Source: a virus
Taxonomy: Duplodnaviria > Heunggongvirae > Uroviricota > Caudoviricetes
Virus record (IMG/VR): IMGVR_UViG_2534682159_000013
Strand: one strand, 5' to 3'
DNA: 24,608 nt
Part shown: one piece after another, positions 1-24,608 of the stretch
How positions within the stretch are numbered: the first letter of the stretch is position 1
Layout of the letters: the number at the start of each line of letters is the position of its first letter
Translations under genes and position numbers: made by a program
The notes under the pieces: generated by a model
What the model was told of the DNA's origin: nothing
Databases searched by the model: none
Seen by the model: only the letters and a program-made list of their open reading frames with translations

Positions 1-1131
1 TCAAATGACCAGTTTTTTCCATTCCTTACCGCGTGCGTCGTTGTAAATATCGGTCATTTTTTGATTCGAATGGCCCAGCAAAATTTTGGTATCAATTCCC
101 TGTTCTCTGAACAATCGTTCTGATAAAGATCTCTGCTCATGGAAAGAGGGTGGGGTGCCATTAGCACGCCAGTTGTAATCCACAGAATCCCGGGCTTTTT
201 TAAATGCAACGGTTAACGTTGCTGGCTTAACCATCCCGCCGCGCTTAGCTGTCCCTTTAGCATGATGGTGGTGCAATAGCCACGGACTAAGAACGCAATC
301 GCGACAGGATGACACCACATCATCCAGGGTGAGATTTAATTTATCGCAACGCAGAGCCAGAGGGATGGCAATCCGGGTTCCTGTTTTTTGCTGTTCGACA
401 TGAAGATAACCATCCCTGATATCCGAAAATTTCATTTTGCAAATATCTGAAAGGCGCTGGCCTGTCATCAGTGCCAGCAGCATACCACGCTGTAAAAAGT
501 AACCATCCTTTTCCGCTGCATTATAAATCATCATCCACTCATCAAAGGTCAGTCGTTGCCGTGATATCCGTACCTGTGGTTTTTTTGCCGATTCTGCAGG
601 GTTAAAGCCTGGCGGGACATCGCCCGTTTGCTGGGCCTCCCGGAAAACATCAATCAGTACTTTCCTGAAAATTTGTCCCATTCTGTTATGTCCTTTTGCC
701 TTGTAATCTTCCAGCACCGATACCACATCTTTTACGGTTATGGCATCTAAAGGTCTGGTACTAAAACGTTCATCAAATACCCTGAGAGGGGATGCTTTCT
801 GTTTCAGTGTGTTGAGTTTGATCTCTCCGTTTTCATATCTTTCCTGTTGAATTTTTCGGTAACTATTCAGAAAAACAGAAACGGTTGATGAACCACCGGT
901 ATCACGAATAATTTTCTCCTGCAGAGTGAGCATTTGTTCCATTTGTTGCCTGGCAAGACGGCTGTTCGCTTCTGCTGCAATAGCTTCTGCCTGTTTCTGG
1001 TCAATACTGCCGAGCCCGTGATTTTTTCCTGTTATGGGATGCCTGTAACGCCAGTAAACTTTGTTATTTCTTTTGTCAAAATACGGAGATAATCCCGGAA
1101 CTTCAGTTTTATATTTTCGTGGGCGCGCCAT
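1..1131 (-). CDS. int: Tyrosine integrase, lambda Int family (complete, stop at 1-3)
   Basis: 376-aa ORF. The C-terminal region has lambda-Int-like blocks ('HVEQQKTGTRIAIPLAL', 'PPSFHEQRSLSERLF', 'LLGHS', 'REW'); first gene of the minus-strand int-xis-exo arm. Confidence 0.92.
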   Translation of the reverse strand: MARPRKYKTEVPGLSPYFDKRNNKVYWRYRHPITGKNHGLGSIDQKQAEAIAAEANSRLARQQMEQMLTLQEKIIRDTGGSSTVSVFLNSYRKIQQERYENGEIKLNTLKQKASPLRVFDERFSTRPLDAITVKDVVSVLEDYKAKGHNRMGQIFRKVLIDVFREAQQTGDVPPGFNPAESAKKPQVRISRQRLTFDEWMMIYNAAEKDGYFLQRGMLLALMTGQRLSDICKMKFSDIRDGYLHVEQQKTGTRIAIPLALRCDKLNLTLDDVVSSCRDCVLSPWLLHHHHAKGTAKRGGMVKPATLTVAFKKARDSVDYNWRANGTPPSFHEQRSLSERLFREQGIDTKILLGHSNQKMTDIYNDARGKEWKKLVI

Positions 1132-1357
1132 CTTCCAGTATCCTCTTCAAAGCAGGGTGATCTGTGGCGATCACTTCCGGCTTGTTTACCATTCCGACAA
1201 AGCGAGCTCGAGGATCCACTCGCCAGTGTCTTCCAACTTTTTTGGGGAGAGGAAATATCATTCCGGCTTTAGCGTATTTACTTAACGTGCCCGGAGTCGG
1301 GACCGGGTCACTGAATTCCTCTTTTGCCCACTCAGTGAGAAGAATAAGTCTTGCCAT
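1109..1357 (-). CDS. xis: Excisionase (Xis-like)
   Basis: 82-aa ORF overlapping the int start by 23 nt, as in lambda xis/int. Resembles lambda Xis ('LLTEWAK', 'IFPLPKKVGRHW' vs lambda 'LTLQEW', 'IFPPPVKDGREY'). Confidence 0.75.
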   Translation of the reverse strand: MARLILLTEWAKEEFSDPVPTPGTLSKYAKAGMIFPLPKKVGRHWRVDPRARFVGMVNKPEVIATDHPALKRILEDGAPTKI

Positions 1358-1421
1358 GAGAGTTGTTCGCTAATCATGGTCGCCGCCACTATAGCTTGCG
1401 GGCGACGACCGGGGTTGAACA

Positions 1422-3893
1422 TTAAAAATCAGCCTGACTCGGGATCAGTTTTTGCCAGATGGCTGAAACGTATTTTGCCTGGTAACGCGCATCGTGCAGC
1501 GCGTTATGGCGTTCACCTTCGAATGGAATAGTCGTTCTTGCGTCGAAATCCATCACCAGTCCCAGAGCAACCATCGTTCTTACATCGCGATCATTGGTGT
1601 AACGCCACGGGCAGGGGATCCCCTGCCGTTCATATGAACGGCGTAAAATCACGTTGTCGAAAGTTGCACCGTTACCCCAGACCTGAACAAAAAATTCACC
1701 GGAGTTTTCGTCGATAAATTCCCGGAATTGCAGCAGTGCATCATCCAACGGGATTTCATCGGTCAGAATGGCGGATTGTGCTTCGCGTGACTGTTTCAGC
1801 CACCACTTAATGGTGCCCCGATCGATGACCCCGCCTGCGGTTTCCAGATCGATAGTTTTGCTGAATTCTGGCCCCATCTCTCCGGTTGCCGGATCAAAAA
1901 ACTTACCGGCTATAGCGTTTATTGGCGCATCAGGATTTTTTCCCATTGTTTCAAGGTCAATCATCAGATGGTGCCACAACCTGCTGGTGGATGTGATTTC
2001 ATGATGACCGTTCACTTTAATTAAGGGATTTGCTGTCTCGCCAGTTTTATTATCGCTGGCGTGATACTGATCGCTGATAGTGTTCTCCTTGTGCAGATGT
2101 TCAGTGCCTTCCATTTCCTCCGGATCATTTTCCTGAGCTTCAGCCTGATTCTCTTCATCGAATGTTTCCTGGTAGGTTGCGTTCCCCATCACCGCACCAC
2201 AGTCAGGACAGTTGCCGCCACCGGTCTGACCGCATGCGGTGCAAACTTTTTCCGGTTCTTGTTGCACTTCTGGTTCAGGCAGTTTCGTTTCTGGCTCGTT
2301 TTGTAACGCATTTGGACTGTTTTGTTCCGCTTTCTGGTCGTTTTGTTCCGATTCGGGCTGGTTCTGGTTCACAGAATCGCGGGTTTCAATCCCCTTAACC
2401 CATTTCGGATCATTCGGGTCGCTAATCCCTTCAACAAATTCACCACGTGATGCAGCAAGCAATTTATCGGTGTCAGGCTGGCTGATATTGGCTGCCTGCA
2501 TAATTTTGTTTACTTCGTCAGCGGTAACTTTTACCGGCTCTGGTTGTTCTGAATCTTCTGCGGTATCTGTATTTTGCTGTAAGCCCGTATATGTGCCATT
2601 TTTTCGGGCAAAATATTCTTCTTTTGAGATTTCGGTACCACCGGCAGCCAGCGCCTTGTCCAGGCCAGAAAGTTTGTTTGCCCTGCCGTATTTTTCCCCG
2701 TCCTTATCGGTAAAGACGAAATAAAACGGTCCTTCACGCTCTACAGATGGTTCAGCTTCCACCAGGATTTCATTTTTTTGAGAATTGGATTCTGCCGTCT
2801 CCACTGGATCAGTTTGTGCTGCTGACGACAGGATAGCATCAGCAGAGCTCTGGTCTGTTTCTTCATGTTCAAACACGCCCTTTGTCGTCAGGTATTCGCT
2901 GATGTATTTGTTCAGTGCAACGGGATCTTTGTGAATGTCGATCGGGCGCTCACGAACAAGGCCAAAAATAGTCTGACGGTCATAGCGAAGCGCATCAGGC
3001 TGTTTGCGCATTGATGCAGAGATACGCTTCCAGTCTTCGCGATCCTTGTCGATAACCTCATTTTTAGCCCAGCGATGGATGGTACCGTCAATGTTTCCGG
3101 CATCAATATCACCAGGCCAGAGAGCGTAAGCCAGCTCTTCATCCAGGGTTTTCCATGTCTGCTTGTATTCGCGACGAATGGCAGTAGTGACAGGGTTGAT
3201 TTTTGCTGCTGAGTTTTCAGTGTGCTGTTGGTTGACTCTGGCGCGGGCCAGCTCAACAACAGAAGTATGTTTCCCGGTTTCTTTTCGTTCTGCTTCGCGA
3301 CGTTTTTTCCAGGTGCGCATCTCTGCCTGAATTTCTGGCCATTTGGCACCAGGCTTACATTTATGCTTAACCCACCCGATGGCATACAGCTTAAGCTCCG
3401 GATACATGGCGTTAACTTCTGGCATTTTCATCAAAGCTTCCACGATATGTCCGTCGAAGGTTGCCATGTCTTCCTGCAACAATTCCTGTGCGCTAATCAC
3501 CATATCAACGGTGATGTTTTCACATGTATCGAACTTAACCATGACAGCGTTCTGTACTTCAGGGGCCAGCTTGTCAAAAGTGACGTTCATCGGATCTGAT
3601 TCAGGTTCGACCGGGACAAAGGAAGCAGACGCCTCATCCCAGCGGTTTTCCAGCATATATTCAGCATCCCAGGAGTCGAGGGCTGGGCGGGGTGTACCGG
3701 GTTTATCCTCACAGACAAGAAATTTATAAGCGCAGTCCTGAGCAGCCGGATAATGTTCAAGGAATTGCCAGTGAAATTTTGCGCGGGCGCGACGTTCATC
3801 ACCGGCTTCAATGGCAGTGGCCACAGCAACAGCGCCCTCGTTTTTTATTGCCTGTTCGTCAGGAATGGCAGCGCAAATAAATATTTTACTCAT
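1422..3893 (-). CDS. Large prophage exonuclease: C-terminal DnaQ-like DEDDh 3'-5' exonuclease domain, internal CxxC..CxxC zinc ribbon, low-complexity Q/E/N/P-rich linker
   Basis: 823-aa ORF. Exonuclease motifs read directly: 'MIDLETMG' (Exo I), 'VWGNGATFDNVIL' (Exo II), 'HNALHDARYQ' (Exo III). Zinc ribbon 'CTACGQTGGGNCPDCG'. A central block ('LLAASRGEFVEGISDPNDPKWVKG') matches my recollection of RecE, which is unverified. Confidence 0.8.
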   Translation of the reverse strand: MSKIFICAAIPDEQAIKNEGAVAVATAIEAGDERRARAKFHWQFLEHYPAAQDCAYKFLVCEDKPGTPRPALDSWDAEYMLENRWDEASASFVPVEPESDPMNVTFDKLAPEVQNAVMVKFDTCENITVDMVISAQELLQEDMATFDGHIVEALMKMPEVNAMYPELKLYAIGWVKHKCKPGAKWPEIQAEMRTWKKRREAERKETGKHTSVVELARARVNQQHTENSAAKINPVTTAIRREYKQTWKTLDEELAYALWPGDIDAGNIDGTIHRWAKNEVIDKDREDWKRISASMRKQPDALRYDRQTIFGLVRERPIDIHKDPVALNKYISEYLTTKGVFEHEETDQSSADAILSSAAQTDPVETAESNSQKNEILVEAEPSVEREGPFYFVFTDKDGEKYGRANKLSGLDKALAAGGTEISKEEYFARKNGTYTGLQQNTDTAEDSEQPEPVKVTADEVNKIMQAANISQPDTDKLLAASRGEFVEGISDPNDPKWVKGIETRDSVNQNQPESEQNDQKAEQNSPNALQNEPETKLPEPEVQQEPEKVCTACGQTGGGNCPDCGAVMGNATYQETFDEENQAEAQENDPEEMEGTEHLHKENTISDQYHASDNKTGETANPLIKVNGHHEITSTSRLWHHLMIDLETMGKNPDAPINAIAGKFFDPATGEMGPEFSKTIDLETAGGVIDRGTIKWWLKQSREAQSAILTDEIPLDDALLQFREFIDENSGEFFVQVWGNGATFDNVILRRSYERQGIPCPWRYTNDRDVRTMVALGLVMDFDARTTIPFEGERHNALHDARYQAKYVSAIWQKLIPSQADF

Positions 3894-3988
3894 TGTGTTT
3901 AAACCTCATTACAGATTTCAGGGTGAACGAATCCCTGCCATTGCTGGCATTTTTAATCCGTTGGTATGGCGTTAATATGGCTGGCGGG

Positions 3989-4177
3989 TTATCCAGCCGG
4001 TGTTTCGTTATTCAGGTACAGCGATACTTTGTTTAACGGGAGACATTCACCGGAAATTTTTTGCTCGTCTCTTGCCTGATGGCAGGATTCTTTACTGGCA
4101 TAAATTCCGGTAATCACATTCTGTGGCTCACCTGTTATCAGAAAAACCGTCATCATCAGTGCAAACGCTGAACTCAC
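3989..4177 (-). CDS. Hypothetical small protein with N-terminal hydrophobic segment and two Cys
   Basis: 62-aa ORF whose start overlaps the stop of the upstream ORF in an ATGA arrangement at 4174-4177 (translational coupling); lies in the early-left operon. Confidence 0.45.
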   Translation of the reverse strand: MSSAFALMMTVFLITGEPQNVITGIYASKESCHQARDEQKISGECLPLNKVSLYLNNETPAG

Positions 4178-4362
4178 TGCTGCCCTCCGAAAATGCCAAG
4201 TTTAATAAGGGCAATTCTGGAGAGAATGGAATTATCATTGAGAAGATAAGGCTCATATTTTCTCATCCTGATGGCATCTTCAGTAAACTCCCGGTTACTG
4301 AGCAGAATACCAATATTAAAACACCCTTCAGACGTATTAACGTTTGGTAGTGACGTTTCCAT
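4174..4362 (-). CDS. Hypothetical small protein
   Basis: 62-aa ORF with a GAGGA Shine-Dalgarno about 10 nt upstream of its ATG (seen on the minus strand); coupled to the 3989-4177 ORF. Confidence 0.45.
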   Translation of the reverse strand: METSLPNVNTSEGCFNIGILLSNREFTEDAIRMRKYEPYLLNDNSILSRIALIKLGIFGGQQ

Positions 4363-4890
4363 TATCGCGTCCTCAACAATGAATTTTGTGATGTGGTGCC
4401 TGGTGCCTCCAGGTGACGTTAACCAGTTAACAATTAACGCCGGATTGTTAGTTGATGTCTGTTACGCCAGTAAAAGACCGCTTGTTTTAACTGTTCCGCG
4501 TGCGCTTAGCCGCATTCACCGCATCACAAAATACACTTTAAAAATGGCGGATATCCATTTCCGCCGAATCACCAGAAAAGTGATAACAGAGGTTGTTGTG
4601 GCGGTGTTGTCACTCAGGCGTATGGTCAACCTGACAACCCGGTGCATTTTCTGGAGCAATGGAGGAAGCCTCAGCCATACTTACCGCCGCGCCATTTCGC
4701 GGATTGCCACAACCGGAAGCGCACGATCGAATTACATTTAACGACGACATATACAGAGAGACTAACTTCGCCGAGCGCTTTCGTGTTGTGTGCCTGCTTT
4801 TAACCACGTCAGGCGAGGTGGACCTGTTATTCCCCAACAACAAGGATCTTGTTAATCTGGATATCCCCAACAACAATAAGAGTATTGAAT

Positions 4891-5406
4891 GTGATCGCTG
4901 AATTAACGGCAGCAATGACGGCTATTCGTGAAACCGCTCAGATTGCAAAACTAATGAACGAGGCAAAAACTCAAGCTGAAGTAAATGCGGCTATTGGTGA
5001 ACTGAACTCAAAGCTTGCATCTATTCAGCACGAATGCGTGTCTCTCGTTGAGCTGGTGAGCACTTATCAAGAAATAAATGCTTCTCTCAAAGCTAAAATT
5101 GCAGAATTTGAAAACTTTGAGGCTCAGACGGAAGGTTATATCCTTAACCAACTTGAGTCGGGAACTTTTGTGTACTCGAAGGAGGTAACCGTGAACGGCG
5201 GCAGCATTATCATGCATCTTTGTCCAAAATGTTTTGGACAAAAGATAGTATCGATACTTCAACCATTCCCGGTTAGAGAATATGAGTTTTTTCATAAAAG
5301 CAGGTGCCTCTACTGTGAAAATCAGTTTCTTATGAATAAAAATCCGGATTATGTATCGCCTCCATCTATTGAGGAGTTGGCCAGAAAACTGAACGGCAAT
5401 CTGTAG
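4891..5406 (+). CDS. Hypothetical coiled-coil protein with C-terminal CxxC-x22-CxxC zinc ribbon, reverse-oriented moron
   Basis: About 171 aa from a GTG at 4891 (AAGAG Shine-Dalgarno 8 nt upstream); alternative starts are TTG 4849 and ATG 4915. N-terminal heptad-like, A/E/K-rich helix; 'CPKC' and 'CLYC' pair at the C-terminus. Visibly AT-rich; opposite in orientation to the surrounding minus-strand operon. Confidence 0.55.
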   Translation: MIAELTAAMTAIRETAQIAKLMNEAKTQAEVNAAIGELNSKLASIQHECVSLVELVSTYQEINASLKAKIAEFENFEAQTEGYILNQLESGTFVYSKEVTVNGGSIIMHLCPKCFGQKIVSILQPFPVREYEFFHKSRCLYCENQFLMNKNPDYVSPPSIEELARKLNGNL

Positions 5407-5519
5407 ATTGTTACTGTTATGGATATCCAGATTGTTAAAGAGCATGCCGGATGCTTGCTTGTGTCCGGCGCGTGTGCACCAGTTCTCCCCGTGGAGGATT
5501 CCTTAACTACCAGACTTCA

Positions 5520-5672
5520 TTAGTCAGAGTTTCTTGCTAACCAGCGACGCGCGCCAGCTTCAGTTTTAAACGTTTTGCTTCTGGTATACGTCATCGCGGT
5601 GAAGGTGCCGTCCTGGTTAGGGAACACACCGCATACCAGAGATTCGTTGTTGCCAAGATTGAGCGTATCCAT
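5520..5672 (-). CDS. Small 50-aa protein (MDTLNLGNNESLVCGVFPNQDGTFTAMTYTRSKTFKTEAGARRWLARNSD), possibly YdaF-like
   Basis: ORF below the size cut-off of the supplied track, found by hand. AATGAGG Shine-Dalgarno 7 nt upstream of the ATG; first ORF downstream of the leftward promoter region. The YdaF/DUF1391 resemblance is from memory only. Confidence 0.4.
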   Translation of the reverse strand: MDTLNLGNNESLVCGVFPNQDGTFTAMTYTRSKTFKTEAGARRWLARNSD

Positions 5673-5839
5673 GTTGACCTCATTTACCCTTAACGCCGGG
5701 TCGCGGAACTAAAAACCTGCTGCGCTGTTATACAAAGTGTTCCCGCCGTCATGTTCATACGCCTCGGGCTGGCTACTTAACTCCTGACCACTGCCGGGTA
5801 ACTCGAAGTATTGCCTGGCGTTCTGTGGGTGGGGTGGTT

Positions 5840-5905
5840 GGTTGATATAATGTACTTATTGTTCACTAATGTAAAGTACTTTTAGTACATTTTGTGAGGG
5901 ATAAA
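5840..5905. promoter_or_regulatory. OL-like operator/promoter module on the left side of the repressor gene
   Basis: Shares architecture with the OR region: 'aatgtact', a second 'gtact' about 25 nt later, then 'ttgtgaggg'. TATAAT-like hexamers on both strands. Confidence 0.4.
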
Positions 5906-5965
5906 ATATCAGGAGGGGATGAGAGGAGCATAAACCCGGAGGGAAGCTACCGGATTTATGCAGAT

Positions 5966-6385
5966 TCATGAGGCTTTTTGTTTTTTCTTTCGCGCTAATT
6001 CTTCATAAATTGCGTTGTACTTCTGTTTTTTCTCCTCAAGAGTTTTTAAAAGTTCATCAGTTTCACTGTCAGGGAGTTCATCAAGAAGTTCAATGATGAT
6101 TTTTTGCCTCGGACTTAACTCCTGATAGAAACGCAGGCTTCCGCTTTCTTCAGTGTCCTCCCCCAGAAGGTAAGTTGGTGTTGTTCCGATAAGTGCTGCC
6201 AATTCTTTCAGTTTCTCTCGACGGGGAATTGTCTCTCCATTAAACCATTTACTAACCGCTTTGGGTGTTAGCTTCATTCGACGGGCAATTTCTGCCTGCC
6301 TTCCGTGTTGTTCAAAGCCAGCATTTTCACAGGCTAGCGCAAGCCTGCTGGCGAACTCTTTACGCGCTTCATCTTCATGAACCAT
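5966..6385 (-). CDS. Phage repressor, XRE-family HTH (DicA/CI-like, no peptidase domain)
   Basis: 139-aa ORF. N-terminal HTH ('QAEIARRMKLTPKAVSKWFNGETIP') followed by an acidic/lysine-rich C-terminal helix; divergent from the Cro-like gene; no Shine-Dalgarno before the ATG, so possibly leaderless like lambda cI. Confidence 0.85.
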   Translation of the reverse strand: MVHEDEARKEFASRLALACENAGFEQHGRQAEIARRMKLTPKAVSKWFNGETIPRREKLKELAALIGTTPTYLLGEDTEESGSLRFYQELSPRQKIIIELLDELPDSETDELLKTLEEKKQKYNAIYEELARKKKQKAS

Positions 6386-6464
6386 AAGTTCAATGATATT
6401 TGCTATTGAATGTACTGTCAGTTCTGTTATATTGTGTACTCAAAGTTCATATTGTGAGGGTGAT
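6386..6464. promoter_or_regulatory. Divergent PRM/PR region with operator repeats (OR)
   Basis: 79-bp intergenic region between the divergent repressor and cro genes. Repeated 'tgtact' half-sites and 'aagttca' repeats; candidate rightward promoter TTGAAT-16-TATATT; GAGGG Shine-Dalgarno before the cro ATG. Confidence 0.6.
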
Positions 6465-6731
6465 ATGAGCCATGCAACACTTGCAGATGTAATCAAAGCA
6501 GTTCGCGTTTCTGTTGTAGCCGATGTTTGCGGTGTCAGCCAAAGAGCAATCTACAAATGGATGAATAATGGAAAATTACCGCGCACAGAATATACAGGCG
6601 AAACAAATTACGCTGAAAAAATTGCTCTGGCATCAAACGGATTATTTTCTGCTGATGCGGTTTTGACTATTGGCAGGATTAAGCCTACAGCGAATGAATC
6701 ACTGGCGGTGAACAATGAAAATCACCCCTGA
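6465..6731 (+). CDS. Cro-like HTH regulator (YdaS-like)
   Basis: 88 aa from the ATG at 6465 (the track ORF 6393-6731 extends further upstream). HTH 'VCGVSQRAIYKWMNNGKLP'; position divergent from the repressor. Confidence 0.7.
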   Translation: MSHATLADVIKAVRVSVVADVCGVSQRAIYKWMNNGKLPRTEYTGETNYAEKIALASNGLFSADAVLTIGRIKPTANESLAVNNENHP

Positions 6732-7266
6732 ACAGGTTTGTGAGGCTCTGGATGCCTGGGTATGCCGACCAGGAATGACACAGGAGCAGGCGACGATATT
6801 AATCACGGAAGCATTCTGGGCTCTGAAAGAACGCCCGAACATCGATGTTCAACGCGTCACGTTTAATGATGGCGAGGTTGATCAACGGGCGCTGGGCGTT
6901 AATCGAGTGAAGATATTCGAACGCTGGAAGGCTATCGACACCAGGGATAAGCGTGAAAAATTCACGGCGCTGATTCCGGCAATTATGGAAGCTATCCGGG
7001 TAAGTGATTTCAGGTTGTATTGTGAAATTACTGACGGAAAAAGCATTACGTACATGATCGCCGGGTTAAACAAAGAGTATGGCGATGTGGTGGAGTCCGG
7101 GCTGCTTTTTGCGGATCCAGTTGTTGTGGAACGTGAGACTGACGAGCTTATAGAAAAAGCCATTGCTTTCAAGCGTGCGTATCGTCAGCAATACCAACAT
7201 TACTTTGCAGATAAACAAATATCTGTCTGGGGTTCGTATGAGTATCGATGCACTACGATGGGCTAA
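6715..7266 (+). CDS. YdaT-like protein (putative CII-position regulator)
   Basis: 183-aa ORF overlapping the cro 3' end and the O-like 5' end. Assignment rests on synteny (cro, then this, then O-like) and size, not on a recognised motif. Confidence 0.45.
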   Translation: MKITPEQVCEALDAWVCRPGMTQEQATILITEAFWALKERPNIDVQRVTFNDGEVDQRALGVNRVKIFERWKAIDTRDKREKFTALIPAIMEAIRVSDFRLYCEITDGKSITYMIAGLNKEYGDVVESGLLFADPVVVERETDELIEKAIAFKRAYRQQYQHYFADKQISVWGSYEYRCTTMG

Positions 7267-8275
7267 AAAGGTGAAAACCGGCAGTTCATCCAGTAAGTCA
7301 GTATTGACCTGGCTTGCTGATATGTGCGGTGCCGATTTGTGCGCATACCCGTCTATATCTGCACTGGCAGAAGTAACGGAACTGAACAAAAAGACTGTGC
7401 AGGACAGTTTACGACACCTGATGGAGATTGGGTTAATTGTTGATACTGGTGAGAGAAAAGGCAGAACAAAGCAAATTGTGGTGTACCGACTTATCGGTGT
7501 AGAAGAAAGTGTTGCCGAGCCTGAATACACCCAAAAACGGGAGTCTTTAAAGGTGGGTAAAATTGGTACTGTTAATAAAAACAGTACCGAAAATGGTTAT
7601 GTTTCAGCACAAAACAAACCCAAAAACGGAACTCTTAGCTGCATGGAAAATAACCAAAGACACCCAAATTTTCCATCAAAGACACCCAAAAACGGATCAC
7701 GGAACCCAAAGGAACCCAAAGATCTAAACCCCACACATAACGCACGCGAGAGTGCTCCGACCAGTGAGCAGGAAGTTTTGTCGTTACAGGCAGCGCCCCC
7801 TGTATTCTTGGATGGCCTGAGCGAACCCATCGGGAAATTTTCGATGACTACTGTCTGGCAGCCGTCGCCGGATTTTCGACAACGGGCAGCAGTGTGGGGT
7901 ATGGCTCTGCCTGAGCCGGAATTTACACCTGCTGAGCTTGCCGCATTCCGGGATTACTGGATGGCGGAGGGGAAGGTTTTCACGCAGGTTCAGTGGGAGC
8001 AGAAATTTGCCCGCCACGTGCAGCACGTCAGGGCACAGGTAAAACCAGTCAGCAAGGGGGTAAGCCATGCAGCATCAGGTGGCACGGCATCACGGGCAGT
8101 TCAGGAAATCCGGGCAGCACGCGAACAGTGGGAACGTGAAAACGGATTTATCAGCAACGGAAACGGCCTGGAAGCTGTGGGAGCTTATGGGGGAGGTGTA
8201 TTCGAACCGCTGGACTCAGAAGAATGGGGCCGCACCTTCGAAGCTCTGGATTGCCCAGATTGGTGCGATGACTGA
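7238..8275 (+). CDS. Replication initiation protein, O-like (N-terminal winged-helix, C-terminal DnaT-like region)
   Basis: 345 aa from the ATG at 7238 ('MSIDALRWAKKV...'). N-terminal HTH 'SISALAEVTELNKKTVQDSLRHLMEIGLI'; followed by the P-like gene. Confidence 0.7.
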   Translation: MSIDALRWAKKVKTGSSSSKSVLTWLADMCGADLCAYPSISALAEVTELNKKTVQDSLRHLMEIGLIVDTGERKGRTKQIVVYRLIGVEESVAEPEYTQKRESLKVGKIGTVNKNSTENGYVSAQNKPKNGTLSCMENNQRHPNFPSKTPKNGSRNPKEPKDLNPTHNARESAPTSEQEVLSLQAAPPVFLDGLSEPIGKFSMTTVWQPSPDFRQRAAVWGMALPEPEFTPAELAAFRDYWMAEGKVFTQVQWEQKFARHVQHVRAQVKPVSKGVSHAASGGTASRAVQEIRAAREQWERENGFISNGNGLEAVGAYGGGVFEPLDSEEWGRTFEALDCPDWCDD

Positions 8276-8729
8276 ACAGCAAATCCGTCTGGTCTGCCGT
8301 CAGTGCATGGACCGCTGCCGGGCGGGTGAAACGTGGCCCCCGGACCTGGCTGAGTTTGTTGCGCTGATTTCGGAGAGTGGGGCAAATCCATTTGGTCTTA
8401 CGGTGGATGCCGTGATGGAAGAGTACCGGCGCTGGCGCAATGAATCCTGGCGATACGACGGGAGTGATAAATACCCGTGGCCACAGCCTGTGCTGTACCA
8501 CATCTGCCTCGAAATGCGTACCAGAGGGATTGAGCGCCAGATGACGCAGGGTGAGTTAAAACGACTTGCGGAACGGCAACTGACGAAATGGGCAAAGCAT
8601 GTTGGTAACGGGATGAGTGTTCCGCCAGTGCGACGACAACTGGAAGGGGCGAAACACCCGAAAGGGCCAACGCCAATTGAACGGCTGAAACAGGAATACG
8701 AACGCCGGAAGGCTGCTGGTTTTATTTGA
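8187..8729 (+). CDS. Replication protein P-like (helicase loader)
   Basis: C-terminal two-thirds aligns with lambda P as I recall it: 'PDLAEFVALISE..YPWPQPVLYHICLEMR..GELKRLAERQL' vs lambda 'PSPGQFVAWCRE..YPWKSNAHYWLVTNLY..AELRRKAADEL'. Start is ambiguous: the frame is open from 8067, with ATGs at 8187 and 8268; all overlap the O-like gene. Confidence 0.65.
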   Translation: MGEVYSNRWTQKNGAAPSKLWIAQIGAMTEQQIRLVCRQCMDRCRAGETWPPDLAEFVALISESGANPFGLTVDAVMEEYRRWRNESWRYDGSDKYPWPQPVLYHICLEMRTRGIERQMTQGELKRLAERQLTKWAKHVGNGMSVPPVRRQLEGAKHPKGPTPIERLKQEYERRKAAGFI

Positions 8730-8762
8730 ATCTGGGAAACGATTTTGTCGGAGGAAATTTTA

Positions 8763-9479
8763 ATGGAAACCGTATTTGACGCACTGAAAGCACTGAAAAG
8801 AGCCTCTTCACAGGTAGTGGCGGCCCGCCTTGGAATCAGCCGTGAAGATGCGGTCAACGAACTGTGGAAACTGAAGCGCCGTGGTGAAGCGGATAACAAG
8901 GGGTCGATGTGGTGGCTGACTCAGGCTGGTGAAAGTGAACCAGTGTCACCGGTACCGAAAGTGACAGCGCAAATGCTGACTGAGGCGATTGAACAACATG
9001 GCCCACAAACGGCGGATGAGCTGGCACTGATGTTCGGGATTACCTCCCGCCGGGCGAATTCATCGCTGGCCATGGCAATCAGCAAAGGGCGTCTGATTCG
9101 CGTAAATCAGGGCGGTAAATTTCGTTACTGCATACCGGGCGCTGATTTACCGGCAGAGCCGGAAGCTGCATCCGTAGCGGAAACCGATGGTAAAGCCTTT
9201 CCTCAGCCAGCAGGTGTTGCGTTACCAGTACAGGAAGCTGCAACACAGGAAGATATTAAAACAGAAACTGTGGCTGATATTGTGCAATCGTTGCCATCGT
9301 TTACTGAAACGAAAGCAGATGACCTGATTCTACCATCGCTGCATGTGGCTAACCGCGAGTTGCGCCGGGCGAAAAGTGATGTGCAGAAGTGGGAGCGAGT
9401 CTGCGCCGCGCTGCGGGAGCTGAACAAGTGCCGGGATATTCTCCGGGATATTACCGCCACCAGAGAACAGCAGCGGTGA
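8763..9479 (+). CDS. Hypothetical phage protein with N-terminal winged-helix-like segment
   Basis: 238 aa from the ATG at 8763, with a GGAGG Shine-Dalgarno 8 nt upstream; the track ORF starts at an upstream TTG (8745). Confidence 0.6.
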
Positions 9480-9538
9480 GTGGGTGGAAGACGTGGTGCC
9501 GGGCTGAAATTCTGATACTCCGGCAGTGTGCGGGAACA

Positions 9539-9793
9539 ATGAAGGTAAAAAGCATTGGCGCACTTATCGGACGAACTGAAGCGGCAGTGAGAACGAAGGC
9601 ACGGGAGTTGGGCATCAGCATGATGTTACGTGGTGATTTTCACCCGTCGGCAAAATATTCTCAGCGTGATATTGAGCTGGCGCGGCAACTGCATCAGAGA
9701 GGCATGCAAAGAAGGGAAATTGCCAGAAAATTAGGCATGCCGTTGCGCATAGTGAATAACTACGTTTATTTCGACAGGAGGGTTCAGGCGTGA
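9539..9793 (+). CDS. Hypothetical small basic HTH-like protein
   Basis: ATG at 9539 with GGGA 6 nt upstream; an alternative GTG at 9476 overlaps the upstream stop. Sequence 'GRTEAAVRTKARELGIS' and 'QRREIARKLGMP' look like DNA-binding helices. Confidence 0.5.
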   Translation: MKVKSIGALIGRTEAAVRTKARELGISMMLRGDFHPSAKYSQRDIELARQLHQRGMQRREIARKLGMPLRIVNNYVYFDRRVQA

Positions 9794-10095
9794 GGGTGAG
9801 CATTTATATCGCCGGTCCAATGACGGGATATGAAAATTTCAACCGCGAGGCGTTTCACAGGGCGGAAGAAGCACTGAAACGGGAAGGGCATACCGTTTTA
9901 AACCCGGCAGTACTTCCGGACGGGCTGACTCAGCCGCAGTACATGGATATTTGCATGGCAATGATTCGTTGTGTGGATGCGGTTTATATGCTGAAAGGCT
10001 GGCAGCGATCGGCAGGCGCTAAGGCAGAACTGGCACTGGCGGAGAAACTGGGACATGCGGTTATTTTCCAGGAGGCAACCAGTGAGCGAAATTAA
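9790..10095 (+). CDS. DUF4406-like (nucleoside 2-deoxyribosyltransferase-like fold) phage protein
   Basis: 101 aa from a GTG start with AGGAGG 8 nt upstream. N-terminal 'SIYIAGPMTG..NFNREAF' motif typical of this family (from memory). Confidence 0.6.
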   Translation: MRVSIYIAGPMTGYENFNREAFHRAEEALKREGHTVLNPAVLPDGLTQPQYMDICMAMIRCVDAVYMLKGWQRSAGAKAELALAEKLGHAVIFQEATSERN

Positions 10096-10244
10096 TTACC
10101 AGGAGCTACGGCAGGTGAAAGAGAAAGCATAATCCAGATCTGAATAATTAAAATCAGCACTGTAAATAAAATTTAATCCTTAACCGGAGGGATTTCTGCA
10201 CCCTCAGAACATCAGGAGACCGCCTGAAAGGGCGGTAATGAAAA

Positions 10245-10613
10245 ATGACTGAATTAACAAAAGAGCAATTAATCAAAGAAGCCAAATTAAAAATAGCGGT
10301 TGCGAAATGTTACCCTAATTCAGAGATGGCCAGGGTAGAGGGAGAGCTATTCAAAATTGCACTGGCATCGCTGGAGGCGGTTCCGGTGGCATGGCTGCAT
10401 TCAGACAATGGCCTGGGTATTCCAGCAATAACCAGGAGTAAAAACGTTGCTGATAGTTGGTTATCAAAGGGCTGGTATGTTCAGCCGTTATATGTAGCCC
10501 AACCTGTACCGGTGGTGCCGGATGCTCGTCCATCTTTAAATAATGGCATTGTCGGATTTGATGAAGGCTGGAATGCCTGCCGGGATGCCATGCTTAATGG
10601 AGATAAATCATGA
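10245..10613 (+). CDS. Hypothetical phage protein
   Basis: 122-aa ORF whose stop overlaps the next ATG (ATGA at 10610). Confidence 0.55.
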   Translation: MTELTKEQLIKEAKLKIAVAKCYPNSEMARVEGELFKIALASLEAVPVAWLHSDNGLGIPAITRSKNVADSWLSKGWYVQPLYVAQPVPVVPDARPSLNNGIVGFDEGWNACRDAMLNGDKS

Positions 10614-11311
10614 TTAATCGTATCAAACTGGAGCACATCCTCGAATATGCCGGGCAGCAGAGGCATATTGGTCAGCATTGTAAAATTCCACCAGGAGATA
10701 TGGTTGAAATCATGGAGATTGCCATGCGCAAGGCTGGCAACCCTCCGGTAACTCCGGGGCGTTTGCCTGGCGGTTTCACCATTGAGGAGGCGAAGGAGTT
10801 ACATGAAGACCTGGTGCGCAGCCACATAAGCAAGGCTTTAAGTGGCGAAAAGATGAAGAAGAAGGATCTCGATGCTGATTTGCGCTGGATCCATGGGGTT
10901 ATAGTCCAGGCCGCCTGGTTTGTAAAAGCATCACTGGAGCAGAATGTGCTAACGGGTAACTCTCAGGTAATCCCTGATGACGGTCGCGAACAGTTTGAAA
11001 CACTTATCAGGTTCCATGCAGATGATAAAAACCATGAAACATTATTGCTTCGTGCTAACGAAGGGATGAATTACCGGGATCCAAATGTGGATTTGGCATG
11101 GATATTCTGGAAATCCAGTCGAGAGCACATATTGCCTGGAAAAAGCGACAATAATCCAGCATCAGGCGATCAGGTAAGTGAATTAACAATGTGGGTGAAG
11201 CGGTTATCTCATTCCTTAAAAAGCGTTAATAAATCAAGCAAACTACCGGATAAAGCGATGGACTACCTGAAGCGAAACGGACTGATAAACGAGGAGAATA
11301 TTTTACGATGA
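10610..11311 (+). CDS. Hypothetical phage protein
   Basis: 233-aa ORF coupled to its upstream and downstream neighbours; no recognised motif. Confidence 0.55.
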   Translation: MINRIKLEHILEYAGQQRHIGQHCKIPPGDMVEIMEIAMRKAGNPPVTPGRLPGGFTIEEAKELHEDLVRSHISKALSGEKMKKKDLDADLRWIHGVIVQAAWFVKASLEQNVLTGNSQVIPDDGREQFETLIRFHADDKNHETLLLRANEGMNYRDPNVDLAWIFWKSSREHILPGKSDNNPASGDQVSELTMWVKRLSHSLKSVNKSSKLPDKAMDYLKRNGLINEENILR

Positions 11312-11391
11312 CCTGGCCTGAAGCGTTCATAACGGTAGGAATTGCAATGGCGGTGGCGCTGGTGGTGTATTCGATTTGCCGCTGGGGATAA
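11308..11391 (+). CDS. Candidate 27-aa hydrophobic peptide (MTWPEAFITVGIAMAVALVVYSICRWG)
   Basis: ATG overlaps the upstream stop (ATGA); GAGGAG Shine-Dalgarno 11 nt upstream; one predicted transmembrane helix. Below the size cut-off of the supplied track. Confidence 0.25.
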   Translation: MTWPEAFITVGIAMAVALVVYSICRWG

Positions 11392-11399
11392 AAACGGTT

Positions 11400-11601
11400 T
11401 GCGGGGAAAGAAGAGTTAAGTAGAATTGCTGCGGGTGCTTGAGGCTGTCTGCCTCGGGCATGCCGCCGTAAGGCAGACAGAGAAAAGCCCCAGTTAACAT
11501 TACGCGTCTTGCAGGACGCTTAACATTAATCTGAGGCCCAATCTATGCTTCACAAACGTAGGTTAGCCTCTTACGTGCCGAAAGGCAAGGAGAAGCAGGC
11601 T
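11400..11601. promoter_or_regulatory. hok mRNA leader with fold-back structure; expected region for an antisense Sok-like RNA
   Basis: Inverted repeat 'ctgtctgcct..aggcagacag' (11425-11456) and 'gcgtc ttgcag gacgc' hairpin. No Sok promoter or terminator could be pinned down by eye. Confidence 0.3.
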
Positions 11602-11757
11602 ATGAAGCAGCAAAAGGCGATGTTAATCGCCCTGATCGTCATCTGTATTACCGTTGTTGTGACGGCACTGGTAACGAGGAAAGACCTCTGCGAGGTACGA
11701 ATCCGAACCGGCCAGACGGAGGTCGCTGTCTTCGTAGACTACGAATCTGAGAAGTAA
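11602..11757 (+). CDS. hokD: Hok/Gef family type I toxin (HokD/RelF-like)
   Basis: 51 aa 'MKQQKAMLIALIVICITVVVTALVTRKDLCEVRIRTGQTEVAVFVDYESEK', matching the Hok consensus and close to my recollection of HokD. AGGAG 9 nt upstream. An in-frame upstream ATG at 11545 gives a 70-aa mok-like extension. Confidence 0.85.
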   Translation: MKQQKAMLIALIVICITVVVTALVTRKDLCEVRIRTGQTEVAVFVDYESEK

Positions 11758-11925
11758 GAGTGACCAAGCGAGGGAGAAATCCCTCGCCACCTCTGATGTG
11801 TCAGGCATCCTCAACGCACCCGCACTTACCCCGTTTCGGCAGACTTTGTTTTTTCCTGGCATTCTGGTTTACAATTCGCACGTCAGCCTGAACAACTGGC
11901 ACCTGCTGCGTCACCGGAGAACCCG

Positions 11926-12198
11926 ATGGCGCAACATATAAAATCCCACAATTCTGAAGTCGATCCGGCCATTAAGCGGGGGCGGCGTTCGCACGTATTT
12001 AAAACTGACTGGTACCAGCATCCCCCATGCACTGAAGAACAGGCCGAATGGCTGATCCAGTGTTACCGCAGGCGCGGATATGAGTTTGAGAAAGCCCTCA
12101 GCCTCGATTATCGTCACTGGATAATCTCCGTCAGGCTCCCTTATTCCGAACGCCCACCGCGTCCGTCCCGCACATTCCAGCAGCGCATCTGGAGGTAA
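11926..12198 (+). CDS. Rem-like small protein (synteny with Qin hokD-rem-ydfU)
   Basis: 90-aa ORF with GGAGA before the ATG; its stop at 12196-12198 sits 2 nt before the GTG of the DUF968 gene. Confidence 0.5.
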   Translation: MAQHIKSHNSEVDPAIKRGRRSHVFKTDWYQHPPCTEEQAEWLIQCYRRRGYEFEKALSLDYRHWIISVRLPYSERPPRPSRTFQQRIWR

Positions 12199-12199
12199 C

Positions 12200-13249
12200 G
12201 TGCGGGTATTACTTCGACCTGTTCTGGTACCGGAACTCGGTCTGGTTATCGTTAAGCCAGGCCGTGAATCAATGTCAGTATTCCATAACGGCAGAATATT
12301 GGTGGAGCCGGAACCGAAAAACATGCGCGGTCTGCCGTCCGGAGTCGTTCCTGCCGTTCGCCAGCCGCTGGCAGAGGATAAAACATTACTGCCATTTTTC
12401 AGCGATGAGCGGGTTATTCGTGCAGCAGGTGGTGCAGGTGCACTGTCTGACTGGTTATTACGTCACGTGAAATCCTGCCAGTGGCCACACGGCGATTATC
12501 ATCACAGCGAAACCGTCATTCACCGTTATGGTACCGGCGCGATGGTGTTGTGCTGGCACTGTGACAACCAGCTGCGCGACCAGACATCAGAATCACTCGA
12601 TCAACTTGCTCAGCAGAATCTGGTTGCCTGGATGATTGATGTCATCCGTCACGCAATAAGCGGTACGCAGGAGAGGGAGTTATCGCTGGCCGAATTATCC
12701 TGGTGGGCGGCCTGCAATCAGGTGGTGGATGCACTACCTGAGGCAGTAGCGCGTCGTTCGCTGGGATTACCAGCGGAAAAAATCCGCTCCGTATACCGTG
12801 AGAGTGACATCGTACCGGGAGAACAGACAGCCATCAGCATACTGAAGCAGCGCACAAAAAATATTGCGCTGCCACTTCACGTCCACCAGCAACAAAATCC
12901 ACCACAGGAAAAAACGGTTGTCAGTATCGCCGTTGATCCGGAGTCTCCTGAATCGTTCATGAGGCGGCCTAAACGTCGCCGTTGGGTTAATGAGAAATAC
13001 ACGCGCTGGGTAAAGACACAGCCGTGTGCGTGTTGTGGTAAGCCAGCTGACGATCCGCATCACCTGATTGGTCATGGTCAGGGGGGAGTGGGAACAAAGG
13101 CCCACGATATTTTCACGCTACCGTTGTGCCGGGAGCACCACAACGAACTTCATGCAGACCCGCTGAAGTTTGAGAAAAAGTACGGCTCTCAGATTGAGTT
13201 AATTTTTCGTTTTCTTGATCACGCCTTTGCGACTGGCGTGCTCGGGTAA
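12200..13249 (+). CDS. ydfU: DUF968 protein (YdfU-like) with C-terminal Cys/His HNH-like motif
   Basis: 349 aa from a GTG start with GGAGG 5 nt upstream. C-terminal 'CACCGKPADDPHHLIGHGQGG..CREHHNELH'. Confidence 0.7.
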   Translation: MRVLLRPVLVPELGLVIVKPGRESMSVFHNGRILVEPEPKNMRGLPSGVVPAVRQPLAEDKTLLPFFSDERVIRAAGGAGALSDWLLRHVKSCQWPHGDYHHSETVIHRYGTGAMVLCWHCDNQLRDQTSESLDQLAQQNLVAWMIDVIRHAISGTQERELSLAELSWWAACNQVVDALPEAVARRSLGLPAEKIRSVYRESDIVPGEQTAISILKQRTKNIALPLHVHQQQNPPQEKTVVSIAVDPESPESFMRRPKRRRWVNEKYTRWVKTQPCACCGKPADDPHHLIGHGQGGVGTKAHDIFTLPLCREHHNELHADPLKFEKKYGSQIELIFRFLDHAFATGVLG

Positions 13250-13261
13250 AAGAGGTGACTG

Positions 13262-13624
13262 ATGCTCATAGATTTGGTTTTACCTTACCCGCCGACGGTG
13301 AACACTTACTGGCGACGCCGTGGCAGCACATATTTTGTATCAAAAGCCGGGGAGCGTTATCGCCGGGCAGTGGCGCTTATTGTTCGCCAGCAGCGACTGA
13401 AATTAAGCCTGTCCGGACGGCTGGCAATAAAAATTATTGCAGAGCCACCGGATAAGCGCCGCCGTGACCTGGACAATATTCTGAAAGCACCGCTGGATGC
13501 GCTGACGCACGCGGGGTTGTTAATGGACGATGAGCAGTTTGATGAAATCAATATTGTACGTGGCCAGCCAGTATCTGGTGGACGGCTGGAGATAAGAATT
13601 ACAGAGGTGGGTGTGCATGAATAA
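13262..13624 (+). CDS. rusA: Holliday junction resolvase RusA
   Basis: 120-aa ORF. 'DKRRRDLDNILKAPLDALTHAGLLMDDEQ..GGRLEIRITE' aligns with E. coli RusA ('[39 protein letters not shown]'). Confidence 0.9.
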   Translation: MLIDLVLPYPPTVNTYWRRRGSTYFVSKAGERYRRAVALIVRQQRLKLSLSGRLAIKIIAEPPDKRRRDLDNILKAPLDALTHAGLLMDDEQFDEINIVRGQPVSGGRLEIRITEVGVHE

Positions 13625-14282
13625 CCAGTATTTACAGTTTGTTCGTGAGCAACTCATGATTGCCACTGCGGATCTTAGTGGGTCGACAAAAGGCCAGCTG
13701 GAAGCCTGGCAGGAAAATGCCCTGTTCGATACAGGGCGTTACAGACGCAAAAAAATTCGTTACCGCGATGAGGTAACCGGAAAAATGATCACGCGGGATA
13801 ATCCCCCGATCCCGGGTAAACAATCACTGGCGAAAGGCTCATCAATTGCCCTGGTCAGTCCGGTTGAGTTTTCGACATCATCATGGCGACGCGCCGTTCT
13901 GTCTCTTGAAGAACATCATAAAGCCTGGCTGCAGTGGTGTTACAGCGGTAGCATTTGCTGGGAGCATCAGATCGCGATAACGCAGTGGGCGTGGACTGAA
14001 TTTAATGCTCAATCCGGTACCAGAAAAATTGCAGGAAAAACTCTGGTGCGCCTGAAGACGTTGATCTGGTTGGCGGCGCAGGCGGTAAAAGCTGAGCTTT
14101 TTGGTGGGGAAGGTTACGAATACCAGGAACTGGCGTTACTGGTGGGAGTAACAACCAAAAACTGGTCCAAGACATTTACTGGTCACTGGGTTGCAATGAA
14201 ACACATTTTTCATCGGCTGGATAGTGAAGCTTTATTGTTGGTGGAGGGAACTCGTTCAAAACAAAAGGCGGCATTTTCATAG
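13617..14282 (+). CDS. Putative late antiterminator Q (assigned by position)
   Basis: 221 aa from an ATG overlapping the rusA stop (ATGAATAA). Sits immediately upstream of a promoter and short-transcript terminator, as Q, PR' and tR' do in lambdoid phages. No Q motif recognised. Confidence 0.5.
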   Translation: MNNQYLQFVREQLMIATADLSGSTKGQLEAWQENALFDTGRYRRKKIRYRDEVTGKMITRDNPPIPGKQSLAKGSSIALVSPVEFSTSSWRRAVLSLEEHHKAWLQWCYSGSICWEHQIAITQWAWTEFNAQSGTRKIAGKTLVRLKTLIWLAAQAVKAELFGGEGYEYQELALLVGVTTKNWSKTFTGHWVAMKHIFHRLDSEALLLVEGTRSKQKAAFS

Positions 14283-14287
14283 CAAAG

Positions 14288-14350
14288 TATTGCAAAAGTA
14301 GACAAAAAGGCATATGTTTCGTGTAAATCTGATATTTTGCCGTTATTATA
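14288..14350 (+). promoter_or_regulatory. PR'-like late promoter region
   Basis: Candidate TTGCAA(14290-14295)-17-TATGTT(14313-14318) and a second TATTAT at 14344-14349; 25-80 nt upstream of an intrinsic terminator. Confidence 0.35.
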
Positions 14351-14370
14351 CGTGATGGCAAAGCCACTAA

Positions 14371-14395
14371 AACCCGTGACCGAGCGGGTTTTTTA
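14371..14395 (+). terminator. Intrinsic terminator (tR'-like) ending a short leader RNA
   Basis: 'aaacccg tgaccgag cgggtttttt': GC stem followed by a T6 run. Confidence 0.7.
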
Positions 14396-14535
14396 CCCCC
14401 CAAAAAATGGCATAGACATTAAACGTGATGACTATTGTGCCAATACTTTCTCCATCAATGACGCCCCTTGACTGCATGGAATCCAATTTGTTATGTAATG
14501 TGTGTTGATATTTTTGAGTTGTTAATCGTGTTACT

Positions 14536-15249
14536 ATGGATGACAGTGCTCTGCTCAGAAACTCTTCACTTTTTGTCGCTTATATGGGCTGTCTCGGATG
14601 GGGGAGCGCTTATTTCTATGGATGGGGTACTTCATTTTACTATGGCTTTCCATGGTGGGTTGTCGGGGCTGGTGTCGATGATGTAGCACGAAGTTTGTTT
14701 TATGCTGTGACAGTTATTGTTATATTCCTTATTGGATGGGGAGTTGGTATTGTTTTCTTTTTGGGCATAAAACAAAAGCGCAATATACAAAATTTGAGTT
14801 TTATCCGGCTTTTTCTCGCGATATTGCTGCTTTTTATTCCACCTGTTCTGGAGTTTTCTGTAATTCATCAGCATGTTGAGCCAGATGTACTGATTTTCTG
14901 CGTTCTTGCTGCCTTTGCAATCACGCTTTTTGTCAGGTCTGGAAGAAGACTCGTTTCAGTCAAATGTTTTTCGGAAATGTCTGTTATTCGCCATCACCGA
15001 ATTGAGTTCATGATGGCTGGGTTTATGATTTATTTCTGGGCATTCTCTCTTATTGCCGGTTGGTACAAACCACAGTTTAAGAGGGAATATCAGGCGGTCC
15101 ACTATGAGAATGTATGGTATTACATTATTGCGCGCTATGATGATCGTCTGGTGTTATCGAAATCATACAGGAGTGGGGGTAAGAAATTCGTTATATTTAA
15201 TAGCGGAAATATTAATGATTTTGAAATTAATACTGTCAGAGTACGTTAA
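14536..15249 (+). CDS. Multi-pass inner-membrane protein of unknown function (AT-rich moron)
   Basis: 237 aa with 4-5 hydrophobic, Trp/Phe/Gly-rich segments and a soluble C-terminal tail of about 60 aa. An overlapping ORF in another frame (14468-14686) leaves the start uncertain. Confidence 0.55.
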   Translation: MDDSALLRNSSLFVAYMGCLGWGSAYFYGWGTSFYYGFPWWVVGAGVDDVARSLFYAVTVIVIFLIGWGVGIVFFLGIKQKRNIQNLSFIRLFLAILLLFIPPVLEFSVIHQHVEPDVLIFCVLAAFAITLFVRSGRRLVSVKCFSEMSVIRHHRIEFMMAGFMIYFWAFSLIAGWYKPQFKREYQAVHYENVWYYIIARYDDRLVLSKSYRSGGKKFVIFNSGNINDFEINTVRVR

Positions 15250-15422
15250 AATTTCCTGAGTAATAAAGATTTTACTGCCCGGCATTGAGCGGTTTTTTTA
15301 TGCCAGAAAAATGGTGCAGTACATAAAATGTGCAGGTGGTTATTAATACCGGTCTTTCAGCTTGCTGGCTTTTTTGACAAGAGTTATTGGTGTGTCACGT
15401 TAACCGGAAAAGGGAAAAAGAC

Positions 15423-15620
15423 ATGCTGAAACAGCAGGATATGACAGAAACCGCCAGAGCAGTTTTTAATGAATTAAGTGCCACCGAACCGGCGACAGTC
15501 GGGGAGATTGCACAGAATACGTACCTTTCACGCGAACGCTGCCAGCTAATACTGACCCAGCTTGTTATGGCGGGTCTGGCAGACTATCAGTTTGGTTGTT
15601 ACAGACGCCTTCAGTCCTGA
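15423..15620 (+). CDS. Small winged-helix-like DNA-binding protein
   Basis: 65 aa from the ATG at 15423 ('MLKQQDMTE...'). 'VGEIAQNTYLSRERCQLILTQLVMAGL' looks like a recognition helix and wing. Stop is embedded in a terminator hairpin. Confidence 0.5.
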   Translation: MLKQQDMTETARAVFNELSATEPATVGEIAQNTYLSRERCQLILTQLVMAGLADYQFGCYRRLQS

Positions 15621-15630
15621 AGGCTTTTTT
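15607..15630 (+). terminator. Intrinsic terminator
   Basis: 'gccttcag tcc tgaaggc tttttt'. Confidence 0.6.
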
Positions 15631-15771
15631 ATTTGTGGTAAATGGGCGGCTGGTGGGTGTTAGGGGCACTCACCAGCCATCTGCTCATGCGTTGGGGTCA
15701 CAAGCAAACCTCAGGCCCATCTGCTTTGCGCAAAAGCGGTATGAGCCTATCAGAGACAGGCTTAATGATCC

Positions 15772-16830
15772 ATGTTTAATACTGTAAAAATATCCAGTTG
15801 TGAGTTAATCAACGCCGACTGCCTGGAATTTATCCGGTCGTTACCCGAAAATTCTGTTGACCTGATAGTCACGGACCCGCCGTACTTTAAAGTGAAGCCT
15901 GAGGGCTGGGATAACCAGTGGAAGGGCGACGATGACTACCTGAAGTGGCTGGACCAGTGTCTGGCGCAGTTCTGGCGGGTGCTGAAACCTGCCGGAAGTC
16001 TTTACCTGTTCTGTGGCCATCGCCTGGCATCTGACATTGAAATCATGATGCGTGAACGCTTCAGTGTACTGAACCATATTATCTGGGCGAAGCCGTCCGG
16101 ACGCTGGAACGGGTGCAACAAGGAAAGCCTGAGGGCGTATTTCCCCGCCACAGAGCGCATTCTGTTCGCGGAACATTATCAGGGGCCGTATCGTCCGAAA
16201 GATGCCGGGTATGAGGCGAAGGGCAGGGCACTGAAACAGCATGTGATGGCTCCGCTGATTGCTTACTTTCGTGATGCGCGTGCTGCCCTGGGGATAACGG
16301 CAAAACAGATAGTGGATGCCACAGGAAAGAAAAACATGGTGTCGCACTGGTTCAGTGCCAGTCAGTGGCAGCTACCGAACGAAAGCGATTATCTGAAATT
16401 ACAGGCGCTGTTTGCCCGGGTGGCAGAAGAGAAGCATCAGCGGGGGGAACTGGAGAAGCCCCACCACCAGCTGCTGGAGACGTATACTTCACTGAACCGG
16501 CAGTATGCGGAACTGCAGAGTGAATATAAGCATCTGCGGCGGTATTTTGGCGTGACGGCGCAGGTGCCGTACACGGATGTGTGGACGCATAAACCGGTGC
16601 AGTACTATCCCGGGAAACATCCGTGCGAAAAACCGGCAGAAATGCTGCAGCAGATAATCAGCGCGAGCAGTCGTCCGGGGGACCTGGTTGCAGATTTTTT
16701 CATGGGGTCGGGTTCGACAGTCAAAGCCGCGATGGCGCTGGGGCGTCGTGCAACTGGCGTTGAGCTGGAGACTGAACGTTTTGAGCAGACGGTCAGGGAA
16801 GTTCAGGATTTAGTCAGTCAGAACGGATGA
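15772..16830 (+). CDS. DNA methyltransferase (beta-class N6A/N4C, DPPY then FxGSG), orphan
   Basis: 352-aa ORF. 'LIVTDPPYF' (motif IV) near the N-terminus and 'VADFFMGSGST' (motif I) near the C-terminus. No adjacent restriction endonuclease candidate. Confidence 0.85.
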   Translation: MFNTVKISSCELINADCLEFIRSLPENSVDLIVTDPPYFKVKPEGWDNQWKGDDDYLKWLDQCLAQFWRVLKPAGSLYLFCGHRLASDIEIMMRERFSVLNHIIWAKPSGRWNGCNKESLRAYFPATERILFAEHYQGPYRPKDAGYEAKGRALKQHVMAPLIAYFRDARAALGITAKQIVDATGKKNMVSHWFSASQWQLPNESDYLKLQALFARVAEEKHQRGELEKPHHQLLETYTSLNRQYAELQSEYKHLRRYFGVTAQVPYTDVWTHKPVQYYPGKHPCEKPAEMLQQIISASSRPGDLVADFFMGSGSTVKAAMALGRRATGVELETERFEQTVREVQDLVSQNG

Positions 16831-16870
16831 TATTGCAGGATTAGTTACGTACCGTTATTATCCTGCGACC

Positions 16871-16946
16871 GGCCCTTTAGCTCAGTGGTGAGAGCGAGCG
16901 ACTCATAATCGCCAGGTCGCTGGTTCAAATCCAGCAAGGGCCACCA
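16871..16946 (+). tRNA. ileZ: tRNA-Ile2 (anticodon CAU; ileX/ileZ-like)
   Basis: Cloverleaf folded by hand: acceptor ggccctt/aagggcc, D-arm gctc..gagc, anticodon loop 'ctCATaa', T-loop 'ttcaaat', 3' CCA. Near-identical to my recollection of E. coli ileX. A CAU anticodon cannot be distinguished from Met by sequence alone. Confidence 0.85.
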
Positions 16947-16954
16947 TATCCATA

Positions 16955-17031
16955 CCGCCATTAGCTCATCGGGATAGAGCGCCAGCCTTCGAAGCTGGCT
17001 GCGCGGGGTTCGAGTCCTCGATGGCGGTCCA
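16955..17031 (+). tRNA. tRNA-Arg (anticodon UCG)
   Basis: Cloverleaf: acceptor ccgccat/atggcgg, D-arm gctc..gagc, anticodon stem ccagc/gctgg with loop 'ctTCGaa', T-arm cgggg ttcgagt cctcg, 3' CCA. Confidence 0.8.
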
Positions 17032-17309
17032 TTATCTGCATTATGCGTTGTTGGTTCTGATGAGTGAATCATTGTCTTTTGAGCAACAGGCTATCATATA
17101 AGATAGCCTCAGACTTCCTTGTTTATTCTCGCCGGATGCTTCGTAGATATTTGCAGGCATCTGTATGCAGGGGTATTATTGCGGCATATATCATCCGGAA
17201 AAATAAAAACTACATGCTGATCCGGAGATGATAGTTACAAGTCCTCCCGGATCCCGCATATTTACTATATTTTATAGATAATTGTTCTTGTTAATATGGA
17301 GATGGATAA

Positions 17310-17738
17310 ATGTATTGCCGTGCTGTACCTGTTCTTGTTTTGATATTAGCCAGTCTGACAACTGGCTGCACAAAAGATGTATCGACAAATAATCATGATG
17401 CTTCTCTGTATCACTCAGATAAATTAATAAAGTCGCAAAAATTGAGCTCATCGGAACGTACCCCTGATGCCAGTGAAGAAATCCGGCAGTATGCCATTCA
17501 GGTCAGGAAAGCCATAGAAGAACAGTTAAAGGATGCGAGTAAGTATTCAGGAAAAGAGTGTTCACTGAGAATGTATATGGCCCCGAATGGTCTTCTGCTA
17601 CAGGTTAAAAGAGAAAGCGGTGATCCCGATTTATGTCGTGAAGCGATGAATGCAGTAAAGAATGCTGATATACCATCACCACCGTCTTCAGGAGTATATA
17701 AAGCATTTAGAAATGGCGTGTTGGATTTTAAACTCTGA
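17310..17738 (+). CDS. Lipoprotein with TolA C-terminal (TolAIII)-like domain
   Basis: 142-aa ORF with GGAGATGG Shine-Dalgarno. Signal peptide ending 'LASLTTGC' (lipobox-like). C-terminal 'YSGKECSLRMYMAPNGLLLQVKRESGDPDLCREAMNAVKNADIPSPPSSGVYKAFRNGVLDFKL' aligns along its length with my recollection of E. coli TolA domain III ('YAGKTCTLRIKLAPDGMLLDIKPEGGDPALCQAALAAAKLAKIPKPPSQAVYEVFKNAPLDFKP'). Confidence 0.8.
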   Translation: MYCRAVPVLVLILASLTTGCTKDVSTNNHDASLYHSDKLIKSQKLSSSERTPDASEEIRQYAIQVRKAIEEQLKDASKYSGKECSLRMYMAPNGLLLQVKRESGDPDLCREAMNAVKNADIPSPPSSGVYKAFRNGVLDFKL

Positions 17739-17874
17739 CAGGGGGAGAAGATTTTCTCCTGTCCTGATGATTTTGGGGCGCTGGAAAGATATTGTGCTGT
17801 GAAGTGTTAAATCCCTCACAATTCAGTAAGTTGACAGTTGCCTGTCAGACTGAGCATTTGTTAAAAAAATTTCG

Positions 17875-18052
17875 CATGGTGAATCCCCCTGTGCGGAGGG
17901 GCGACTGGTGAACGGTATGATCTCTTTGATGATCGTAAGCGAGAATACGCGGGTTTGGTGTCACCGGGCTGAACTCACCGGGAGGCACCCGGCACCATGC
18001 TCATGGTGATACAGAAATGCGGCTTCAGCCCCTCTCCGGAGGGGCTTTCTTA
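17875..18052 (+). ncRNA. Solitary copy (A) of the repeat-encoded structured RNA
   Basis: Conserved 5' module 'catggtgaatccccctgtgcggagggg', variable middle, conserved 3' module 'caccgggaggcacccggcaccatg', then terminator 'gcccctctccggaggggc' + T-rich tail. In the ATG frame there is a stop after 11 codons. Confidence 0.45.
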
Positions 18053-18204
18053 TGGACAAAAAAAGCCCGCGCTGGGAGACGCGGGCGGCAAGGAATAAAC
18101 AATAAAACGTGAAGTAATACTTCAACTGGCGAATAATACCCGACAGTAATCACTCTGCGCAATAGCGTGGCCTTTTTCGAATTGCGGGCTGTAGTCTCCC
18201 TTCT

Positions 18205-18370
18205 GCCGGGTGTCCTGGTTGCAGATTTCTTCATGGGGTAGGGTTCGGCAGTTAAAGCAGCGATGGCGCTGGGGCGTCGTGCAACTGGCGTTGAGCTGGA
18301 TACCGGGCGTTTTGAACAGATTGCGCAGGAAATCAGGGATGTATTTAGCGGGAGCGGTTTGCAGAAGTAA
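18205..18370 (+). pseudogene. 3' remnant of a second copy of the DNA methyltransferase gene
   Basis: Nucleotide homology to 16672-16830; the first ~100 nt are near-identical by eye. Encodes '..LVADFFMG*GSAVKAAMALGRRATGVELD..' with an in-frame TAG where the intact gene has a Ser codon; no 5' part of the gene is present. Confidence 0.7.
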
Positions 18371-18433
18371 TCTCCCAAAATGCCATTTTTGGAATATACT
18401 GGTATTAAGTCTTTTTGCTCAGGTTAATTCAAA

Positions 18434-19159
18434 ATGGATGTTGCCTGCTCTGTGGTCCTGATTCGCTATCCGATAGATATTTTTCTTGAAAAAGAAAAAG
18501 TTTCACTCGATGCCGGAAGTGTTATGCTTGTTGCCAGAAATATAAGAGGGCTTTTCTGTGCTTATGCCGACAGAGTGAAAATGGCAGATATAAGTAACAG
18601 CGTCGTCAATCAGTATCTGGAAAGGGAGTGTGAACTGACGGAGTATACACCGACAAAAATGCCTCTTTATTTGATGTCTGATATTTACAATACGGAACTG
18701 GCGGAGGCTTTAATAACCCAGCATAGTGAATCCAGTGATACTTTGAAGGATTTCTCTGTTATAACCGCATTTTCATGTATCTCCTTATTTGCAACAGACA
18801 GACGTCTGCCATTATTTTTGTCCGGTGCTGTAAATAATATCAGCTGTAAAGTAAGGGCTATAATTCAGACCGACATATCGGCAGGCTGGATGCTTGGTGT
18901 GATTGCATTACAATTGCATATGAGCGAAAGCTTGTTGAAGCGAAAACTTAAGGATGAAGGTTATAGCTTTAGTCGGTTGTTGCTGGAGGAGCGAATGCGT
19001 GTTGCTGTTAATCTTGTATGTTTCCAGCGAGAGTGTGGACAAGCGATAGCGGAAAAATGTGGTTACTCAAGTAAGTCCTACTTCATTTCTGTATTTCACC
19101 AGTATTATGGTGCACCACCTGAGAGCTATGCATATTTGCAGAAAGCAGACGTTATCTGA
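18434..19159 (+). CDS. AraC/XylS-family transcriptional regulator (prophage-encoded)
   Basis: 241-aa ORF. C-terminal double HTH ('WMLGVIALQLHMSESLLKRKLKDEGYSFSRLLLEERMRVAVNLV..AIAEKCGYSSKSYFISVFHQYYGAPP'). AT-rich. Confidence 0.8.
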   Translation: MDVACSVVLIRYPIDIFLEKEKVSLDAGSVMLVARNIRGLFCAYADRVKMADISNSVVNQYLERECELTEYTPTKMPLYLMSDIYNTELAEALITQHSESSDTLKDFSVITAFSCISLFATDRRLPLFLSGAVNNISCKVRAIIQTDISAGWMLGVIALQLHMSESLLKRKLKDEGYSFSRLLLEERMRVAVNLVCFQRECGQAIAEKCGYSSKSYFISVFHQYYGAPPESYAYLQKADVI

Positions 19160-19248
19160 TGTTTTTTCATCAGGCATATATTGATTGACTGTATTAGATA
19201 TAGTCTGAATGTGTTCAGCATAAAAAGTTATAATCATTTGGTGTTTGC

Positions 19249-19527
19249 GTGAATATTGATGAGAAAATCAGATGTAGCCAACTGTTACAGCGTATTGAAG
19301 CCGTCAATGTGGAACGAACAAAGGTCTTCAGTCGTCTGACAGTTTTATTTTGTACCCCTGATCGACGTTCAGGTCAGGAGATGGTTCTTCTGGATGTAGA
19401 TGCACTTCGGAACGTCTGTGAGGAGTTCACCGCGGCTAATTCGGAGTTACTGAGTCTTGTTCAGGAGTACAACAGAATTGCAGGTAGTAACGGTTTTGAT
19501 GAAATCAAAATTATATCCCGTGGATAA
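19249..19527 (+). CDS. Hypothetical small protein (weak call)
   Basis: 92-aa ORF from a GTG start; TATAAT at 19227-19232 immediately upstream; no Shine-Dalgarno. Confidence 0.3.
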   Translation: MNIDEKIRCSQLLQRIEAVNVERTKVFSRLTVLFCTPDRRSGQEMVLLDVDALRNVCEEFTAANSELLSLVQEYNRIAGSNGFDEIKIISRG

Positions 19528-19846
19528 AACATATCCTGTATATTTATGTTGTTACATACAGGCGCTTTTAGTATCTGCCGCACGGCAGTTGTACTTCAGA
19601 ATAAGATGCTTTTGTGACTGGTGGTGTTGTATCTGGGGTTAGCCAGTAGGCAGGTTCAGAGAGTCCGGTGGTAATTATGTGTATGCAGTGGTTGTTGCTG
19701 TACCGTGGGCAAGTTCTGGAACTGGCTTCGTCCATTGTAGATGATTGTTAGCTGGATATCAGTTACCTCATGGAAATGTTAAATGACTCACAATTCGGTT
19801 GATGGGCTATTGTCTGATCGATGGAAGTCTTGTAAAAACGAGCCAG

Positions 19847-20010
19847 CATAGTGAATCCCCCTGTGCGGAGGGGCGTCTGACATGGTCTCCATAGCGATGG
19901 TCACAATACGCAGATTCAGTAGTCAGGCTGAATCTACCGGGAGGCACCCGGCACTATGCTGCTTATGGTGTATACATAGCGATCGGCCCCTCTCCGGAGG
20001 GGCTTTTTTT
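19847..20010 (+). ncRNA. Repeat-encoded structured RNA, copy B
   Basis: 5' 'catAgtg' pairs with 3' 'cacTatg' (compensatory change relative to the other copies); no ATG at the 5' module. Confidence 0.45.
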
Positions 20011-20105
20011 GTGCGGGAAAAGGCTGTGTTGTTAAGTGTTAAATTCCTCACAGTTCAGATGGTTGATGCTTGCCTGTCTGAGGGGGAGTTGTTAAAAAAG
20101 TTCTG

Positions 20106-20279
20106 CATGGTGAATCCCCCTGTGCGGAGGGGCGACTGGTGTGATTTGCATCTTTTCTGTTGTAGGCAATGCAAACGCGGGTTCAGGGACACCAGACTGG
20201 ACTCACCGGGAGGCACCCGGCACCATGTTCATGATGATACAGATACGCAGTGTCAGCCCCTCTCCTGAGGGGCTTTTTT
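20106..20279 (+). ncRNA. Repeat-encoded structured RNA, copy C
   Basis: 5' catggtg pairs with 3' caccatg. Variable region carries nested stems 'ctggtgt..acaccag' and 'tttgcat..atgcaaa'. Confidence 0.45.
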
Positions 20280-20375
20280 ATGCAGGAAAAACGCTGTGTT
20301 GTGAAATGTTAAATTCCTCACAGTTCAGATGGTTGATGCTTGCCTGTCTTACGGGGAGTTGTTAAAAAAGTTCTG

Positions 20376-20539
20376 CATGGTGAATCCCCCTGAGCGGAGG
20401 GGCATATCAGCGCAGGTGTTTCTACTCTATCCTTTCTGTGCGGGTTCAGGTGCTGATACTGAACTCACCGGGAGGCACCCGGCATCATGCATATGGTTAA
20501 CAGACACGTAGCGAAGCCCCTCTCCGGAGGGGCTTTTTT
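20376..20539 (+). ncRNA. Repeat-encoded structured RNA, copy D
   Basis: 5' catggtg pairs with 3' catcatg (one G-U). Variable stem 'tatcagc..gctgata'. Loop of the 5' hairpin is changed (gagcgg) while the stem is kept. Confidence 0.45.
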
Positions 20540-20636
20540 ATGCAGGGAAAAGGCTGTGTTGTGAAATGTTAAATTCCTCACAATTCATGAGGTTGATGAT
20601 TGTCTGATTGATGAGGAGTTTGTTAAAAAAAACGGG

Positions 20637-20790
20637 CATGGTGAATCCCCCTGTGCGGAGGGGTGATATCGTATCATTTCCTGTGTGGCCGACTGATATC
20701 ACGGACATTTGTTCACCGGGAGGCACCCGGCACCATGCAGTATACAGAGATTAGGCATACATCCAGGCTCCTCATCGCAGGAGCCTTTTT
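20637..20790 (+). ncRNA. Repeat-encoded structured RNA, copy E
   Basis: 5' catggtg pairs with 3' caccatg. Variable stem 'gtgatatc..gatatcac'. Terminator sequence differs ('ggctcct catcgc aggagcc ttttt') but sits at the same position. Confidence 0.45.
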
Positions 20791-21023
20791 ACATGTAAAA
20801 AAAAACCGCTCCTGGGAAGAGCGGTTGGCAAGGAAGCAAGGAATAAATAACAAAACGTGAAGTAATTTATTCAGCACCCTAATAATACCTTAGAGTAATC
20901 ACCTTGCGCAACTGTAAGGGCGTATTTCTTTTTTGCGGGCTGTTTTTCTGTGTGACTTTTGTGTTTCCGGAGGTCAGCCCGTGCCTTCTCTGACTCAGAA
21001 CATTATCCCGGCCGGGAGGATTC

Positions 21024-22958
21024 ATGGCATTTAAACACTACGATGTGGTCAGGGCGGCATCGCCGTCAGACCTTGCTGAACGACTGACACAAAAACTGAA
21101 GGAGGGCTGGCAGCCATTTGGCAGTCCGGTGGCCATCACGCCTTATACCCTGATGCAGGCCATTGCGGCGGAAGGTGATGTCACCACACCAGTGGCGGTG
21201 ACCGGTAATGAGGGTAAGGCGGTGGCTGTCAGTGCCACCAGCGACCCGGAGTATTACTTTGTTGTGGTTCTGGCAGGGCAGTCAAATGGCATGTCGTATG
21301 GTGAAGGTCTTCCGCTGCCGGAGACATATGACCGCCCGGACCCGCGTATTAAGCAGCTGGCGCGCCGCAGTACGGTGACACCGGGCGGTGCAGCATGCAA
21401 ATATAACGACATCATTCCGGCGGACCATTGTCTGCATGATGTGCAGGACATGAGCCGCCTTAACCATCCGAAAGCGGACCTGTCAAAGGGGCAGTACGGA
21501 ACCGTGGGGCAGGGACTGCATATCGCCAAAAAACTGCTGCCGTTTATACCGGCGAATGCGGGCATTCTGCTGGTTCCGTGCTGTCGTGGTGGTTCAGCGT
21601 TCACCACCGGAGCTGATGGCACATACAGTGACGCGAGTGGTGCCTCGGAGAATTCAACCCGCTGGGGTATGGACAAGCCGCTGTATAAGGACCTTATCGG
21701 TCGAACAAAAGCAGCACTGAAGAAGAGCCCGAAAAATGTGCTGTTGCCGTGGTGTGGATGCAGGGGAATTGATTTTGGCGGTACGCCGGTAAATCACGCA
21801 GCACAGTTTGGTGCGCTGGTTGATAAATTCCGTGCAGACCTGGCGGATATGGCAGGTCAGTGCGTCGGTGGCTCTGCTGGCGGTGTTCCCTGGATATGTG
21901 GAGATACGACGTATTTCTGGAAGCAGAAGAACGAATCCACGTACCAGACGGTGTACGGCAGCTATAAAAACAAAACGGAAAAGAATATCCATTTCGTACC
22001 GTTCATGACGGATGAGAACGGGGTGAATGTGCCGACGAACAAACCGGAAGAAGACCCGGACATTCCGGGTATCGGGTATTACGGTTCGAAATGGCGTGAC
22101 AGCTCAGCCACCTGGACGTCACAGGACAGGGCGAGCCATTTCAGCACCTGGGCACGCCGGGGGATTATTTCCGACCGTCTGGCAACGGCGATTCTGATTC
22201 ATGCAGGACGAACCACAGTAAAAGTCGATGCTCCATCTTCTGAAACTGGCGCACCGACGCCATCACCGTCAGAAAATGAAGCGGTAAGCACAACAACACT
22301 GCTGTCTTACCGTGCCAGTGAGTCTGAAGGGAGGCTGACCGAACAGGGCTGGAGTGCTGGAGGAGGTAAAGCGGAAATTGTTGCCGATGAAGGTGCAACA
22401 GGTGGTACCGCGATGAAGCTGAGTAAGGAGACAGGAGTGGGGGCATGGTATCTGGAGCATGATGCCGGTACTGGCGCTGAACTACTGAAAAATGGCGGTT
22501 TAATCAGCTGCCGCTTTAAGGCATCCGGTGAACTGGTAGCAAATCAGTATGTCATTGCACTTTACTGGCCGGTTTCCTCTCTGCCGCAGGGTGTCACCCT
22601 GACAGGGGATGCAGGGAATAATCTGCTGGCAGCGTTCTACATCCAGACAGATGCAAAAGACCTGAATGTGATGTACCACAATGCGAAAGTGGCGACAAAC
22701 AACCTGAAGCTGGGAAGCTTTGGCGCATTTGATAACGAATGGCATACGCTGGCCTTCCGCTTTGCCGGGAATAACAGCCTTCAGGTGACGCCGGTTCTTG
22801 ATGGTCAGGATGGCACACCGTTCACGCTGACGCAGTCACCGGTCAGTGCCTTTGCGGCGGATAAACTGCATGTGACAGACATTACCAAAGGTGCGACTTA
22901 CCCGGTACTGATAGACAGCATTACGGTGGAAGTGAATAACGCGGATGCCGCGGCATGA
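21024..22958 (+). CDS. nanS: NanS-p-like sialate O-acetylesterase (SASA/SGNH domain plus C-terminal beta-rich domain)
   Basis: 644-aa ORF. 'FVVVLAGQSNGMSYGEG' (GQSN esterase motif). Size and position (late region, upstream of holin S) match the NanS-p/YjhS-like gene of Stx phages. Confidence 0.8.
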   Translation: MAFKHYDVVRAASPSDLAERLTQKLKEGWQPFGSPVAITPYTLMQAIAAEGDVTTPVAVTGNEGKAVAVSATSDPEYYFVVVLAGQSNGMSYGEGLPLPETYDRPDPRIKQLARRSTVTPGGAACKYNDIIPADHCLHDVQDMSRLNHPKADLSKGQYGTVGQGLHIAKKLLPFIPANAGILLVPCCRGGSAFTTGADGTYSDASGASENSTRWGMDKPLYKDLIGRTKAALKKSPKNVLLPWCGCRGIDFGGTPVNHAAQFGALVDKFRADLADMAGQCVGGSAGGVPWICGDTTYFWKQKNESTYQTVYGSYKNKTEKNIHFVPFMTDENGVNVPTNKPEEDPDIPGIGYYGSKWRDSSATWTSQDRASHFSTWARRGIISDRLATAILIHAGRTTVKVDAPSSETGAPTPSPSENEAVSTTTLLSYRASESEGRLTEQGWSAGGGKAEIVADEGATGGTAMKLSKETGVGAWYLEHDAGTGAELLKNGGLISCRFKASGELVANQYVIALYWPVSSLPQGVTLTGDAGNNLLAAFYIQTDAKDLNVMYHNAKVATNNLKLGSFGAFDNEWHTLAFRFAGNNSLQVTPVLDGQDGTPFTLTQSPVSAFAADKLHVTDITKGATYPVLIDSITVEVNNADAAA

Positions 22959-23023
22959 TAAAAAAAAGCCGCCAGCAATGAAGGAAAGGGATGAACTGTG
23001 TTCACTACATGAATGCTGGCGGC
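22959..23023. other. Long hairpin flanked by an A-run (terminator-like in minus orientation)
   Basis: 'aaaaaaaa gccgccagca ..33 nt.. tgctggcggc': 10-bp perfect stem. The U-run lies on the minus-strand side only. Confidence 0.4.
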
Positions 23024-23108
23024 TGGTAAAACGACCATTATGACACCGAAGTTTGCGACATTTTCTACAAAAATAAGTAAATCATGTCAACTATCACGGT
23101 GAGAAACC

Positions 23109-23288
23109 ATGACATTTCTGAACCAGTTAATGCTGTACTTCTGTACGGTGGTCTGTGTGCTGTATCTCCTTTCGGGCGGATACCGGGCCATGCGTGACTT
23201 CTGGCGCAGACAGATTGACAAAAGGGCCGCTGAGAAAATCAGCGCCAGTCAGTCAGCCGGAAGCAAACCCGAAGAGCCGCTCATTTAG
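23109..23288 (+). CDS. Small membrane protein (59 aa), hypothetical
   Basis: 'MTFLNQLMLYFCTVVCVLYLLSGGYRAMRDFWRRQIDKRAAEKISASQSAGSKPEEPLI': one transmembrane helix then a basic tail. Not in the supplied track, which shows an overlapping out-of-frame ORF instead. Confidence 0.4.
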   Translation: MTFLNQLMLYFCTVVCVLYLLSGGYRAMRDFWRRQIDKRAAEKISASQSAGSKPEEPLI

Positions 23289-23328
23289 CGGCAACTTTCT
23301 TAATCACATCTTTCGACGAGAAAATCCC

Positions 23329-23601
23329 ATGTCAGAAATTACATCCCTGGTCACTGCTGAAGCAGTGAAGGAAGTCCTGCGCTCTGAAGAAGTCCTGAGC
23401 GCACTGAAACAGAAACTCCGCCATAAGCTGGAAGCGCGTCTTGATGCAGAAGTGGATGCCATTCTGGATGAGCTGCTTGGTGTACAGGCAGAGCCAGCGA
23501 CTGAAGCGGGAGATACCACCGCAGAGAGCGGTGAAGTTCAGCCTGAATCACCGGTCGCCGATGCGACTGAACCGCAACCCGAATCGGTCATGATGCTGTA
23601 A
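23329..23601 (+). CDS. Hypothetical acidic protein (90 aa)
   Basis: ATG at 23329 with GAGAAAA upstream; helical N-terminus and an acidic, Glu/Pro/Ala-rich C-terminus. The track ORF 23155-23601 is the same frame extended upstream. Confidence 0.5.
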
Positions 23602-23612
23602 CGGGGGGGCAG

Positions 23613-23642
23613 GGCCATCAGTAAACTGCTGCTGGCCTTTTT
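23613..23642 (+). terminator. Intrinsic terminator immediately upstream of the holin gene
   Basis: 'ggccatcag taaa ctgctgctggcc ttttt' (8-bp stem with one mismatch, then T5). Confidence 0.55.
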
Positions 23643-23677
23643 CATGTTGTGAGCTTCCGGATTGCGGGAGACGGGGT

Positions 23678-23893
23678 ATGTACCAGATGGAAAAAATCAC
23701 AACAGGTGTGTCATACACCACGTCAGCGGTGGGAACGGGCTACTGGTTCCTGCAGTTGCTGGACAGGGTTTCCCCGTCTCAGTGGGCGGCAATAGGCGTG
23801 CTGGGGAGTCTGCTGTTTGGGCTGCTGACATATCTGACGAACCTGTATTTCAAAATTAAAGAAGACCGGCGTAAGGCGGCGCGGGGAGAGTAG
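23678..23893 (+). CDS. S: Holin S (lambdoid, dual-start Met1/Met4)
   Basis: 71 aa '[71 protein letters not shown]': two transmembrane helices, charged C-terminus, and a near match to my recollection of the Stx-phage holin. Confidence 0.9.
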
Positions 23894-23896
23894 ACG

Positions 23897-24418
23897 ATGA
23901 ATAAACAATACGAACTGGTTGTTAAAGGGATAAATATTTACCCGGATAAGATTACTGTTACTGTGGCGCTGGAAACTGGTGGGTATACGTCACTGTTGTT
24001 GCCAAATGTGGTGATTGATCTTGATCGTGTTGAAGGTGCCCCGCTGGAGTTTTACGAAGCTGAGGCGAAAAAGAAGGCGAAGCAGTTTTTCATGGATATT
24101 GCTGCCGGGTTATGTGAAGGGAACGAACCGTTGCCGGAAAAGCGCCTCTGTTCAGAAGAGCGGTATACCATACAAATTAACAATGCATATAACACGATAC
24201 AGTCAGAAAAAGATGATATCGAATCACGCATTGAAAAACTGGAGAACAGCGTCGTTGAACTGAATAAAAAACTGTCGGTGCAGATCCCTTCCGAAGGTGA
24301 AAAAAAACGCCGTGATGAGCAGTTCGCGGCGTTTTACGATTATTGCCGGAAAGTGATGAGCAGAAATCTCGCAGAGTGTTTCCGTATTCAAAAAAAACAG
24401 AGAGCGCTCTGCAAATAG
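23897..24418 (+). CDS. Hypothetical 173-aa protein in the position normally held by the endolysin
   Basis: ATG 4 nt after the holin stop with GGAGAG upstream. AT-rich. N-terminal beta-like segment and C-terminal K/E-rich helix; no lysozyme, transglycosylase or amidase motif recognised. Confidence 0.6.
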   Translation: MNKQYELVVKGINIYPDKITVTVALETGGYTSLLLPNVVIDLDRVEGAPLEFYEAEAKKKAKQFFMDIAAGLCEGNEPLPEKRLCSEERYTIQINNAYNTIQSEKDDIESRIEKLENSVVELNKKLSVQIPSEGEKKRRDEQFAAFYDYCRKVMSRNLAECFRIQKKQRALCK

Positions 24419-24437
24419 TGAGATTCTGGATAATTTT

Positions 24438-24608
24438 TTAAAGGGGACGCATCTCGCCAGTGATTGTTTCATTGCTCATTCTTTTGGTGGCTTTCATGAG
24501 GCCATCAAACATGATGTTGAGAGAAGTCCAGGTATCCTCTGTTCCATTCCCGTAAGCATCGAAATAGACACAAATACGATAACCGGTGAACTCGTTACCG
24601 CCGGAGTC
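24438..24608 (-). CDS. 3' end of a minus-strand ORF continuing beyond the window (partial)
   Basis: Open frame from the window edge to a stop at 24438-24440: '..DSGGNEFTGYRICVYFDAYGNGTEDTWTSLNIMFDGLMKATKRMSNETITGEMRPL*'. Convergent with the 173-aa ORF. Not in the supplied track. Confidence 0.3.
   Translation of the reverse strand, partial: DSGGNEFTGYRICVYFDAYGNGTEDTWTSLNIMFDGLMKATKRMSNETITGEMRPL

Follow-up and report, generated by a model that had tools for sequence, protein, structure and literature searches.

The rightward gene at positions 4891-5406 of the window, which is the whole stretch of 24,608 nucleotides that was analysed, is probably an abortive-infection gene of the Rip1 family that occupies a sieB-type slot. 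The repeats on both sides of it would be parts of a sieB-type leader, the right arm being an inverted leader copy fused to a boxA, and the gene would be controlled by an antisense RNA and through this boxA. The window is from a Qin/Rac-type lambdoid prophage, and with this gene a divergent member from E. coli (a STEC O91/O113-type prophage) would join the Rip1 family of pore-forming defence proteins. Because the product is a Rip1 relative and the repeats lie in the known control region of sieB, the observation is largely explained by known biology; the 3' inverted copy with its boxA and the breadth of use of the leader may be previously undescribed.

The product of the gene at 4891-5406

The ORF at 4891-5406 (plus strand, GTG start, 171 residues), for which RefSeq has a hypothetical protein on that strand, is a real gene; it has 119 close homologues, and its family counts more than 3,000 representatives (3,223 cluster representatives at E≤1e-3). 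HK446 Rip1 (Protein Data Bank [PDB] entry: 9oox) is matched over its full length when a profile of 40 homologues is used as the query (E=1.7e-23, query residues 6-156 against residues 16-160 of the chain); the single-sequence query gives E=1.4e-7, and BLASTP of the 171-residue protein against HK446 gp37 gives E=3e-13, with 27% sequence identity. The protein also matches phrog_1244, an unnamed family of PHROGs (E=1e-57), and the searches of Pfam, NCBIfam and PADLOC give no match. The AF2 model (pLDDT 89) has two long N-terminal helices (residues 2-23 and 28-79), for which the hydrophobic moment is modest (0.1-0.4), followed by a beta-rich C-terminal domain (strands from residues 84-150) with four invariant cysteines, C111, C114, C139 and C142. 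When this model is compared with the PDB using Foldseek, 9oox is the only significant match (E=3.5e-7, probability 1.0), with target-normalised TM values of 0.53-0.71 for chains 9oox_L and 9oox_M.

The profile search, the AF2 model and Foldseek, which are the kinds of check proposed in the earlier sequence-only reading, all point to Rip1, and by this homology the product is placed in the antiphage family of Rip1 ("ring interacting pore 1"), as a divergent member with 27-28% identity. The earlier description of a CxxC-x22-CxxC motif is right about the two CxxC pairs but not about the spacing, since C111/C114 and C139/C142 define a CxxC-x24-CxxC motif. The Rip1 proteins of Pseudomonas aeruginosa and HK446 oligomerise around the rings of the small terminase or the portal, form a membrane pore and protect against phage (PMC13434031, section 8). 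By homology to the HK446 and Pseudomonas prophage proteins, the rip1-like protein should stay idle in the lysogen; around ring-shaped assembly proteins of a phage, the small terminase or the portal, it should form a membrane pore and so kill the infected cell early.

The genomic slot and the boundaries of the module

The rip1-like gene is oriented rightward within a leftward early operon of the Qin/dicB type, which is without N, and it is located between ydfA and DicF. Its neighbours on the left (dicB, a DUF1482 gene and exo) and on the right (ydfA and an HTH repressor) are all on the minus strand, as expected from the reverse orientation that had been noted earlier. Rip1 homologues occupy prophage early regions: the HK446 gene (gp37) is on the plus strand and abuts N (minus strand), exactly at the position of sieB in lambda and P22, and a Citrobacter homologue is flanked by xis and an S24 repressor, both on the minus strand. 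As judged from the sequence, the slot of the rip1-like gene is of the sieB type, beside the immunity region. This interval had been proposed to be a hotspot for defence and exclusion genes, and this is in agreement with the assignment of the product to a characterised antiphage family, Rip1. The cassette had also been described as AT-rich; its GC content is indeed lower, but the difference is modest (0.38-0.43 as compared with 0.45-0.53 in the flanks). The minus-strand ORF 5008-5445 and the plus-strand ORF 4271-4741 are not treated as genes, because neither of them has family matches.

Three comparisons define the extent of the module, the left boundary being placed at about 4784-4830 and the right boundary at about 5443-5515, depending on the comparator. 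In PhiR49_1, which has an unrelated lambdoid backbone, the same module is found with 94% identity over window positions 4784-5443, in the same reverse orientation, between yfdP and cI (both on the minus strand). The comparison with mEp460, HannyBb and 606R7 gives bounds of about 4824/4830 to 5447, and in prophage Sp14 of O157 Sakai the flanks are joined without the cassette, giving bounds of about 4800 to 5505. The description of an accessory module in the early-left region, consisting of one reverse-oriented gene, is therefore borne out, since the same block is present in PhiR49_1 and absent from Sp14. The suggestion that the repeats are the ends of an insertion does not hold, as the module ends fall beyond both arms in all three comparisons, by 24-70 bp on the left and by 10-80 bp on the right. 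The 13-bp repeats sit inside an exchangeable module and not at its ends. They are also not tied to this particular gene: other cargo genes carry them, and some rip1 homologues (HK446, L009/L100 and L015) are without them.

The repeats and the sieB-type leader

The repeats described in the sequence-only reading are all present as reported. The left arm of the inverted repeat, AATCTGGATATCC, is at 4854-4866 and its exact 13-bp counterpart, GGATATCCAGATT, is at 5421-5433, within a right arm that extends over 5408-5433; beyond the exact part, the complementarity is 81% over 26 nucleotides (4854-4879 and 5408-5433). These two are the only exact copies in the 24.6-kb window, in which three matches with at most two mismatches to the 13-bp arm are found as against 0.48 expected. 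The exact 13-bp direct repeat on the left side, TCCCCAACAACAA, is at 4831-4843 and 4864-4876, and AGATTGTTA is present twice on the right side, at 5405-5413 and 5429-5437. The left arm is located 37 bp before the start codon and the right arm 14 bp after the stop codon. This position of the left arm, at -37, is found in about 90 loci and is kept exactly where the homologues, from several genera, share only 46-61% protein identity, and for this reason the left-arm repeat is considered to be more than a chance match.

The direct repeat and the left arm belong, on homology grounds, to a conserved sieB-type leader of about 100 nucleotides (4793-4890), a homologue of the leader that precedes sieB in lambda and P22. 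The leader begins with a 30-nucleotide core, GCCTGCTTTTAACCACGTCAGGCGAGGTGG (4793-4822), consisting of hairpin H1 (GCCUG/CAGGC) and then GGTGG. It continues with the H2 hairpin region (4823-4850), the loop of which carries the first C/A-rich copy of the direct repeat, and with a putative -10-like hexamer, GTTAAT (4851-4856, plus strand), for which a transcription start near 4862-4864 is predicted. The second C/A-rich copy (4864-4876, plus strand) would then belong to the 5' UTR and directly precede AAGAG (4878-4882), which would be a weak Shine-Dalgarno sequence. In lambda and P22 the core block directly precedes sieB, and in HK446 it precedes rip1; an exact-pattern scan gives at least 120 IMG/VR contigs with the block, which stands before many different ORFs. 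The genes behind it are reverse-oriented and many of them are unrelated to each other, SieB itself being included. The conservation upstream of the gene begins sharply near 4791, and the mean pairwise identity of the upstream 105 nucleotides is 81%, as compared with 56-60% in the coding sequence. A BLASTN search with the sieB-type leader of locus L112, which is identical to the leader of VT1-Sakai and of several lambda-type phages, returns 130 phages, at or beside sieB.

The position of the -10-like hexamer is occupied by TATAAT in L094, L102, L131, L147 and L158, by TAAACT in lambda and P22 and by TAAAAT in HK446; a generic promoter and terminator scan calls no plus-strand promoter upstream of the gene, and GTTAAT at 4851-4856 is also not called. 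The two repeat copies co-vary across the leader families, which have CCCCAACAAC, CCCCTACAG, TTCCACAGTCAA, CCCCCACAA or CCCCAATGCAA, in each case twice, and the sequence of the H2 stem varies by leader family, the pairing being kept always. When RNAalifold is applied to 30 leaders, only the invariant H1 is recovered, as the H2 stems slide and were not brought into register by MAFFT, and H2 was therefore assessed sequence by sequence; H1, being invariant, provides no covariation evidence. Over 77 distinct H2 segments the mean minimum free energy is -6.9 kcal/mol in the plus sense and -8.4 kcal/mol in the minus sense, compared with -4.4 kcal/mol for the shuffles, and for 58 of the 77 the minus sense gives the more stable fold.

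Two other interpretations of the leader were considered and rejected. The core block could act as an extended -10 promoter (TGgTATCCT) in the short type A leaders, but in the type B leader of the window the hexamer is degenerate. The C/A-rich repeats could mark an AgvB-like sponge of GcvB, and this idea is rejected because there is no Rfam match and the region is the sieB leader; a permissive Rfam search of 3800-6600 gives only a sub-threshold STnc100 match, outside the cassette, and does not find AgvB, C4 or DicF.

A possible antisense RNA

In P22, the sas antisense RNA turns off the translation of the exclusion protein during the lytic growth of the phage itself. By homology to P22 sas, a sas-like antisense RNA is predicted on the minus strand at 4788-4896, and this region is complementary to the translation start of the rip1-like gene, to repeat copy 2, to H2 and to H1. 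In P22 this leader region, read as its reverse complement, corresponds to the 3' part of sas, according to the sequence in Table 2 of PMC13397905. When the antisense folds are compared with shuffles, the window copy is no more stable (z=+0.2), and for P22 sas a z of -2.4 is obtained. It is possible that, as in P22, leftward transcription during lytic growth generates a structured sas-like RNA, which would pair with the 5' UTR and the start codon and would shut off the synthesis of the toxic protein as the phage replicates. Rip1 genes share the sieB slot together with its leader, for which antisense control is inferred from P22, and this may be an answer to the question of how a prophage escapes its own Rip1 while it is building its own terminase and portal rings.

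The 3' element and the boxA

The segment of the leader from the -10-like element through repeat copy 2 is partially copied, in inverted orientation, in the right arm. Of the approximately 55 distinct 3'-end contexts recovered from the fetched loci, most have the corresponding 3' element, CCAGATTGTTAAAGAGC, at a distance of 584-886 nucleotides downstream of the leader, and it is also present in cassettes with cargo other than Rip1. On the operon (minus) strand, the sequence GCTCTTTAACA at 5433-5443, immediately upstream of the stretch that is antisense to the cargo, is a perfect match to GYTCTTTAANA, the gamma-proteobacterial boxA consensus (Baniulyte 2017, PMC5725501). This is the only match in the window, compared with 0.11 expected. 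Downstream of the leader, the motif is present on the minus strand in 46 of 111 distinct cassettes, most of these 46 belonging to one sequence family, so that they are not independent; in the 111 cassettes it is never found on the plus strand and never, on either strand, upstream of the leader.

The boxA may let Nus factors carry the leftward RNA polymerase across about 600 nucleotides of untranslated antisense RNA without Rho termination, and such antitermination would spare dicF, dicB and exo from polarity. Two features count against this role: the boxA of the window overlaps the inverted copy of the -10-like element and could therefore be a by-product of the duplication, and, on the leftward strand, the boxA of most other loci is immediately preceded by a terminator hairpin. 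In the window, the position at which most other loci have the rho-independent terminator AAGCGTCCnnnnGGGCGCTTTTTT is taken by a backbone hairpin, GCCGGA-N12-TCCGGC (5446-5469), just outside the cassette; in the 606R7 backbone, the segment homologous to this hairpin region directly adjoins the left flank.

Alternative explanations

The two arms could be paired DNA operators, as had been suggested earlier, for one dimeric regulator, either host-encoded or the gene product, that acts, possibly through looping, on the rightward promoter and on a leftward promoter convergent with it. The core of the arm, GGATATCC, is a palindrome, the arm sequence is conserved without compensatory change, the left arm coincides in part with the predicted region of the -10 and the transcription start, and the right arm inverts the same promoter segment, with analogous inverted copies in the leader families L102 and L147. 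Nevertheless, this explanation is rather unlikely: the prophages with the cassette have unrelated repressors (DicA-like, cI/S24 and HK446 type), so that there is no phage regulator common to them, no third copy of the arm is found near the immunity region, other leader families differ in sequence at the arm position, and DNA binding is absent from the available accounts of Rip1. Pairing of the arms within the rip1 mRNA, between the 5' UTR and the 3' UTR, would provide a built-in mimic of sas that masks the C/A-rich element and damps translation or stabilises the transcript. This would agree with the 26-nucleotide complementarity, with the variant 3' arms of L107, L194, L220 and L184, which are still complementary to AAUCUGG...CCCCAAC in shifted registers, and with the terminator that directly follows the arm in most loci and would place it in the 3' UTR. 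However, the arm variants in L091/093/094, L097, L018, L016 and L012 break pairs and are uncompensated, which argues against a strict RNA duplex, and a search across the loci for compensatory changes between the two arms gives no convincing case. Moreover, the lambda, P22 and HK446 leader families have no long inverted repeat, and a transcription start near 4862-4864, if correct, leaves most of the left arm outside the mRNA. This pairing is quite improbable.

A small mobile element (a MITE- or IS-like cassette) with the 13-bp inverted repeats as its termini is very unlikely, and is already largely refuted by the boundary comparisons. Such an element would account for the gene and the repeats forming one 660-bp block in an unrelated backbone, for the absence of the block from Sakai Sp14 and for the repeats being exact and conserved. 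It does not account for the module ends that fall outside both arms, for the left flank, where the sieB leader of lambda and P22 occupies a fixed slot in the genome, or for the same flanks holding other cargo. No target-site duplication is seen at the junctions in the comparisons with PhiR49_1, with mEp460, HannyBb and 606R7, and with Sp14, and no transposase is annotated near the cassette. A fixed slot with swapped cargo fits homologous recombination at conserved flanks rather than transposition. Equally, the outline of a DksA/TraR-like zinc-ribbon factor, which would bind RNA polymerase, extends to an N-terminal helical region followed by four cysteines; these have the x24 spacing and lie within a beta-rich domain, there is no zinc-finger match in Pfam or NCBIfam, and Rip1 is the only significant relative in sequence and in structure. 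This reading of the product is refuted at the level of homology and has hardly any probability left.

Implications of the sieB-type leader

A wider reading, which is tentative and may well not hold, is that abortive-infection genes of prophages in general use the sieB/sas leader as a plug-in platform for their expression, so that this leader is not specific to a single gene. The platform would consist of the constant H1 core and a specificity module of the two co-varying C/A-rich repeats, one in the hairpin loop and one in the 5' UTR, to which operons without N would add the inverted 3' copy and a boxA of their own. Any toxic cargo (Rip1, SieB or more than 15 uncharacterised families) would be silenced by the antisense RNA when the carrier goes lytic, and the host operon would be insulated from polarity. 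The 30-nucleotide core marks many unrelated, small, uncharacterised genes in the sieB-type slot, so that it could serve as a cheap handle on new exclusion and defence genes; if the platform reading is true, new defence genes could be found with the core as their sequence tag.

Comparison with known systems

Rip1 has reportedly been characterised as HK446 gp37 (PDB entry: 9oox) and from a Pseudomonas aeruginosa prophage. The protein of the window is similar to it in length (171 as compared with 164 residues), in the long N-terminal helices and the beta-rich C-terminal domain, in having the same four cysteines and in being encoded by a single prophage gene, and like HK446 rip1 this gene is reversed inside a leftward early operon, behind an identical 30-nucleotide leader core. 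The identity to HK446 Rip1 is only 27-28%, the leader family repeat is CCCCAACAAC in the window and CCCCTACAG in HK446, the 13-bp inverted repeat and the 3' boxA element are both missing in HK446, and the operon of the window is of the dicB/Qin type without N.

The sieB/esc genes of P22 with the sas antisense RNA, and sieB of lambda, are said to form the classical system in this slot. The slot and the orientation are shared, and so are the identical H1-GGTGG core, H2 with a C-rich loop, the -10-like element and the loop motif that is repeated ahead of the start codon; the cargo of both systems is an abortive-infection or exclusion gene expressed from the prophage, for the window by homology. 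The cargo of the window is Rip1-like and not SieB (PF14163), and at the 3' end the window also carries an inverted copy of the leader segment with a boxA of its own; in lambda and P22 a match to the boxA consensus is about 1.1-1.3 kb downstream of the leader, at the expected place of nutL, upstream of N or gene 24. The sas RNA is known in P22, and a sas-like RNA is predicted for the window.

BoxA/Nus antitermination of untranslated transcripts is described for the rrn operons and for CRISPR arrays, where a boxA that precedes a long untranslatable stretch gives protection against Rho (Stringer et al. 2020, PMC7665894; Baniulyte et al. 2017, PMC5725501). The strand-specific 3' boxA would be a further case of such Nus-dependent protection of untranslated RNA, beside rRNA operons and CRISPR arrays. 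As in these systems, the perfect GYTCTTTAANA match of the window is on the transcribed strand, before a long stretch that is untranslatable on that strand; unlike them, the candidate is at the 3' end of a reverse-oriented gene within a prophage operon, and it overlaps an inverted promoter-like copy.

Identification of a divergent Rip1 relative

The ORF at 4891-5406 (+) has a GTG start and encodes 171 aa. Its product has no match in Pfam, NCBIfam or PADLOC, and in PHROGs it matches only the unnamed phrog_1244; the 119 homologues found across Enterobacterales in the database search are all annotated as hypothetical, as is the ORF itself, on the same strand, in RefSeq entries of identical STEC genomes. 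When the profile of 40 homologues is compared with the solved structures, one full-length match is found (E=1.7e-23), PDB entry 9oox, being "ring interacting pore 1 (Rip1)" of Escherichia phage HK446 in complex with the T6 small terminase. The same entry is found with the single sequence (E=1.4e-7), and it is the sole significant PDB neighbour of the AlphaFold2 model (E=3.5e-7, probability 1.0, 28% identity), which has a pLDDT of 89 and consists of a pair of long helices at the N-terminus and a C-terminal domain rich in beta structure. The DksA/TraR likeness suggested by the sequence-only reading finds no support, 9oox being the only significant fold match. The CxxC pair described in that reading is present (C111, C114, C139, C142), with a spacing of x24 rather than x22, and in the 40-sequence alignment no variation is seen at the four cysteines, G91 or Y95, and conservation of the LKAKIAEFENF motif is high. 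Judged by its sequence and predicted fold, the ORF product adds a divergent new member to the Rip1 family.

A 2026 review (PMC13434031, citing Patel et al., Nature 2026) describes Rip1 as a single-protein defence encoded by prophages, non-toxic by itself and triggered by portal or small-terminase rings; the 12-mer assembles around the 11-mer terminase ring, and pore formation leads to premature cell lysis. Rip1 homologues are described there as widespread among proteobacterial prophages, in agreement with the 3,223 cluster representatives (E<=1e-3) found in the full-database profile search. By analogy, the function and trigger of the ORF product would be those of Rip1.

The gene is part of a swappable module

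The window, a Qin/Rac-type lambdoid prophage, has the gene order int, xis, exonuclease, DUF1482, dicB and a shortened DicF-like sRNA (all -), the ORF (4891-5406, +), ydfA (DUF1391) and a DicA-like HTH repressor (both -), and a cro-like gene and YdaT (+). Since its neighbours on both sides are on the minus strand, the ORF lies backwards inside the leftward dicB-type operon. In the DicF-like sRNA (about 4538-4582, -), the terminator hairpin GGCGGAAAUGGAUAUCCGCC and a U-run come immediately after the conserved seed UUUCUGGUGA, and about 17 nt of canonical DicF are missing; TGGATATCC in its hairpin is the same core as in the inverted repeat. Rfam does not call this sRNA, giving only a sub-threshold STnc100 match at 4330-4547 (-). 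For the 156-aa ORF at 4271-4741 (+), which overlaps the end of dicB and the DicF region, there is no Pfam or PHROG match and no RefSeq annotation, so that it is unlikely to be a gene. From about 10245 onward (+), a valyl-tRNA synthetase pseudogene fragment (RefSeq) is present in the replication/Nin-like region.

All sequence features reported for the cassette are found in the window: the 13-bp inverted repeat, with AATCTGGATATCC at 4854-4866 (left arm) and GGATATCCAGATT at 5421-5433 (right arm), the 13-bp direct repeat TCCCCAACAACAA at 4831-4843 and 4864-4876 (copies 1 and 2), and two occurrences of AGATTGTTA at the right end. The inverted repeat extends to 26 nt with 81% complementarity, and its 13-mer has no further exact copy within the window. 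The AT bias is modest. The proposal that the 13-bp repeats are the insertion ends does not hold, as in related prophages the ends are not at the repeats, and in three independent comparisons the module ends outside both arms. Phage PhiR49_1, with an unrelated CPS-53/e14-like backbone, carries a block corresponding to 4784-5443 (94% identity) and has nothing else in common with the window; its neighbours there are yfdP (-) and cI (-), and its orientation is reverse, as in the window. The dicB-type phages mEp460, HannyBb and 606R7 have the flanks in common with the window and a different cargo gene, with similarity stopping at about 4824-4830 and restarting at about 5447-5517. The O157 Sakai prophage Sp14 has one flank next to the other, separated only by a shortened H1-like hairpin. 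By these comparisons, the ORF with its flanks is a swappable module. The arms lie inside it, 24-70 bp from the left end and 10-80 bp from the right end, which speaks strongly against transposon ends; no transposase is present, and no target-site duplication is seen at the compared junctions. The empty Sp14 slot (1700-1790 of the fetched E. coli O157:H7 locus, L226) joins the dicF-side flank to ydfA, and its hairpin is CCCTGACTTTTCAGGG.

A conserved leader shared by many cargo genes

Among diverged homologues, the ~100 nt that precede the start codon have a mean pairwise identity of 81%, versus 56-60% for the gene, with a sharp onset of conservation near 4791. This leader comprises hairpin H1 plus GGTGG (4793-4822), hairpin H2 with repeat copy 1 in its loop (about 4823-4850), a -10-like hexamer GTTAAT (4851-4856), the left arm (4854-4866), repeat copy 2 (4864-4876) and a weak Shine-Dalgarno sequence AAGAG (4878-4882), followed by the GTG start (4891). 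Loci from Citrobacter, Scandinavium, Symbiopectobacterium, Izhakiella, Kluyvera, Kosakonia and Enterobacter have the left arm at precisely -37. At the -10-like position, TATAAT is found in several relatives, TAAACT in lambda/P22 and TAAAAT in HK446.

The first 30 nt, GCCTGCTTTTAACCACGTCAGGCGAGGTGG, are also present 5' of HK446 rip1, whose protein is only 27% identical. In mEp460 and HannyBb the core stands 5' of unrelated ORFs on the plus strand, and scanning IMG/VR for the exact pattern shows it in at least 120 contigs. The IMG/VR matches listed, together with the loci already fetched, give 131 distinct leader-plus-cargo sequences; a downstream ORF is present in 121, and only 36 of these 121 are Rip1-like. 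Among the matches listed, two of the non-Rip1 cargo families are SieB (PF14163), and the others have no Pfam or PADLOC assignment. In the literature available, we found no description of such wide reuse of one leader.

Several other cargos were seen. Four IMG/VR contigs (L103, L132, L194, L220) have the same leader and 3' element around a 150-164-aa membrane protein (MTRDD...) without Pfam or PADLOC match, with tiny proline-rich ORFs on both sides. A 144-148-aa family with a conserved ...EWDP.L terminus (L107, L119, L137 and relatives), likewise encoded behind this leader and for which no family assignment was obtained, is a candidate uncharacterised exclusion gene. The 136-aa cargo at L155:4038-4550 has a Rip1-like outline (N-terminal coiled coil, CPNC...CSFC motif) and is not picked up by the Rip1 profile. 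In L129, L152 and L189, about 200 nt without an ORF come after the leader core; this stretch contains repeated AACTTAACTTAG and AAACTAAACTTAGCTT motifs and may be a non-coding RNA cargo.

The right arm belongs to a 3' element with a boxA

The fetched loci give ~55 distinct 3'-end contexts, and in most of these, several with non-Rip1 cargo, the leader is followed at a distance of 584-886 nt by the 3' element CCAGATTGTTAAAGAGC. After this element most loci have a rho-independent terminator; the window has a backbone hairpin instead. The element repeats, in inverted orientation, the part of the leader that extends from the -10-like hexamer to repeat copy 2. Its sequence on the leftward strand, (A)TGCTCTTTAACAA, matches the gamma-proteobacterial boxA consensus GYTCTTTAANA perfectly (Baniulyte 2017). 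The window has one consensus match versus 0.11 expected. In the 1.5 kb that follow the leader, the consensus is on the minus strand in 46 of 111 distinct cassettes, mostly of one sequence family, and on the plus strand in none; upstream of the leader it is absent from all 111 on either strand. Two other leader families, those of loci L102 and L147, have their own inverted leader copy, with boxA 25-36 nt further on. In lambda/P22-type loci the motif is about 1.1-1.3 kb downstream of the leader, at the expected nutL position. BoxA is known to shield untranslated transcripts (rRNA, CRISPR arrays) from Rho (PMC7665894). By analogy, the window site would be active, and a boxA at the cassette 3' end would allow leftward transcription to pass through the cargo antisense, which cannot be translated. 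The literature available yielded no description of a 3' inverted leader copy with boxA.

Strict pairing of the two arms as an RNA duplex is not supported, since long inverted repeats (>=12 nt) are limited to the AATCTGGATATCC leader family and natural variants of the arms show no compensation. It is possible that the arms act at the DNA level, as convergent promoter copies or as an operator.

Relation to sieB and sas

The flanking repeats are parts of a sieB/sas-type regulatory cassette. BLASTN with one such leader places it directly 5' of sieB in lambda (match 34397-34480; sieB 34482-35036), P22 and about 130 other phages, and the RNA-seq sequence of P22 sas, the antisense RNA of sieB (PMC13397905, Table 2), is the reverse complement of the leader, covering it from the start codon of sieB to slightly beyond H1. 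According to reviews (primary source Ranade and Poteete 1993), sas base-pairs with the mRNA of sieB and acts as a switch of its translation, as required for SieB/Esc exclusion to spare P22 itself. Across leader families the H2 stem varies in sequence with its pairing kept, the minus sense being usually more stable, and the two repeat copies change together, as expected if a single antisense partner has to match both. Pairing with the 5' UTR copy would be nucleated by the loop copy of the antisense RNA. Compared with shuffled sequences, the antisense leader of the window folds no better (z=+0.2), versus z=-2.4 for P22 sas. By analogy, the ORF may be controlled by a sas-like RNA. In HK446, rip1 occupies exactly the lambda/P22 sieB slot, abutting N.

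Follow-up and report, generated by a model that had tools for sequence, protein, structure and literature searches.

A TfpB/STM1630-family membrane-gene cassette and a winged-helix/methyltransferase module downstream of the late antiterminator Q in an Escherichia coli prophage

Organization of the locus

In an Escherichia coli prophage, the locus that follows the late antiterminator Q is read here as two independent units, a membrane gene carried as cargo (a moron) and a backbone module in which a winged-helix gene is paired with the gene of an M.EcoGII-like DNA methyltransferase, an interpretation towards which we lean slightly (Table 1). The layout is that of ordinary phage cargo rather than of a new system. 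All positions refer to the window, that is, the whole stretch of 24,608 nucleotides that was analysed.

On the + strand Q is followed by a promoter-like site, a terminator and, 140 nt further downstream, the membrane gene. Q shares 76-77% identity with the Q82-like Q annotated in phage 434, and the pR'-like site aligns with the TTGCAA-17-TATACT arrangement located directly 3' of Q in that phage, having scored 8/12 in a consensus promoter scan, under the cut-off of the scanner. The first tR' copy, homologous to the annotated post-Q terminator of phage 434, folds strongly (hairpin 14369-14392 plus U-run, -11.9 kcal/mol, z -3.1), in line with the terminator proposed in the initial annotation; the 237-aa and 65-aa reading frames listed there are both present.

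Table 1. Features of the late-region locus, with positions in the window
Feature	Position	Strand	Basis
Late antiterminator Q, Q82-like type	13611..14282	+	PF06323 match, 9.1e-91
pR'-like late promoter, TTGCAA / 17 nt / TATGTT	14290..14318	+	Read from the sequence, inferred start
tR'-like intrinsic terminator, copy 1, strong	14369..14398	+	9-bp stem and U6; homology to phage 434
Inserted AT-rich cassette (spacer, promoter block, membrane gene, decayed terminator copy)	~14395..15293	+	Flanking repeat, empty site, GC
Candidate own promoter of the membrane gene, TTGACT (14468-14473) and TGtTATGTA (14489-14497)	14468..14497	+	Conservation
TfpB/STM1630-family inner-membrane protein, 237 aa	14536..15249	+	phrog_1521, PF27470, coding pattern, AlphaFold2 model
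Decayed second tR' hairpin copy	15278..15300	+	Second direct-repeat copy; aligns with functional tR' of related phages
65-aa winged-helix protein, methyltransferase partner	15423..15620	+	phrog_331, conservation, AlphaFold2 model
Hairpin and T-run, overlapping the winged-helix stop codon and opening the methylase leader	15607..15630	+	Scan and fold
Conserved methyltransferase leader, candidate structured RNA	15640..15771	+	Conservation, covariation
N6-adenine DNA methyltransferase, M.EcoGI/II-like	15772..16830	+	PF01555, 5.8e-44

The membrane protein and its family

The membrane gene is real and intact. An overlapping frame (14468-14686) had been taken to leave its N-terminus unsettled or to indicate a frameshift; this frame is spurious, as it is interrupted by stops in all five homologs examined, and thus no frameshift is required. 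Over the opening 50 codons of the 14536 frame, homologs show 12-27 third-position vs 1-4 second-position differences, M1 is invariant in the 24 homologs aligned, and two independent complete genomes match the DNA with 100% identity. On the grounds of the broken overlapping frame and the codon-position bias, both a frameshift and an alternative N-terminus were rejected.

Neither product had been assigned to a family in the initial annotation, a statement that does not hold for either of them. The small protein matches phrog_331 (2.8e-37) and bears the name "TrmB family transcriptional regulator", and the membrane protein matches phrog_1521 (2.6e-85, with 221 of the 222 profile positions covered). 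For the latter, 104 homologs were collected with E-values down to 1e-149, all of them with a precomputed PF27470 "TfpB" assignment, and RefSeq lists the identical protein, WP_000342737.1, as "STM1630 family protein" (a PGAP label). Profile searches of the membrane protein against Pfam and NCBIfam gave no match because the PF27470 model postdates the library copies that were searched. Invariant positions in a 24-sequence alignment of the family span G21 to W41, to which D48 and R52 are added. Both hallmarks of the family, the N-terminal Gly/aromatic motif and a C-terminal YY(V/I)L...(I/V)LSK...F beta segment, are present in the prophage protein, and the core motif residues are retained in relatives from Neisseria and Pasteurellaceae.

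Aromatic residues (F+W+Y) make up 19% of the protein, which contains four strongly hydrophobic segments and an uncharged segment rich in Gly and aromatic residues (residues 11-47). The AlphaFold2 model, of moderate confidence (pLDDT 69), displays five long helices followed by a C-terminal five-strand beta domain; the four to five aromatic-rich transmembrane segments described previously are consistent with these data. Based on loop charges and on the model, the N-terminus is predicted to be cytoplasmic and the chain to cross the membrane five times, so that the invariant Gly/aromatic motif would be situated where the first pass reaches the periplasm, with the beta domain of ~60 residues exposed on the periplasmic side. 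A Foldseek search of the model against BFVD retrieved nothing significant, fold searches with it gave no informative match, and the family matched no solved structure by sequence.

Members of the family occur in phages as well as in other contexts. A homolog occupies the same spot, after a Q82-like Q and terminator, in phage 434 (CPT_434_68) and in O157:H7 prophages; in E. coli prophages the gene is also found at the stx-equivalent site, adjoining lpxR and pmrD, and in a decayed prophage remnant it adjoins bor. It lies beside eltAB on ETEC plasmids, is carried by the Shigella virulence plasmid pCP301, is located next to sseJ in Salmonella (STM1630) and next to lpxR in Citrobacter rodentium, and stands alone in Neisseria and Pasteurellaceae. 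Among 5426 complete E. coli genomes, 1197 (~22%) were found to contain homologous DNA, and 460 of these have at least 80% of the gene. A scan of genome contigs returned six loci only.

The Salmonella member appears in several studies. STM1630 was picked from RNA-seq data for a macrophage-infection test, in which its deletion left intramacrophage replication unimpaired (10.1101/689075); it shares a table with SPI-2 genes in a study that profiled transcription in avirulent regulator mutants (PMC2639726); and a motility phenotype of a deletion-library screen was re-examined by means of clean deletions, made to rule out polar effects (PMC4534456). No phenotype of STM1630 is reported in these three sources. 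Literature retrieved with the name "TfpB" concerned chemistry, anaesthesia and an unrelated PilB-like motor of Acinetobacter; the terms of the phage 434 annotation retrieved no match.

The inserted cassette

The membrane gene resides in a cassette of ~900 bases that is bounded by the strong tR'-like terminator on one side and by its decayed copy on the other. Direct repeat D2 of the tR' region flanks it on both sides (14373-14406 and 15278-15311), and the corresponding empty site is provided by viral contig L132, which has the same Q type and joins position 14394 directly to 15293; Stx2 phages likewise show an empty site at this position. GC content is 0.397 in the cassette vs 0.49-0.54 in the flanking genes. 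The cassette is thus present or absent among collinear relatives, with defined borders and a deviant base composition, as is typical of morons. The duplicated tR' flanks suggest that it entered the prophage through a recombination event inside the tR' region.

The AT-rich insertion directly after the Q-dependent terminator had been thought to comprise both genes. This description applies to the membrane gene, with its repeat flanks, its empty site and a GC content of 0.38-0.40 including the flanks; the winged-helix gene, in contrast, has a GC content of 0.50 and lies outside the insertion. The second tR'-like element (15278-15300) had been missed in that earlier description; it folds at -6.2 kcal/mol with a z of -0.29, which is no better than shuffled sequence.

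A promoter may travel with the gene. A cTTGAC-N17/18-TTATG block precedes homologs in phage 434, on an ETEC plasmid, in a prophage remnant and at a post-tRNA site, and on the ETEC plasmid the upstream homology begins at the -35 element; Shigella virulence plasmids have the block together with the gene as well. The copy in the prophage falls under the consensus-scan threshold and its -10 element is weak. As judged from these alignments, the block, a predicted promoter, moves together with the membrane gene into unrelated contexts. The GAGG-type ribosome-binding site of homologs is absent from the present allele and therefore expression of the membrane gene may be low. Altogether, the gene would constitute a single-gene cargo cassette with its own promoter block of the sigma-70 type, from which it would be transcribed in the lysogen; as the first gene to follow tR', it would also be expected to be transcribed by Q-modified polymerase after induction.

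The winged-helix gene and the methyltransferase

The winged-helix protein was modelled by AlphaFold2 with a pLDDT of 89 and consists of three helices (2-18, 26-32 and 37-49) and a beta-hairpin (strands 53-56 and 59-62), which bears out its first description as a small winged-helix-like protein. Family profiles matched it below threshold only: TrmB, HTH_24 and MarR_2 all fell below their curated cut-offs, the best being TrmB with 20.0 bits vs 25.6. The top Foldseek matches of the model were winged-helix domains (TM 0.7-0.8), the nearest folds being N-terminal domains of O-methyltransferases, IclR and MarR regulators, SelB and Z-alpha, with E-values of 0.002 or weaker; when solved structures were searched by sequence, only an O-methyltransferase N-terminal domain was retrieved (E = 0.14).

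The protein is 81-98% identical across genera, and its gene shows 24-38 third-position vs 4-6 second-position differences when compared with Salmonella, Klebsiella and Pantoea. A distance of 147-151 nt separates it from the downstream methyltransferase gene in all eight loci compared. This pairing is found in phages of E. coli, Salmonella, Klebsiella and Pantoea with four types of Q, and, of 113 viral loci with the methylase leader, 100 have the winged-helix gene immediately upstream. By these comparisons the winged-helix gene is part of the conserved backbone of lambdoid late regions, outside the insertion that carries the membrane gene. The linkage to the methyltransferase is what points to a regulatory role: most likely, the protein acts with or regulates the M.EcoGII-like enzyme.

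The gene ends in a hairpin (15607-15624) and T-run that were detected by the scan and fold at -10.5 kcal/mol (z -2.6); stem pairing survives two-sided changes, from UA to CG at two pairs. Hairpin and T-run, reported previously as the terminator of the block, are real, but they represent the first element of the methylase leader and not a terminator of the block's own. For 78 of 81 unique leaders, the preceding 50 nt reach a folding energy of -8 kcal/mol or better, and the leader also occurs in loci with no detected winged-helix gene. Its conservation exceeds that of third codon positions in the neighbouring genes. One helix-closing pair reads TA in 40, AT in 25, CG in 8 and TG in 6 of 79 unique leaders, with zero mismatches. 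An Rfam search of the leader gave no match. A conserved small ORF within the leader was considered and rejected, as 1-nt indels disrupt the 45-aa frame in relatives.

The methyltransferase itself is 99% identical to the enzyme of phage 1720a-02, which has been singled out for its close similarity to the non-specific M.EcoGII; M.EcoGII is reported to be deleterious under constitutive expression and silent in the lysogen (PMC5778455). In the prophage studied here, terminators would hold the enzyme silent until the action of Q.

Possible functions of the membrane protein

The best guess is that the membrane protein is most likely an envelope-facing factor of benefit to the host, that is, a lysogenic-conversion factor and not a component of the phage cycle. 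The proposal made previously was that it belongs to the superinfection-exclusion or abortive-infection factors; in such a role it would block DNA entry of other phages or kill infected cells. This multi-pass inner-membrane prophage protein has its conserved surface modelled toward the periplasm, and its gene is a single stand-alone gene scattered over mobile elements and islets, like many defence genes, and lies within a late-region cargo hot spot; the anatomy of the cassette would suit an exclusion role equally well. However, a PADLOC search gave no match, PHROG matches were confined to families of unknown function, fold searches revealed no resemblance to any known exclusion protein, and much of the family is found outside phages, with many copies on virulence plasmids and chromosomal islets beside virulence genes and not defence genes. 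The exclusion proposal does not find support in these results, and we regard it as unlikely. A joint action with LpxR, the lipid A deacylase, or a broader part in envelope remodelling was also considered, in which case the membrane protein might activate or localize lipid A modification at the outer membrane, or give protection against it. In EHEC, the prophage lpxR has been described as a virulence gene regulated by Ler and Pch (Ogawa 2018, as cited in PMC9263587). The family gene is divergent from and adjacent to lpxR in C. rodentium, convergent with and adjacent to it, together with pmrD, in E. coli prophages; in phage 434 and O157:H7, lpxR is found on the far side of Q, ~1.3 kb upstream of the family gene. 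Yet lpxR is absent from the locus described here, no LpxR hit was obtained within ~4 kb of the family gene on ETEC plasmids, Shigella pCP301 or in the Salmonella, Neisseria and Pasteurellaceae loci, and both genes may simply be frequent cargo of one hot spot; a partnership with LpxR appears distinctly improbable.

Two further explanations are each given very little credence. According to one of them, the membrane and winged-helix genes form a single unit switched by Q only and regulated by the winged-helix protein. The genes are adjacent on the same strand, their spacing is identical in 13 viral contigs and, the hairpin between them being decayed, co-transcription is possible in the present prophage. 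Nevertheless, the two genes part company elsewhere: the winged-helix gene occurs in most loci without the membrane gene and always with the methyltransferase, the membrane gene has no winged-helix neighbour in phage 434 and O157:H7 or on plasmids and chromosomes, and the empty-site contig L132 lacks the membrane gene only. This distribution contradicts a single unit. The other explanation, a late-phase phage function such as a lysis timing factor or antiholin, would be in keeping with a membrane protein encoded by the first gene of a Q-dependent transcript; against it, the gene is located more than 6 kb from the holin and endolysin, is missing from closely related phages and has family members in non-phage contexts, which makes such a function hardly credible.

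A more far-reaching interpretation, which takes one of two forms, is considered doubtful. In one, the winged-helix protein and the conserved, covarying leader of ~130 nt would be a previously undescribed control device gating expression of the promiscuous M.EcoGII-type methyltransferase. In the other, TfpB/STM1630 would be a new single-gene envelope factor spread by lambdoid phages, virulence plasmids and pathogenicity islets of animal-associated Proteobacteria; on the periplasmic side of the inner membrane, such a factor might exclude phages or take part in lipid A remodelling by LpxR.

Significance

The membrane gene adds one case to an uncharacterised cargo family, and nothing singles out the present copy. 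Considering that the family adjoins major virulence determinants (eltAB, sseJ, lpxR and the stx-equivalent site), knowledge of its function would be of practical interest. The more useful outcome is a corrective one, namely that the winged-helix gene pairs with the M.EcoGII-like methyltransferase. The strongly conserved leader of the enzyme's gene, with its RNA-type covariation, may account for the silence, up to the late phase, of a non-specific methylase that is deleterious.

Comparison with known systems

Small inner-membrane exclusion proteins are encoded by several phages, among them SieA of P22, gp15 of HK97 and Imm of T4. Being a small inner-membrane product of a phage or prophage is the trait that they have in common with the protein described here; none of the exclusion and defence families in the libraries searched matched it by sequence, profile or fold. 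An ORF of the Moraxella pilin region is called tfpB, and the Pfam name TfpB suggests a link to pili. A pilin-accessory role was rejected, as no pilin gene lies beside any of the family members examined. TfpY/FimB-like pilin accessory proteins resemble the membrane protein in length (235-245 aa), in the N-terminal membrane region and in the C-terminal periplasmic beta-rich domain; by description, however, TfpY is set apart, with three helices and a large periplasmic domain as opposed to the five helices and ~60 residues modelled here (PMC11841053).

With regard to the second unit and M.EcoGI/M.EcoGII, a small protein of DNA-binding type encoded upstream of a methyltransferase recalls the controller proteins of restriction-modification systems, although in this case there is no restriction enzyme partner and the winged-helix protein falls outside the Xre-type helix-turn-helix family.

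The cassette resembles the lambda-type morons bor and lom and other lysogenic-conversion cargo of lambdoid late regions: one AT-rich gene, equipped with a promoter-like block, has been placed between backbone genes next to a terminator and varies in its presence among close relatives; the family gene is moreover kept in decayed prophages beside bor. The products of bor and lom have no sequence relationship to the membrane protein and are outer-membrane proteins with demonstrated phenotypes, unlike the inner-membrane protein encoded here. Nothing, in turn, sets the latter apart from the members of the TfpB/STM1630 family, with which it has in common full-length homology (41-97% identity within Enterobacteriaceae), a length of ~237 aa, the motif GWGSAYFYGWG..YYGFPWW and the C-terminal beta domain.

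Genomic Context and Borders of the Insertion

The segment 14283-15771 shares 100% identity with the chromosomes of two STEC strains, STEC2017-197 and O91:H21 FWSEC0008, and many further chromosomes match it at 99.5% identity. The annotated neighbourhood is that of a lambdoid prophage with a Stx-phage-like late region without stx, in the order DUF968, RusA, Q, two "hypothetical proteins," DNA methyltransferase, tRNA-Ile and tRNA-Arg, followed by a TolA C-terminal-domain protein, repeated STnc100 elements, a nanS-p-type esterase, holin and lysozyme. The protein with the TolA domain occupies the site where Stx phages have stx, and four of the five STnc100 copies are arranged in tandem upstream of the esterase gene. 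A sok antitoxin RNA was also detected, and the identical genome has an annotated Hok/Gef family protein some 2.9 kb ahead of the membrane gene.

Features of the late region and its surroundings (window positions)
Feature	Position	Remarks
sok antitoxin RNA	11433-11607	RF01794, 117.7 bits
Q	13611-14282	late antiterminator gene
Promoter-like site	14290-14318	TTGCAA-17-TATGTT, after Q stop codon; putative pR'
Strong hairpin with U-run	14369-14398	-11.9 kcal/mol, z -3.1; putative tR'
Direct repeat	14373-14406; 15278-15311	terminator and following sequence; second copy just past the membrane gene
Candidate promoter of membrane gene	14468-14473; 14489-14497	TTGACT; TGtTATGTA; conserved block
Membrane gene	14536-15249	237 aa
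Second hairpin copy	15278-15300	decayed; -6.2 kcal/mol, z -0.29
Conserved block	15365-15400	upstream of winged-helix gene
Winged-helix gene	15423-15620	65 aa
Hairpin	15607-15630	putative first leader element
Methylase leader	15640-15771	~130 nt, preceded by the hairpin above; conserved across genera
Methyltransferase	15772-16830	N6-adenine DNA methyltransferase, M.EcoGI/II-like
TolA C-terminal domain	17310-17738	PF06519, 5.7e-23; 142-aa protein, after tRNA genes
STnc100 sRNA family	17845-18057; 19817-20796	RF02076, five copies, 119-172 bits

Q is a PF06323 antiterminator with 76-77% identity to the Q82-like Q of phage 434. The promoter-like site and the strong hairpin that follow it both align to the equivalent segment of phage 434, whose hairpin carries a terminator annotation; by position and homology, they would represent pR' and tR', respectively.

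The initial annotation described an AT-rich block inserted after this terminator and containing a membrane protein gene, a small winged-helix gene and a terminator of its own. The two ORFs and the two hairpins are all present, but the unit was misdrawn. The terminator and the sequence that follows it are repeated just past the membrane gene, where the hairpin has decayed. In L132, an empty-site viral contig whose Q is of the same type (nucleotide identity of 85% at the Q end), window position 14394 is fused directly to ~15293, followed by the small gene and the methyltransferase, and in Stx2 phages with another Q type the small gene is likewise the next gene after tR'. Based on the repeat borders and these two arrangements, the inserted unit spans ~14395-15293 and includes the membrane gene only. 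A low GC content (0.38-0.40) is limited to this gene and its flanks, whereas that of the small gene is 0.50. The duplicated tR' flanks suggest that the insertion was generated by recombination between lambdoid late regions and not by transposition. In phage phiP27 (L004 1124-2353) a different cargo gene, encoding a 409-aa protein with a T5orf172/MUG113 domain, lies between Q and the winged-helix gene, and this equivalent placement supports the view that the interval may be a cargo hot spot.

The Winged-Helix Gene and the Methylase Leader

The small protein is conserved (81-98% identity) across E. coli, Salmonella, Klebsiella, Citrobacter, Buttiauxella and Pantoea, and its gene differs from those of Salmonella, Klebsiella and Pantoea by 24-38 third-position and 4-6 second-position substitutions. 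In every locus examined a PF01555 methyltransferase was found 147-151 nt downstream, a spacing that holds behind four Q types (PF06323, PF06530/DUF1133, PF03589 and the 126-aa Stx type). This fixed place indicates that the small gene is backbone, outside the insertion, and, judging from gene order, a part of the methyltransferase module. The winged-helix assignment agrees with profile matches, all of them sub-threshold, and with a confident AlphaFold2 model (pLDDT 89). Its nearest structures are generic winged helices, all with E of 0.002 or weaker, including N-terminal domains of small-molecule O-methyltransferases, IclR and MarR regulators, SelB and Z-alpha. Loci from E. coli through Pantoea share a conserved block upstream of the gene, CTTG.TG...AGAGTTAT..GT.TGTCA, a possible weak promoter (TTGNTG-17-TATNNG) or binding site.

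The most interesting by-product of the analysis is the conserved leader of the methylase gene. Conservation of the ~150 nt that separate the small gene from the methyltransferase exceeds that of the third codon positions of either gene, and the ~130-nt leader contains an invariant 12-bp helix, GGCTGG..CCAGCC. In a pattern scan of viral contigs that rendered 113 usable loci, the leader had the methyltransferase just downstream of it in 110 loci and the small gene just ahead of it in 100. Loci with no detected small gene keep the leader, and a hairpin of another sequence still precedes it; thus, the hairpin regarded initially as the terminator of the block is better read as the first element of the methylase leader. 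For 78 of 81 unique leaders, the preceding 50 nt reach a folding energy of -8 kcal/mol or below. Among 79 unique leaders one helix-closing pair was TA (40), AT (25), CG (8) or TG (6), with 0 mismatches, and the T-G cases are consistent with pairing in a sense-strand RNA. Comparison with Rfam gave no family match, and the leader is proposed as a candidate cis-regulatory RNA. The methyltransferase shares 99% identity with the enzyme of phage 1720a-02. The M.EcoGII paper (PMC5778455) cites the latter as very similar to M.EcoGII, a non-specific adenine methylase, whose constitutive expression it reports to be deleterious and whose gene it reports to be silent in the lysogen.

Reading Frame, Topology and Expression of the Membrane Gene

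An overlapping frame (14468-14686) had raised the possibility of a frameshift or an uncertain N-terminus; neither needs to be invoked. Stops interrupt this frame in 5/5 homologs examined, and in the 14536 frame the differences among homologs are mostly at third codon positions from the first codon onward (12-27 third-position vs 1-4 second-position differences in the first 50 codons). M1 and protein length are kept in 24 homologs.

The membrane protein has four strongly hydrophobic segments and an uncharged Gly/aromatic-rich one (residues 11-47), F+W+Y amounting to 19% of the protein. Its AlphaFold2 model comprises five long helices and a C-terminal domain of five strands (mean pLDDT 69). Loops 79-91 and 137-155 hold 4-5 K+R and loops 48-53 and 113-117 are acidic, suggesting that the N-terminus is cytoplasmic, with the C-terminal beta domain and the end of the first helix that bears the conserved N-terminal motif on the periplasmic side. 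Fold searches gave no informative match and no relative was found among the solved structures searched.

Upstream alignments of homologs revealed a block, cTTGAC(T/G)-N17/18-TTATG, ~40-70 nt before the start codon, common to copies otherwise unrelated in their farther flanks; in the ETEC plasmid copy the upstream homology starts at the -35 hexamer. This conservation suggests that the gene has its own promoter, with a weak -10 element and at a place that the consensus scanner did not call. The GAGG-type ribosome-binding site of homologs is absent from the window allele (14515-14535, TTAATCGTGTTACT vs TTAGAGGGATGGCT in the homolog locus L013), and translation of this allele may be weak given this loss.

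Family, Distribution and Possible Role of the Membrane Protein

The absence of a recognizable family for this protein, stated initially, was not sustained. It matches phrog_1521 (unknown function, 2.6e-85), the precomputed Pfam PF27470, named "TfpB," is present on 104/104 database homologs, and the identical protein is named "STM1630 family protein" by RefSeq in some genomes. An exhaustive profile search rendered only 70 cluster representatives, from Enterobacteriaceae, Neisseria and Pasteurellaceae. The family is distinguished by an almost invariant N-terminal AY.G.LGWGSAYFYGWG.S.YYGFPWW...G.DD.ARSL and a C-terminal YY(V/I)L...LSK...F segment.

The arrangement of the window is shared by 13 viral contigs and, with query coverage of at least 80%, by 179 E. 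coli genomes, and at the level of DNA similarity 1197/5426 complete E. coli genomes hold at least part of a copy. In phage 434 and an O157:H7 prophage the gene lies directly behind a Q82-like Q and its terminator, and in both lpxR is encoded upstream, on the other strand, while a DUF3927 gene follows downstream. At the stx-equivalent site a copy comes after the tRNAs and precedes lpxR and pmrD, and in a decayed prophage remnant the gene stands between an upstream tR' relic and a downstream bor. Other copies occur beside eltAB and estB on ETEC plasmids; among IS elements on Shigella virulence plasmids; beside lpxR in C. rodentium; and beside sseJ in Salmonella (STM1630). In Neisseria arctica, Avibacterium and H. 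ducreyi the gene stands alone, with housekeeping genes on both sides. lpxR, which encodes the lipid A deacylase, is a direct or close neighbour of TfpB-family genes in three different arrangements (L009, L010, L018-L021, L159): C. rodentium, phage 434 with O157:H7, and the post-tRNA site with pmrD. This recurrence is a lead, not a result.

STM1630 was selected for macrophage tests by RNA-seq, and its deletion did not lower intracellular replication (10.1101/689075). It also appeared, together with SPI-2 genes, in a table from the transcription profiling of avirulent regulator mutants (PMC2639726), and among the candidates of a motility screen that were retested with clean deletions to exclude polar effects (PMC4534456).

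The proposal that the membrane protein is a superinfection-exclusion or abortive-infection factor is unsupported: PADLOC gave no family match for it. Virulence plasmids, islets and decayed prophages have all retained the gene, and in view of this retention an envelope-facing role of benefit to the host is rated above phage exclusion, which stays as a less likely reading. The anatomy of the locus fits an autonomous cargo gene, and the gene belongs to a known, uncharacterised cargo family, at a position common to phage 434 and O157 prophages.

Follow-up and report, generated by a model that had tools for sequence, protein, structure and literature searches.

Two tandem cassettes occupy the cargo slot

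The window, the whole 24,608-nucleotide stretch of viral DNA that we analysed, is a lambdoid prophage at ompW from a Shiga-toxin-type E. coli lineage. The Q antiterminator gene (13617-14282) lies upstream of a classical cargo ("moron") slot and on the same strand, which places the slot in a late-operon moron position. The slot is flanked by a DNA methyltransferase gene (M) and by nanS-p. Its usual content in relatives is one cassette, with the 3′ end of M as left border and a convergent sRNA pair as right border. In this pair, a plus-strand STnc100 sRNA faces a minus-strand antisense RNA with the two terminators back-to-back. The slot of the window holds two cassettes in tandem. Cassette 1 runs M, tRNA-Ile, tRNA-Arg, a TolA-like gene, STnc100 copy A, and block X; cassette 2 runs from a methyltransferase remnant (m′) through AraC, orf92, and four STnc100 copies to block X′, with nanS-p following. 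The features are as follows.

15772-16830, plus strand: intact DNA methyltransferase gene M, 352 aa, N6_N4_Mtase (Pfam PF01555, E = 5.8e-44; PGAP CDS); left conserved slot border.
16675-16789, plus strand: repeat copy 1, the 3′ part of M, recurring at 18206-18320 (window self-comparison).
16871-17031, plus strand: tRNA-Ile (CAT anticodon, ileZ type) and tRNA-Arg (TCG), the start of cassette 1 (ARAGORN; Rfam tRNA; PGAP).
17310-17738, plus strand: gene for a TolA C-terminal-domain protein, 142 aa, cassette 1 cargo (Pfam PF06519, E = 5.7e-23).
17845-18057, plus strand: STnc100 sRNA copy A with its own terminator, the plus-strand half of the convergent pair closing cassette 1 (Rfam RF02076, 172 bits).
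18058-18207, minus strand: block X copy 1, EcOnc08/21-type antisense RNA unit (identity to the Sakai Sp4 EcOnc08 Hfq-CRAC peak; terminator scan).
18206-18209, no strand: illegitimate junction 18207/18208, CTTCTGCC joined to GGGTGTCC (comparison with relatives and intact methylases).
18206-18370, plus strand: methyltransferase remnant m′, last 54 codons, left end-piece of cassette 2 (alignment; PGAP pseudogene).
18404-19682, plus strand: 1,279-bp unit of an AraC-family regulator gene (18434-19159) and orf92 (19249-19527) (Pfam HTH_18/HTH_AraC).
19817-20796, plus strand: four STnc100 copies B-E in tandem, period about 260-270 nt (Rfam).
20797-21030, minus strand: block X′ (copy 2), complete EcOnc08/21-type antisense unit adjoining nanS-p (alignment; terminator scan; promoter comparison).
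21024-22958, plus strand: nanS-p-like esterase gene (DUF1737, SASA, and DUF6645), right conserved slot border (Pfam; PGAP).

The tRNA with the CAT anticodon is called Met by ARAGORN and tRNA-Ile by PGAP. The TolA-like gene (39-43% GC) and the AraC-orf92 unit (39-42%) are both low in GC, and the five STnc100 copies match RF02076 with scores of 119-172 bits.

The end-pieces of the slot are each present twice

Positions 16675-16789 and 18206-18320 align without gaps at 89.6% identity (E = 5.6e-40 in a window-sized search). Extending this repeat to 152 nt lowers the identity to 81%, and beyond it the final 40 nt of M and the aligned tail of m′ are unrelated (21/40 identical). The homology of M and m′ begins at 18206, and the two alleles part at 16790/16791, 40 nt before the gene end (16830) at which the earlier note had set the breakpoint. 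The repeat that it reported, with the end of M (16672-16830) recurring at 18205-18370, is confirmed. Within repeat copy 1 lies a 41-mer (16729-16769) that is unchanged in all copies of M and of the remnant retrieved with an 18-nt probe from within it.

The second copy was also said to lack a 5′ part and to carry an in-frame stop, and both features are present. The translation of m′ aligns with M, a TAG at 18239-18241 replaces a Ser codon, and the fragment ends with its own TAA at 18368-18370. The 54-aa fragment alone has no Pfam match; on an identical genome, PGAP lists it as 'DNA methyltransferase; internal stop; incomplete; missing N-terminus'. The remnant is a PF01555-family pseudogene, already annotated as such by PGAP, and is without function.

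Blocks X and X′ are 80% identical with one gap between 18088-18162 and 20836-20911 (E = 1e-13), and a gapped alignment spans the whole ~140-bp stretch, with TTGCGGGCTG ending both copies. The reported recurrence of the ~140 bp after STnc100 copy A behind copy E thus holds over the entire span named. The homology of X to relatives extends as far as 18207. The EcOnc08 peak matches the window at 18060-18132 on the same strand (73 nt, 94.5% identity) and X′ over 31 nt (96.8%). The repeated block is a conserved gene unit of EcOnc08/21 antisense RNA at the slot border; this corrects a likely misreading of it as a mark or scar of recombination, as the earlier note had it. A search of the window with the Rfam models of AsxR (RF02703) and AgvB (RF02702) gave no match at gathering score or at E ≤ 1, while the positive control L024, a relative, scored 63 bits for AsxR. 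Assignment of block X to AsxR/AgvB was rejected on these results.

The GC hairpins in both blocks had been proposed to terminate minus-strand transcription, and sequence scans agree: terminator-like sites lie on the minus strand at 18086-18065 in X copy 1, with a U-run to 18058, and at 20826-20804 in X′, followed by a T-run. The scan of 16600-21100 returned 15 terminator-like sites, compared with 3.7 expected. X copy 1 has a candidate internal promoter (-35 TTGCGC, 18162-18157; -10 TATTAT, 18138-18133) and a predicted RNA of 70 nt (18127 to 18058). The same frame recurs in X′ as TTGCGC (20911-20906)-N18-TATTAT (20887-20882). A second promoter-like site further upstream in X′, ATGCCA-17-GATAAT at 21030-21002, overlaps the nanS-p ATG and is also found in Sakai Sp4. 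Because the upstream end of X copy 1 is cut by the junction, the promoter overlapping the nanS-p start codon is missing there; the terminator and the internal promoter-like frame are retained. A consensus promoter scan omits TTGCGC-N18-TATTAT, since its -35 fits at only 3/6 positions, and the internal promoter call rests on conservation in the collected X variants (one has GATTAT) and on its positional homology to the start site of AsxR. RNAalifold did not recover the terminator from ten X transcripts because the alleles fail to align in register. The same register shift skews a manual pair count on the X transcripts, in which 85% of cells are paired and two pairs show compensatory changes. 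Terminators were therefore taken from per-sequence scans.

Cassettes are joined across a two-nucleotide overlap

Across the junction the window reads CTTCTGCC followed by GGGTGTCCTGG. In the relatives L002 and L003, CTTCTGCC runs on towards nanS-p as ATTGTCCTGTAAC / ATTGTCCTG, and L024 has CTCCTGCC there; intact methylases read AGTCGTCC followed by GGGTGACCTGG at the position of the join. To the left of the join lies spacer sequence from upstream of nanS-p, and to the right a second methylase allele, entered at about codon 302. The actual junction is thus at 18207/18208 and not at 18190, the breakpoint given earlier. Both source sequences overlap at the join by only 2 nt, CC (18206-18207), which identifies the join as illegitimate rather than the product of homologous recombination. 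A search for extended homology across the junction of X and m′ in both parental types found CC alone. Given this overlap and a TGTCCTG three bases further on, the event could be described as a microhomology-mediated join. The 20-odd composites inspected, the divergent L028 among them, all have an identical junction and the same TAG, a uniformity indicative of one origin.

Cassettes occur alone, together, or not at all

The whole composite arrangement is present in 75 of 5,426 complete E. coli genomes. The tRNA-TolA cassette occurs without the AraC segment in L024, L029, and at least 22 RefSeq genomes, the AraC segment alone occurs in L009, L011, and strain SMBL, and L002 has neither. The modules are therefore real, and the earlier note was right to treat them as separable. 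AraC-only loci are rare (1/5,426 RefSeq genomes versus 75 composites). The AraC-orf92 unit is missing from the composite of strain JNEC-KY203, as shown by L028, which links window position 18403 directly to 19683. STnc100 copy number also differs between relatives, with one unit fewer in L007 and L014 and two fewer in L009 and L011.

The window is collinear with the cassette-1-only L024 over 15289-18217, after which L024 enters nanS-p. From 18206 onwards it is collinear with the AraC-type L009, at 98.1% identity over 18206-20135 and 94.3% over 20303-22214. The identity of X copy 1 is 93-95% to X of O157 prophages but about 80% to X′, and the right-hand nanS-p allele is 72-78% identical to nanS-p of the cassette-1-only relatives and of L028. 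These affinities indicate that the two halves derive from different lineages.

The AraC-only loci lack exactly the inter-repeat interval of 1,531 bp and have an intact chimeric methylase with AraC directly after it. This methylase is M-type at five private sites before the 41-mer and m′-type after it. AraC-only loci are 98.2-99.6% identical to the window in all shared segments, the 5′ part of M included, and the junction-bearing L028 only 72-98%. They thus fall within the composite group and are most likely deletion derivatives, an argument from nesting that assumes little later recombination in prophages that recombine often. One protein, P0009, crosses the junction into a remnant whose front is M-type, a sign of gene conversion.

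The private changes of m′ (GTC Val, GCA Ala, GTT, and GCA) were used to look for the second parent. A BLAST search of 5,426 E. coli genomes with the remnant returned no intact methylase carrying its private substitutions, nor was one found when metagenome, viral, and genome collections were scanned for exact patterns. With the repaired 54-aa C-terminus as protein query, the best matches were 94% identical and all M-type at the private sites. The second parent is accordingly one that we infer rather than observe. A search with a synthetic joint query for the exact cassette-1-only parent with an EcOnc08-type X found only AsxR-type or more divergent relatives; the cassette-1-only relatives identified have an AsxR-type block X, or the EcOnc08 type at only 85-93% identity (L023).

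A single non-homologous join probably built the arrangement

The end-pieces of the cargo slot are probably present twice because two cassettes were fused head-to-tail through a single non-homologous join. Most likely, two phages with collinear genomes recombined in a single crossover that was both unequal and illegitimate. The cassette-1 partner would have contributed the left side, ending in the spacer ~60 nt before nanS-p; the second partner, with another methylase tail and other cargo, would have contributed the right side, beginning near codon 302 of its methylase. Such a join would leave both end-pieces twice, as diverged alleles, and the apparent duplications would be its outcome and not its sites. 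The resulting direct repeats would then have become targets of homologous recombination. Crossing over within the invariant 41-mer would remove cassette 1 (1,531 bp), restore a chimeric 355-aa methylase, and place AraC directly next to it. Gene conversion between the two copies of the methylase occurs as well, and STnc100 units are gained or lost. We hold this sequence of illegitimate fusion and later homologous trimming to be the probable history; the involvement of two different phages and the order of events are what we infer from the comparisons.

The earlier note had proposed that the cassettes were swapped by homologous recombination between related phages, with crossovers at the duplicated methylase end and the 140-bp block, and we consider this improbable. 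Both blocks are indeed conserved borders in hundreds to thousands of E. coli prophages, and the cassettes are seen in all combinations. The methylase 3′ end also does act as a crossover site, given that the chimeric methylase of L009 and L011 switches type inside the 41-mer. Exchange at common borders, however, replaces one cassette by another and leaves a single copy of each border, so the composite was not built in this way. Nor can such a swap put a methylase 3′ end right after block X, where the junction shares just CC with its sources. Slightly more probable, though still unlikely, is that the AraC-only architecture (a 355-aa methylase and then AraC, as in L009, L011, and SMBL) represents the ancestral second parent, with the private substitutions of m′ arising after pseudogenization. 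That architecture does exist in relatives, and from the methylase tail onwards it matches the window at 98-99%. It is, however, rare, and five private differences fall in the first ~55 nt of m′ with at most one in the rest, a pattern with a chance of about (1/3)^5 if changes were random over the 165 nt. The 5′ part of the AraC-only methylase is moreover as near to composite M (98.2-98.5%) as are other composites, which would be unexpected had M come from the other parent, and the junction-bearing L028 branches deeper than L009 in all shared segments.

A tandem duplication of the interval from methylase end to X within one phage, followed by divergence and replacement of cargo, would yield the observed order of border, cargo, border, cargo, border. 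It is very hard to reconcile with copies that differ by 10% (methylase) and 20% (X) and with unrelated methylase tails and cargo. Divergence in place would also not bring one copy to near-identity with alleles elsewhere, such as the 93-95% that X copy 1 shows with X of unrelated O157 prophages. We give least credence to the insertion of cassette 1 or 2 by a transposon or an integron-like site-specific system. IS421, ISVsa5, and an IS3-family element occupy the region in other strains, but this region of the window contains no transposase or integrase gene, and neither terminal inverted repeats nor target-site duplications occur at 16790, 18207, 18403/19683, or 20950.

Comparison with known systems

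For lambdoid and Stx prophages, a moron site with a convergent sRNA pair has been published (Tree et al. 2014, PMC4104026). The window resembles that site in its position downstream of Q/PR′ and in its succession of cargo, plus-strand STnc100-type sRNA, converging minus-strand Hfq-bound RNA, and, after X′, esterase ORF. A plus-strand STnc100/EcOnc05/27-type sRNA with a terminator lies 3′ of the cargo, and a converging minus-strand RNA with its own terminator is predicted from the two terminator-like sites and the EcOnc08 match. The esterase gene nanS-p at 21024 follows X′, and the methylase remnant follows X copy 1. Unlike the published site, the window has the unit twice in tandem, the second time with a four-copy STnc100 array. 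About 75 complete STEC genomes with this composite have two EcOnc08-type units and five STnc100 copies that are unmarked in annotation at present.

The EcOnc08 Hfq-CRAC peak belongs to prophage Sp4 of O157 Sakai (PMC4104026 Table S2). EcOnc21 lies directly upstream on the same strand, and the two have a common ~271-nt Northern band (PMC4104026); EcOnc42 is located 3′ of stx1 in Sakai Sp15. The function of EcOnc08, EcOnc21, and EcOnc42 is listed as unknown (PMC7873438). X copy 1 shares with Sakai EcOnc08 its strand, terminator, and position relative to STnc100, but is cut ~45 nt upstream of the internal -35 and is without the promoter-like site at the nanS-p start. X′ is instead a divergent allele with another terminator stem and an 8-nt TTCCTTGC insertion.

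AsxR and AgvB occupy the same slot, and in L024 the AsxR gene stands in for the EcOnc08-type body. Both types have a -35 TTGCGC with the -10 box 18 nt later, whereas the body and terminator sequences of AsxR/AgvB are unrelated to those of the EcOnc08-type X. We raise only tentatively the idea that the EcOnc08-type unit is a third allelic class of AsxR/AgvB-style short anti-sRNAs. The RNA predicted for such a class would be ~70-80 nt long, with a conserved U-rich body behind a variable 5′ end, which takes four forms in the 43 unique copies. The prophage would in that case have two differently 'addressed' X copies alongside five STnc100 copies, and tandem fusion would stack regulatory RNAs as well as protein cargo.

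Mosaic boundaries and gene remnants in lambdoid phages arise through illegitimate recombination, then selection, and then homologous exchange at conserved linkers. The locus is ordinary phage mosaicism and no new kind of element. It is a clean worked example of cargo gain, in which an illegitimate join would stack cassettes and homologous recombination between the duplicated borders would trim them, even rebuilding an intact chimeric methylase gene. The likeness to other lambdoid boundaries extends to a gene fragment at the novel joint, flanks of different allelic lineages, and later homologous crossovers in conserved stretches. The window differs in nothing of kind, and stands as one well-resolved case showing both an illegitimate joint and a later homologous deletion product.

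Organization of the locus

At this locus, two moron cassettes are fused in tandem within a known cargo slot. The locus has been annotated in part and is assembled from published RNA elements; as an instance of lambdoid mosaicism it is instructive yet ordinary. The earlier note had taken a duplicated methylase end and a duplicated block of ~140 bp for homologous-recombination junctions between swapped modules; both duplications proved real, and that reading of them holds in part. E. coli O91:H21 strain FWSEC0008 is 100% identical to window 15700-21100, and its counterpart of the window is a lambdoid prophage adjoining ompW. The gene order is as follows.

Q antiterminator gene, plus strand, first in the order
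TfpB-like ORF and 65-aa ORF, plus strand, between Q and M
15772-16830, plus strand, DNA methyltransferase M (PF01555)
tRNA-Ile (CAT anticodon) and tRNA-Arg, plus strand, 3' of M (ARAGORN, PGAP)
17310-17738, plus strand, TolA C-terminal-domain gene
17845-18057, plus strand, STnc100 copy A (Rfam)
Block X, minus-strand unit, between STnc100 copy A and m'
Methyltransferase remnant m', plus strand, after block X and before the AraC gene
18434-19159, plus strand, AraC-family gene, with orf92 next
19817-20796, plus strand, four further STnc100 copies
Block X', between the STnc100 array and the nanS-p-like gene
From 21024, plus strand, nanS-p-like esterase gene

The TfpB-like ORF (237 aa, window 14536-15249) carries a precomputed Pfam TfpB label (PF27470) in related contigs and is present in some composite-carrying backbones and missing from others. 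The tRNA at 16871-16946 is called tRNA-Met (CAT) by ARAGORN and tRNA-Ile (ileZ) by PGAP and the Sakai annotation; it presumably decodes Ile after lysidine modification. A sok antisense RNA (RF01794, 118 bits; window 11433-11607) lies beside a Hok/Gef family gene (~11602-11757), and the pair therefore forms a hok/sok toxin-antitoxin locus in the prophage early region.

The central junction and its origin

The methylase repeat aligns M 16675-16789 with 18206-18320 at 89.6% identity, ungapped (E=5.6e-40). Past the repeat, the end of M shows no relationship to the remnant tail (21/40 identical). A TAG at 18239-18241 interrupts the remnant, which extends to 18370; in the existing PGAP annotation it is a pseudogene, incomplete and with an internal stop.

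Block X of relatives runs on towards the ATG of nanS-p as ...CTTCTGCC ATTGTCCTGTAAC...; the sequence in intact methylases is ...AGTCGTCC GGGTGACCTGGTTGC; and the window has CTTCTGCC GGGTGTCCTGGTTGC across the junction. The joint falls at 18207|18208, and the join is illegitimate (at most microhomology-level) because CC is the sole overlap of the two sources. Left of the joint, collinearity between the window and cassette-1-only prophages extends to 18217; right of it, collinearity with AraC-type loci starts at 18206. X copy 1 is 93-95% identical to X of O157 prophages versus 80% to X', and the right-hand nanS-p allele is only 72-78% identical to nanS-p of cassette-1-only relatives and of L028, a composite lacking AraC and orf92. 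Junction and TAG are the same in every composite inspected, the divergent L028 included, which argues for a single founding event. The simplest history would be that two collinear phage genomes from different lineages crossed over once, unequally, an event that would automatically duplicate both borders. An intact donor methylase bearing the remnant's private changes turned up neither in 5,426 E. coli genomes, nor by protein search, nor in pattern scans of metagenome, viral and genome collections; a search with a synthetic joint query gave no exact cassette-1 parent whose X is of the EcOnc08 type.

Related architectures and events after the join

Related architectures of the cargo slot
Empty slot: M, STnc100, X, nanS-p; O157 strain Z1814, L002
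Cassette 1 only: M, two tRNAs, TolA, STnc100, X, nanS-p; G6/7 (L024), 2013C-3033 (L029), GN05476 (L023); at least 22 RefSeq genomes among the matches listed
Composite as in the window: 75 of 5,426 genomes
Composite without AraC and orf92: JNEC-KY203 (L028); window 18404-19682 missing
AraC only: intact 355-aa methylase, then AraC directly; L009, L011, strain SMBL; 1 of 5,426 RefSeq genomes

The AraC-only loci are missing precisely the 1,531-bp interval that separates the repeats. At five remnant-private sites their methylase is M-type, and past an invariant 41-mer (16729-16769 = 18260-18300) it is remnant-type. They match the window at 98.2-99.6% in all shared segments, the M 5' part included, whereas the junction-bearing L028 matches at 72-98%; being closer to the window than L028, they nest inside the composite group. 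AraC-only loci are best read, on these sequence comparisons, as having arisen by deletion when the two methylase copies recombined, which would restore an intact chimeric gene. In protein P0009, the reading frame runs through the X|m' junction and on into a remnant that has an M-type front and lacks a stop codon, which points to gene conversion between the two copies. The methylase 3' end thus served as a homologous crossover site, as the earlier note proposed, in the composite's later fate (deletion, gene conversion) but not in its origin. We infer this order of events from the nesting argument, which later recombination could blur.

AraC and orf92 behave as a discrete 1,279-bp unit, with only 'AT' common to both ends in L028 (3403/3394); orf92 (19249-19527) has no Pfam match and is linked to the AraC gene in all loci seen. 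The STnc100 array (19817-20796) has four copies in the window; in otherwise near-identical prophages (L007, L014, L009 and L011) it has three, which shortens it by about 262-270 bp, or two, which shortens it by 530 bp. This variation fits unequal crossover between units. In other strains, insertion sequences occupy the same cassette (L004 2292-3404 and 6473-7681; L013 2335-3563): IS421 sits within M, ISVsa5 at the 3' end of the AraC gene, and in variant u06 an IS3-family element severs the terminator of X copy 1.

Block X as an antisense RNA unit

X and X' can be aligned across the whole span of the proposed second repeat, with a core (18088-18162 versus 20836-20911) at 80% identity (E=1e-13). 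A terminator scan bore out the hairpins as minus-strand terminators: intrinsic terminators open both blocks (18086-18065 and 20826-20804). In O157 lambdoid prophages, convergent sRNA pairs have the moron cargo downstream of PR' on one side and a conserved ORF on the other (Tree et al. 2014, PMC4104026). In Sakai Sp4, the Hfq-CRAC peaks of EcOnc08 (1179938-1180010) and EcOnc21 (1180016-1180101) are both on the minus strand (Tree et al. 2014, Table S2, PMC4104026), and the two share one ~271-nt Northern band (PMC4104026). Window 18060-18132 is 94.5% identical to the EcOnc08 peak; by this match block X is the EcOnc08/21/42 antisense unit, convergent with STnc100. EcOnc08/21/42 are listed without known function (PMC7873438), and an Rfam search found no entry for this type of unit. 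STnc100 is the EcOnc05/27-type counterpart, related to PasD (bioRxiv 10.64898/2026.05.13.724894).

On the minus strand, a conserved promoter-like ATGCCA-17-GATAAT lies over the start codon of nanS-p (window 21002-21030; Sakai L027 3137-3165) and is a candidate start for an EcOnc08/21 RNA antisense to the nanS-p leader. The predicted RNA would be ~200 nt and span both peaks. X copy 1 has lost this site; an internal TTGCGC-N18-TATTAT is retained in nearly all of 43 unique X variants collected. In L024, AsxR (RF02703) occupies the X slot, and its experimentally mapped 5' end is 5 nt past a TAAAAT box; this box follows, at a distance of 18 nt, the TTGCGC also seen in X. This shared spacing makes a short ~70-nt RNA (18127->18058) from block X plausible by analogy. 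The AsxR-type (L024 4525-4577, minus strand) and EcOnc08-type (window 18058-18132) RNA bodies are alternative alleles of one slot, and loci of the two types are alike in the -35 TTGCGC and in the flank towards nanS-p.

Follow-up and report, generated by a model that had tools for sequence, protein, structure and literature searches.

Cor, encoded by phi80, N15 and HK022, is a phage superinfection-exclusion lipoprotein of the outer membrane. In Ff-infected cells a g3p-mediated immunity shuts the Tol entry route. Llp of T5 is treated as a superinfection-exclusion lipoprotein in a preprint (bioRxiv 10.64898/2026.03.26.714494), and the interface between g3p-N1 and strand beta3 of TolA domain III (TolAIII) has been described (PMC7391070). 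The TolA point mutations D418P and K420P abolish binding of TolB, colicin N (ColN) and g3p; Kd values are ~1 µM for ColN and ~40 µM for TolB, and once beta3 is mutated so that TolB no longer binds, the cells are leaky and show the full tol phenotype (PMC4339652). When TolAIII is exported to the periplasm by the signal of ribose-binding protein, E. coli becomes leaky and releases periplasmic proteins (PMC6195910). On Klebsiella plasmids a tolA/TonB gene pair has been remarked upon, for its presence alone (PMC10269471). Full-text literature searches found no study on the function of the TolAIII lipoprotein of prophages or plasmids. A paper on the evolution of TolA and TonB does not mention detached lipoprotein forms (PMC12204202), another deals with chromosomal tolA (PMC2948877), and a report linking TolA to a CP-933O gene was discarded because its supplement calls that gene a tail fibre (PMC11125564).

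Here we analysed a window of 24,608 nucleotides of a Caudoviricetes virus (IMG/VR record IMGVR_UViG_2534682159_000013), which encodes a 142-residue protein related to these systems in different ways. With E. coli TolAIII (1S62, 3QDP, 1TOL, 2X9A) it shares the fold, ~50% identity, both disulfide cysteines and an identical LDFK motif. Unlike E. coli TolA, it lacks both the transmembrane helix that binds TolQR and helical domain II, and its gene is not part of a tol-pal operon; whereas TolA reaches out from the inner membrane, the prophage domain is, by prediction, suspended from the outer one. It resembles the engineered periplasmic TolAIII fusions in being an isolated domain with predicted export and without connection to the motor; unlike these, it is natural, encoded by a mobile element, predicted to be lipid-anchored on a tether and ~50% diverged from the host domain. 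Like Cor and Llp it is a small phage-encoded lipoprotein, predicted to reside in the outer membrane and to block competitor entry. Yet there is no sequence relationship, and while Cor and Llp plug FhuA, the prophage protein would mimic a periplasmic energy transducer as a decoy. It may use the same g3p-N1/TolAIII beta3 interface as Ff immunity, with the roles exchanged: there the ligand saturates host TolA, here a TolA copy would saturate the ligand. Also close in kind is the pair 'tolA' and 'TonB family protein' on Klebsiella ColRNAI bacteriocin plasmids such as p69-3 (NZ_CP025459.1), a mobile lipoprotein TolAIII of 37% domain identity with a TonB-C companion, as in the prophage. This pair resides on plasmids instead of a prophage, and the signal peptide of its TonB-C protein is of the ordinary kind, without a lipobox.

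A TolA domain III without anchor and stalk in the stx slot

The original prediction had proposed an AT-rich gene with a Shine-Dalgarno sequence of its own, located behind two phage tRNAs at the locus where Stx phages carry stx. All of this was borne out (Table 1). The open reading frame is real, and in a genome 100% identical to the window RefSeq places WP_000271626.1 at exactly these positions. The GC content across the gene is 0.39-0.43 versus 0.53-0.58 in the flanking methylase. The tRNAs are of type CAU (Met according to ARAGORN, Ile according to PGAP) and Arg-UCG. The prophage is lambdoid and integrated at ompW. A direct comparison was made with the Stx2a phage Stx2_EH2201, which carries the same methylase and tRNAs at 98% nucleotide identity and, behind them, a third tRNA and then stx2AB; beyond window position 17052 it is no longer homologous. 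This confirmed that the TolAIII gene fills the stx slot of an stx-less relative of the Shiga-toxin phages. In all 83 viral loci examined the gene is located between Q and the holin gene on the late strand, and the phages carrying it also possess holin, endolysin and an Rz-type lysis protein. The protein matches PHROG 5772, labelled 'unknown function'. The same prophage encodes a lipoprotein with a TonB C-terminal domain. Its PHROG label 'Rz-like spanin' is probably a mislabel based on position; the Pfam TonB_C match is at 5e-15.

Table 1. Positions of the TolAIII lipoprotein gene, its parts and its neighbours in the window.
Feature	Position	Strand	Basis and remarks
Two phage tRNAs directly 5' of the gene	16871..17031	+	ARAGORN, Rfam; 16871-16946 and 16955-17031
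Weak sigma-70-like site TTTGCA-18-TATTAT	17150..17179	+	promoter scan; 9/12 matches, significance uncertain
Shine-Dalgarno GGAG, 8 nt 5' of ATG	17298..17301	+	direct sequence reading
CDS of the 142-aa lipoprotein-TolAIII protein	17310..17738	+	ORF list; ATG start, stop codon 17736-17738
Predicted signal peptide with lipobox, residues 1-20 (MYCRAVPVLVLILASLTTG-C)	17310..17369	+	homologue alignments, lipobox pattern
Disordered tether (predicted), residues 21-53 (~30 residues)	17370..17468	+	pLDDT, dN/dS
TolA domain III, residues 54-142	17469..17735	+	Pfam, PDB match, model, dN/dS
Strand beta3 VLDFK, residues 137-141, equivalent to TolA 416-420	17718..17732	+	alignment, DSSP
12-bp hairpin overlapping the stop codon, candidate weak terminator	17737..17763	+	without canonical U-tract
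STnc100-family sRNA unit directly 3' of the gene	17845..18057	+	Rfam RF02076, 172 bits

Upstream of the gene, the promoter scan returned no more sites than in shuffled sequence, and no convincing promoter belongs to the window allele. For the type C allele a site with 10/12 matches was found, and in the commonest E. coli allele a near-consensus site, TTGAGC-18-TATAAT, is located 30 nt 5' of the ATG. Downstream, the RNA fold of 17730-17800 amounts to -20.9 kcal/mol, its z-score is a weak -1.6, and the terminator scan did not flag the hairpin. Of the traits expected of a moron (atypical composition, promoter and terminator of its own), the AT-rich composition fits; the 3' hairpin lacks a U-tract, and the promoter is weak in the window allele. 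In type C relatives an STnc100 element is found upstream of the TolAIII gene instead (upstream-region alignment). An AraC-family regulator and nanS-p, other host-directed cargo, adjoin the gene. A methylase remnant is also close by, which marks the region as recombinogenic.

The likeness to TolAIII had been claimed for the last ~65 residues. The likeness stands, its extent was set too short: 88 residues (54-141) align gap-free to E. coli TolA 333-420, and the TolAIII consensus given in the original prediction agrees with the printed alignment. The profile and structure searches it had suggested confirmed the fold. Pfam PF06519 scored 81.4 bits against a cut-off of 25 (5.7e-23, residues 52-140 covered), and the best PDB matches are the TolAIII structures 1s62/3qdp/2x9a/1tol at E = 1.6e-25. 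The domain was modelled with a pLDDT >90 as an alpha/beta fold with a three-stranded sheet. This predicted structure is superposable on solved TolAIII, with a TM of 0.94 and an rmsd of 0.7 A on 2x9a_B; 3qdr, 3qdp and 1tol are also among its top structure matches. Cys84 and Cys109 correspond to TolA Cys363 and Cys388, are invariant in the family and form a putative disulfide. Outside the prophage family the nearest sequence is the host's own TolAIII, to which ~50% of the residues are identical.

Is this a second TolA? The matches to TolA models cover only model positions 298-386 and 262-361. There is no transmembrane anchor for coupling to TolQR, as the sole hydrophobic segment is the predicted cleavable lipoprotein signal. 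Helical domain II is missing from a protein of 142 residues compared to 421 in TolA, with residues 21-53 predicted to be disordered, and instead of the ybgC-tolQRA-tolB-pal-cpoB operon the surroundings are those of a prophage, between tRNAs and lysis genes. A real second TolA was therefore rejected, as three of four defining features fail. The prophage gene is shown to encode a host TolA domain III cut loose from its inner-membrane anchor and helical stalk. Model NF007065 was failed with 103 bits against a cut-off of 213, whereas TIGR02794 was passed (76.2 versus 59.45) on the C-terminal domain alone. Probably this pass is the origin of the RefSeq name 'cell envelope integrity protein TolA', a misnomer because membrane anchor, helical domain II and tol-pal context are all missing.

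Predicted lipidation and the beta3 strand

In the N-terminus, MYCRAVPVLVLILASLTTGC, a basic n-region and a hydrophobic core precede a Gly-Cys lipobox. R4 is followed by AVPVLVLILASL and then by TTG-C, which fits a permissive PROSITE-type lipobox pattern, with Thr in place of the usual Leu at -3. Cys20 is the predicted lipidated residue; it is invariant in 28-30 diverse short homologues of 24-72% identity to the window protein (alignments A2, A3). A PROSITE-like lipobox pattern was present in 148 of 189 short TolAIII-type proteins and in one of 51 long TolAs. The structural part of the original prediction, a lipoprotein signal in place of the TolA anchor and the helical domain, is fully supported, also by the match of PF06519 and the PDB entries to domain III. 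Export and lipidation of the protein are predicted. Sorting of lipoproteins is governed by the residue at +2. With Thr instead of Asp at this position, the protein is predicted to be sorted by the Lol pathway to the outer membrane and anchored in its inner leaflet. The tether follows, with a pLDDT <50 for residues 24-50 (MSA-based model) and the weakest constraint in the protein (dN/dS 0.36-0.87). In being prophage-encoded with a predicted lipoprotein signal, the protein resembles superinfection-exclusion lipoproteins of the Cor/Llp type.

At the other end of the protein, DSSP on the model assigned a strand to the beta3 residues. Its residues L138, D139, F140 and K141 do not vary within the E. 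coli prophage family and are the same as L417-D418-F419-K420 of E. coli TolA. The retained beta3 is equivalent to the strand at which the TolB N-terminus, colicin N and g3p-N1 bind TolA by beta-augmentation, and is predicted to serve likewise. Among the non-redundant lipoprotein forms 79% keep D418, versus 33% of the chromosomal TolAs. Of the colicin A face only a part is preserved: where TolA has K368, which pairs with the essential Tyr58 of ColA, the family has Tyr, His or Asn (Tyr in the window protein, unlike E. coli TolAIII), and LLDIKP of TolA reads LLQVKR in the prophage protein.

Spread and selection

Of 5426 complete E. coli genomes, 897 (16.5%) carry the prophage family, in every case with the gene placed between Q and lysis genes, and it is present in 125 IMG/VR contigs; for P0051-like relatives, no counterpart was found in IMG/VR. 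The domain is under purifying selection, with dN/dS of 0.21-0.38, and the 142-residue reading frame is intact in all related viral loci examined. In some alleles of the common type (P0019-P0029) a frameshift deletes beta3, hence the gene is dispensable in some strains. Lipoprotein TolAIII homologues occur on 743 plasmids. They also stand alone on chromosomes and plasmids in non-phage settings, unlinked to lysis genes, and in Klebsiella quasipneumoniae a chromosomal copy is conserved. In Salmonella, a homologue has a pore-forming colicin gene and microcin V genes as neighbours. The 10-kb ColRNAI plasmids of Klebsiella carry a lipoprotein TolAIII gene which overlaps that of a secreted TonB-C protein, and the pair adjoins a bacteriocin-immunity-lysis cluster. 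The E. coli homologue P0191 is located among genes for a Lom/Ail-like outer-membrane beta-barrel, Mig-14 and a YadA-type adhesin.

Possible roles of the tethered domain

The original prediction had considered a decoy or a modifier of Tol-Pal. Circumstantially this was strengthened by the invariant beta3, purifying selection, bacteriocin neighbours and TonB-C companions. The reading we prefer, plausible though somewhat short of probable, is that the outer-membrane-tethered TolAIII is a decoy which blocks Tol-dependent import of colicins and filamentous phages. The domain keeps the edge strand by which TolA captures the TolB N-terminus and which is exploited by colicin N and by g3p of filamentous phages. 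The tether would hold it just beneath the outer membrane, at the place where the translocation domains of colicins and g3p-N1 come through first. In this position it may bind TolA-seeking epitopes and colicin-activated TolB while being uncoupled from the TolQR motor. Invaders would be held on a dead-end receptor, energised import would fail, and the lysogen would tolerate Tol-dependent (group A) colicins and phages of the Ff/If1/IKe type. Considering the affinities of ~1 µM for invaders and ~40 µM for TolB, moderate expression could suffice without a collapse of Tol-Pal. The TonB C-terminal lipoprotein of the same prophage may act likewise on Ton-dependent invaders.

Several lines point to such a decoy: the identity and fold of the domain, its separation from the anchor, stalk and operon of TolA, and the lipobox Cys conserved across a broad family; the LDFK strand, invariant in the E. 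coli prophage family and essential for binding of TolB, ColN and g3p; the selection, intact reading frames and spread over E. coli genomes and IMG/VR contigs; the bacteriocin-gene neighbours on plasmids and in Salmonella; and the TonB-C parallel in the same prophage. A precedent is the release of periplasmic proteins by exported TolAIII, which reportedly also gives colicin tolerance, an observation ascribed to Levengood-Freyermuth et al. in 1993. Expression outside lysis is suggested by the stand-alone homologues and by the near-consensus site of the commonest allele. Against a decoy speak the Thr at -3 of the lipobox, the partly changed colicin A face, the alleles which have lost beta3, and PADLOC, which has no model and returned no match for the TolAIII lipoprotein. 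Furthermore, a decoy for the TolB N-terminus should also harm the Tol-Pal system of the host. Lastly, given the position between Q and lysis genes and no convincing promoter, the window protein may be made mainly after induction when protection matters little.

There is a different view, which we consider unlikely. Made late, after Q antitermination, the tethered TolAIII would titrate TolB off TolA, switch off Tol-Pal and loosen the outer membrane, thereby aiding lysis, progeny release or the release of periplasmic or vesicle cargo. The invariable location between Q and holin, in a slot used by stx, the absence of a strong promoter in the window allele, the leakiness caused by exported TolAIII and the leaky phenotype of beta3 mutants all fit. 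However, homologues on plasmids and chromosomes are unlinked to lysis genes, the commonest allele has its own promoter, the phages are already equipped with holin, endolysin and an Rz-type protein, and the pairing with TonB-C has no obvious lysis role.

Alternatively, the protein may be a factor of lysogenic conversion which tunes Tol-Pal in the growing lysogen, for instance raising vesiculation or changing permeability or stress tolerance, without any role against invaders. The AT-rich, moron-like character, the adjoining host-directed cargo, the surroundings of P0191 and the conserved copy in K. quasipneumoniae are in line with this. As it leaves unexplained the link to bacteriocin loci and the TonB-C pairing, it appears improbable as well. 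Finally, that a piece of bacterial tolA was taken up by the phage and now decays as a non-functional remnant is very improbable and effectively refuted by the conservation data: the ~50% identity to host TolAIII as the nearest outside sequence, the frameshifted alleles and the recombinogenic neighbourhood would agree with it, but a signal peptide with lipobox was added and conserved, a Shine-Dalgarno sequence is present, the frame is intact in every viral locus with dN/dS well below 1, and the family is widespread in E. coli.

Returning to the decoy, it can be extended to a general import shield, a proposal we regard as possible but rather doubtful. Enterobacterial prophages and bacteriocin plasmids would carry detached TolA and TonB C-terminal domains, either outer-membrane-tethered or periplasmic, as decoys which make the carrier broadly tolerant of bacteriocins and phages that depend on Tol or Ton. 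If true, this would be a defence by mimicry of host domains, unlike cognate immunity proteins or receptor plugs.

If the TolAIII lipoprotein is a decoy, about one in six sequenced E. coli strains would possess an unrecognised, transferable tolerance to group A colicins and filamentous phages. The same would hold for hundreds of Klebsiella plasmids, among them small bacteriocin plasmids from clinical isolates. Work is under way to turn colicins, klebicins and phages into narrow-spectrum antimicrobials against STEC and Klebsiella, and such a factor could blunt them. It would bear on the competition of lysogens in the gut. It would also provide a naturally evolved dominant-negative TolAIII, with a TonB counterpart, for the dissection of force transduction to the outer membrane. 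The widespread annotation error by which these genes are named as a second 'TolA' would be corrected. The stx slot of Stx-type phages can hold alternative, envelope-directed cargo.

A TolA domain III protein in the stx slot

The gene under study, an ORF of 142 codons that starts with ATG, has its own Shine-Dalgarno sequence, GGAG, 8 nt 5' of the start codon. The identical CDS is present in RefSeq as WP_000271626.1 (100%-identical stretch, E. coli STEC2017-197). Residues 54-141 aligned without gaps with residues 333-420 of E. coli TolA (E = 1.6e-25; PDB chains 1s62, 3qdp, 2x9a and 1tol); residue n corresponds to TolA n+279. The original prediction had estimated a similarity to TolA domain III (TolAIII) of about 65 residues, but it extends over 88, i.e. 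all of domain III. The Pfam TolA C-terminal model scored 81.4 bits (cut-off 25). An AlphaFold model computed from 30 homologues had pLDDT values >90 over residues ~52-142 and <50 over residues 24-50. Its top PDB matches were all E. coli TolAIII, 2x9a_B first (TM 0.94, rmsd 0.7 Å), followed by 3qdr, 3qdp and 1tol, and a single-sequence model reproduced the result. Profile and structure searches thus confirmed the TolAIII fold.

In E. coli TolA (421 aa), a membrane anchor at the N-terminus is followed by a long helical domain rich in Ala and Lys and then by domain III; the protein is encoded in the ybgC-tolQRA-tolB-pal-cpoB operon. As predicted, anchor and helical domain are absent from the 142-aa protein; the operon setting is absent, too. 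On these three grounds TolA proper was rejected. The NCBIfam equivalog NF007065 scored 103 (cut-off 213); TIGR02794 was passed (76.2 vs 59.45) through the C-terminal domain alone. Probably for this reason every database copy bears the name 'cell envelope integrity protein TolA' or 'colicin import membrane protein', both of them artefacts of automated annotation.

The host element is a lambdoid prophage integrated beside ompW. In the window, integrase, excisionase, exonuclease, dicB, repressor-region genes, replication genes and hok/sok are followed by DUF968, rusA, Q, a DNA methylase, two tRNAs and the TolAIII-lipoprotein gene, then by a methylase 3' remnant, an AraC-family regulator, nanS-p and holin. 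Methylase and tRNAs match those of the Stx2a phage Stx2_EH2201 at 98% nt identity. This homology stops at window position 17052, 21 nt past the second tRNA, and past the two shared tRNAs the Stx2 phage continues with a third tRNA, stx2A, stx2B, nanS-p and lysis genes. Therefore, the TolAIII-lipoprotein gene sits exactly in the stx slot, the late-region place where Stx phages carry their toxin genes. The stx locus, the two tRNAs immediately 5' and the AT-richness of the gene (GC 0.39-0.43 vs 0.53-0.58 in the adjoining methylase) had all been correctly recognized beforehand. All 83 related loci, almost exclusively from IMG/VR, have the gene between Q, with or without the methylase, and holin on the late-gene strand.

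The methylase remnant marks a recombination scar flanking the tRNA/TolAIII cassette, and the regulator is a second cargo gene within the slot which only some relatives have. One STnc100 unit is directly 3' of the TolAIII-lipoprotein gene; the other four form a head-to-tail array 5' of nanS-p. In phages with type C, the commonest E. coli allele and distinct from that of the window, an STnc100 element is 5' of the gene, between it and Q. STnc100 is a prophage-encoded sRNA which shares ancestry with PasD (2026 preprint).

Coordinates of features in the window and in related sequences (L001, the RefSeq stretch of E. coli STEC2017-197; TonB-C, TonB C-terminal domain)
Feature	Sequence	Position	Remarks
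TolAIII-lipoprotein gene	window	17310-17738 (+)	
Methylase 3' remnant	window	18210-18370	repeats C-terminus of intact methylase 15772-16830 (MALGRRATGVEL...); pseudogene in RefSeq
AraC-family regulator gene	window	18434-19159	AT-rich; Pfam HTH_18 and HTH_AraC
STnc100-family (RF02076) sRNA units, n = 5	window	17845-18057 and 19817-20796	
hok/sok-type toxin-antitoxin	window	11433-11757	Rfam sok 117.7 bits at 11433-11607; Hok/Gef family CDS
'Valyl-tRNA synthetase' pseudogene, incomplete	window	10245-10613	L001 11406-11768; RefSeq label
Prophage TonB-C lipoprotein, 108 aa	L001	28455-28781 (window coordinate ~27294)	MKRNLPLIILLSSLVMG followed by CTQ...; Pfam TonB_C 5e-15
TolAIII lipoprotein, 128 aa	L088, Salmonella enterica contig	8001-8387	beside pore-forming colicin
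TolAIII/TonB-C pair	L091, K. pneumoniae p69-3, NZ_CP025459.1	2115-2848 (-)	123-aa and 121-aa genes, 4-nt overlap
TolAIII homologue (144 aa) with preceding gene	L097, K. pneumoniae IncFIB plasmid NZ_CP132648.1	5406-6435	33% identity over full length; thioredoxin-fold gene precedes

Lipoprotein signal and binding surfaces

In the N-terminus (MYCRAVPVLVLILASLTTG followed by Cys), a basic residue is followed by a hydrophobic core of 12 residues and a Gly-Cys lipobox. Because residue -3 is Thr, where Leu is usual, the lipoprotein call would be tentative if based on the window sequence alone. The comparative evidence for a lipoprotein signal is strong. The E. coli family uses three dissimilar signal peptides (MYCRAV...TTGC, MYCRGL...TAGC and MGFRSAS...IIGC) whose G-C ends share one position. 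When 28-30 short TolAIII proteins, 24-72% identical to the window protein, were aligned, no more than eight or nine columns were invariant, the lipobox Cys among them. A PROSITE-type lipobox pattern matched 148 of 189 short proteins (100-170 aa, a few of them TonB-C lipoproteins) vs 1 of 51 long TolAs. At the level of sequence, with a predicted lipobox and a Cys conserved across homologues, the lipoprotein signal peptide of the original prediction thus holds. After the lipobox Cys comes Thr and not Asp. Residues 21-53, a region of predicted disorder, evolve fastest (dN/dS 0.36-0.87 vs 0.21-0.38 in the domain). The mature, lipidated protein would be a TolAIII domain on a flexible tether of ~30 residues beneath the outer membrane.

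In TolA, beta3 (L417-D418-F419-K420) is the edge strand which pairs with the TolB N-terminus, colicin N and g3p-N1 (PMC4339652; PMC7391070). D418P or K420P alone abolishes all three interactions and causes the full tol phenotype (PMC4339652). The window protein has the same residues, L138-D139-F140-K141, and these are invariant across the E. coli prophage family. D418 is retained in 79% of 68 non-redundant lipoprotein forms vs 33% of 52 chromosomal TolAs. The colicin A face, beta2 (L375-P380) plus K368, K379 and K396 (PMC3365938), is kept in part: LLDIKP is changed to LLQVKR and K368 to Tyr; K379 and K396 are unchanged. Both cysteines, C363 and C388, are retained.

Distribution and TonB-C partners

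Of 5426 complete E. coli genomes, 897 contained between one and three members of the family; chromosomal tolA was not among these matches. The allele type of the window (at least 90% nt identity) is present in about 120 genomes. A second type (~80% nt, 67% aa identity) is present in about 750 and in phage mEp460_ev081. Outside its own family, the window's domain has its nearest relative in E. coli TolAIII (51%), and no other lipoprotein form exceeds 49%. To E. coli TolA, other lipoprotein forms reach 61-66% identity. These values suggest either that the 3' ends of host tolA were captured repeatedly, or that the proteins kept tracking their host partners.

An exhaustive, profile-free search yielded 303 relatives, many of 115-160 aa and aligning from their N-termini; most of those inspected have lipoboxes. 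In Klebsiella quasipneumoniae and one further bacterium the homologue is a stand-alone chromosomal gene. E. coli and Enterobacter homologues belong to the cargo regions of phages, accompanied by Lom/Ail-like, Mig-14 or YadA-type genes. A Salmonella enterica island (contigs L088-L090) combines a TolAIII lipoprotein and its neighbouring colicin with two microcin V-family genes, an export system and resolvases. Plasmids with a homologue numbered 743, 670 of them from Klebsiella. The ~10-kb ColRNAI plasmid p69-3, near-identical versions of which are represented by dozens among the matches listed, pairs a lipoprotein TolAIII (123 aa) with a TonB-C protein with an ordinary signal peptide (121 aa), adjoining a nuclease bacteriocin, an immunity gene and a lysis gene. 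A cloacin plasmid with TolAIII and TonB-C genes has been reported without further comment (PMC10269471). Large Klebsiella plasmids provide the setting exemplified by L097; on another plasmid the homologue abuts psiA in a region adjoining partition genes.

The prophage has a TonB-C lipoprotein gene as well, ~10 kb 3' of the TolAIII gene, past the lysis genes and about 2.7 kb beyond the window end. It recurs in phage 21, Stx1a phages and 415 complete E. coli genomes, and the record of phage ev017 calls its copy a CP-933N tonB-like gene. In view of the Pfam TonB_C match, the label 'Rz-like spanin' of PHROG 1267 for this protein is probably a position-based mislabel. From the Klebsiella pair and the prophage gene we conclude that two unrelated kinds of mobile element carry detached tips, predicted to be exported, of both envelope energy transducers.

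Possible functions

Exported TolAIII has a dominant-negative effect and reportedly (Levengood-Freyermuth, 1993) gives colicin tolerance. Also related are the phage lipoproteins Cor and Llp, which block entry. PHROG 5772, the family of the TolAIII lipoprotein, is labelled 'unknown function', no PADLOC model matches it, and a search of the accessible literature found no functional study of a prophage or plasmid TolAIII lipoprotein. A TolAIII lipoprotein that is natural, mobile and widespread and has a counterpart for TonB appears to be undescribed, and its database sequences are misleadingly named.

The TolQR motor pulls in group A colicins and filamentous phages only if these reach TolA, directly or via TolB (PMC7391070). 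An isolated TolAIII under the outer membrane would present the same docking strand, linked to nothing, and would be expected to trap incoming epitopes that bind TolA, or TolB activated by colicin, in a dead end. In view of the affinities, ~1 µM for colicin N and ~40 µM for TolB (PMC4339652), moderate amounts could be enough to intercept invaders while sparing most of the normal TolA-TolB cycle. Engineered TolAIII export disturbs the envelope (PMC6195910). A protective role as a decoy is favoured over any other because it best fits the association with bacteriocin loci and the TolA/TonB pairing; its chances are tentatively put at not quite even.

A late-gene envelope destabiliser that aids lysis or release would agree with the late-region position and the weak promoter evidence in the window's allele, but is considered rather unlikely, being weakened by the non-phage homologues and by a 10-of-12 promoter match 5' of the commonest allele. 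A lysogenic-conversion factor tuning Tol-Pal, e.g. vesiculation, is considered equally unlikely. Functions other than those discussed here are improbable.

A decaying fragment is effectively excluded by conservation: the ORF is intact at 142 codons in all related loci whose match starts at the start codon, and pairwise dN/dS among the three types is 0.32-0.40 overall. Gene loss does occur, as some type C database alleles (P0019-P0029, mostly from Logan assemblies) are frameshifted after residue ~124. Their last 17 residues including strand beta3 are replaced by an unrelated tail (157-163 aa in total), and they are likely loss-of-function alleles.

Follow-up and report, generated by a model that had tools for sequence, protein, structure and literature searches.

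The window analyzed here is a stretch of 24,608 nucleotides from a tailed phage (Caudoviricetes; IMG/VR record IMGVR_UViG_2534682159_000013). It contains, in order, the antiterminator gene Q (13611-14282), tRNA genes, a TolA-like moron, a solitary repeat unit (A, 17806-18051), an AraC-like moron, four further units arranged head to tail (B to E, 19777-20792), a nanS-p-like esterase gene and the lysis genes, with all five units on the plus strand. In each unit a promoter block precedes a structured RNA of ~155-178 nt with an intrinsic terminator (Table 1), and RefSeq annotates no CDS over the array. The units lie between Q/PR' and the lysis genes (holin) in the lambdoid late region, a context that recurs in Superficieibacter, and occupy the 'convergent sRNA dyad' site described between these genes by Tree et al. 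(2014). The proposal that they are EHEC/STEC prophage sRNA genes is supported.

Table 1. Repeat units and associated elements in the window; RNA ends are predicted.
Feature	Position	Strand	Evidence
Unit A promoter block, TGTTAAAT..CTCACAATTC..TTGACA..TTGCCT-N18-TAAAAA	17806..17873	+	upstream block conserved in five units
STnc100-family sRNA copy A, ~178 nt (core, tail, terminator)	17874..18051	+	RF02076 172.4 bits, model 1-206
Copy A terminator	18027-18046	+	terminator scan
Copy A MFE fold: P1, P2, insert hairpin, P3, P4	17874..18051	+	z = -3.1
Unit B promoter block, degraded (TTGTAAAAACG)	19777..19845	+	alignment; one T missing before -10-like element
STnc100-family sRNA copy B, ~165 nt, compensated P1 CAUAGUG/CACUAUG	19846..20010	+	RF02076 119.5 bits; fold z = -3.1
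Copy B terminator	19985-20004	+	terminator scan
Unit C promoter block	20037..20104	+	alignment; homologue upstream blocks
STnc100-family sRNA copy C, ~177 nt	20105..20281	+	RF02076 140.8 bits; folds
Copy C P1	20105-20112 with 20221-20228	+	fold
Copy C P2	20116-20132	+	fold
Copy C predicted pseudoknot, 5' arm CUGGUGU with ACACCAG (P3 loop)	20136-20142 with 20189-20195	+	duplex -11.7 kcal/mol
Copy C insert hairpin	20145-20175	+	fold
Copy C P3	20179-20186 with 20197-20204	+	fold
Copy C P4	20206-20220	+	fold
Copy C tail; terminator	20229-20254; 20255-20274	+	
Unit D promoter block	20307..20374	+	alignment; homologue upstream blocks
STnc100-family sRNA copy D, ~167 nt; P1 keeps G-U	20375..20541	+	RF02076 141.7 bits; fold
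Copy D predicted pseudoknot, AUAUCAGC with GCUGAUA		+	duplex -13.7 kcal/mol
Unit E promoter block	20567..20635	+	alignment; homologue upstream blocks
STnc100-family sRNA copy E, ~157 nt	20636..20792	+	RF02076 141.3 bits; fold
Copy E UGAUAUC/GAUAUCA helix, nested beside small P3 (GGAC/GUUC)		+	fold
Copy E tail and terminator, different from other copies (GGCUCCUC..GAGGAGCC)	terminator 20765-20786	+	terminator scan
Convergent short sRNA-like gene after copy A ('dyad' partner)	18060..18170	-	terminator 18086-18065; homologous to element after copy E
Convergent short sRNA-like gene after copy E	20798..20920	-	terminator 20826-20804
Sixth, divergent core copy between DicF-like sRNA and dicB, without own terminator	~4390-4528	-	RF02076 33 bits

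The repeat pattern reported in the original prediction, four tandem units plus a solitary fifth sharing one plan, is real by module counts, Tandem Repeats Finder and alignment. The 5' module GAATCCCCCTGNGCGGAGGGG occurs exactly five times on the plus strand (at 17881, 19853, 20112, 20382 and 20643) and has zero matches in shuffled sequences, and the 3' module ACCGGGAGGCACCCGGCA has five occurrences at corresponding positions. Tandem Repeats Finder reports a 270-bp period at 19986-20663 with 82% matches, and the tandem units are spaced by 259, 270 and 261 bp. The five-way alignment has a mean column identity of 76%; conservation covers the upstream block, the two modules and the terminator in all five units. 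The variable segment, earlier described as 50-65 nt long and completely different between copies, actually spans 51-75 nt, and its 3' half is a hairpin (P3) common to units A, C and D and present in a related form in unit B. The units would represent diverged siblings that arose by duplication and unequal recombination across the conserved modules. A single chimera in an IMG/VR contig (L040), in which the promoter and 5' strand of unit B are fused to the body of unit E, has an A·C left uncompensated in P1, the closing helix, and is the expected product of array collapse by recombination. Tandem arrays recur in 89 of 5426 E. coli genomes and also in Superficieibacter; O91:H21 strain FWSEC0008 (NZ_CP031906) is one array carrier.

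All five units match the Rfam family STnc100 (RF02076, 'Gammaproteobacterial sRNA STnc100') at full length (model positions 1-206 of 206) with 119-172 bits, family membership requiring at least the curated gathering score of 47 bits over the full model. The consensus helices (P1, P2, P3, P4 and the terminator) were all found in the units by model alignments, independent MFE folds and covariation, and the Rfam consensus already holds the closing helix, both conserved hairpins and P3. A sub-threshold Rfam scan of 17000-21100 returned no family besides STnc100. The repeats are five copies of a catalogued prophage sRNA, and the family is not new. The statement that they could not be placed in a known RNA family is overturned by these end-to-end matches far above threshold, and the modules do match an already annotated RNA family, though one whose role is only partly known. 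Of the earlier interpretation, the non-coding structured prophage RNAs with a covarying helix stand, whereas the unplaced family and the guide-like reading do not.

Nothing essential distinguishes the units from STnc100, with which they share the prophage late-region context. Positions 1-~29 of the RF02076 model appear to span promoter DNA (TTGTTAAAAAA) upstream of the likely start. The discovery value is small: any annotation based on Rfam or Bakta would name the units STnc100, and the dyad locus has been in the literature since 2014. The locus is nevertheless a reminder of how little is known of STnc100, which is among the most frequently annotated enterobacterial sRNA families. What the analysis adds is a covariation-backed pseudoknotted core, a modular build of promoter, core and tail, the recurrence of arrays and, in the dicBF operon of K-12, a setting where genetics is easy, a related core.

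The GC hairpin and T-run noted at the unit ends correspond to terminators. A terminator scan detected 14 terminator-like sites against 3.2 expected; one of them ends each of units A, B, C and E, while for unit D it picks up just the inner stem (5 pairs, 20519-20532) of the corresponding hairpin. Among 88 distinct homologues, 80 have a terminator at most 200 nt away (median tail 27 nt), and in ~70 the end of the best -10-like element lies 9-14 nt upstream of the invariant GUG. The upstream block class of the units also precedes many homologues, and the one core is found behind at least four promoter types, and in front of several tails, that are unrelated to each other. A candidate CRP-like site in unit C is centred near -61. 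The strict scan detected no plus-strand promoter because the -10 element is TAAAAA or TAAAAG, without the final T, and the promoters are visible under relaxed criteria only. The start site of the window units was inferred from PasD2, whose 5' end, by an RNA-seq estimate, is the G just before CAUGGUG and whose RNA measures 172 nt. With a promoter of its own under the relaxed criteria and a Rho-independent terminator with a U-tail, each unit has the architecture of an Hfq-sRNA gene. A sigma-54 promoter was rejected by eye, as TGG is absent from unit A and the TGG..TTGC spacing falls short by one base.

The closing helix P1 reads CATGGTG/CACCATG; unit B carries CATAGTG/CACTATG, a compensatory change from G-C to A-U, and unit D, with CATGGTG/CATCATG, keeps the pairing as G-U. 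The proposed covariation of this helix is confirmed and extends to 48 diverse homologue cores from many Enterobacterales genera, which served as the covariation set. In these cores 92.5% of cells pair, compared with 42-48% when partners are slid, and their covariation score was reached by none of 500 shuffles. Both-side changes were observed in five of the eight pairs of P1 and in seven of the eight pairs of P3, and P4 shows a CG to UA change. P2 is invariant in the 48 sequences and fits three registers (that of Rfam with a C·A mismatch, a bulged-A form and a CUUG tetraloop in PasD). Independent MFE folds of the five cores give one multi-branch plan with z from -1.4 to -3.1. Although P1, P3 and the pseudoknot described below covary freely, GUGAAUCCCCCU..GCGGAGGGGC and CGGGAGGCACCCGGCAC hardly vary in 15 or more genera, and the invariant core sequence extends from Pantoea to Escherichia. 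Kissing between the P2 loop (GUGC) and P4 (GCAC) was rejected by eye, as a common P2-loop variant, UGAGCG, breaks the pairing without compensation. A tRNA-like reading, with a 7-bp P1 stacked on a 5-bp P4, is a loose analogy only: ARAGORN finds only two real tRNAs, the P4 loop has 5 nt and the CCA lies inside P1.

The self-complementarity noted in the variable segment is real, and in unit E it forms a nested hairpin. In units A to D, however, the 3' partner of the variable 5' arm sits inside the P3 loop, and what had been taken for a variable hairpin is, according to the folding and duplex models, one arm of a predicted pseudoknot with that loop. The units' own arms and P3 loops pair with -7.6 kcal/mol against -4.1 kcal/mol for permuted partners (z = -12), and the duplex of unit C ranks first of 55 against all other P3 loops. 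A covariance model is unable to represent a pseudoknot. No description of a pseudoknot in the STnc100 core was found in the literature searched.

Two groups of experimentally detected relatives bear on the function of the units. EcOnc27/sRNA103, located downstream of stx2B in EHEC Sakai and EDL933, was detected by Hfq-CRAC and Northern blot. It belongs to the same family and has the same position, being the plus-strand member of a convergent pair that lies between the moron site of PR' and the lysis genes, and published STnc_100 PCR primers match the commonest IMG/VR variant. The window copies differ from it in the variable insert, in the tail and in the arms of the pseudoknot (AUCAGC/GCUGAU arms are common to it and unit D alone), and the locus differs in having TolA-like and AraC-like morons in place of stx and four tandem copies instead of one.

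PasD1 and PasD2 of EPEC E2348/69, homologues of EcOnc13, were detected by RIL-seq and Northern blot, and their common ancestry with STnc100 has already been published. The PasD seed CCUUGUGAG, the only one mapped in the family, lies in the 3' tail and is complementary to the target motif CUCACAGG. PasD follows the same core plan (P1 GCAUGG/CCAUGC, GUGAAUCC, the P2 hairpin, GGGAGGC), its AAUGAUC can pair with GAUCAUU in the P3 loop as in the window core, and it sits, like the window units, upstream of an esterase gene. It differs in its scores of 41 and 38 bits, which are below the RF02076 gathering score, in a degenerate P4, in a TTGACT-type promoter and in a longer tail of ~50 nt with the mapped seed; the promoter block and tails of the window units are different. 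The window units are related to PasD without being PasD. The insert of unit E (UAUCAUUUCCUGUGUGG) has an apparent similarity to the PasD tail around the seed (UAUCAUUUUCCUUGUGAG). Duplicated genes with shared scaffolds and diverged segments, some of them in tandem, also characterize the sibling sRNA sets OmrA/B, PrrF1/2 and Qrr1-5, with which a 2026 preprint compares the Pas RNAs. According to that preprint, the Pas copies are distal and not tandem, whereas the four STnc100 units here are in tandem, with a promoter and a terminator for each.

A convergent minus-strand sRNA-like gene lies behind unit A and another behind unit E, which is the published layout of the AsxR/AgvB dyads (Tree et al. 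2014). The two minus-strand elements are homologous, with a conserved 3' terminator region, and by eye the 3' part of the element after copy A closely resembles the EPEC RIL-seq candidate E2348C_1409.E2348C_1408.IGR. Neither partner matches Rfam AsxR or AgvB at E <= 1, and the gene after copy E matches no Rfam family at that threshold; they nonetheless resemble the anti-sRNA class, whose members combine ~42 nt of conserved 3' sequence with 14-18 variable nt at the 5' end. The plus-strand units, at 155-178 nt, are not anti-sRNAs, as AsxR and AgvB measure 51-60 nt.

The count of five full units is correct, but a sixth, divergent copy is present on the minus strand. It scores below the gathering threshold (33 bits, E = 6.7e-5) and keeps P1, P3, a compensated P4 (CCUGG/CCAGG) and a candidate pseudoknot of CAGUUAA with UUAACUG. 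In 4119 of 5426 E. coli genomes, K-12 included, this divergent core occupies the dicF-dicB spacer and lies ~25 nt upstream of the start of dicB. Papers on DicF processing report nothing on the spacer, and we found no description of the core homologue in the literature searched.

Taken as a whole, the units are probably stand-alone STnc100-family genes of ~155-178 nt that form a set of sibling, Hfq-dependent base-pairing sRNAs. In each unit a sigma-70-type promoter would start transcription 0-2 nt before P1, and the first 105-130 nt would form a compact core domain closed by this helix. Within the core, P2 (the invariant CCCCC..GGGG hairpin) is followed by the variable insert and by P3, whose loop is predicted to form the pseudoknot with the strand immediately 3' of P2, and then by P4 (the invariant CCGGG-AGGCA-CCCGG hairpin), abutting the 3' strand of P1. 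An unpaired tail of ~25-30 nt and a Rho-independent terminator with a U-tail would complete the RNA. Tail, terminator and U-tail make up the usual Hfq-binding end of an enterobacterial sRNA. The analysis establishes family membership, fold, covariation, gene architecture and genomic position, whereas expression of these copies, their Hfq binding, the function of the core, and the target and seed sequences are inferred as follows. By homology with EcOnc27/sRNA103 and PasD1/2, the RNAs would be made in the lysogen, bind Hfq and pair with mRNAs in trans. For targeting they would use the unpaired tail, in line with what has been shown for PasD, with the exposed loop of the insert as a possible second site. 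The structured 5' domain would bury the 5' end and act as a stabilising or scaffold module, while the unit terminators would also shield the esterase and lysis genes downstream from transcription in the lysogen. The 'different seed hairpins' suggested earlier are unproven, as the variable 5' arm is committed to the predicted pseudoknot and the mapped PasD seed lies in a tail.

Several observations count against this explanation. The elaborate pseudoknotted core, with its wide invariance, exceeds the needs of a 5' stabiliser, and the promoter of unit B looks degraded. Our literature search found no paper establishing a function or targets for STnc100 proper. The five RNAs have no complementarity of 14 nt or more to the rest of the 39-kb prophage; at 12 nt or more (Watson-Crick, both strands) there are three matches of 12-13 nt, about the chance expectation. 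In addition, in a supplementary table of Pearl Mizrahi et al. the log2 fold changes of pasD are near or above zero, unlike those of pasA, pasB and pasC; if that table compares the hfq mutant with the wild type, pasD abundance is not Hfq-dependent.

Alternatively, the pseudoknotted 5' domain could itself be the effector, a protein- or ligand-binding module such as a decoy, sponge or recognition element for a host or phage factor, with the tails, promoters and terminators as mere delivery contexts and Hfq base-pairing as secondary. The near-invariance of the core motifs alongside covarying helices, the combination of one core with many promoters and tails, and the terminator-less core in the dicF-dicB spacer speak in its favor. 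We regard it as unlikely, as no gene besides phage late-region genes is consistently adjacent, no partner has been identified, the relatives were found precisely through Hfq binding and mRNA chimeras, and recent horizontal phage spread may account for part of the sequence conservation. Somewhat less doubtful, although still tentative, is the broader suggestion that the ~110-nt core (P1, P2, pseudoknot, P3 and P4) could be an autonomous pan-Enterobacterales RNA module with its own function, reused by phages across contexts. These would include the 5' end of late-region sRNAs, single or arrayed, and the spacer upstream of dicB, and the function might be the binding of a host or phage protein or the control of processing and decay. 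It is improbable that the units serve mainly as transcription insulators, that is, as stacked promoter-terminator cassettes that block lysogenic read-through into the esterase and lysis genes, are passed only by Q-modified polymerase and yield the RNAs as by-products. A strong terminator does end each unit, convergent terminators flank units A and E, and the arrays of E. coli and Superficieibacter alike lie directly upstream of the lysis cassette, but a terminator has no need of a conserved, covarying 110-nt pseudoknotted domain, and family members are abundant discrete sRNAs with RNA partners. A put-like cis antiterminator was rejected on related grounds, as the relatives accumulate as discrete terminated RNAs of ~172 nt.

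Two further readings have very little probability. A constant scaffold, variable internal segments, tandem repeats and a pseudoknot would also suit a guide-like RNA of a mobile-element enzyme (bridge RNA, omega RNA or reRNA) or a type III antitoxin-like array. Type III antitoxin arrays (ToxI-like) are tandem RNA repeats whose units fold as pseudoknots. No recombinase, transposase, TnpB/IscB or other nuclease, or ToxN-like endoribonuclease toxin gene adjoins the units, however; the Pfam-checked neighbours in the window (TolA-C-like, AraC-like, esterase and lysis genes) and at the homologous locus L129 (lysozyme and Rz) are phage late genes and morons. The units are, moreover, 260-bp genes individually transcribed and terminated from their own promoters, not short processed repeats of ~36 nt, and intramolecular pairing would use up the variable 5' arm; the guide-like suggestion is rejected. 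Translation from the ATG inside CATGGTG is equally hard to credit. Units C, D and E do have ORFs of 38-53 codons from that ATG, but the frame of unit A ends after 11 codons and in unit B the ATG is replaced by ATA. The distance between the modules is 0, 2, 0, 1 and 0 modulo 3, so the frames differ, and P1 reads GUGGUG, GCGGUG or ACGGUG in other genera. Pfam finds nothing for ORFs over the array and the substitutions are compensatory at the RNA level, so the claim of RNA-level conservation, to which the lack of a RefSeq CDS also adds, is upheld.

STnc100 sits where the Shiga toxin genes sit in Stx phages, and sequence variants of the stx2-linked copy are among the HUS-predictive features in a machine-learning study of O157.

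All five repeat units in the window (A solitary, B-E head-to-tail) were assigned by the Rfam scan to the STnc100 family, RF02076, at full length and with 119-172 bits (gathering threshold, 47 bits). The Rfam consensus already includes the closing helix together with three hairpins, the two conserved ones and the one that precedes the 3′ module. Thus, the original prediction was wrong in stating that no known RNA family fits, and its structural inferences were correct and agree with the curated model. The repeats are real but already known at the family level, as RF02076, as the EcOnc27/sRNA103 and PasD lineage, and as an sRNA dyad locus. The STnc100 copy located 3′ of stx2B, known as EcOnc27 in Sakai and as sRNA103 in EDL933, is an Hfq-bound sRNA confirmed by Northern. 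PasD1 and PasD2 of EPEC, which are abundant and ∼172 nt long, were discovered by Hfq RIL-seq and confirmed by Northern blot, and a 2026 preprint assigns them common ancestry and structure with STnc100.

The 17700-21100 region is identical to a lambdoid prophage adjoining ompW in E. coli O91:H21 strain FWSEC0008. The earlier description of the sequence was borne out on checking. The plus strand has five copies of the 5′ module GAATCCCCCTGNGCGGAGGGG and five of the 3′ module ACCGGGAGGCACCCGGCA, and shuffled sequence essentially none of either. Tandem Repeats Finder reports a 270-bp period in the array, and the five-way alignment shows conservation of the upstream block and the two modules as well as of a GC hairpin with a T-run after it. 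The terminator scan identified 14 terminator-like sites versus 3.2 expected; units A, B, C and E all end in one of these, and for unit D it lists the inner stem of the same end hairpin. The argument that the units are non-coding also holds: unit A has a stop after 11 codons, unit B has ATA for ATG, and the module frames differ. Over the array, Pfam gave no match and RefSeq has no annotated CDS. The first 13 nt of RNA B recur inside the AraC-like gene (GCATAGTGAATCC), which is probably chance or a remnant.

Coordinates of the predicted RNAs and associated features (window positions unless stated)
Feature	Position	Strand	Remark
Predicted RNA, unit A	17874-18051	+	
Predicted RNA, unit B	19846-20010	+	
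Predicted RNA, unit C	20105-20281	+	
Predicted RNA, unit D	20375-20541	+	
Predicted RNA, unit E	20636 to about 20792	+	
CRP-like sites	17808-17828, 19779-19799, 20039-20059, 20309-20329, 20569-20589	+	by eye
Tails with P1-like repeat	18002-18026, 19961-19984, 20230-20254, 20492-20515		units A-D
Unit E insert	20664-20690		
PasD2 tail compared with unit E insert	L122 (compared DNA piece) 575-600		
Match to start of RNA B	18721-18733	+	in AraC-like gene
sRNA-like gene convergent to unit A	18060-18170	-	short, own terminator
sRNA-like gene convergent to unit E	20798-20920	-	short, own terminator
Divergent STnc100-like pseudoknotted domain	4390-4528	-	no terminator; between DicF-like sRNA and dicB
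DicF-like sRNA	~4586-4540	-	
K-12 dicF-dicB domain	NC_000913 1649435-1649608 (L164 536-709)		
sok antitoxin RNA	11433-11607	+	RF01794

An exact-pattern scan of IMG/VR found 138 units on 120 contigs, with 45 distinct variable segments among them. By a degenerate scan using one genome per species, the core was found in Klebsiella, Pantoea, Erwinia, Kosakonia, Citrobacter, Enterobacter, Kluyvera, Raoultella, Franconibacter, Mangrovibacter, Superficieibacter and others. The 400-kb plasmid pAPP145_2 of Pantoea sp. App145 carries four core copies (pieces L127, L130 and L133); in L127 the surroundings, 8 kb with few ORFs and without Pfam matches, may not be prophage.

The nested helices, namely the closing helix P1 and the core hairpins P2, P3 and P4, were tested on 48 diverse cores. 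In the four helices 92.5% of cells pair, versus 42-48% with partners slid by 1-3 columns, and none of 500 shuffles reached the observed covariation score. Both sides have changed in five of the eight P1 pairs (e.g. AUGGUG/CACCAU, GUGGUG/CACCAC, GCGGUG/CACCGC, CAGAUG/CAUCUG) and in seven of the eight P3 pairs; P4 shows CG to UA in Pantoea and Erwinia, and P2 is invariant. The strand just 3′ of P2 has its complement in the P3 loop and not in a simple hairpin partner, forming a pseudoknot for which more than 10 different arm pairs occur, e.g. AUCAGC/GCUGAU, CUGGUG/CACCAG, CCAGUC/GACUGG, ACUGGAUA/UAUCCAGU, AAGCCAG/CUGGCUU and, in PasD, AAUGAUC/GAUCAUU. An arm with its own loop averages -7.6 kcal/mol versus -4.1 with permuted partners (z = -12). 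Units A-D possess the pseudoknot, the corresponding helix in unit E is a nested hairpin next to a small P3, and the MFE folds of all five cores have the same multi-branch plan.

A terminator follows the core within 200 nt in 80 of 88 distinct homologues, the unpaired tail between them has a median length of 27 nt, and the best -10-like element stops 9-14 nt short of the invariant GUG in ∼70. This position implies that transcription starts at the foot of P1; for PasD2, the published start is the G preceding CAUGGUG. The core occurs behind at least four promoter types with no relation to one another and in front of several unrelated tails, thus the genes are modular. By eye, all five promoter blocks contain TGTTA-N6-TCACA, which agrees with the CRP consensus at 9 of 10 core bases and is centered ∼60.5-61.5 bp upstream of the inferred start, as is classic for class I sites; in many homologues TTTTA replaces TGTTA. 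In units A-D the tail starts with a near-repeat of the P1 5′ strand (CAUGGUGAUAC, UAUGGUGUAUAC, CAUGAUGAUAC and UAUGGUUAAC, respectively), which could pair with the P1 3′ strand as an alternative hairpin; the unit E tail lacks it.

The analysis shows family membership, fold and gene architecture, and we infer that the five window copies are expressed, bind Hfq and have targets. They are best explained as sibling Hfq-dependent, base-pairing sRNAs, with specificity carried by the tails and perhaps also by exposed loops of the insert between P2 and P3, which are pyrimidine-rich in A, C, D and E; the core would bury the 5′ end and act as a scaffold or stabiliser. The sole mapped seed in the family, CCUUGUGAG of PasD (target motif CUCACAGG), sits in the 3′ tail. 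Comparison of the RNAs with the rest of the prophage gave no significant complementarity. The unit E insert (UAUCAUUUCCUGUGUGG) is closely similar to the PasD tail around this seed (UAUCAUUUUCCUUGUGAG), which lies in a different part of the RNA; this could reflect module shuffling, or the two may have converged on a shared target motif.

The most serious rival to the reading as tail-specific sRNAs is that the effector is the STnc100 core. In favour of this, the core sequence hardly varies between genera while its helices covary, and a divergent core, which lacks a terminator and ends ∼25 nt before the dicB start, retains P1, P3, P4 (compensated CCUGG/CCAGG) and the pseudoknot. This window domain scores below the Rfam threshold against RF02076 (33 bits, E = 6.7e-5). 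In K-12 this domain, likewise below that threshold, takes up the dicF-dicB spacer (34 bits, E = 1.4e-5; fold z = -3.3), and it occurs without annotation in 4119 of 5426 complete E. coli genomes; no mention of it was found in the searchable literature. However, a core acting as effector has no known partner. Readings of the array as an insulator, or of the units as guide RNAs, an antitoxin array or small-protein genes, are weak. The strongly conserved, unexplained pseudoknotted core, the recurrent arrays and the relative of this core inside the dicBF operon are still of interest. The DicF-like sRNA (UUUUCUGGUGAUUCGGCGGAAAUGGAUAUCCGCCAUUUUU) just upstream of the divergent domain has the DicF seed in common with DicF and did not reach E <= 1 against Rfam DicF.

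The C-D junction is present in 89 and the entire 3.4-kb region in 77 of the 5426 complete E. coli genomes. Superficieibacter has three tandem copies directly upstream of lysozyme and Rz, and two other compared pieces (L050, L146) have paired copies ∼260-270 bp apart. Since the 2026 preprint describes Pas copies as distal, not tandem, such STnc100 arrays add modestly to published knowledge. One IMG/VR contig (L040, UViG_2534682157_000012, ∼8030-8190) holds one chimeric unit with the promoter and 5′ P1 strand (CATAGTG) of B and the body and tail of E (CACCATG). It looks like the product of recombination collapsing a B-to-E array, from which its uncompensated A·C mismatch in P1 is expected.

In at least eight Sakai prophages, Tree et al. 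(2014) described paired, convergent genes for Hfq-binding sRNAs in the moron site that separates PR′ from the lysis genes. The window fits this locus type: Q (13611-14282) comes first, then two tRNAs and a TolA-C-terminal-like moron; unit A, an AraC-like moron and units B-E follow, and a nanS-p-like esterase precedes holin and lysozyme. Behind both unit A and unit E lie a convergent terminator on the minus strand and a common ∼110-nt block, which form two mutually homologous sRNA-like genes that matched no Rfam family. By eye, these genes look like the "dyad" partners of Tree et al. (2014), and the 3′ part of the block is closely similar to the EPEC RIL-seq candidate E2348C_1409.E2348C_1408.IGR. 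In the copy after unit E the TTCCTTGC motif is duplicated. Finally, a sok antitoxin RNA (117.7 bits) adjoins a Hok/Gef family gene, thus the prophage with the array also carries a hok/sok-type module.

Follow-up and report, generated by a model that had tools for sequence, protein, structure and literature searches.

The right end of this prophage sequence raises the question of which gene directly follows the holin gene, at the place where the endolysin is expected. The window (the whole stretch of DNA that was analysed, 24,608 nucleotides of the IMG/VR record IMGVR_UViG_2534682159_000013) ends with a holin gene, a tightly spaced ORF of 173 aa and a convergent ORF running off the edge. The original prediction treated the 173-aa protein as unknown and offered two explanations, namely, an accessory gene inserted between S and R, or a non-canonical lysis cassette. 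Our analysis confirms the underlying observation and partly supports its interpretation. The account at which we arrive, and which as a whole we consider probable, is that a YdfR-family gene was cut by an antisense moron cassette, with the endolysin gene R beyond the window edge. The left part of the locus comprises the following features.

23678–23893, plus strand: S21-type class II holin (pinholin type), 71 aa, with a Met1/Met4 dual start (MYQM...).
23883–23896, plus strand: coupling junction, read from the sequence as GGGGAGAG (Shine–Dalgarno), TAG, a 3-nt ACG spacer, then ATG.
23897–24418, plus strand: 173-aa YdfR/DUF1327-family ORF, starting with ATG (window ORF list; PF07041, phrog_2091 and the NCBI record of the exact protein).
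23897–24145, plus strand: module A (aa 1–83), the DUF1327 core, made up of three beta strands and one helix (alignment, AF2 model).
24146–24390, plus strand: linker and module B (aa 84–164), long helices, coiled-coil-like, SEKDDIESRIEKLENSVVELNKKL...FAAFYDYC...

The holin belongs to PF04971 (Phage_holin_2_1; E 7e-33 in the Pfam search), is labelled “class II holin family protein” in RefSeq and reaches a maximum KD19 hydropathy of 1.70. Its stop codon TAG (23891–23893) and the ATG at 23897, position +4 after the stop, are separated by a 3-nt spacer (junction letters GGGGAGAG-TAG-ACG-ATG), and the Shine–Dalgarno motif GGAG lies 8 nt upstream of this ATG, within the end of the holin gene; the tight coupling that had been proposed, with the ATG 4 nt past the holin stop, is thus borne out. 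The 173-aa ORF is also AT-rich, as had been noted (43.5% G+C vs. 54.2% for the holin and 55.1% for R). The window ends within the lysis cassette of a stx-less, Stx-phage-like lambdoid prophage of E. coli; this cassette runs from the S21-type holin through the YdfR-family gene, the antisense moron, and the R21-like lysozyme to Rz.

The 173-aa protein did not prove to be an unknown one. Its residues 1–96 align with profile positions 1–90 of 93 of PF07041 (DUF1327/YdfR) at 117.5 bits and E 3.2e-34, the gathering cut-off being 25 bits, and its residues 1–168 align with positions 1–182 of 183 of phrog_2091 at E 1.3e-85, values that put the assignment far beyond chance. The identical protein is already present in NCBI as “DUF1327 domain-containing protein,” and 250 homologues bear the names DUF1327 or YdfR. 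Approximately 75 of 80 IMG/VR loci have a holin upstream of the YdfR-family gene at a gap of 3–4 nt (13 nt in a single exception), and the gene precedes the lysozyme in about 75 related prophage loci and in the Qin prophage of E. coli K-12. Thus, the 173-aa ORF is a YdfR/DUF1327-family gene of the kind regularly found 3–4 nt after an S21-type holin. Homology searches, the kind of evidence named earlier as a possible refutation, returned no known endolysin class; they did return a common phage accessory protein, though not a structural one, an outcome close to the refuting one. The maximum KD19 of the protein is 1.08, indicating no transmembrane segment (compare 1.70 for the neighbouring holin), so that it lacks the one or more such segments expected of a holin or antiholin; neither a signal peptide nor a PADLOC match (PADLOC-DB v2) was found. 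In the literature on the family, DUF1327 is mentioned in passing in one paper, and ydfR is treated meaningfully only in PMC13232886. Few components of lambdoid lysis cassettes recur as regularly as the widespread YdfR/DUF1327 proteins, which are barely studied and still lack an explanation.

Members of this modular family are built from up to three parts: the DUF1327 core (module A), a coiled coil (module B), and a stretch of about 120 aa (module C). The observed architectures are A, A–B, and A–B–C, module A alone being always kept. YdfR of K-12 (b1555, Qin prophage) shares the Pfam domain PF07041 with the window ORF and occupies the same cassette place (essQ-ydfR-rrrQ-rzpQ), its start lying 4 nt after the holin stop. 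With 103 aa, it consists of module A only, without modules B and C, and is 38% identical to the window protein over 99 aa (38% is also given for the relevant 72 residues); the stop of ydfR and the start of the lysozyme gene overlap, and ydfR has no cargo behind it. Experimental data within the family are confined to this protein, which was reported to bind the N-terminal domain of RNase E and to co-purify with RNA (PMC13232886). Judged from the alignment, module A probably corresponds to the region of K-12 YdfR that was reported to bind RNase E; being always kept, this region shows experimenters which part to test.

Two other groups of relatives are closer in length or sequence. E. coli prophage proteins of 287/296 aa (e.g., P0004 and P0074) follow the same holin as in the window and still possess a C-terminal module of about 120 aa (...LTYLKVRI). 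Up to residue 164, P0004 and the window ORF share 99% identity, and in the loci of this group R comes after 36–42 nt, without a convergent gene. Proteins of the phrog_2091 A–B type (169–211 aa; PhiR12_2, PhiR5_1, and many IMG/VR prophages) have two modules and nearly the length of the window ORF, with an identity of 52–86% but with a C-terminal end of their own (...FEEGKSLQ). Their loci carry a convergent cargo gene and the same 80-nt module before R as the window's cassette, the cargo being an 86-aa protein (phrog_2572) and not the 210-aa protein described below. The “DUF1823” label of this 86-aa cargo in PhiR12_2 and PhiR5_1 is unsupported, the match scoring 15.3 bits where the cut-off is 25.

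The AF2 model of the YdfR family, built from 58 sequences, predicts a small beta3-alpha domain followed by long helices. Its mean pLDDT is 53.9, with 64–90 for aa 1–70 and poor values outside module A, so that the model is usable for module A only and the search of PDB folds with it, which yielded nothing at E ≤ 0.001, is uninformative. Coiled-coil Pfam matches of module B are weak.

The right part of the locus is occupied by features that interrupt this gene.

24390–24397: A8 homopolymer, forming the T-run of the terminator on the minus strand; nearly all relatives have A7.
24391–24418, plus strand: non-homologous tail of the 173-aa ORF, Q165–K173 and the stop (blastn breakpoint, side-by-side sequences).
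24391–24608: left 218 bp of the 800-bp replacement cassette, which corresponds to positions 9792–10591 of the locus L001 (blastn of L001 vs. L012).
24398–24412, minus strand: terminator-like hairpin, GCAGAG-CGCU-CUCUGU and then U7, with about 26 nt between it and the stop of the convergent gene (consensus scan).
24438–24608, minus strand: 3' part of the 210-aa convergent moron gene, 56 codons and the stop, with the remainder to the right of the window.

Through residue 164, the window copy agrees with the 287-aa family members at 99% identity, and the blastn breakpoint, at which DNA homology to the 287/296-aa members stops, lies at 24390; the copy descends from the A–B–C form of 287 aa. Alignment of L001 with the cargo-free locus L012 gives homology over 9036–9791 and 10592–11200, with 396 bp (module C and the 36-nt spacer before R) replaced by the 800-bp cassette. 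L001 and the window carry this cassette; L012, L013, and L014 lack it and have 36 nt between ydfR and R. Of the two explanations offered initially, an accessory gene between S and R is the better one, but it has to be divided into two elements, a resident YdfR-family gene and an 800-bp antisense moron cassette that removed its C-terminal module.

The 173-aa ORF takes its last nine codons and its stop from the antisense strand of its neighbour's terminator, and the end at 173 aa is a by-product. It is the length of the T-run that decides the length of the ORF: A8 gives 173 aa, and A7 gives 263 aa. A 111-nt probe across the A8 run has a best match of 99.1% in complete E. coli genomes, differing in one position, and each of the 133 complete, cassette-bearing E. 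coli genomes is one position off the window at this run. The A7, 263-aa reading was seen in L001 (the one locus read through in full) and in about 17 IMG/VR loci; the exact A8 string was not found in IMG/VR, and the exact 173-aa protein is recorded from four contigs only.

These features could be taken to mean that the ORF is a decaying pseudogene remnant, which lost its function together with module C and persists only between S and R. PGAP indeed annotates the gene as a pseudogene (“incomplete; missing C-terminus”) and frameshifted variants of 140, 152, and 187 aa occur in sister loci, so that the window copy may be decaying; moreover, the ORF ends at either 173 or 263 aa depending on the A-run, and the A8 form is rare. 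On the other hand, modules A and B are intact, 99% identical to the full-length forms and under purifying selection, with dN/dS below 1 throughout (0.29–0.58 for module A, 0.25–0.52 for module B, hence 0.25–0.58 over both), and the signals that couple the gene to S are preserved as well. Both A-only forms (103–120 aa, including K-12 YdfR) and A–B forms lacking module C (169–211 aa) are common and widespread, and module C is thus dispensable for a stable family member. Taking these points together, we regard a functionless remnant as unlikely, and prefer a shortened YdfR-family gene that still encodes modules A and B.

As to what this shortened YdfR might do, the published data on the K-12 protein are a two-hybrid signal and co-purification with Rne 1–598, an interaction surface within aa 1–72, and co-purification of RNA; the co-purification was done from lysate without a nuclease control for YdfR, and overexpression barely altered the transcriptome (PMC13232886). 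The window protein would be made from the Q-dependent late transcript via coupling to S and would be a soluble cytoplasmic protein, not a lytic enzyme. By analogy with the findings reported for K-12 YdfR, its module A would most likely bind the catalytic half of RNase E and/or RNA, thereby adjusting RNA decay late in infection, and module B would serve oligomerisation; we put this forward tentatively, as a possible rather than a probable function. Phage-encoded modulators of RNase E or the degradosome include gp0.7 of T7, Dip of phiKZ, and Srd of T4. The action proposed for module A, in which a phage protein would bind host RNase E during lytic growth, resembles theirs, although YdfR has no sequence or fold likeness to any of the three.

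It could also be that the family has nothing to do with RNase E or RNA modulation and instead regulates pinholin/SAR-endolysin lysis, acting on its timing or on the state of the envelope. The gene always lies 3–4 nt after an S21-type holin and before an R21-like lysozyme (about 75 loci and K-12), and a genetic screen cited in PMC13232886 found ydfR important for envelope integrity. However, the linkage could be no more than a consequence of S, ydfR, and R being inherited together as a single mosaic module, the ORF has no transmembrane segment or signal peptide, and searches of Pfam, PHROGs, PDB sequences, and PDB folds gave no likeness to antiholins, spanins, or lysis regulators. A role in lysis control seems rather improbable to us, and binding of RNase E and/or RNA by module A remains the function we would propose for YdfR.

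The convergent ORF, which had been correctly described as leaving the window, is represented in the window by its final 56 codons and its stop; a genome with 99.9% identity contains the complete ORF of 210 aa. The gene is 100% identical in eight Stx phages and present, at no less than 99% identity, in 133 of 5426 complete E. coli genomes (about 2.5%), mostly those of Shiga-toxin producers and mostly un-annotated. The family comprises 251 clusters at E ≤ 1e-3. That this is a chance antisense ORF, as most RefSeq annotations implicitly treat it, would fit the missing annotation in most of the 133 genomes and the overlap with the 263-aa read-through form of ydfR, but is very improbable given full-length homologues of about 210 aa with 30–65% identity in at least nine genera at quite different genomic positions (among them Salmonella, Klebsiella, Yersinia, Photorhabdus, Xenorhabdus, Moellerella, Symbiopectobacterium, and Pseudomonas), 183 clusters at E ≤ 1e-10, an AF2 model with pLDDT 82.8 and pTM 0.82, and GGAG ahead of the ATG.

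No match for the 210-aa protein was found in Pfam, PHROGs, or PADLOC (PADLOC-DB v2), and no signal peptide or hydrophobic segment was predicted. Its model gave nothing at E ≤ 0.001 against the PDB in Foldseek (best TM 0.23) and only uncharacterised jumbo-phage proteins in BFVD (TM ≤ 0.36), the profile search of PDB sequences with the family yielded zero matches, and the Pfam scan of ten longer relatives for fused domains revealed one DUF2934 tail in one relative and nothing else. Residues R15, E47, D48, N69, E76, D79, C80, R104, R110, and N115 are conserved and polar, suggesting, on the alignment, that the protein may be an enzyme or may bind a ligand. A known defence system was considered for both the 210-aa and the 173-aa proteins and rejected, as PADLOC matched neither. 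One homologue in Salmonella adjoins Kiwa genes, an observation of genomic context.

Several properties suggest that the 210-aa gene is a moron: it is a single accessory gene that breaks a conserved order and is absent from close relatives, and its cassette differs in base composition (45.1% G+C vs. 54–55% for the holin and R). In eight of the nine enterobacterial contexts examined, it stands alone, antisense to late or tail genes on at least one flank; the ninth (L005) is a prophage remnant. The layout is like that of bor of phage lambda, a lysogenic-conversion moron that is a single late-region gene beside the lysis cassette, transcribed against the late operon, so that the prophage can express it at a time when the late genes are off. 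The bor product, a lipoprotein, has about 97 aa, and its gene lies downstream of Rz; in contrast, the 210-aa protein has no signal peptide or likeness to a named family, and its gene lies between ydfR and R. We propose that the 210-aa gene would be a lysogen-expressed passenger with its own signals and that, because of its orientation against the late operon, it would be switched off by late transcription once the prophage is induced. Usually missed by annotation and lacking a description as a family, it is a reasonable candidate for a function in prophage fitness or defence.

Read on the minus strand, the cassette comprises an 80-nt leader module with a hairpin, the 210-aa gene, and the terminator-like hairpin with its T-run. 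The fold of the latter (-8.2 kcal/mol) is no better than that of shuffled sequences, and the argument for a terminator is thus a positional one. No consensus sigma-70 promoter for the cargo gene was found in the scan of L001 9000–10700, and, the hairpin being like shuffles, it is from the layout alone that expression in the lysogen is inferred. The Rfam scan of the region from S to R gave no match. Four unrelated families of convergent cargo occur at the ydfR–R junction, where IS1 is inserted in one locus; the four cargo types have the 80-nt right-end module in common, and it is missing from cargo-free loci. Such sharing of an upstream module is suggestive of the cargo having its own expression signals. 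Two natural variants of the module's hairpin favour opposite strands in the alignment.

The junction is, in any case, a recurrent landing site for backward-facing passengers with a common right-end module. It may be, though we would not put it higher than a possibility worth following, that the ydfR–R junction of S21-type cassettes is an undescribed exchange slot for antisense passengers (at least four cargo families, of 210, 104, 86, and 70/87 aa), the 80-nt module being their common promoter/leader or possibly a recombination site, and the 210-aa gene a new-family effector expressed in lysogens and spreading among STEC prophages; if so, this effector could be, e.g., a single-gene anti-phage defence or a lysogenic-conversion enzyme.

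In the related locus, the right end of the cassette lies 9 nt before the ATG of the endolysin gene R, which places R about 590 nt to the right of the window edge, at approximately window coordinate 25201. In agreement with the earlier statement that the 173-aa protein shows no endolysin features, it matches no lysozyme, transglycosylase, amidase, or peptidase family in Pfam or NCBIfam, and the comparison with PDB sequences returned no enzyme (best E 0.003, to a PARP1 fragment). The reading in which it is a non-canonical endolysin or other cell-wall enzyme replacing R, for which its place directly after the holin is the sole support, is effectively refuted and was rejected, as Pfam, NCBIfam, PHROGs, PDB sequences, and PDB folds gave no enzymatic signal, the predicted structure is a small beta-alpha domain with long helices, and the 99.9% identical locus has a bona fide lysozyme of PF00959 downstream of it. 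With the endolysin about 0.6 kb beyond the edge, the lysis cassette is essentially ordinary, a normal one of the pinholin type with its endolysin just outside the window, and the suggestion of a non-canonical cassette fails: in the 99.9% identical locus the R21-like lysozyme is followed by Rz, annotated there as lysozyme and then lysis protein. The downstream endolysin matches PF00959 with E 7e-25, contains the E-x8-D-x5-T motif, and has a hydrophobic, Ala/Gly-rich N-terminus with a KD19 of 1.74.

The features at the right end of the window are as follows.

23678-23893, plus strand, holin ORF of 71 aa, directly upstream of the 173-aa ORF
23897-24418, plus strand, 173-aa ORF with an ATG start, from the ORF list and the sequence
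24438-24608, minus strand, last 56 codons and stop of a convergent ORF, which continues past the window edge

The product of the 71-aa ORF is a phage-21-type class II holin (PF04971, E 7e-33), which has the dual start Met1/Met4. At the junction, the sequence is GGGGAGAG-TAG-ACG-ATG: the holin stop (23891-23893) is followed by a 3-base spacer and by the ATG at 23897, with GGAG located 8 nt upstream of this ATG. The original prediction had placed the ATG 4 nt after the holin stop, described the ORF as AT-rich (its G+C content is here measured at 43.5%, vs. 54.2% for the holin) and noted a convergent minus-strand ORF leaving the window; these observations were accurate. Its headline, which called the ORF unknown and set it in the endolysin's place, no longer holds, though the finding is real: the 173-aa ORF is an accessory gene of a known, function-poor family, truncated by an antisense moron.

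Residues 1–96 of the 173-aa protein match Pfam DUF1327 (PF07041; 117.5 bits against a cut-off of 25), phrog_2091 matches the whole protein (E 1.3e-85), and phrog_1085 is matched as well, over its first 176 positions. All 250 relatives from a search of 5.8 billion proteins carry PF07041 and are named DUF1327 or YdfR, and the identical protein is already present in NCBI, in four contigs. The founding member is ydfR from the Qin prophage of E. coli K-12, where the gene order is essQ (holin), ydfR, rrrQ (lysozyme), rzpQ, with ydfR beginning 4 nt behind the holin stop; the window protein and K-12 YdfR share 38% identity over 99 aa. Qin resembles the window in having a YdfR-family gene directly behind the holin, and in Qin the lysozyme comes next. 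Among 80 IMG/VR loci retrieved with the YdfR-family profile, about 75 have an S21-type holin upstream of the family gene, with an R-type lysozyme downstream; in these, the distance from the holin stop to the family gene is 3–4 nt, with a single exception at 13 nt. Given this conserved placement between holin and lysozyme, the 173-aa gene is therefore a regular resident of such lysis cassettes.

The possibility that the 173-aa ORF itself is the endolysin is rejected, as neither sequence searches nor a fold search yielded a lysozyme, transglycosylase, amidase or peptidase signal, in line with the lack of the first three features reported initially; no transmembrane segment was found in the protein either. 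Homology searches assigned it to a known family (DUF1327) and not to a known endolysin class. At a coverage of 80% or more, the window's last kilobase matches 120 complete E. coli genomes, with 99.9% identity in the best case. In this best-matching locus (L001), a SASA-family esterase of the NanS-p type, DUF1378, DUF826, the class II holin and the DUF1327 gene are followed by a 1-kb unannotated stretch, and then by lysozyme, small ORFs, the lysis protein (Rz) and terminase. The endolysin, expected at the position of the 173-aa ORF, is the PF00959 lysozyme R located further right (L001 10601-11134, E 7e-25). Its start projects to window coordinate ~25201, which is ~590 nt past the right edge of the window and 783 nt beyond the 173-aa ORF's stop; the endolysin is therefore not missing but outside the window. 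The L001 lysozyme has an E-x8-D-x5-T motif behind a hydrophobic Ala/Gly-rich N-terminus (KD19 1.74), which suggests an R21-type SAR endolysin.

The family alignment and a length census define the modular architecture of YdfR-family proteins: module A (aa 1 to ~83) is the DUF1327 core, module B is a helical, coiled-coil-like stretch (SEKDDIESRIEKLE...FAAFYDYC...), and module C comprises ~120 aa ending in ...LTYLKVRI. Three forms are observed, A alone (103–120 aa), A-B (168–211 aa) and A-B-C (287–329 aa). Up to ...SRNLAECF, the window protein shares 99% identity with the 287-aa A-B-C proteins; from there it diverges into RIQKKQRALCK and a stop. At the DNA level, homology between L001 and a cargo-free locus with the 287-aa form (L012) covers L001 9036-9791 and resumes from 10592; 800 bp in L001 stand in place of 396 bp in L012, which comprise module C plus a 36-nt spacer ahead of R. 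Homology to the 287-aa form stops at window position 24390, and 9 nt separate the replacement's right end from the start codon of R. The 800-bp cassette has the following parts, all in minus-strand reading.

~120 nt, minus strand, upstream sequence with the hairpin GCCAGTG-CCCAC-CACTGG
L001 9838-10470, minus strand, 210-aa ORF with GGAG before its start
26 nt past the stop of the 210-aa ORF, minus strand, short hairpin and U-run with the intrinsic-terminator pattern

The terminator-like hairpin is no more stable than shuffled sequence, so it is the position alone that argues for a terminator. Its U-run is the plus-strand A-run at 24390-24397; the 173-aa ORF therefore takes its last nine codons and its stop from the antisense of the neighbour's terminator-like element. 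This run is A8 in the window, yielding 173 aa, and A7 in nearly all relatives, among them L001, the related phage Stx1_499 and ~17 of 21 IMG/VR loci with the 210-aa cargo; there the ORF continues antisense across the cargo gene and reaches 263 aa. For a 111-nt probe spanning the run, the best match in the 133 complete genomes with the cassette still differed at one position, and the exact A8 string had no match in IMG/VR. Frameshifts in sister loci produce ORFs of 140, 152 or 187 aa. Thus, the 3' end of the ORF is without visible constraint, which accounts for PGAP's treatment of the L001 gene, named "DUF1327 domain-containing protein", as a pseudogene that lacks the C-terminus. A second A8 homopolymer lies inside the ORF at 24300-24307; slippage there gives the 140-aa form (...EGEKKTPR) of two other loci (L016, L097).

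The sole experimental information on the family concerns K-12 YdfR (PMC13232886; RNA Biol 2026): it gives two-hybrid signals with RNase E 1–597, Rne 1–598 co-purifies with it from lysates, residues 1–72 contain the interaction surface, it pulls down DNase-resistant nucleic acid, and its overexpression has little effect on the transcriptome; an earlier screen reported there tied ydfR to envelope integrity. Based on these data, we tentatively favor, by analogy, an RNase E/RNA-directed accessory role in late infection. The protein would be translated from the late transcript via coupling to S and would be cytoplasmic, with module A as the putative conserved functional core and module B as a candidate oligomerisation helix. 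A role of this holin-coupled gene in lysis timing ranks next and seems unlikely. Functional decay of this particular copy, with no visible constraint on its 3' end on the one hand and dN/dS of 0.25–0.58 in modules A and B against four relatives on the other, appears similarly improbable.

The residual interest lies in the recurrent cargo slot between ydfR and R and in the 210-aa family, which is undescribed and usually missing from annotations. In the 80 IMG/VR loci, R is 36–55 nt from the family gene when the slot is empty (296-, 329- and 328-aa forms, a single 325-aa locus and some 268-aa forms), and 233–894 nt when it is occupied by a convergent ORF. Such ORFs belong to four unrelated families, of 210 aa (the window's family), 86 aa (phrog_2572), 70/87 aa (phrog_18136) and 104 aa (phrog_1853), and cargo accompanies each C-less A-B form among these loci. 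About 80 nt right before the ATG of R, hairpin included, are common to all four cargo types (L001 10515-10600, corresponding to ~25115-25200, outside the window; also L096, L120, L081) and absent from cargo-free loci. The most economical reading is that of a common promoter and leader for the leftward cargo genes; alternatively, it could be a recombination site. Promoter and Rfam scans found neither a consensus promoter nor an Rfam family.

In one IMG/VR prophage, the slot holds an IS1 transposase (L095 3220-3723; PF03400, E 1e-74). The 86-aa convergent gene of phages PhiR12_2 (L003 3458-3718) and PhiR5_1 (L004 3584-3844) is labelled "DUF1823 containing protein", a label unsupported by Pfam, where the match reaches 15.3 bits, below the cut-off of 25 (E 0.023); the protein is a phrog_2572 member. 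Prophages with the 296-aa YdfR form have a second moron position on the holin's other side, with a lone antisense 248-aa gene between Q and holin (L014 1797-2543, minus strand; precomputed PF20355 DUF6650).

The 210-aa gene is present at at least 99% identity in 133 of 5426 complete E. coli genomes, in up to four copies per genome, many carriers being O26, O145, O111, O91 and other Shiga-toxin-producing strains, and is 100% identical in eight Stx1a/Stx2a phage records; the majority of RefSeq/PGAP records list no feature there. The protein has no match in Pfam, NCBIfam, PHROGs or PADLOC. Word-seeded searches retrieved 17 clusters of ~210 aa each (65% down to 30% identity), including Salmonella, Klebsiella, Yersinia, Photorhabdus, Xenorhabdus, Moellerella, Symbiopectobacterium and Pseudomonas, and an exhaustive profile search yielded 251 clusters at E<=1e-3 and 183 at E<=1e-10; none of ten scanned has a Pfam domain over the homologous region. 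Among 143 diverse members (median identity 27%), R15, E47, D48, N69, E76, D79, C80, R104, R110 and N115 are conserved at 83–99%, suggesting a catalytic or ligand-binding site. The AlphaFold model is a confident alpha+beta fold (pLDDT 82.8, pTM 0.82) with no significant PDB neighbour and weak BFVD matches to uncharacterised jumbo-phage proteins.

The gene behaves as a moron. In eight of nine enterobacterial contexts examined, it stands alone in a prophage and opposes the late or tail genes flanking it on one side at least. The window copy lies between ydfR and R; two Salmonella prophages carry the gene between Q and holin (in one of them beside Kiwa), Klebsiella and Yersinia between tail genes I and J, a short metagenome contig (L010) immediately behind tail gene I, and Moellerella and Photorhabdus in immI-like accessory regions. 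The ninth context is a prophage remnant adjoining sodC. The layout resembles that of lambda bor. The 210-aa protein would most likely be expressed from the prophage and then silenced by convergent late transcription after induction. In one Salmonella P22-like prophage (L008 9618-11257), the 219-aa homologue of the convergent gene is located in the Q-to-holin accessory region, ~3 kb from the Kiwa defence pair (KwaA/KwaB).

Further upstream, ARAGORN calls tRNA-Met(CAT) and tRNA-Arg(TCG) at 16871-17031, the first being labelled tRNA-Ile in RefSeq. The stretch 17310-20268, between the tRNAs and the esterase gene, contains ORFs of 142 aa (annotated TolA-like), 241 aa (HTH) and 128 aa, and no stx-sized ORF pair. 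The 644-aa NanS-p-type esterase (21024-22958; DUF1737, SASA and DUF6645 domains) is followed, before the holin, by DUF1378 (23109-23288) and DUF826 (23329-23601), the usual block downstream of the stx position; in Stx1_499, stx1AB is directly upstream of the esterase gene.
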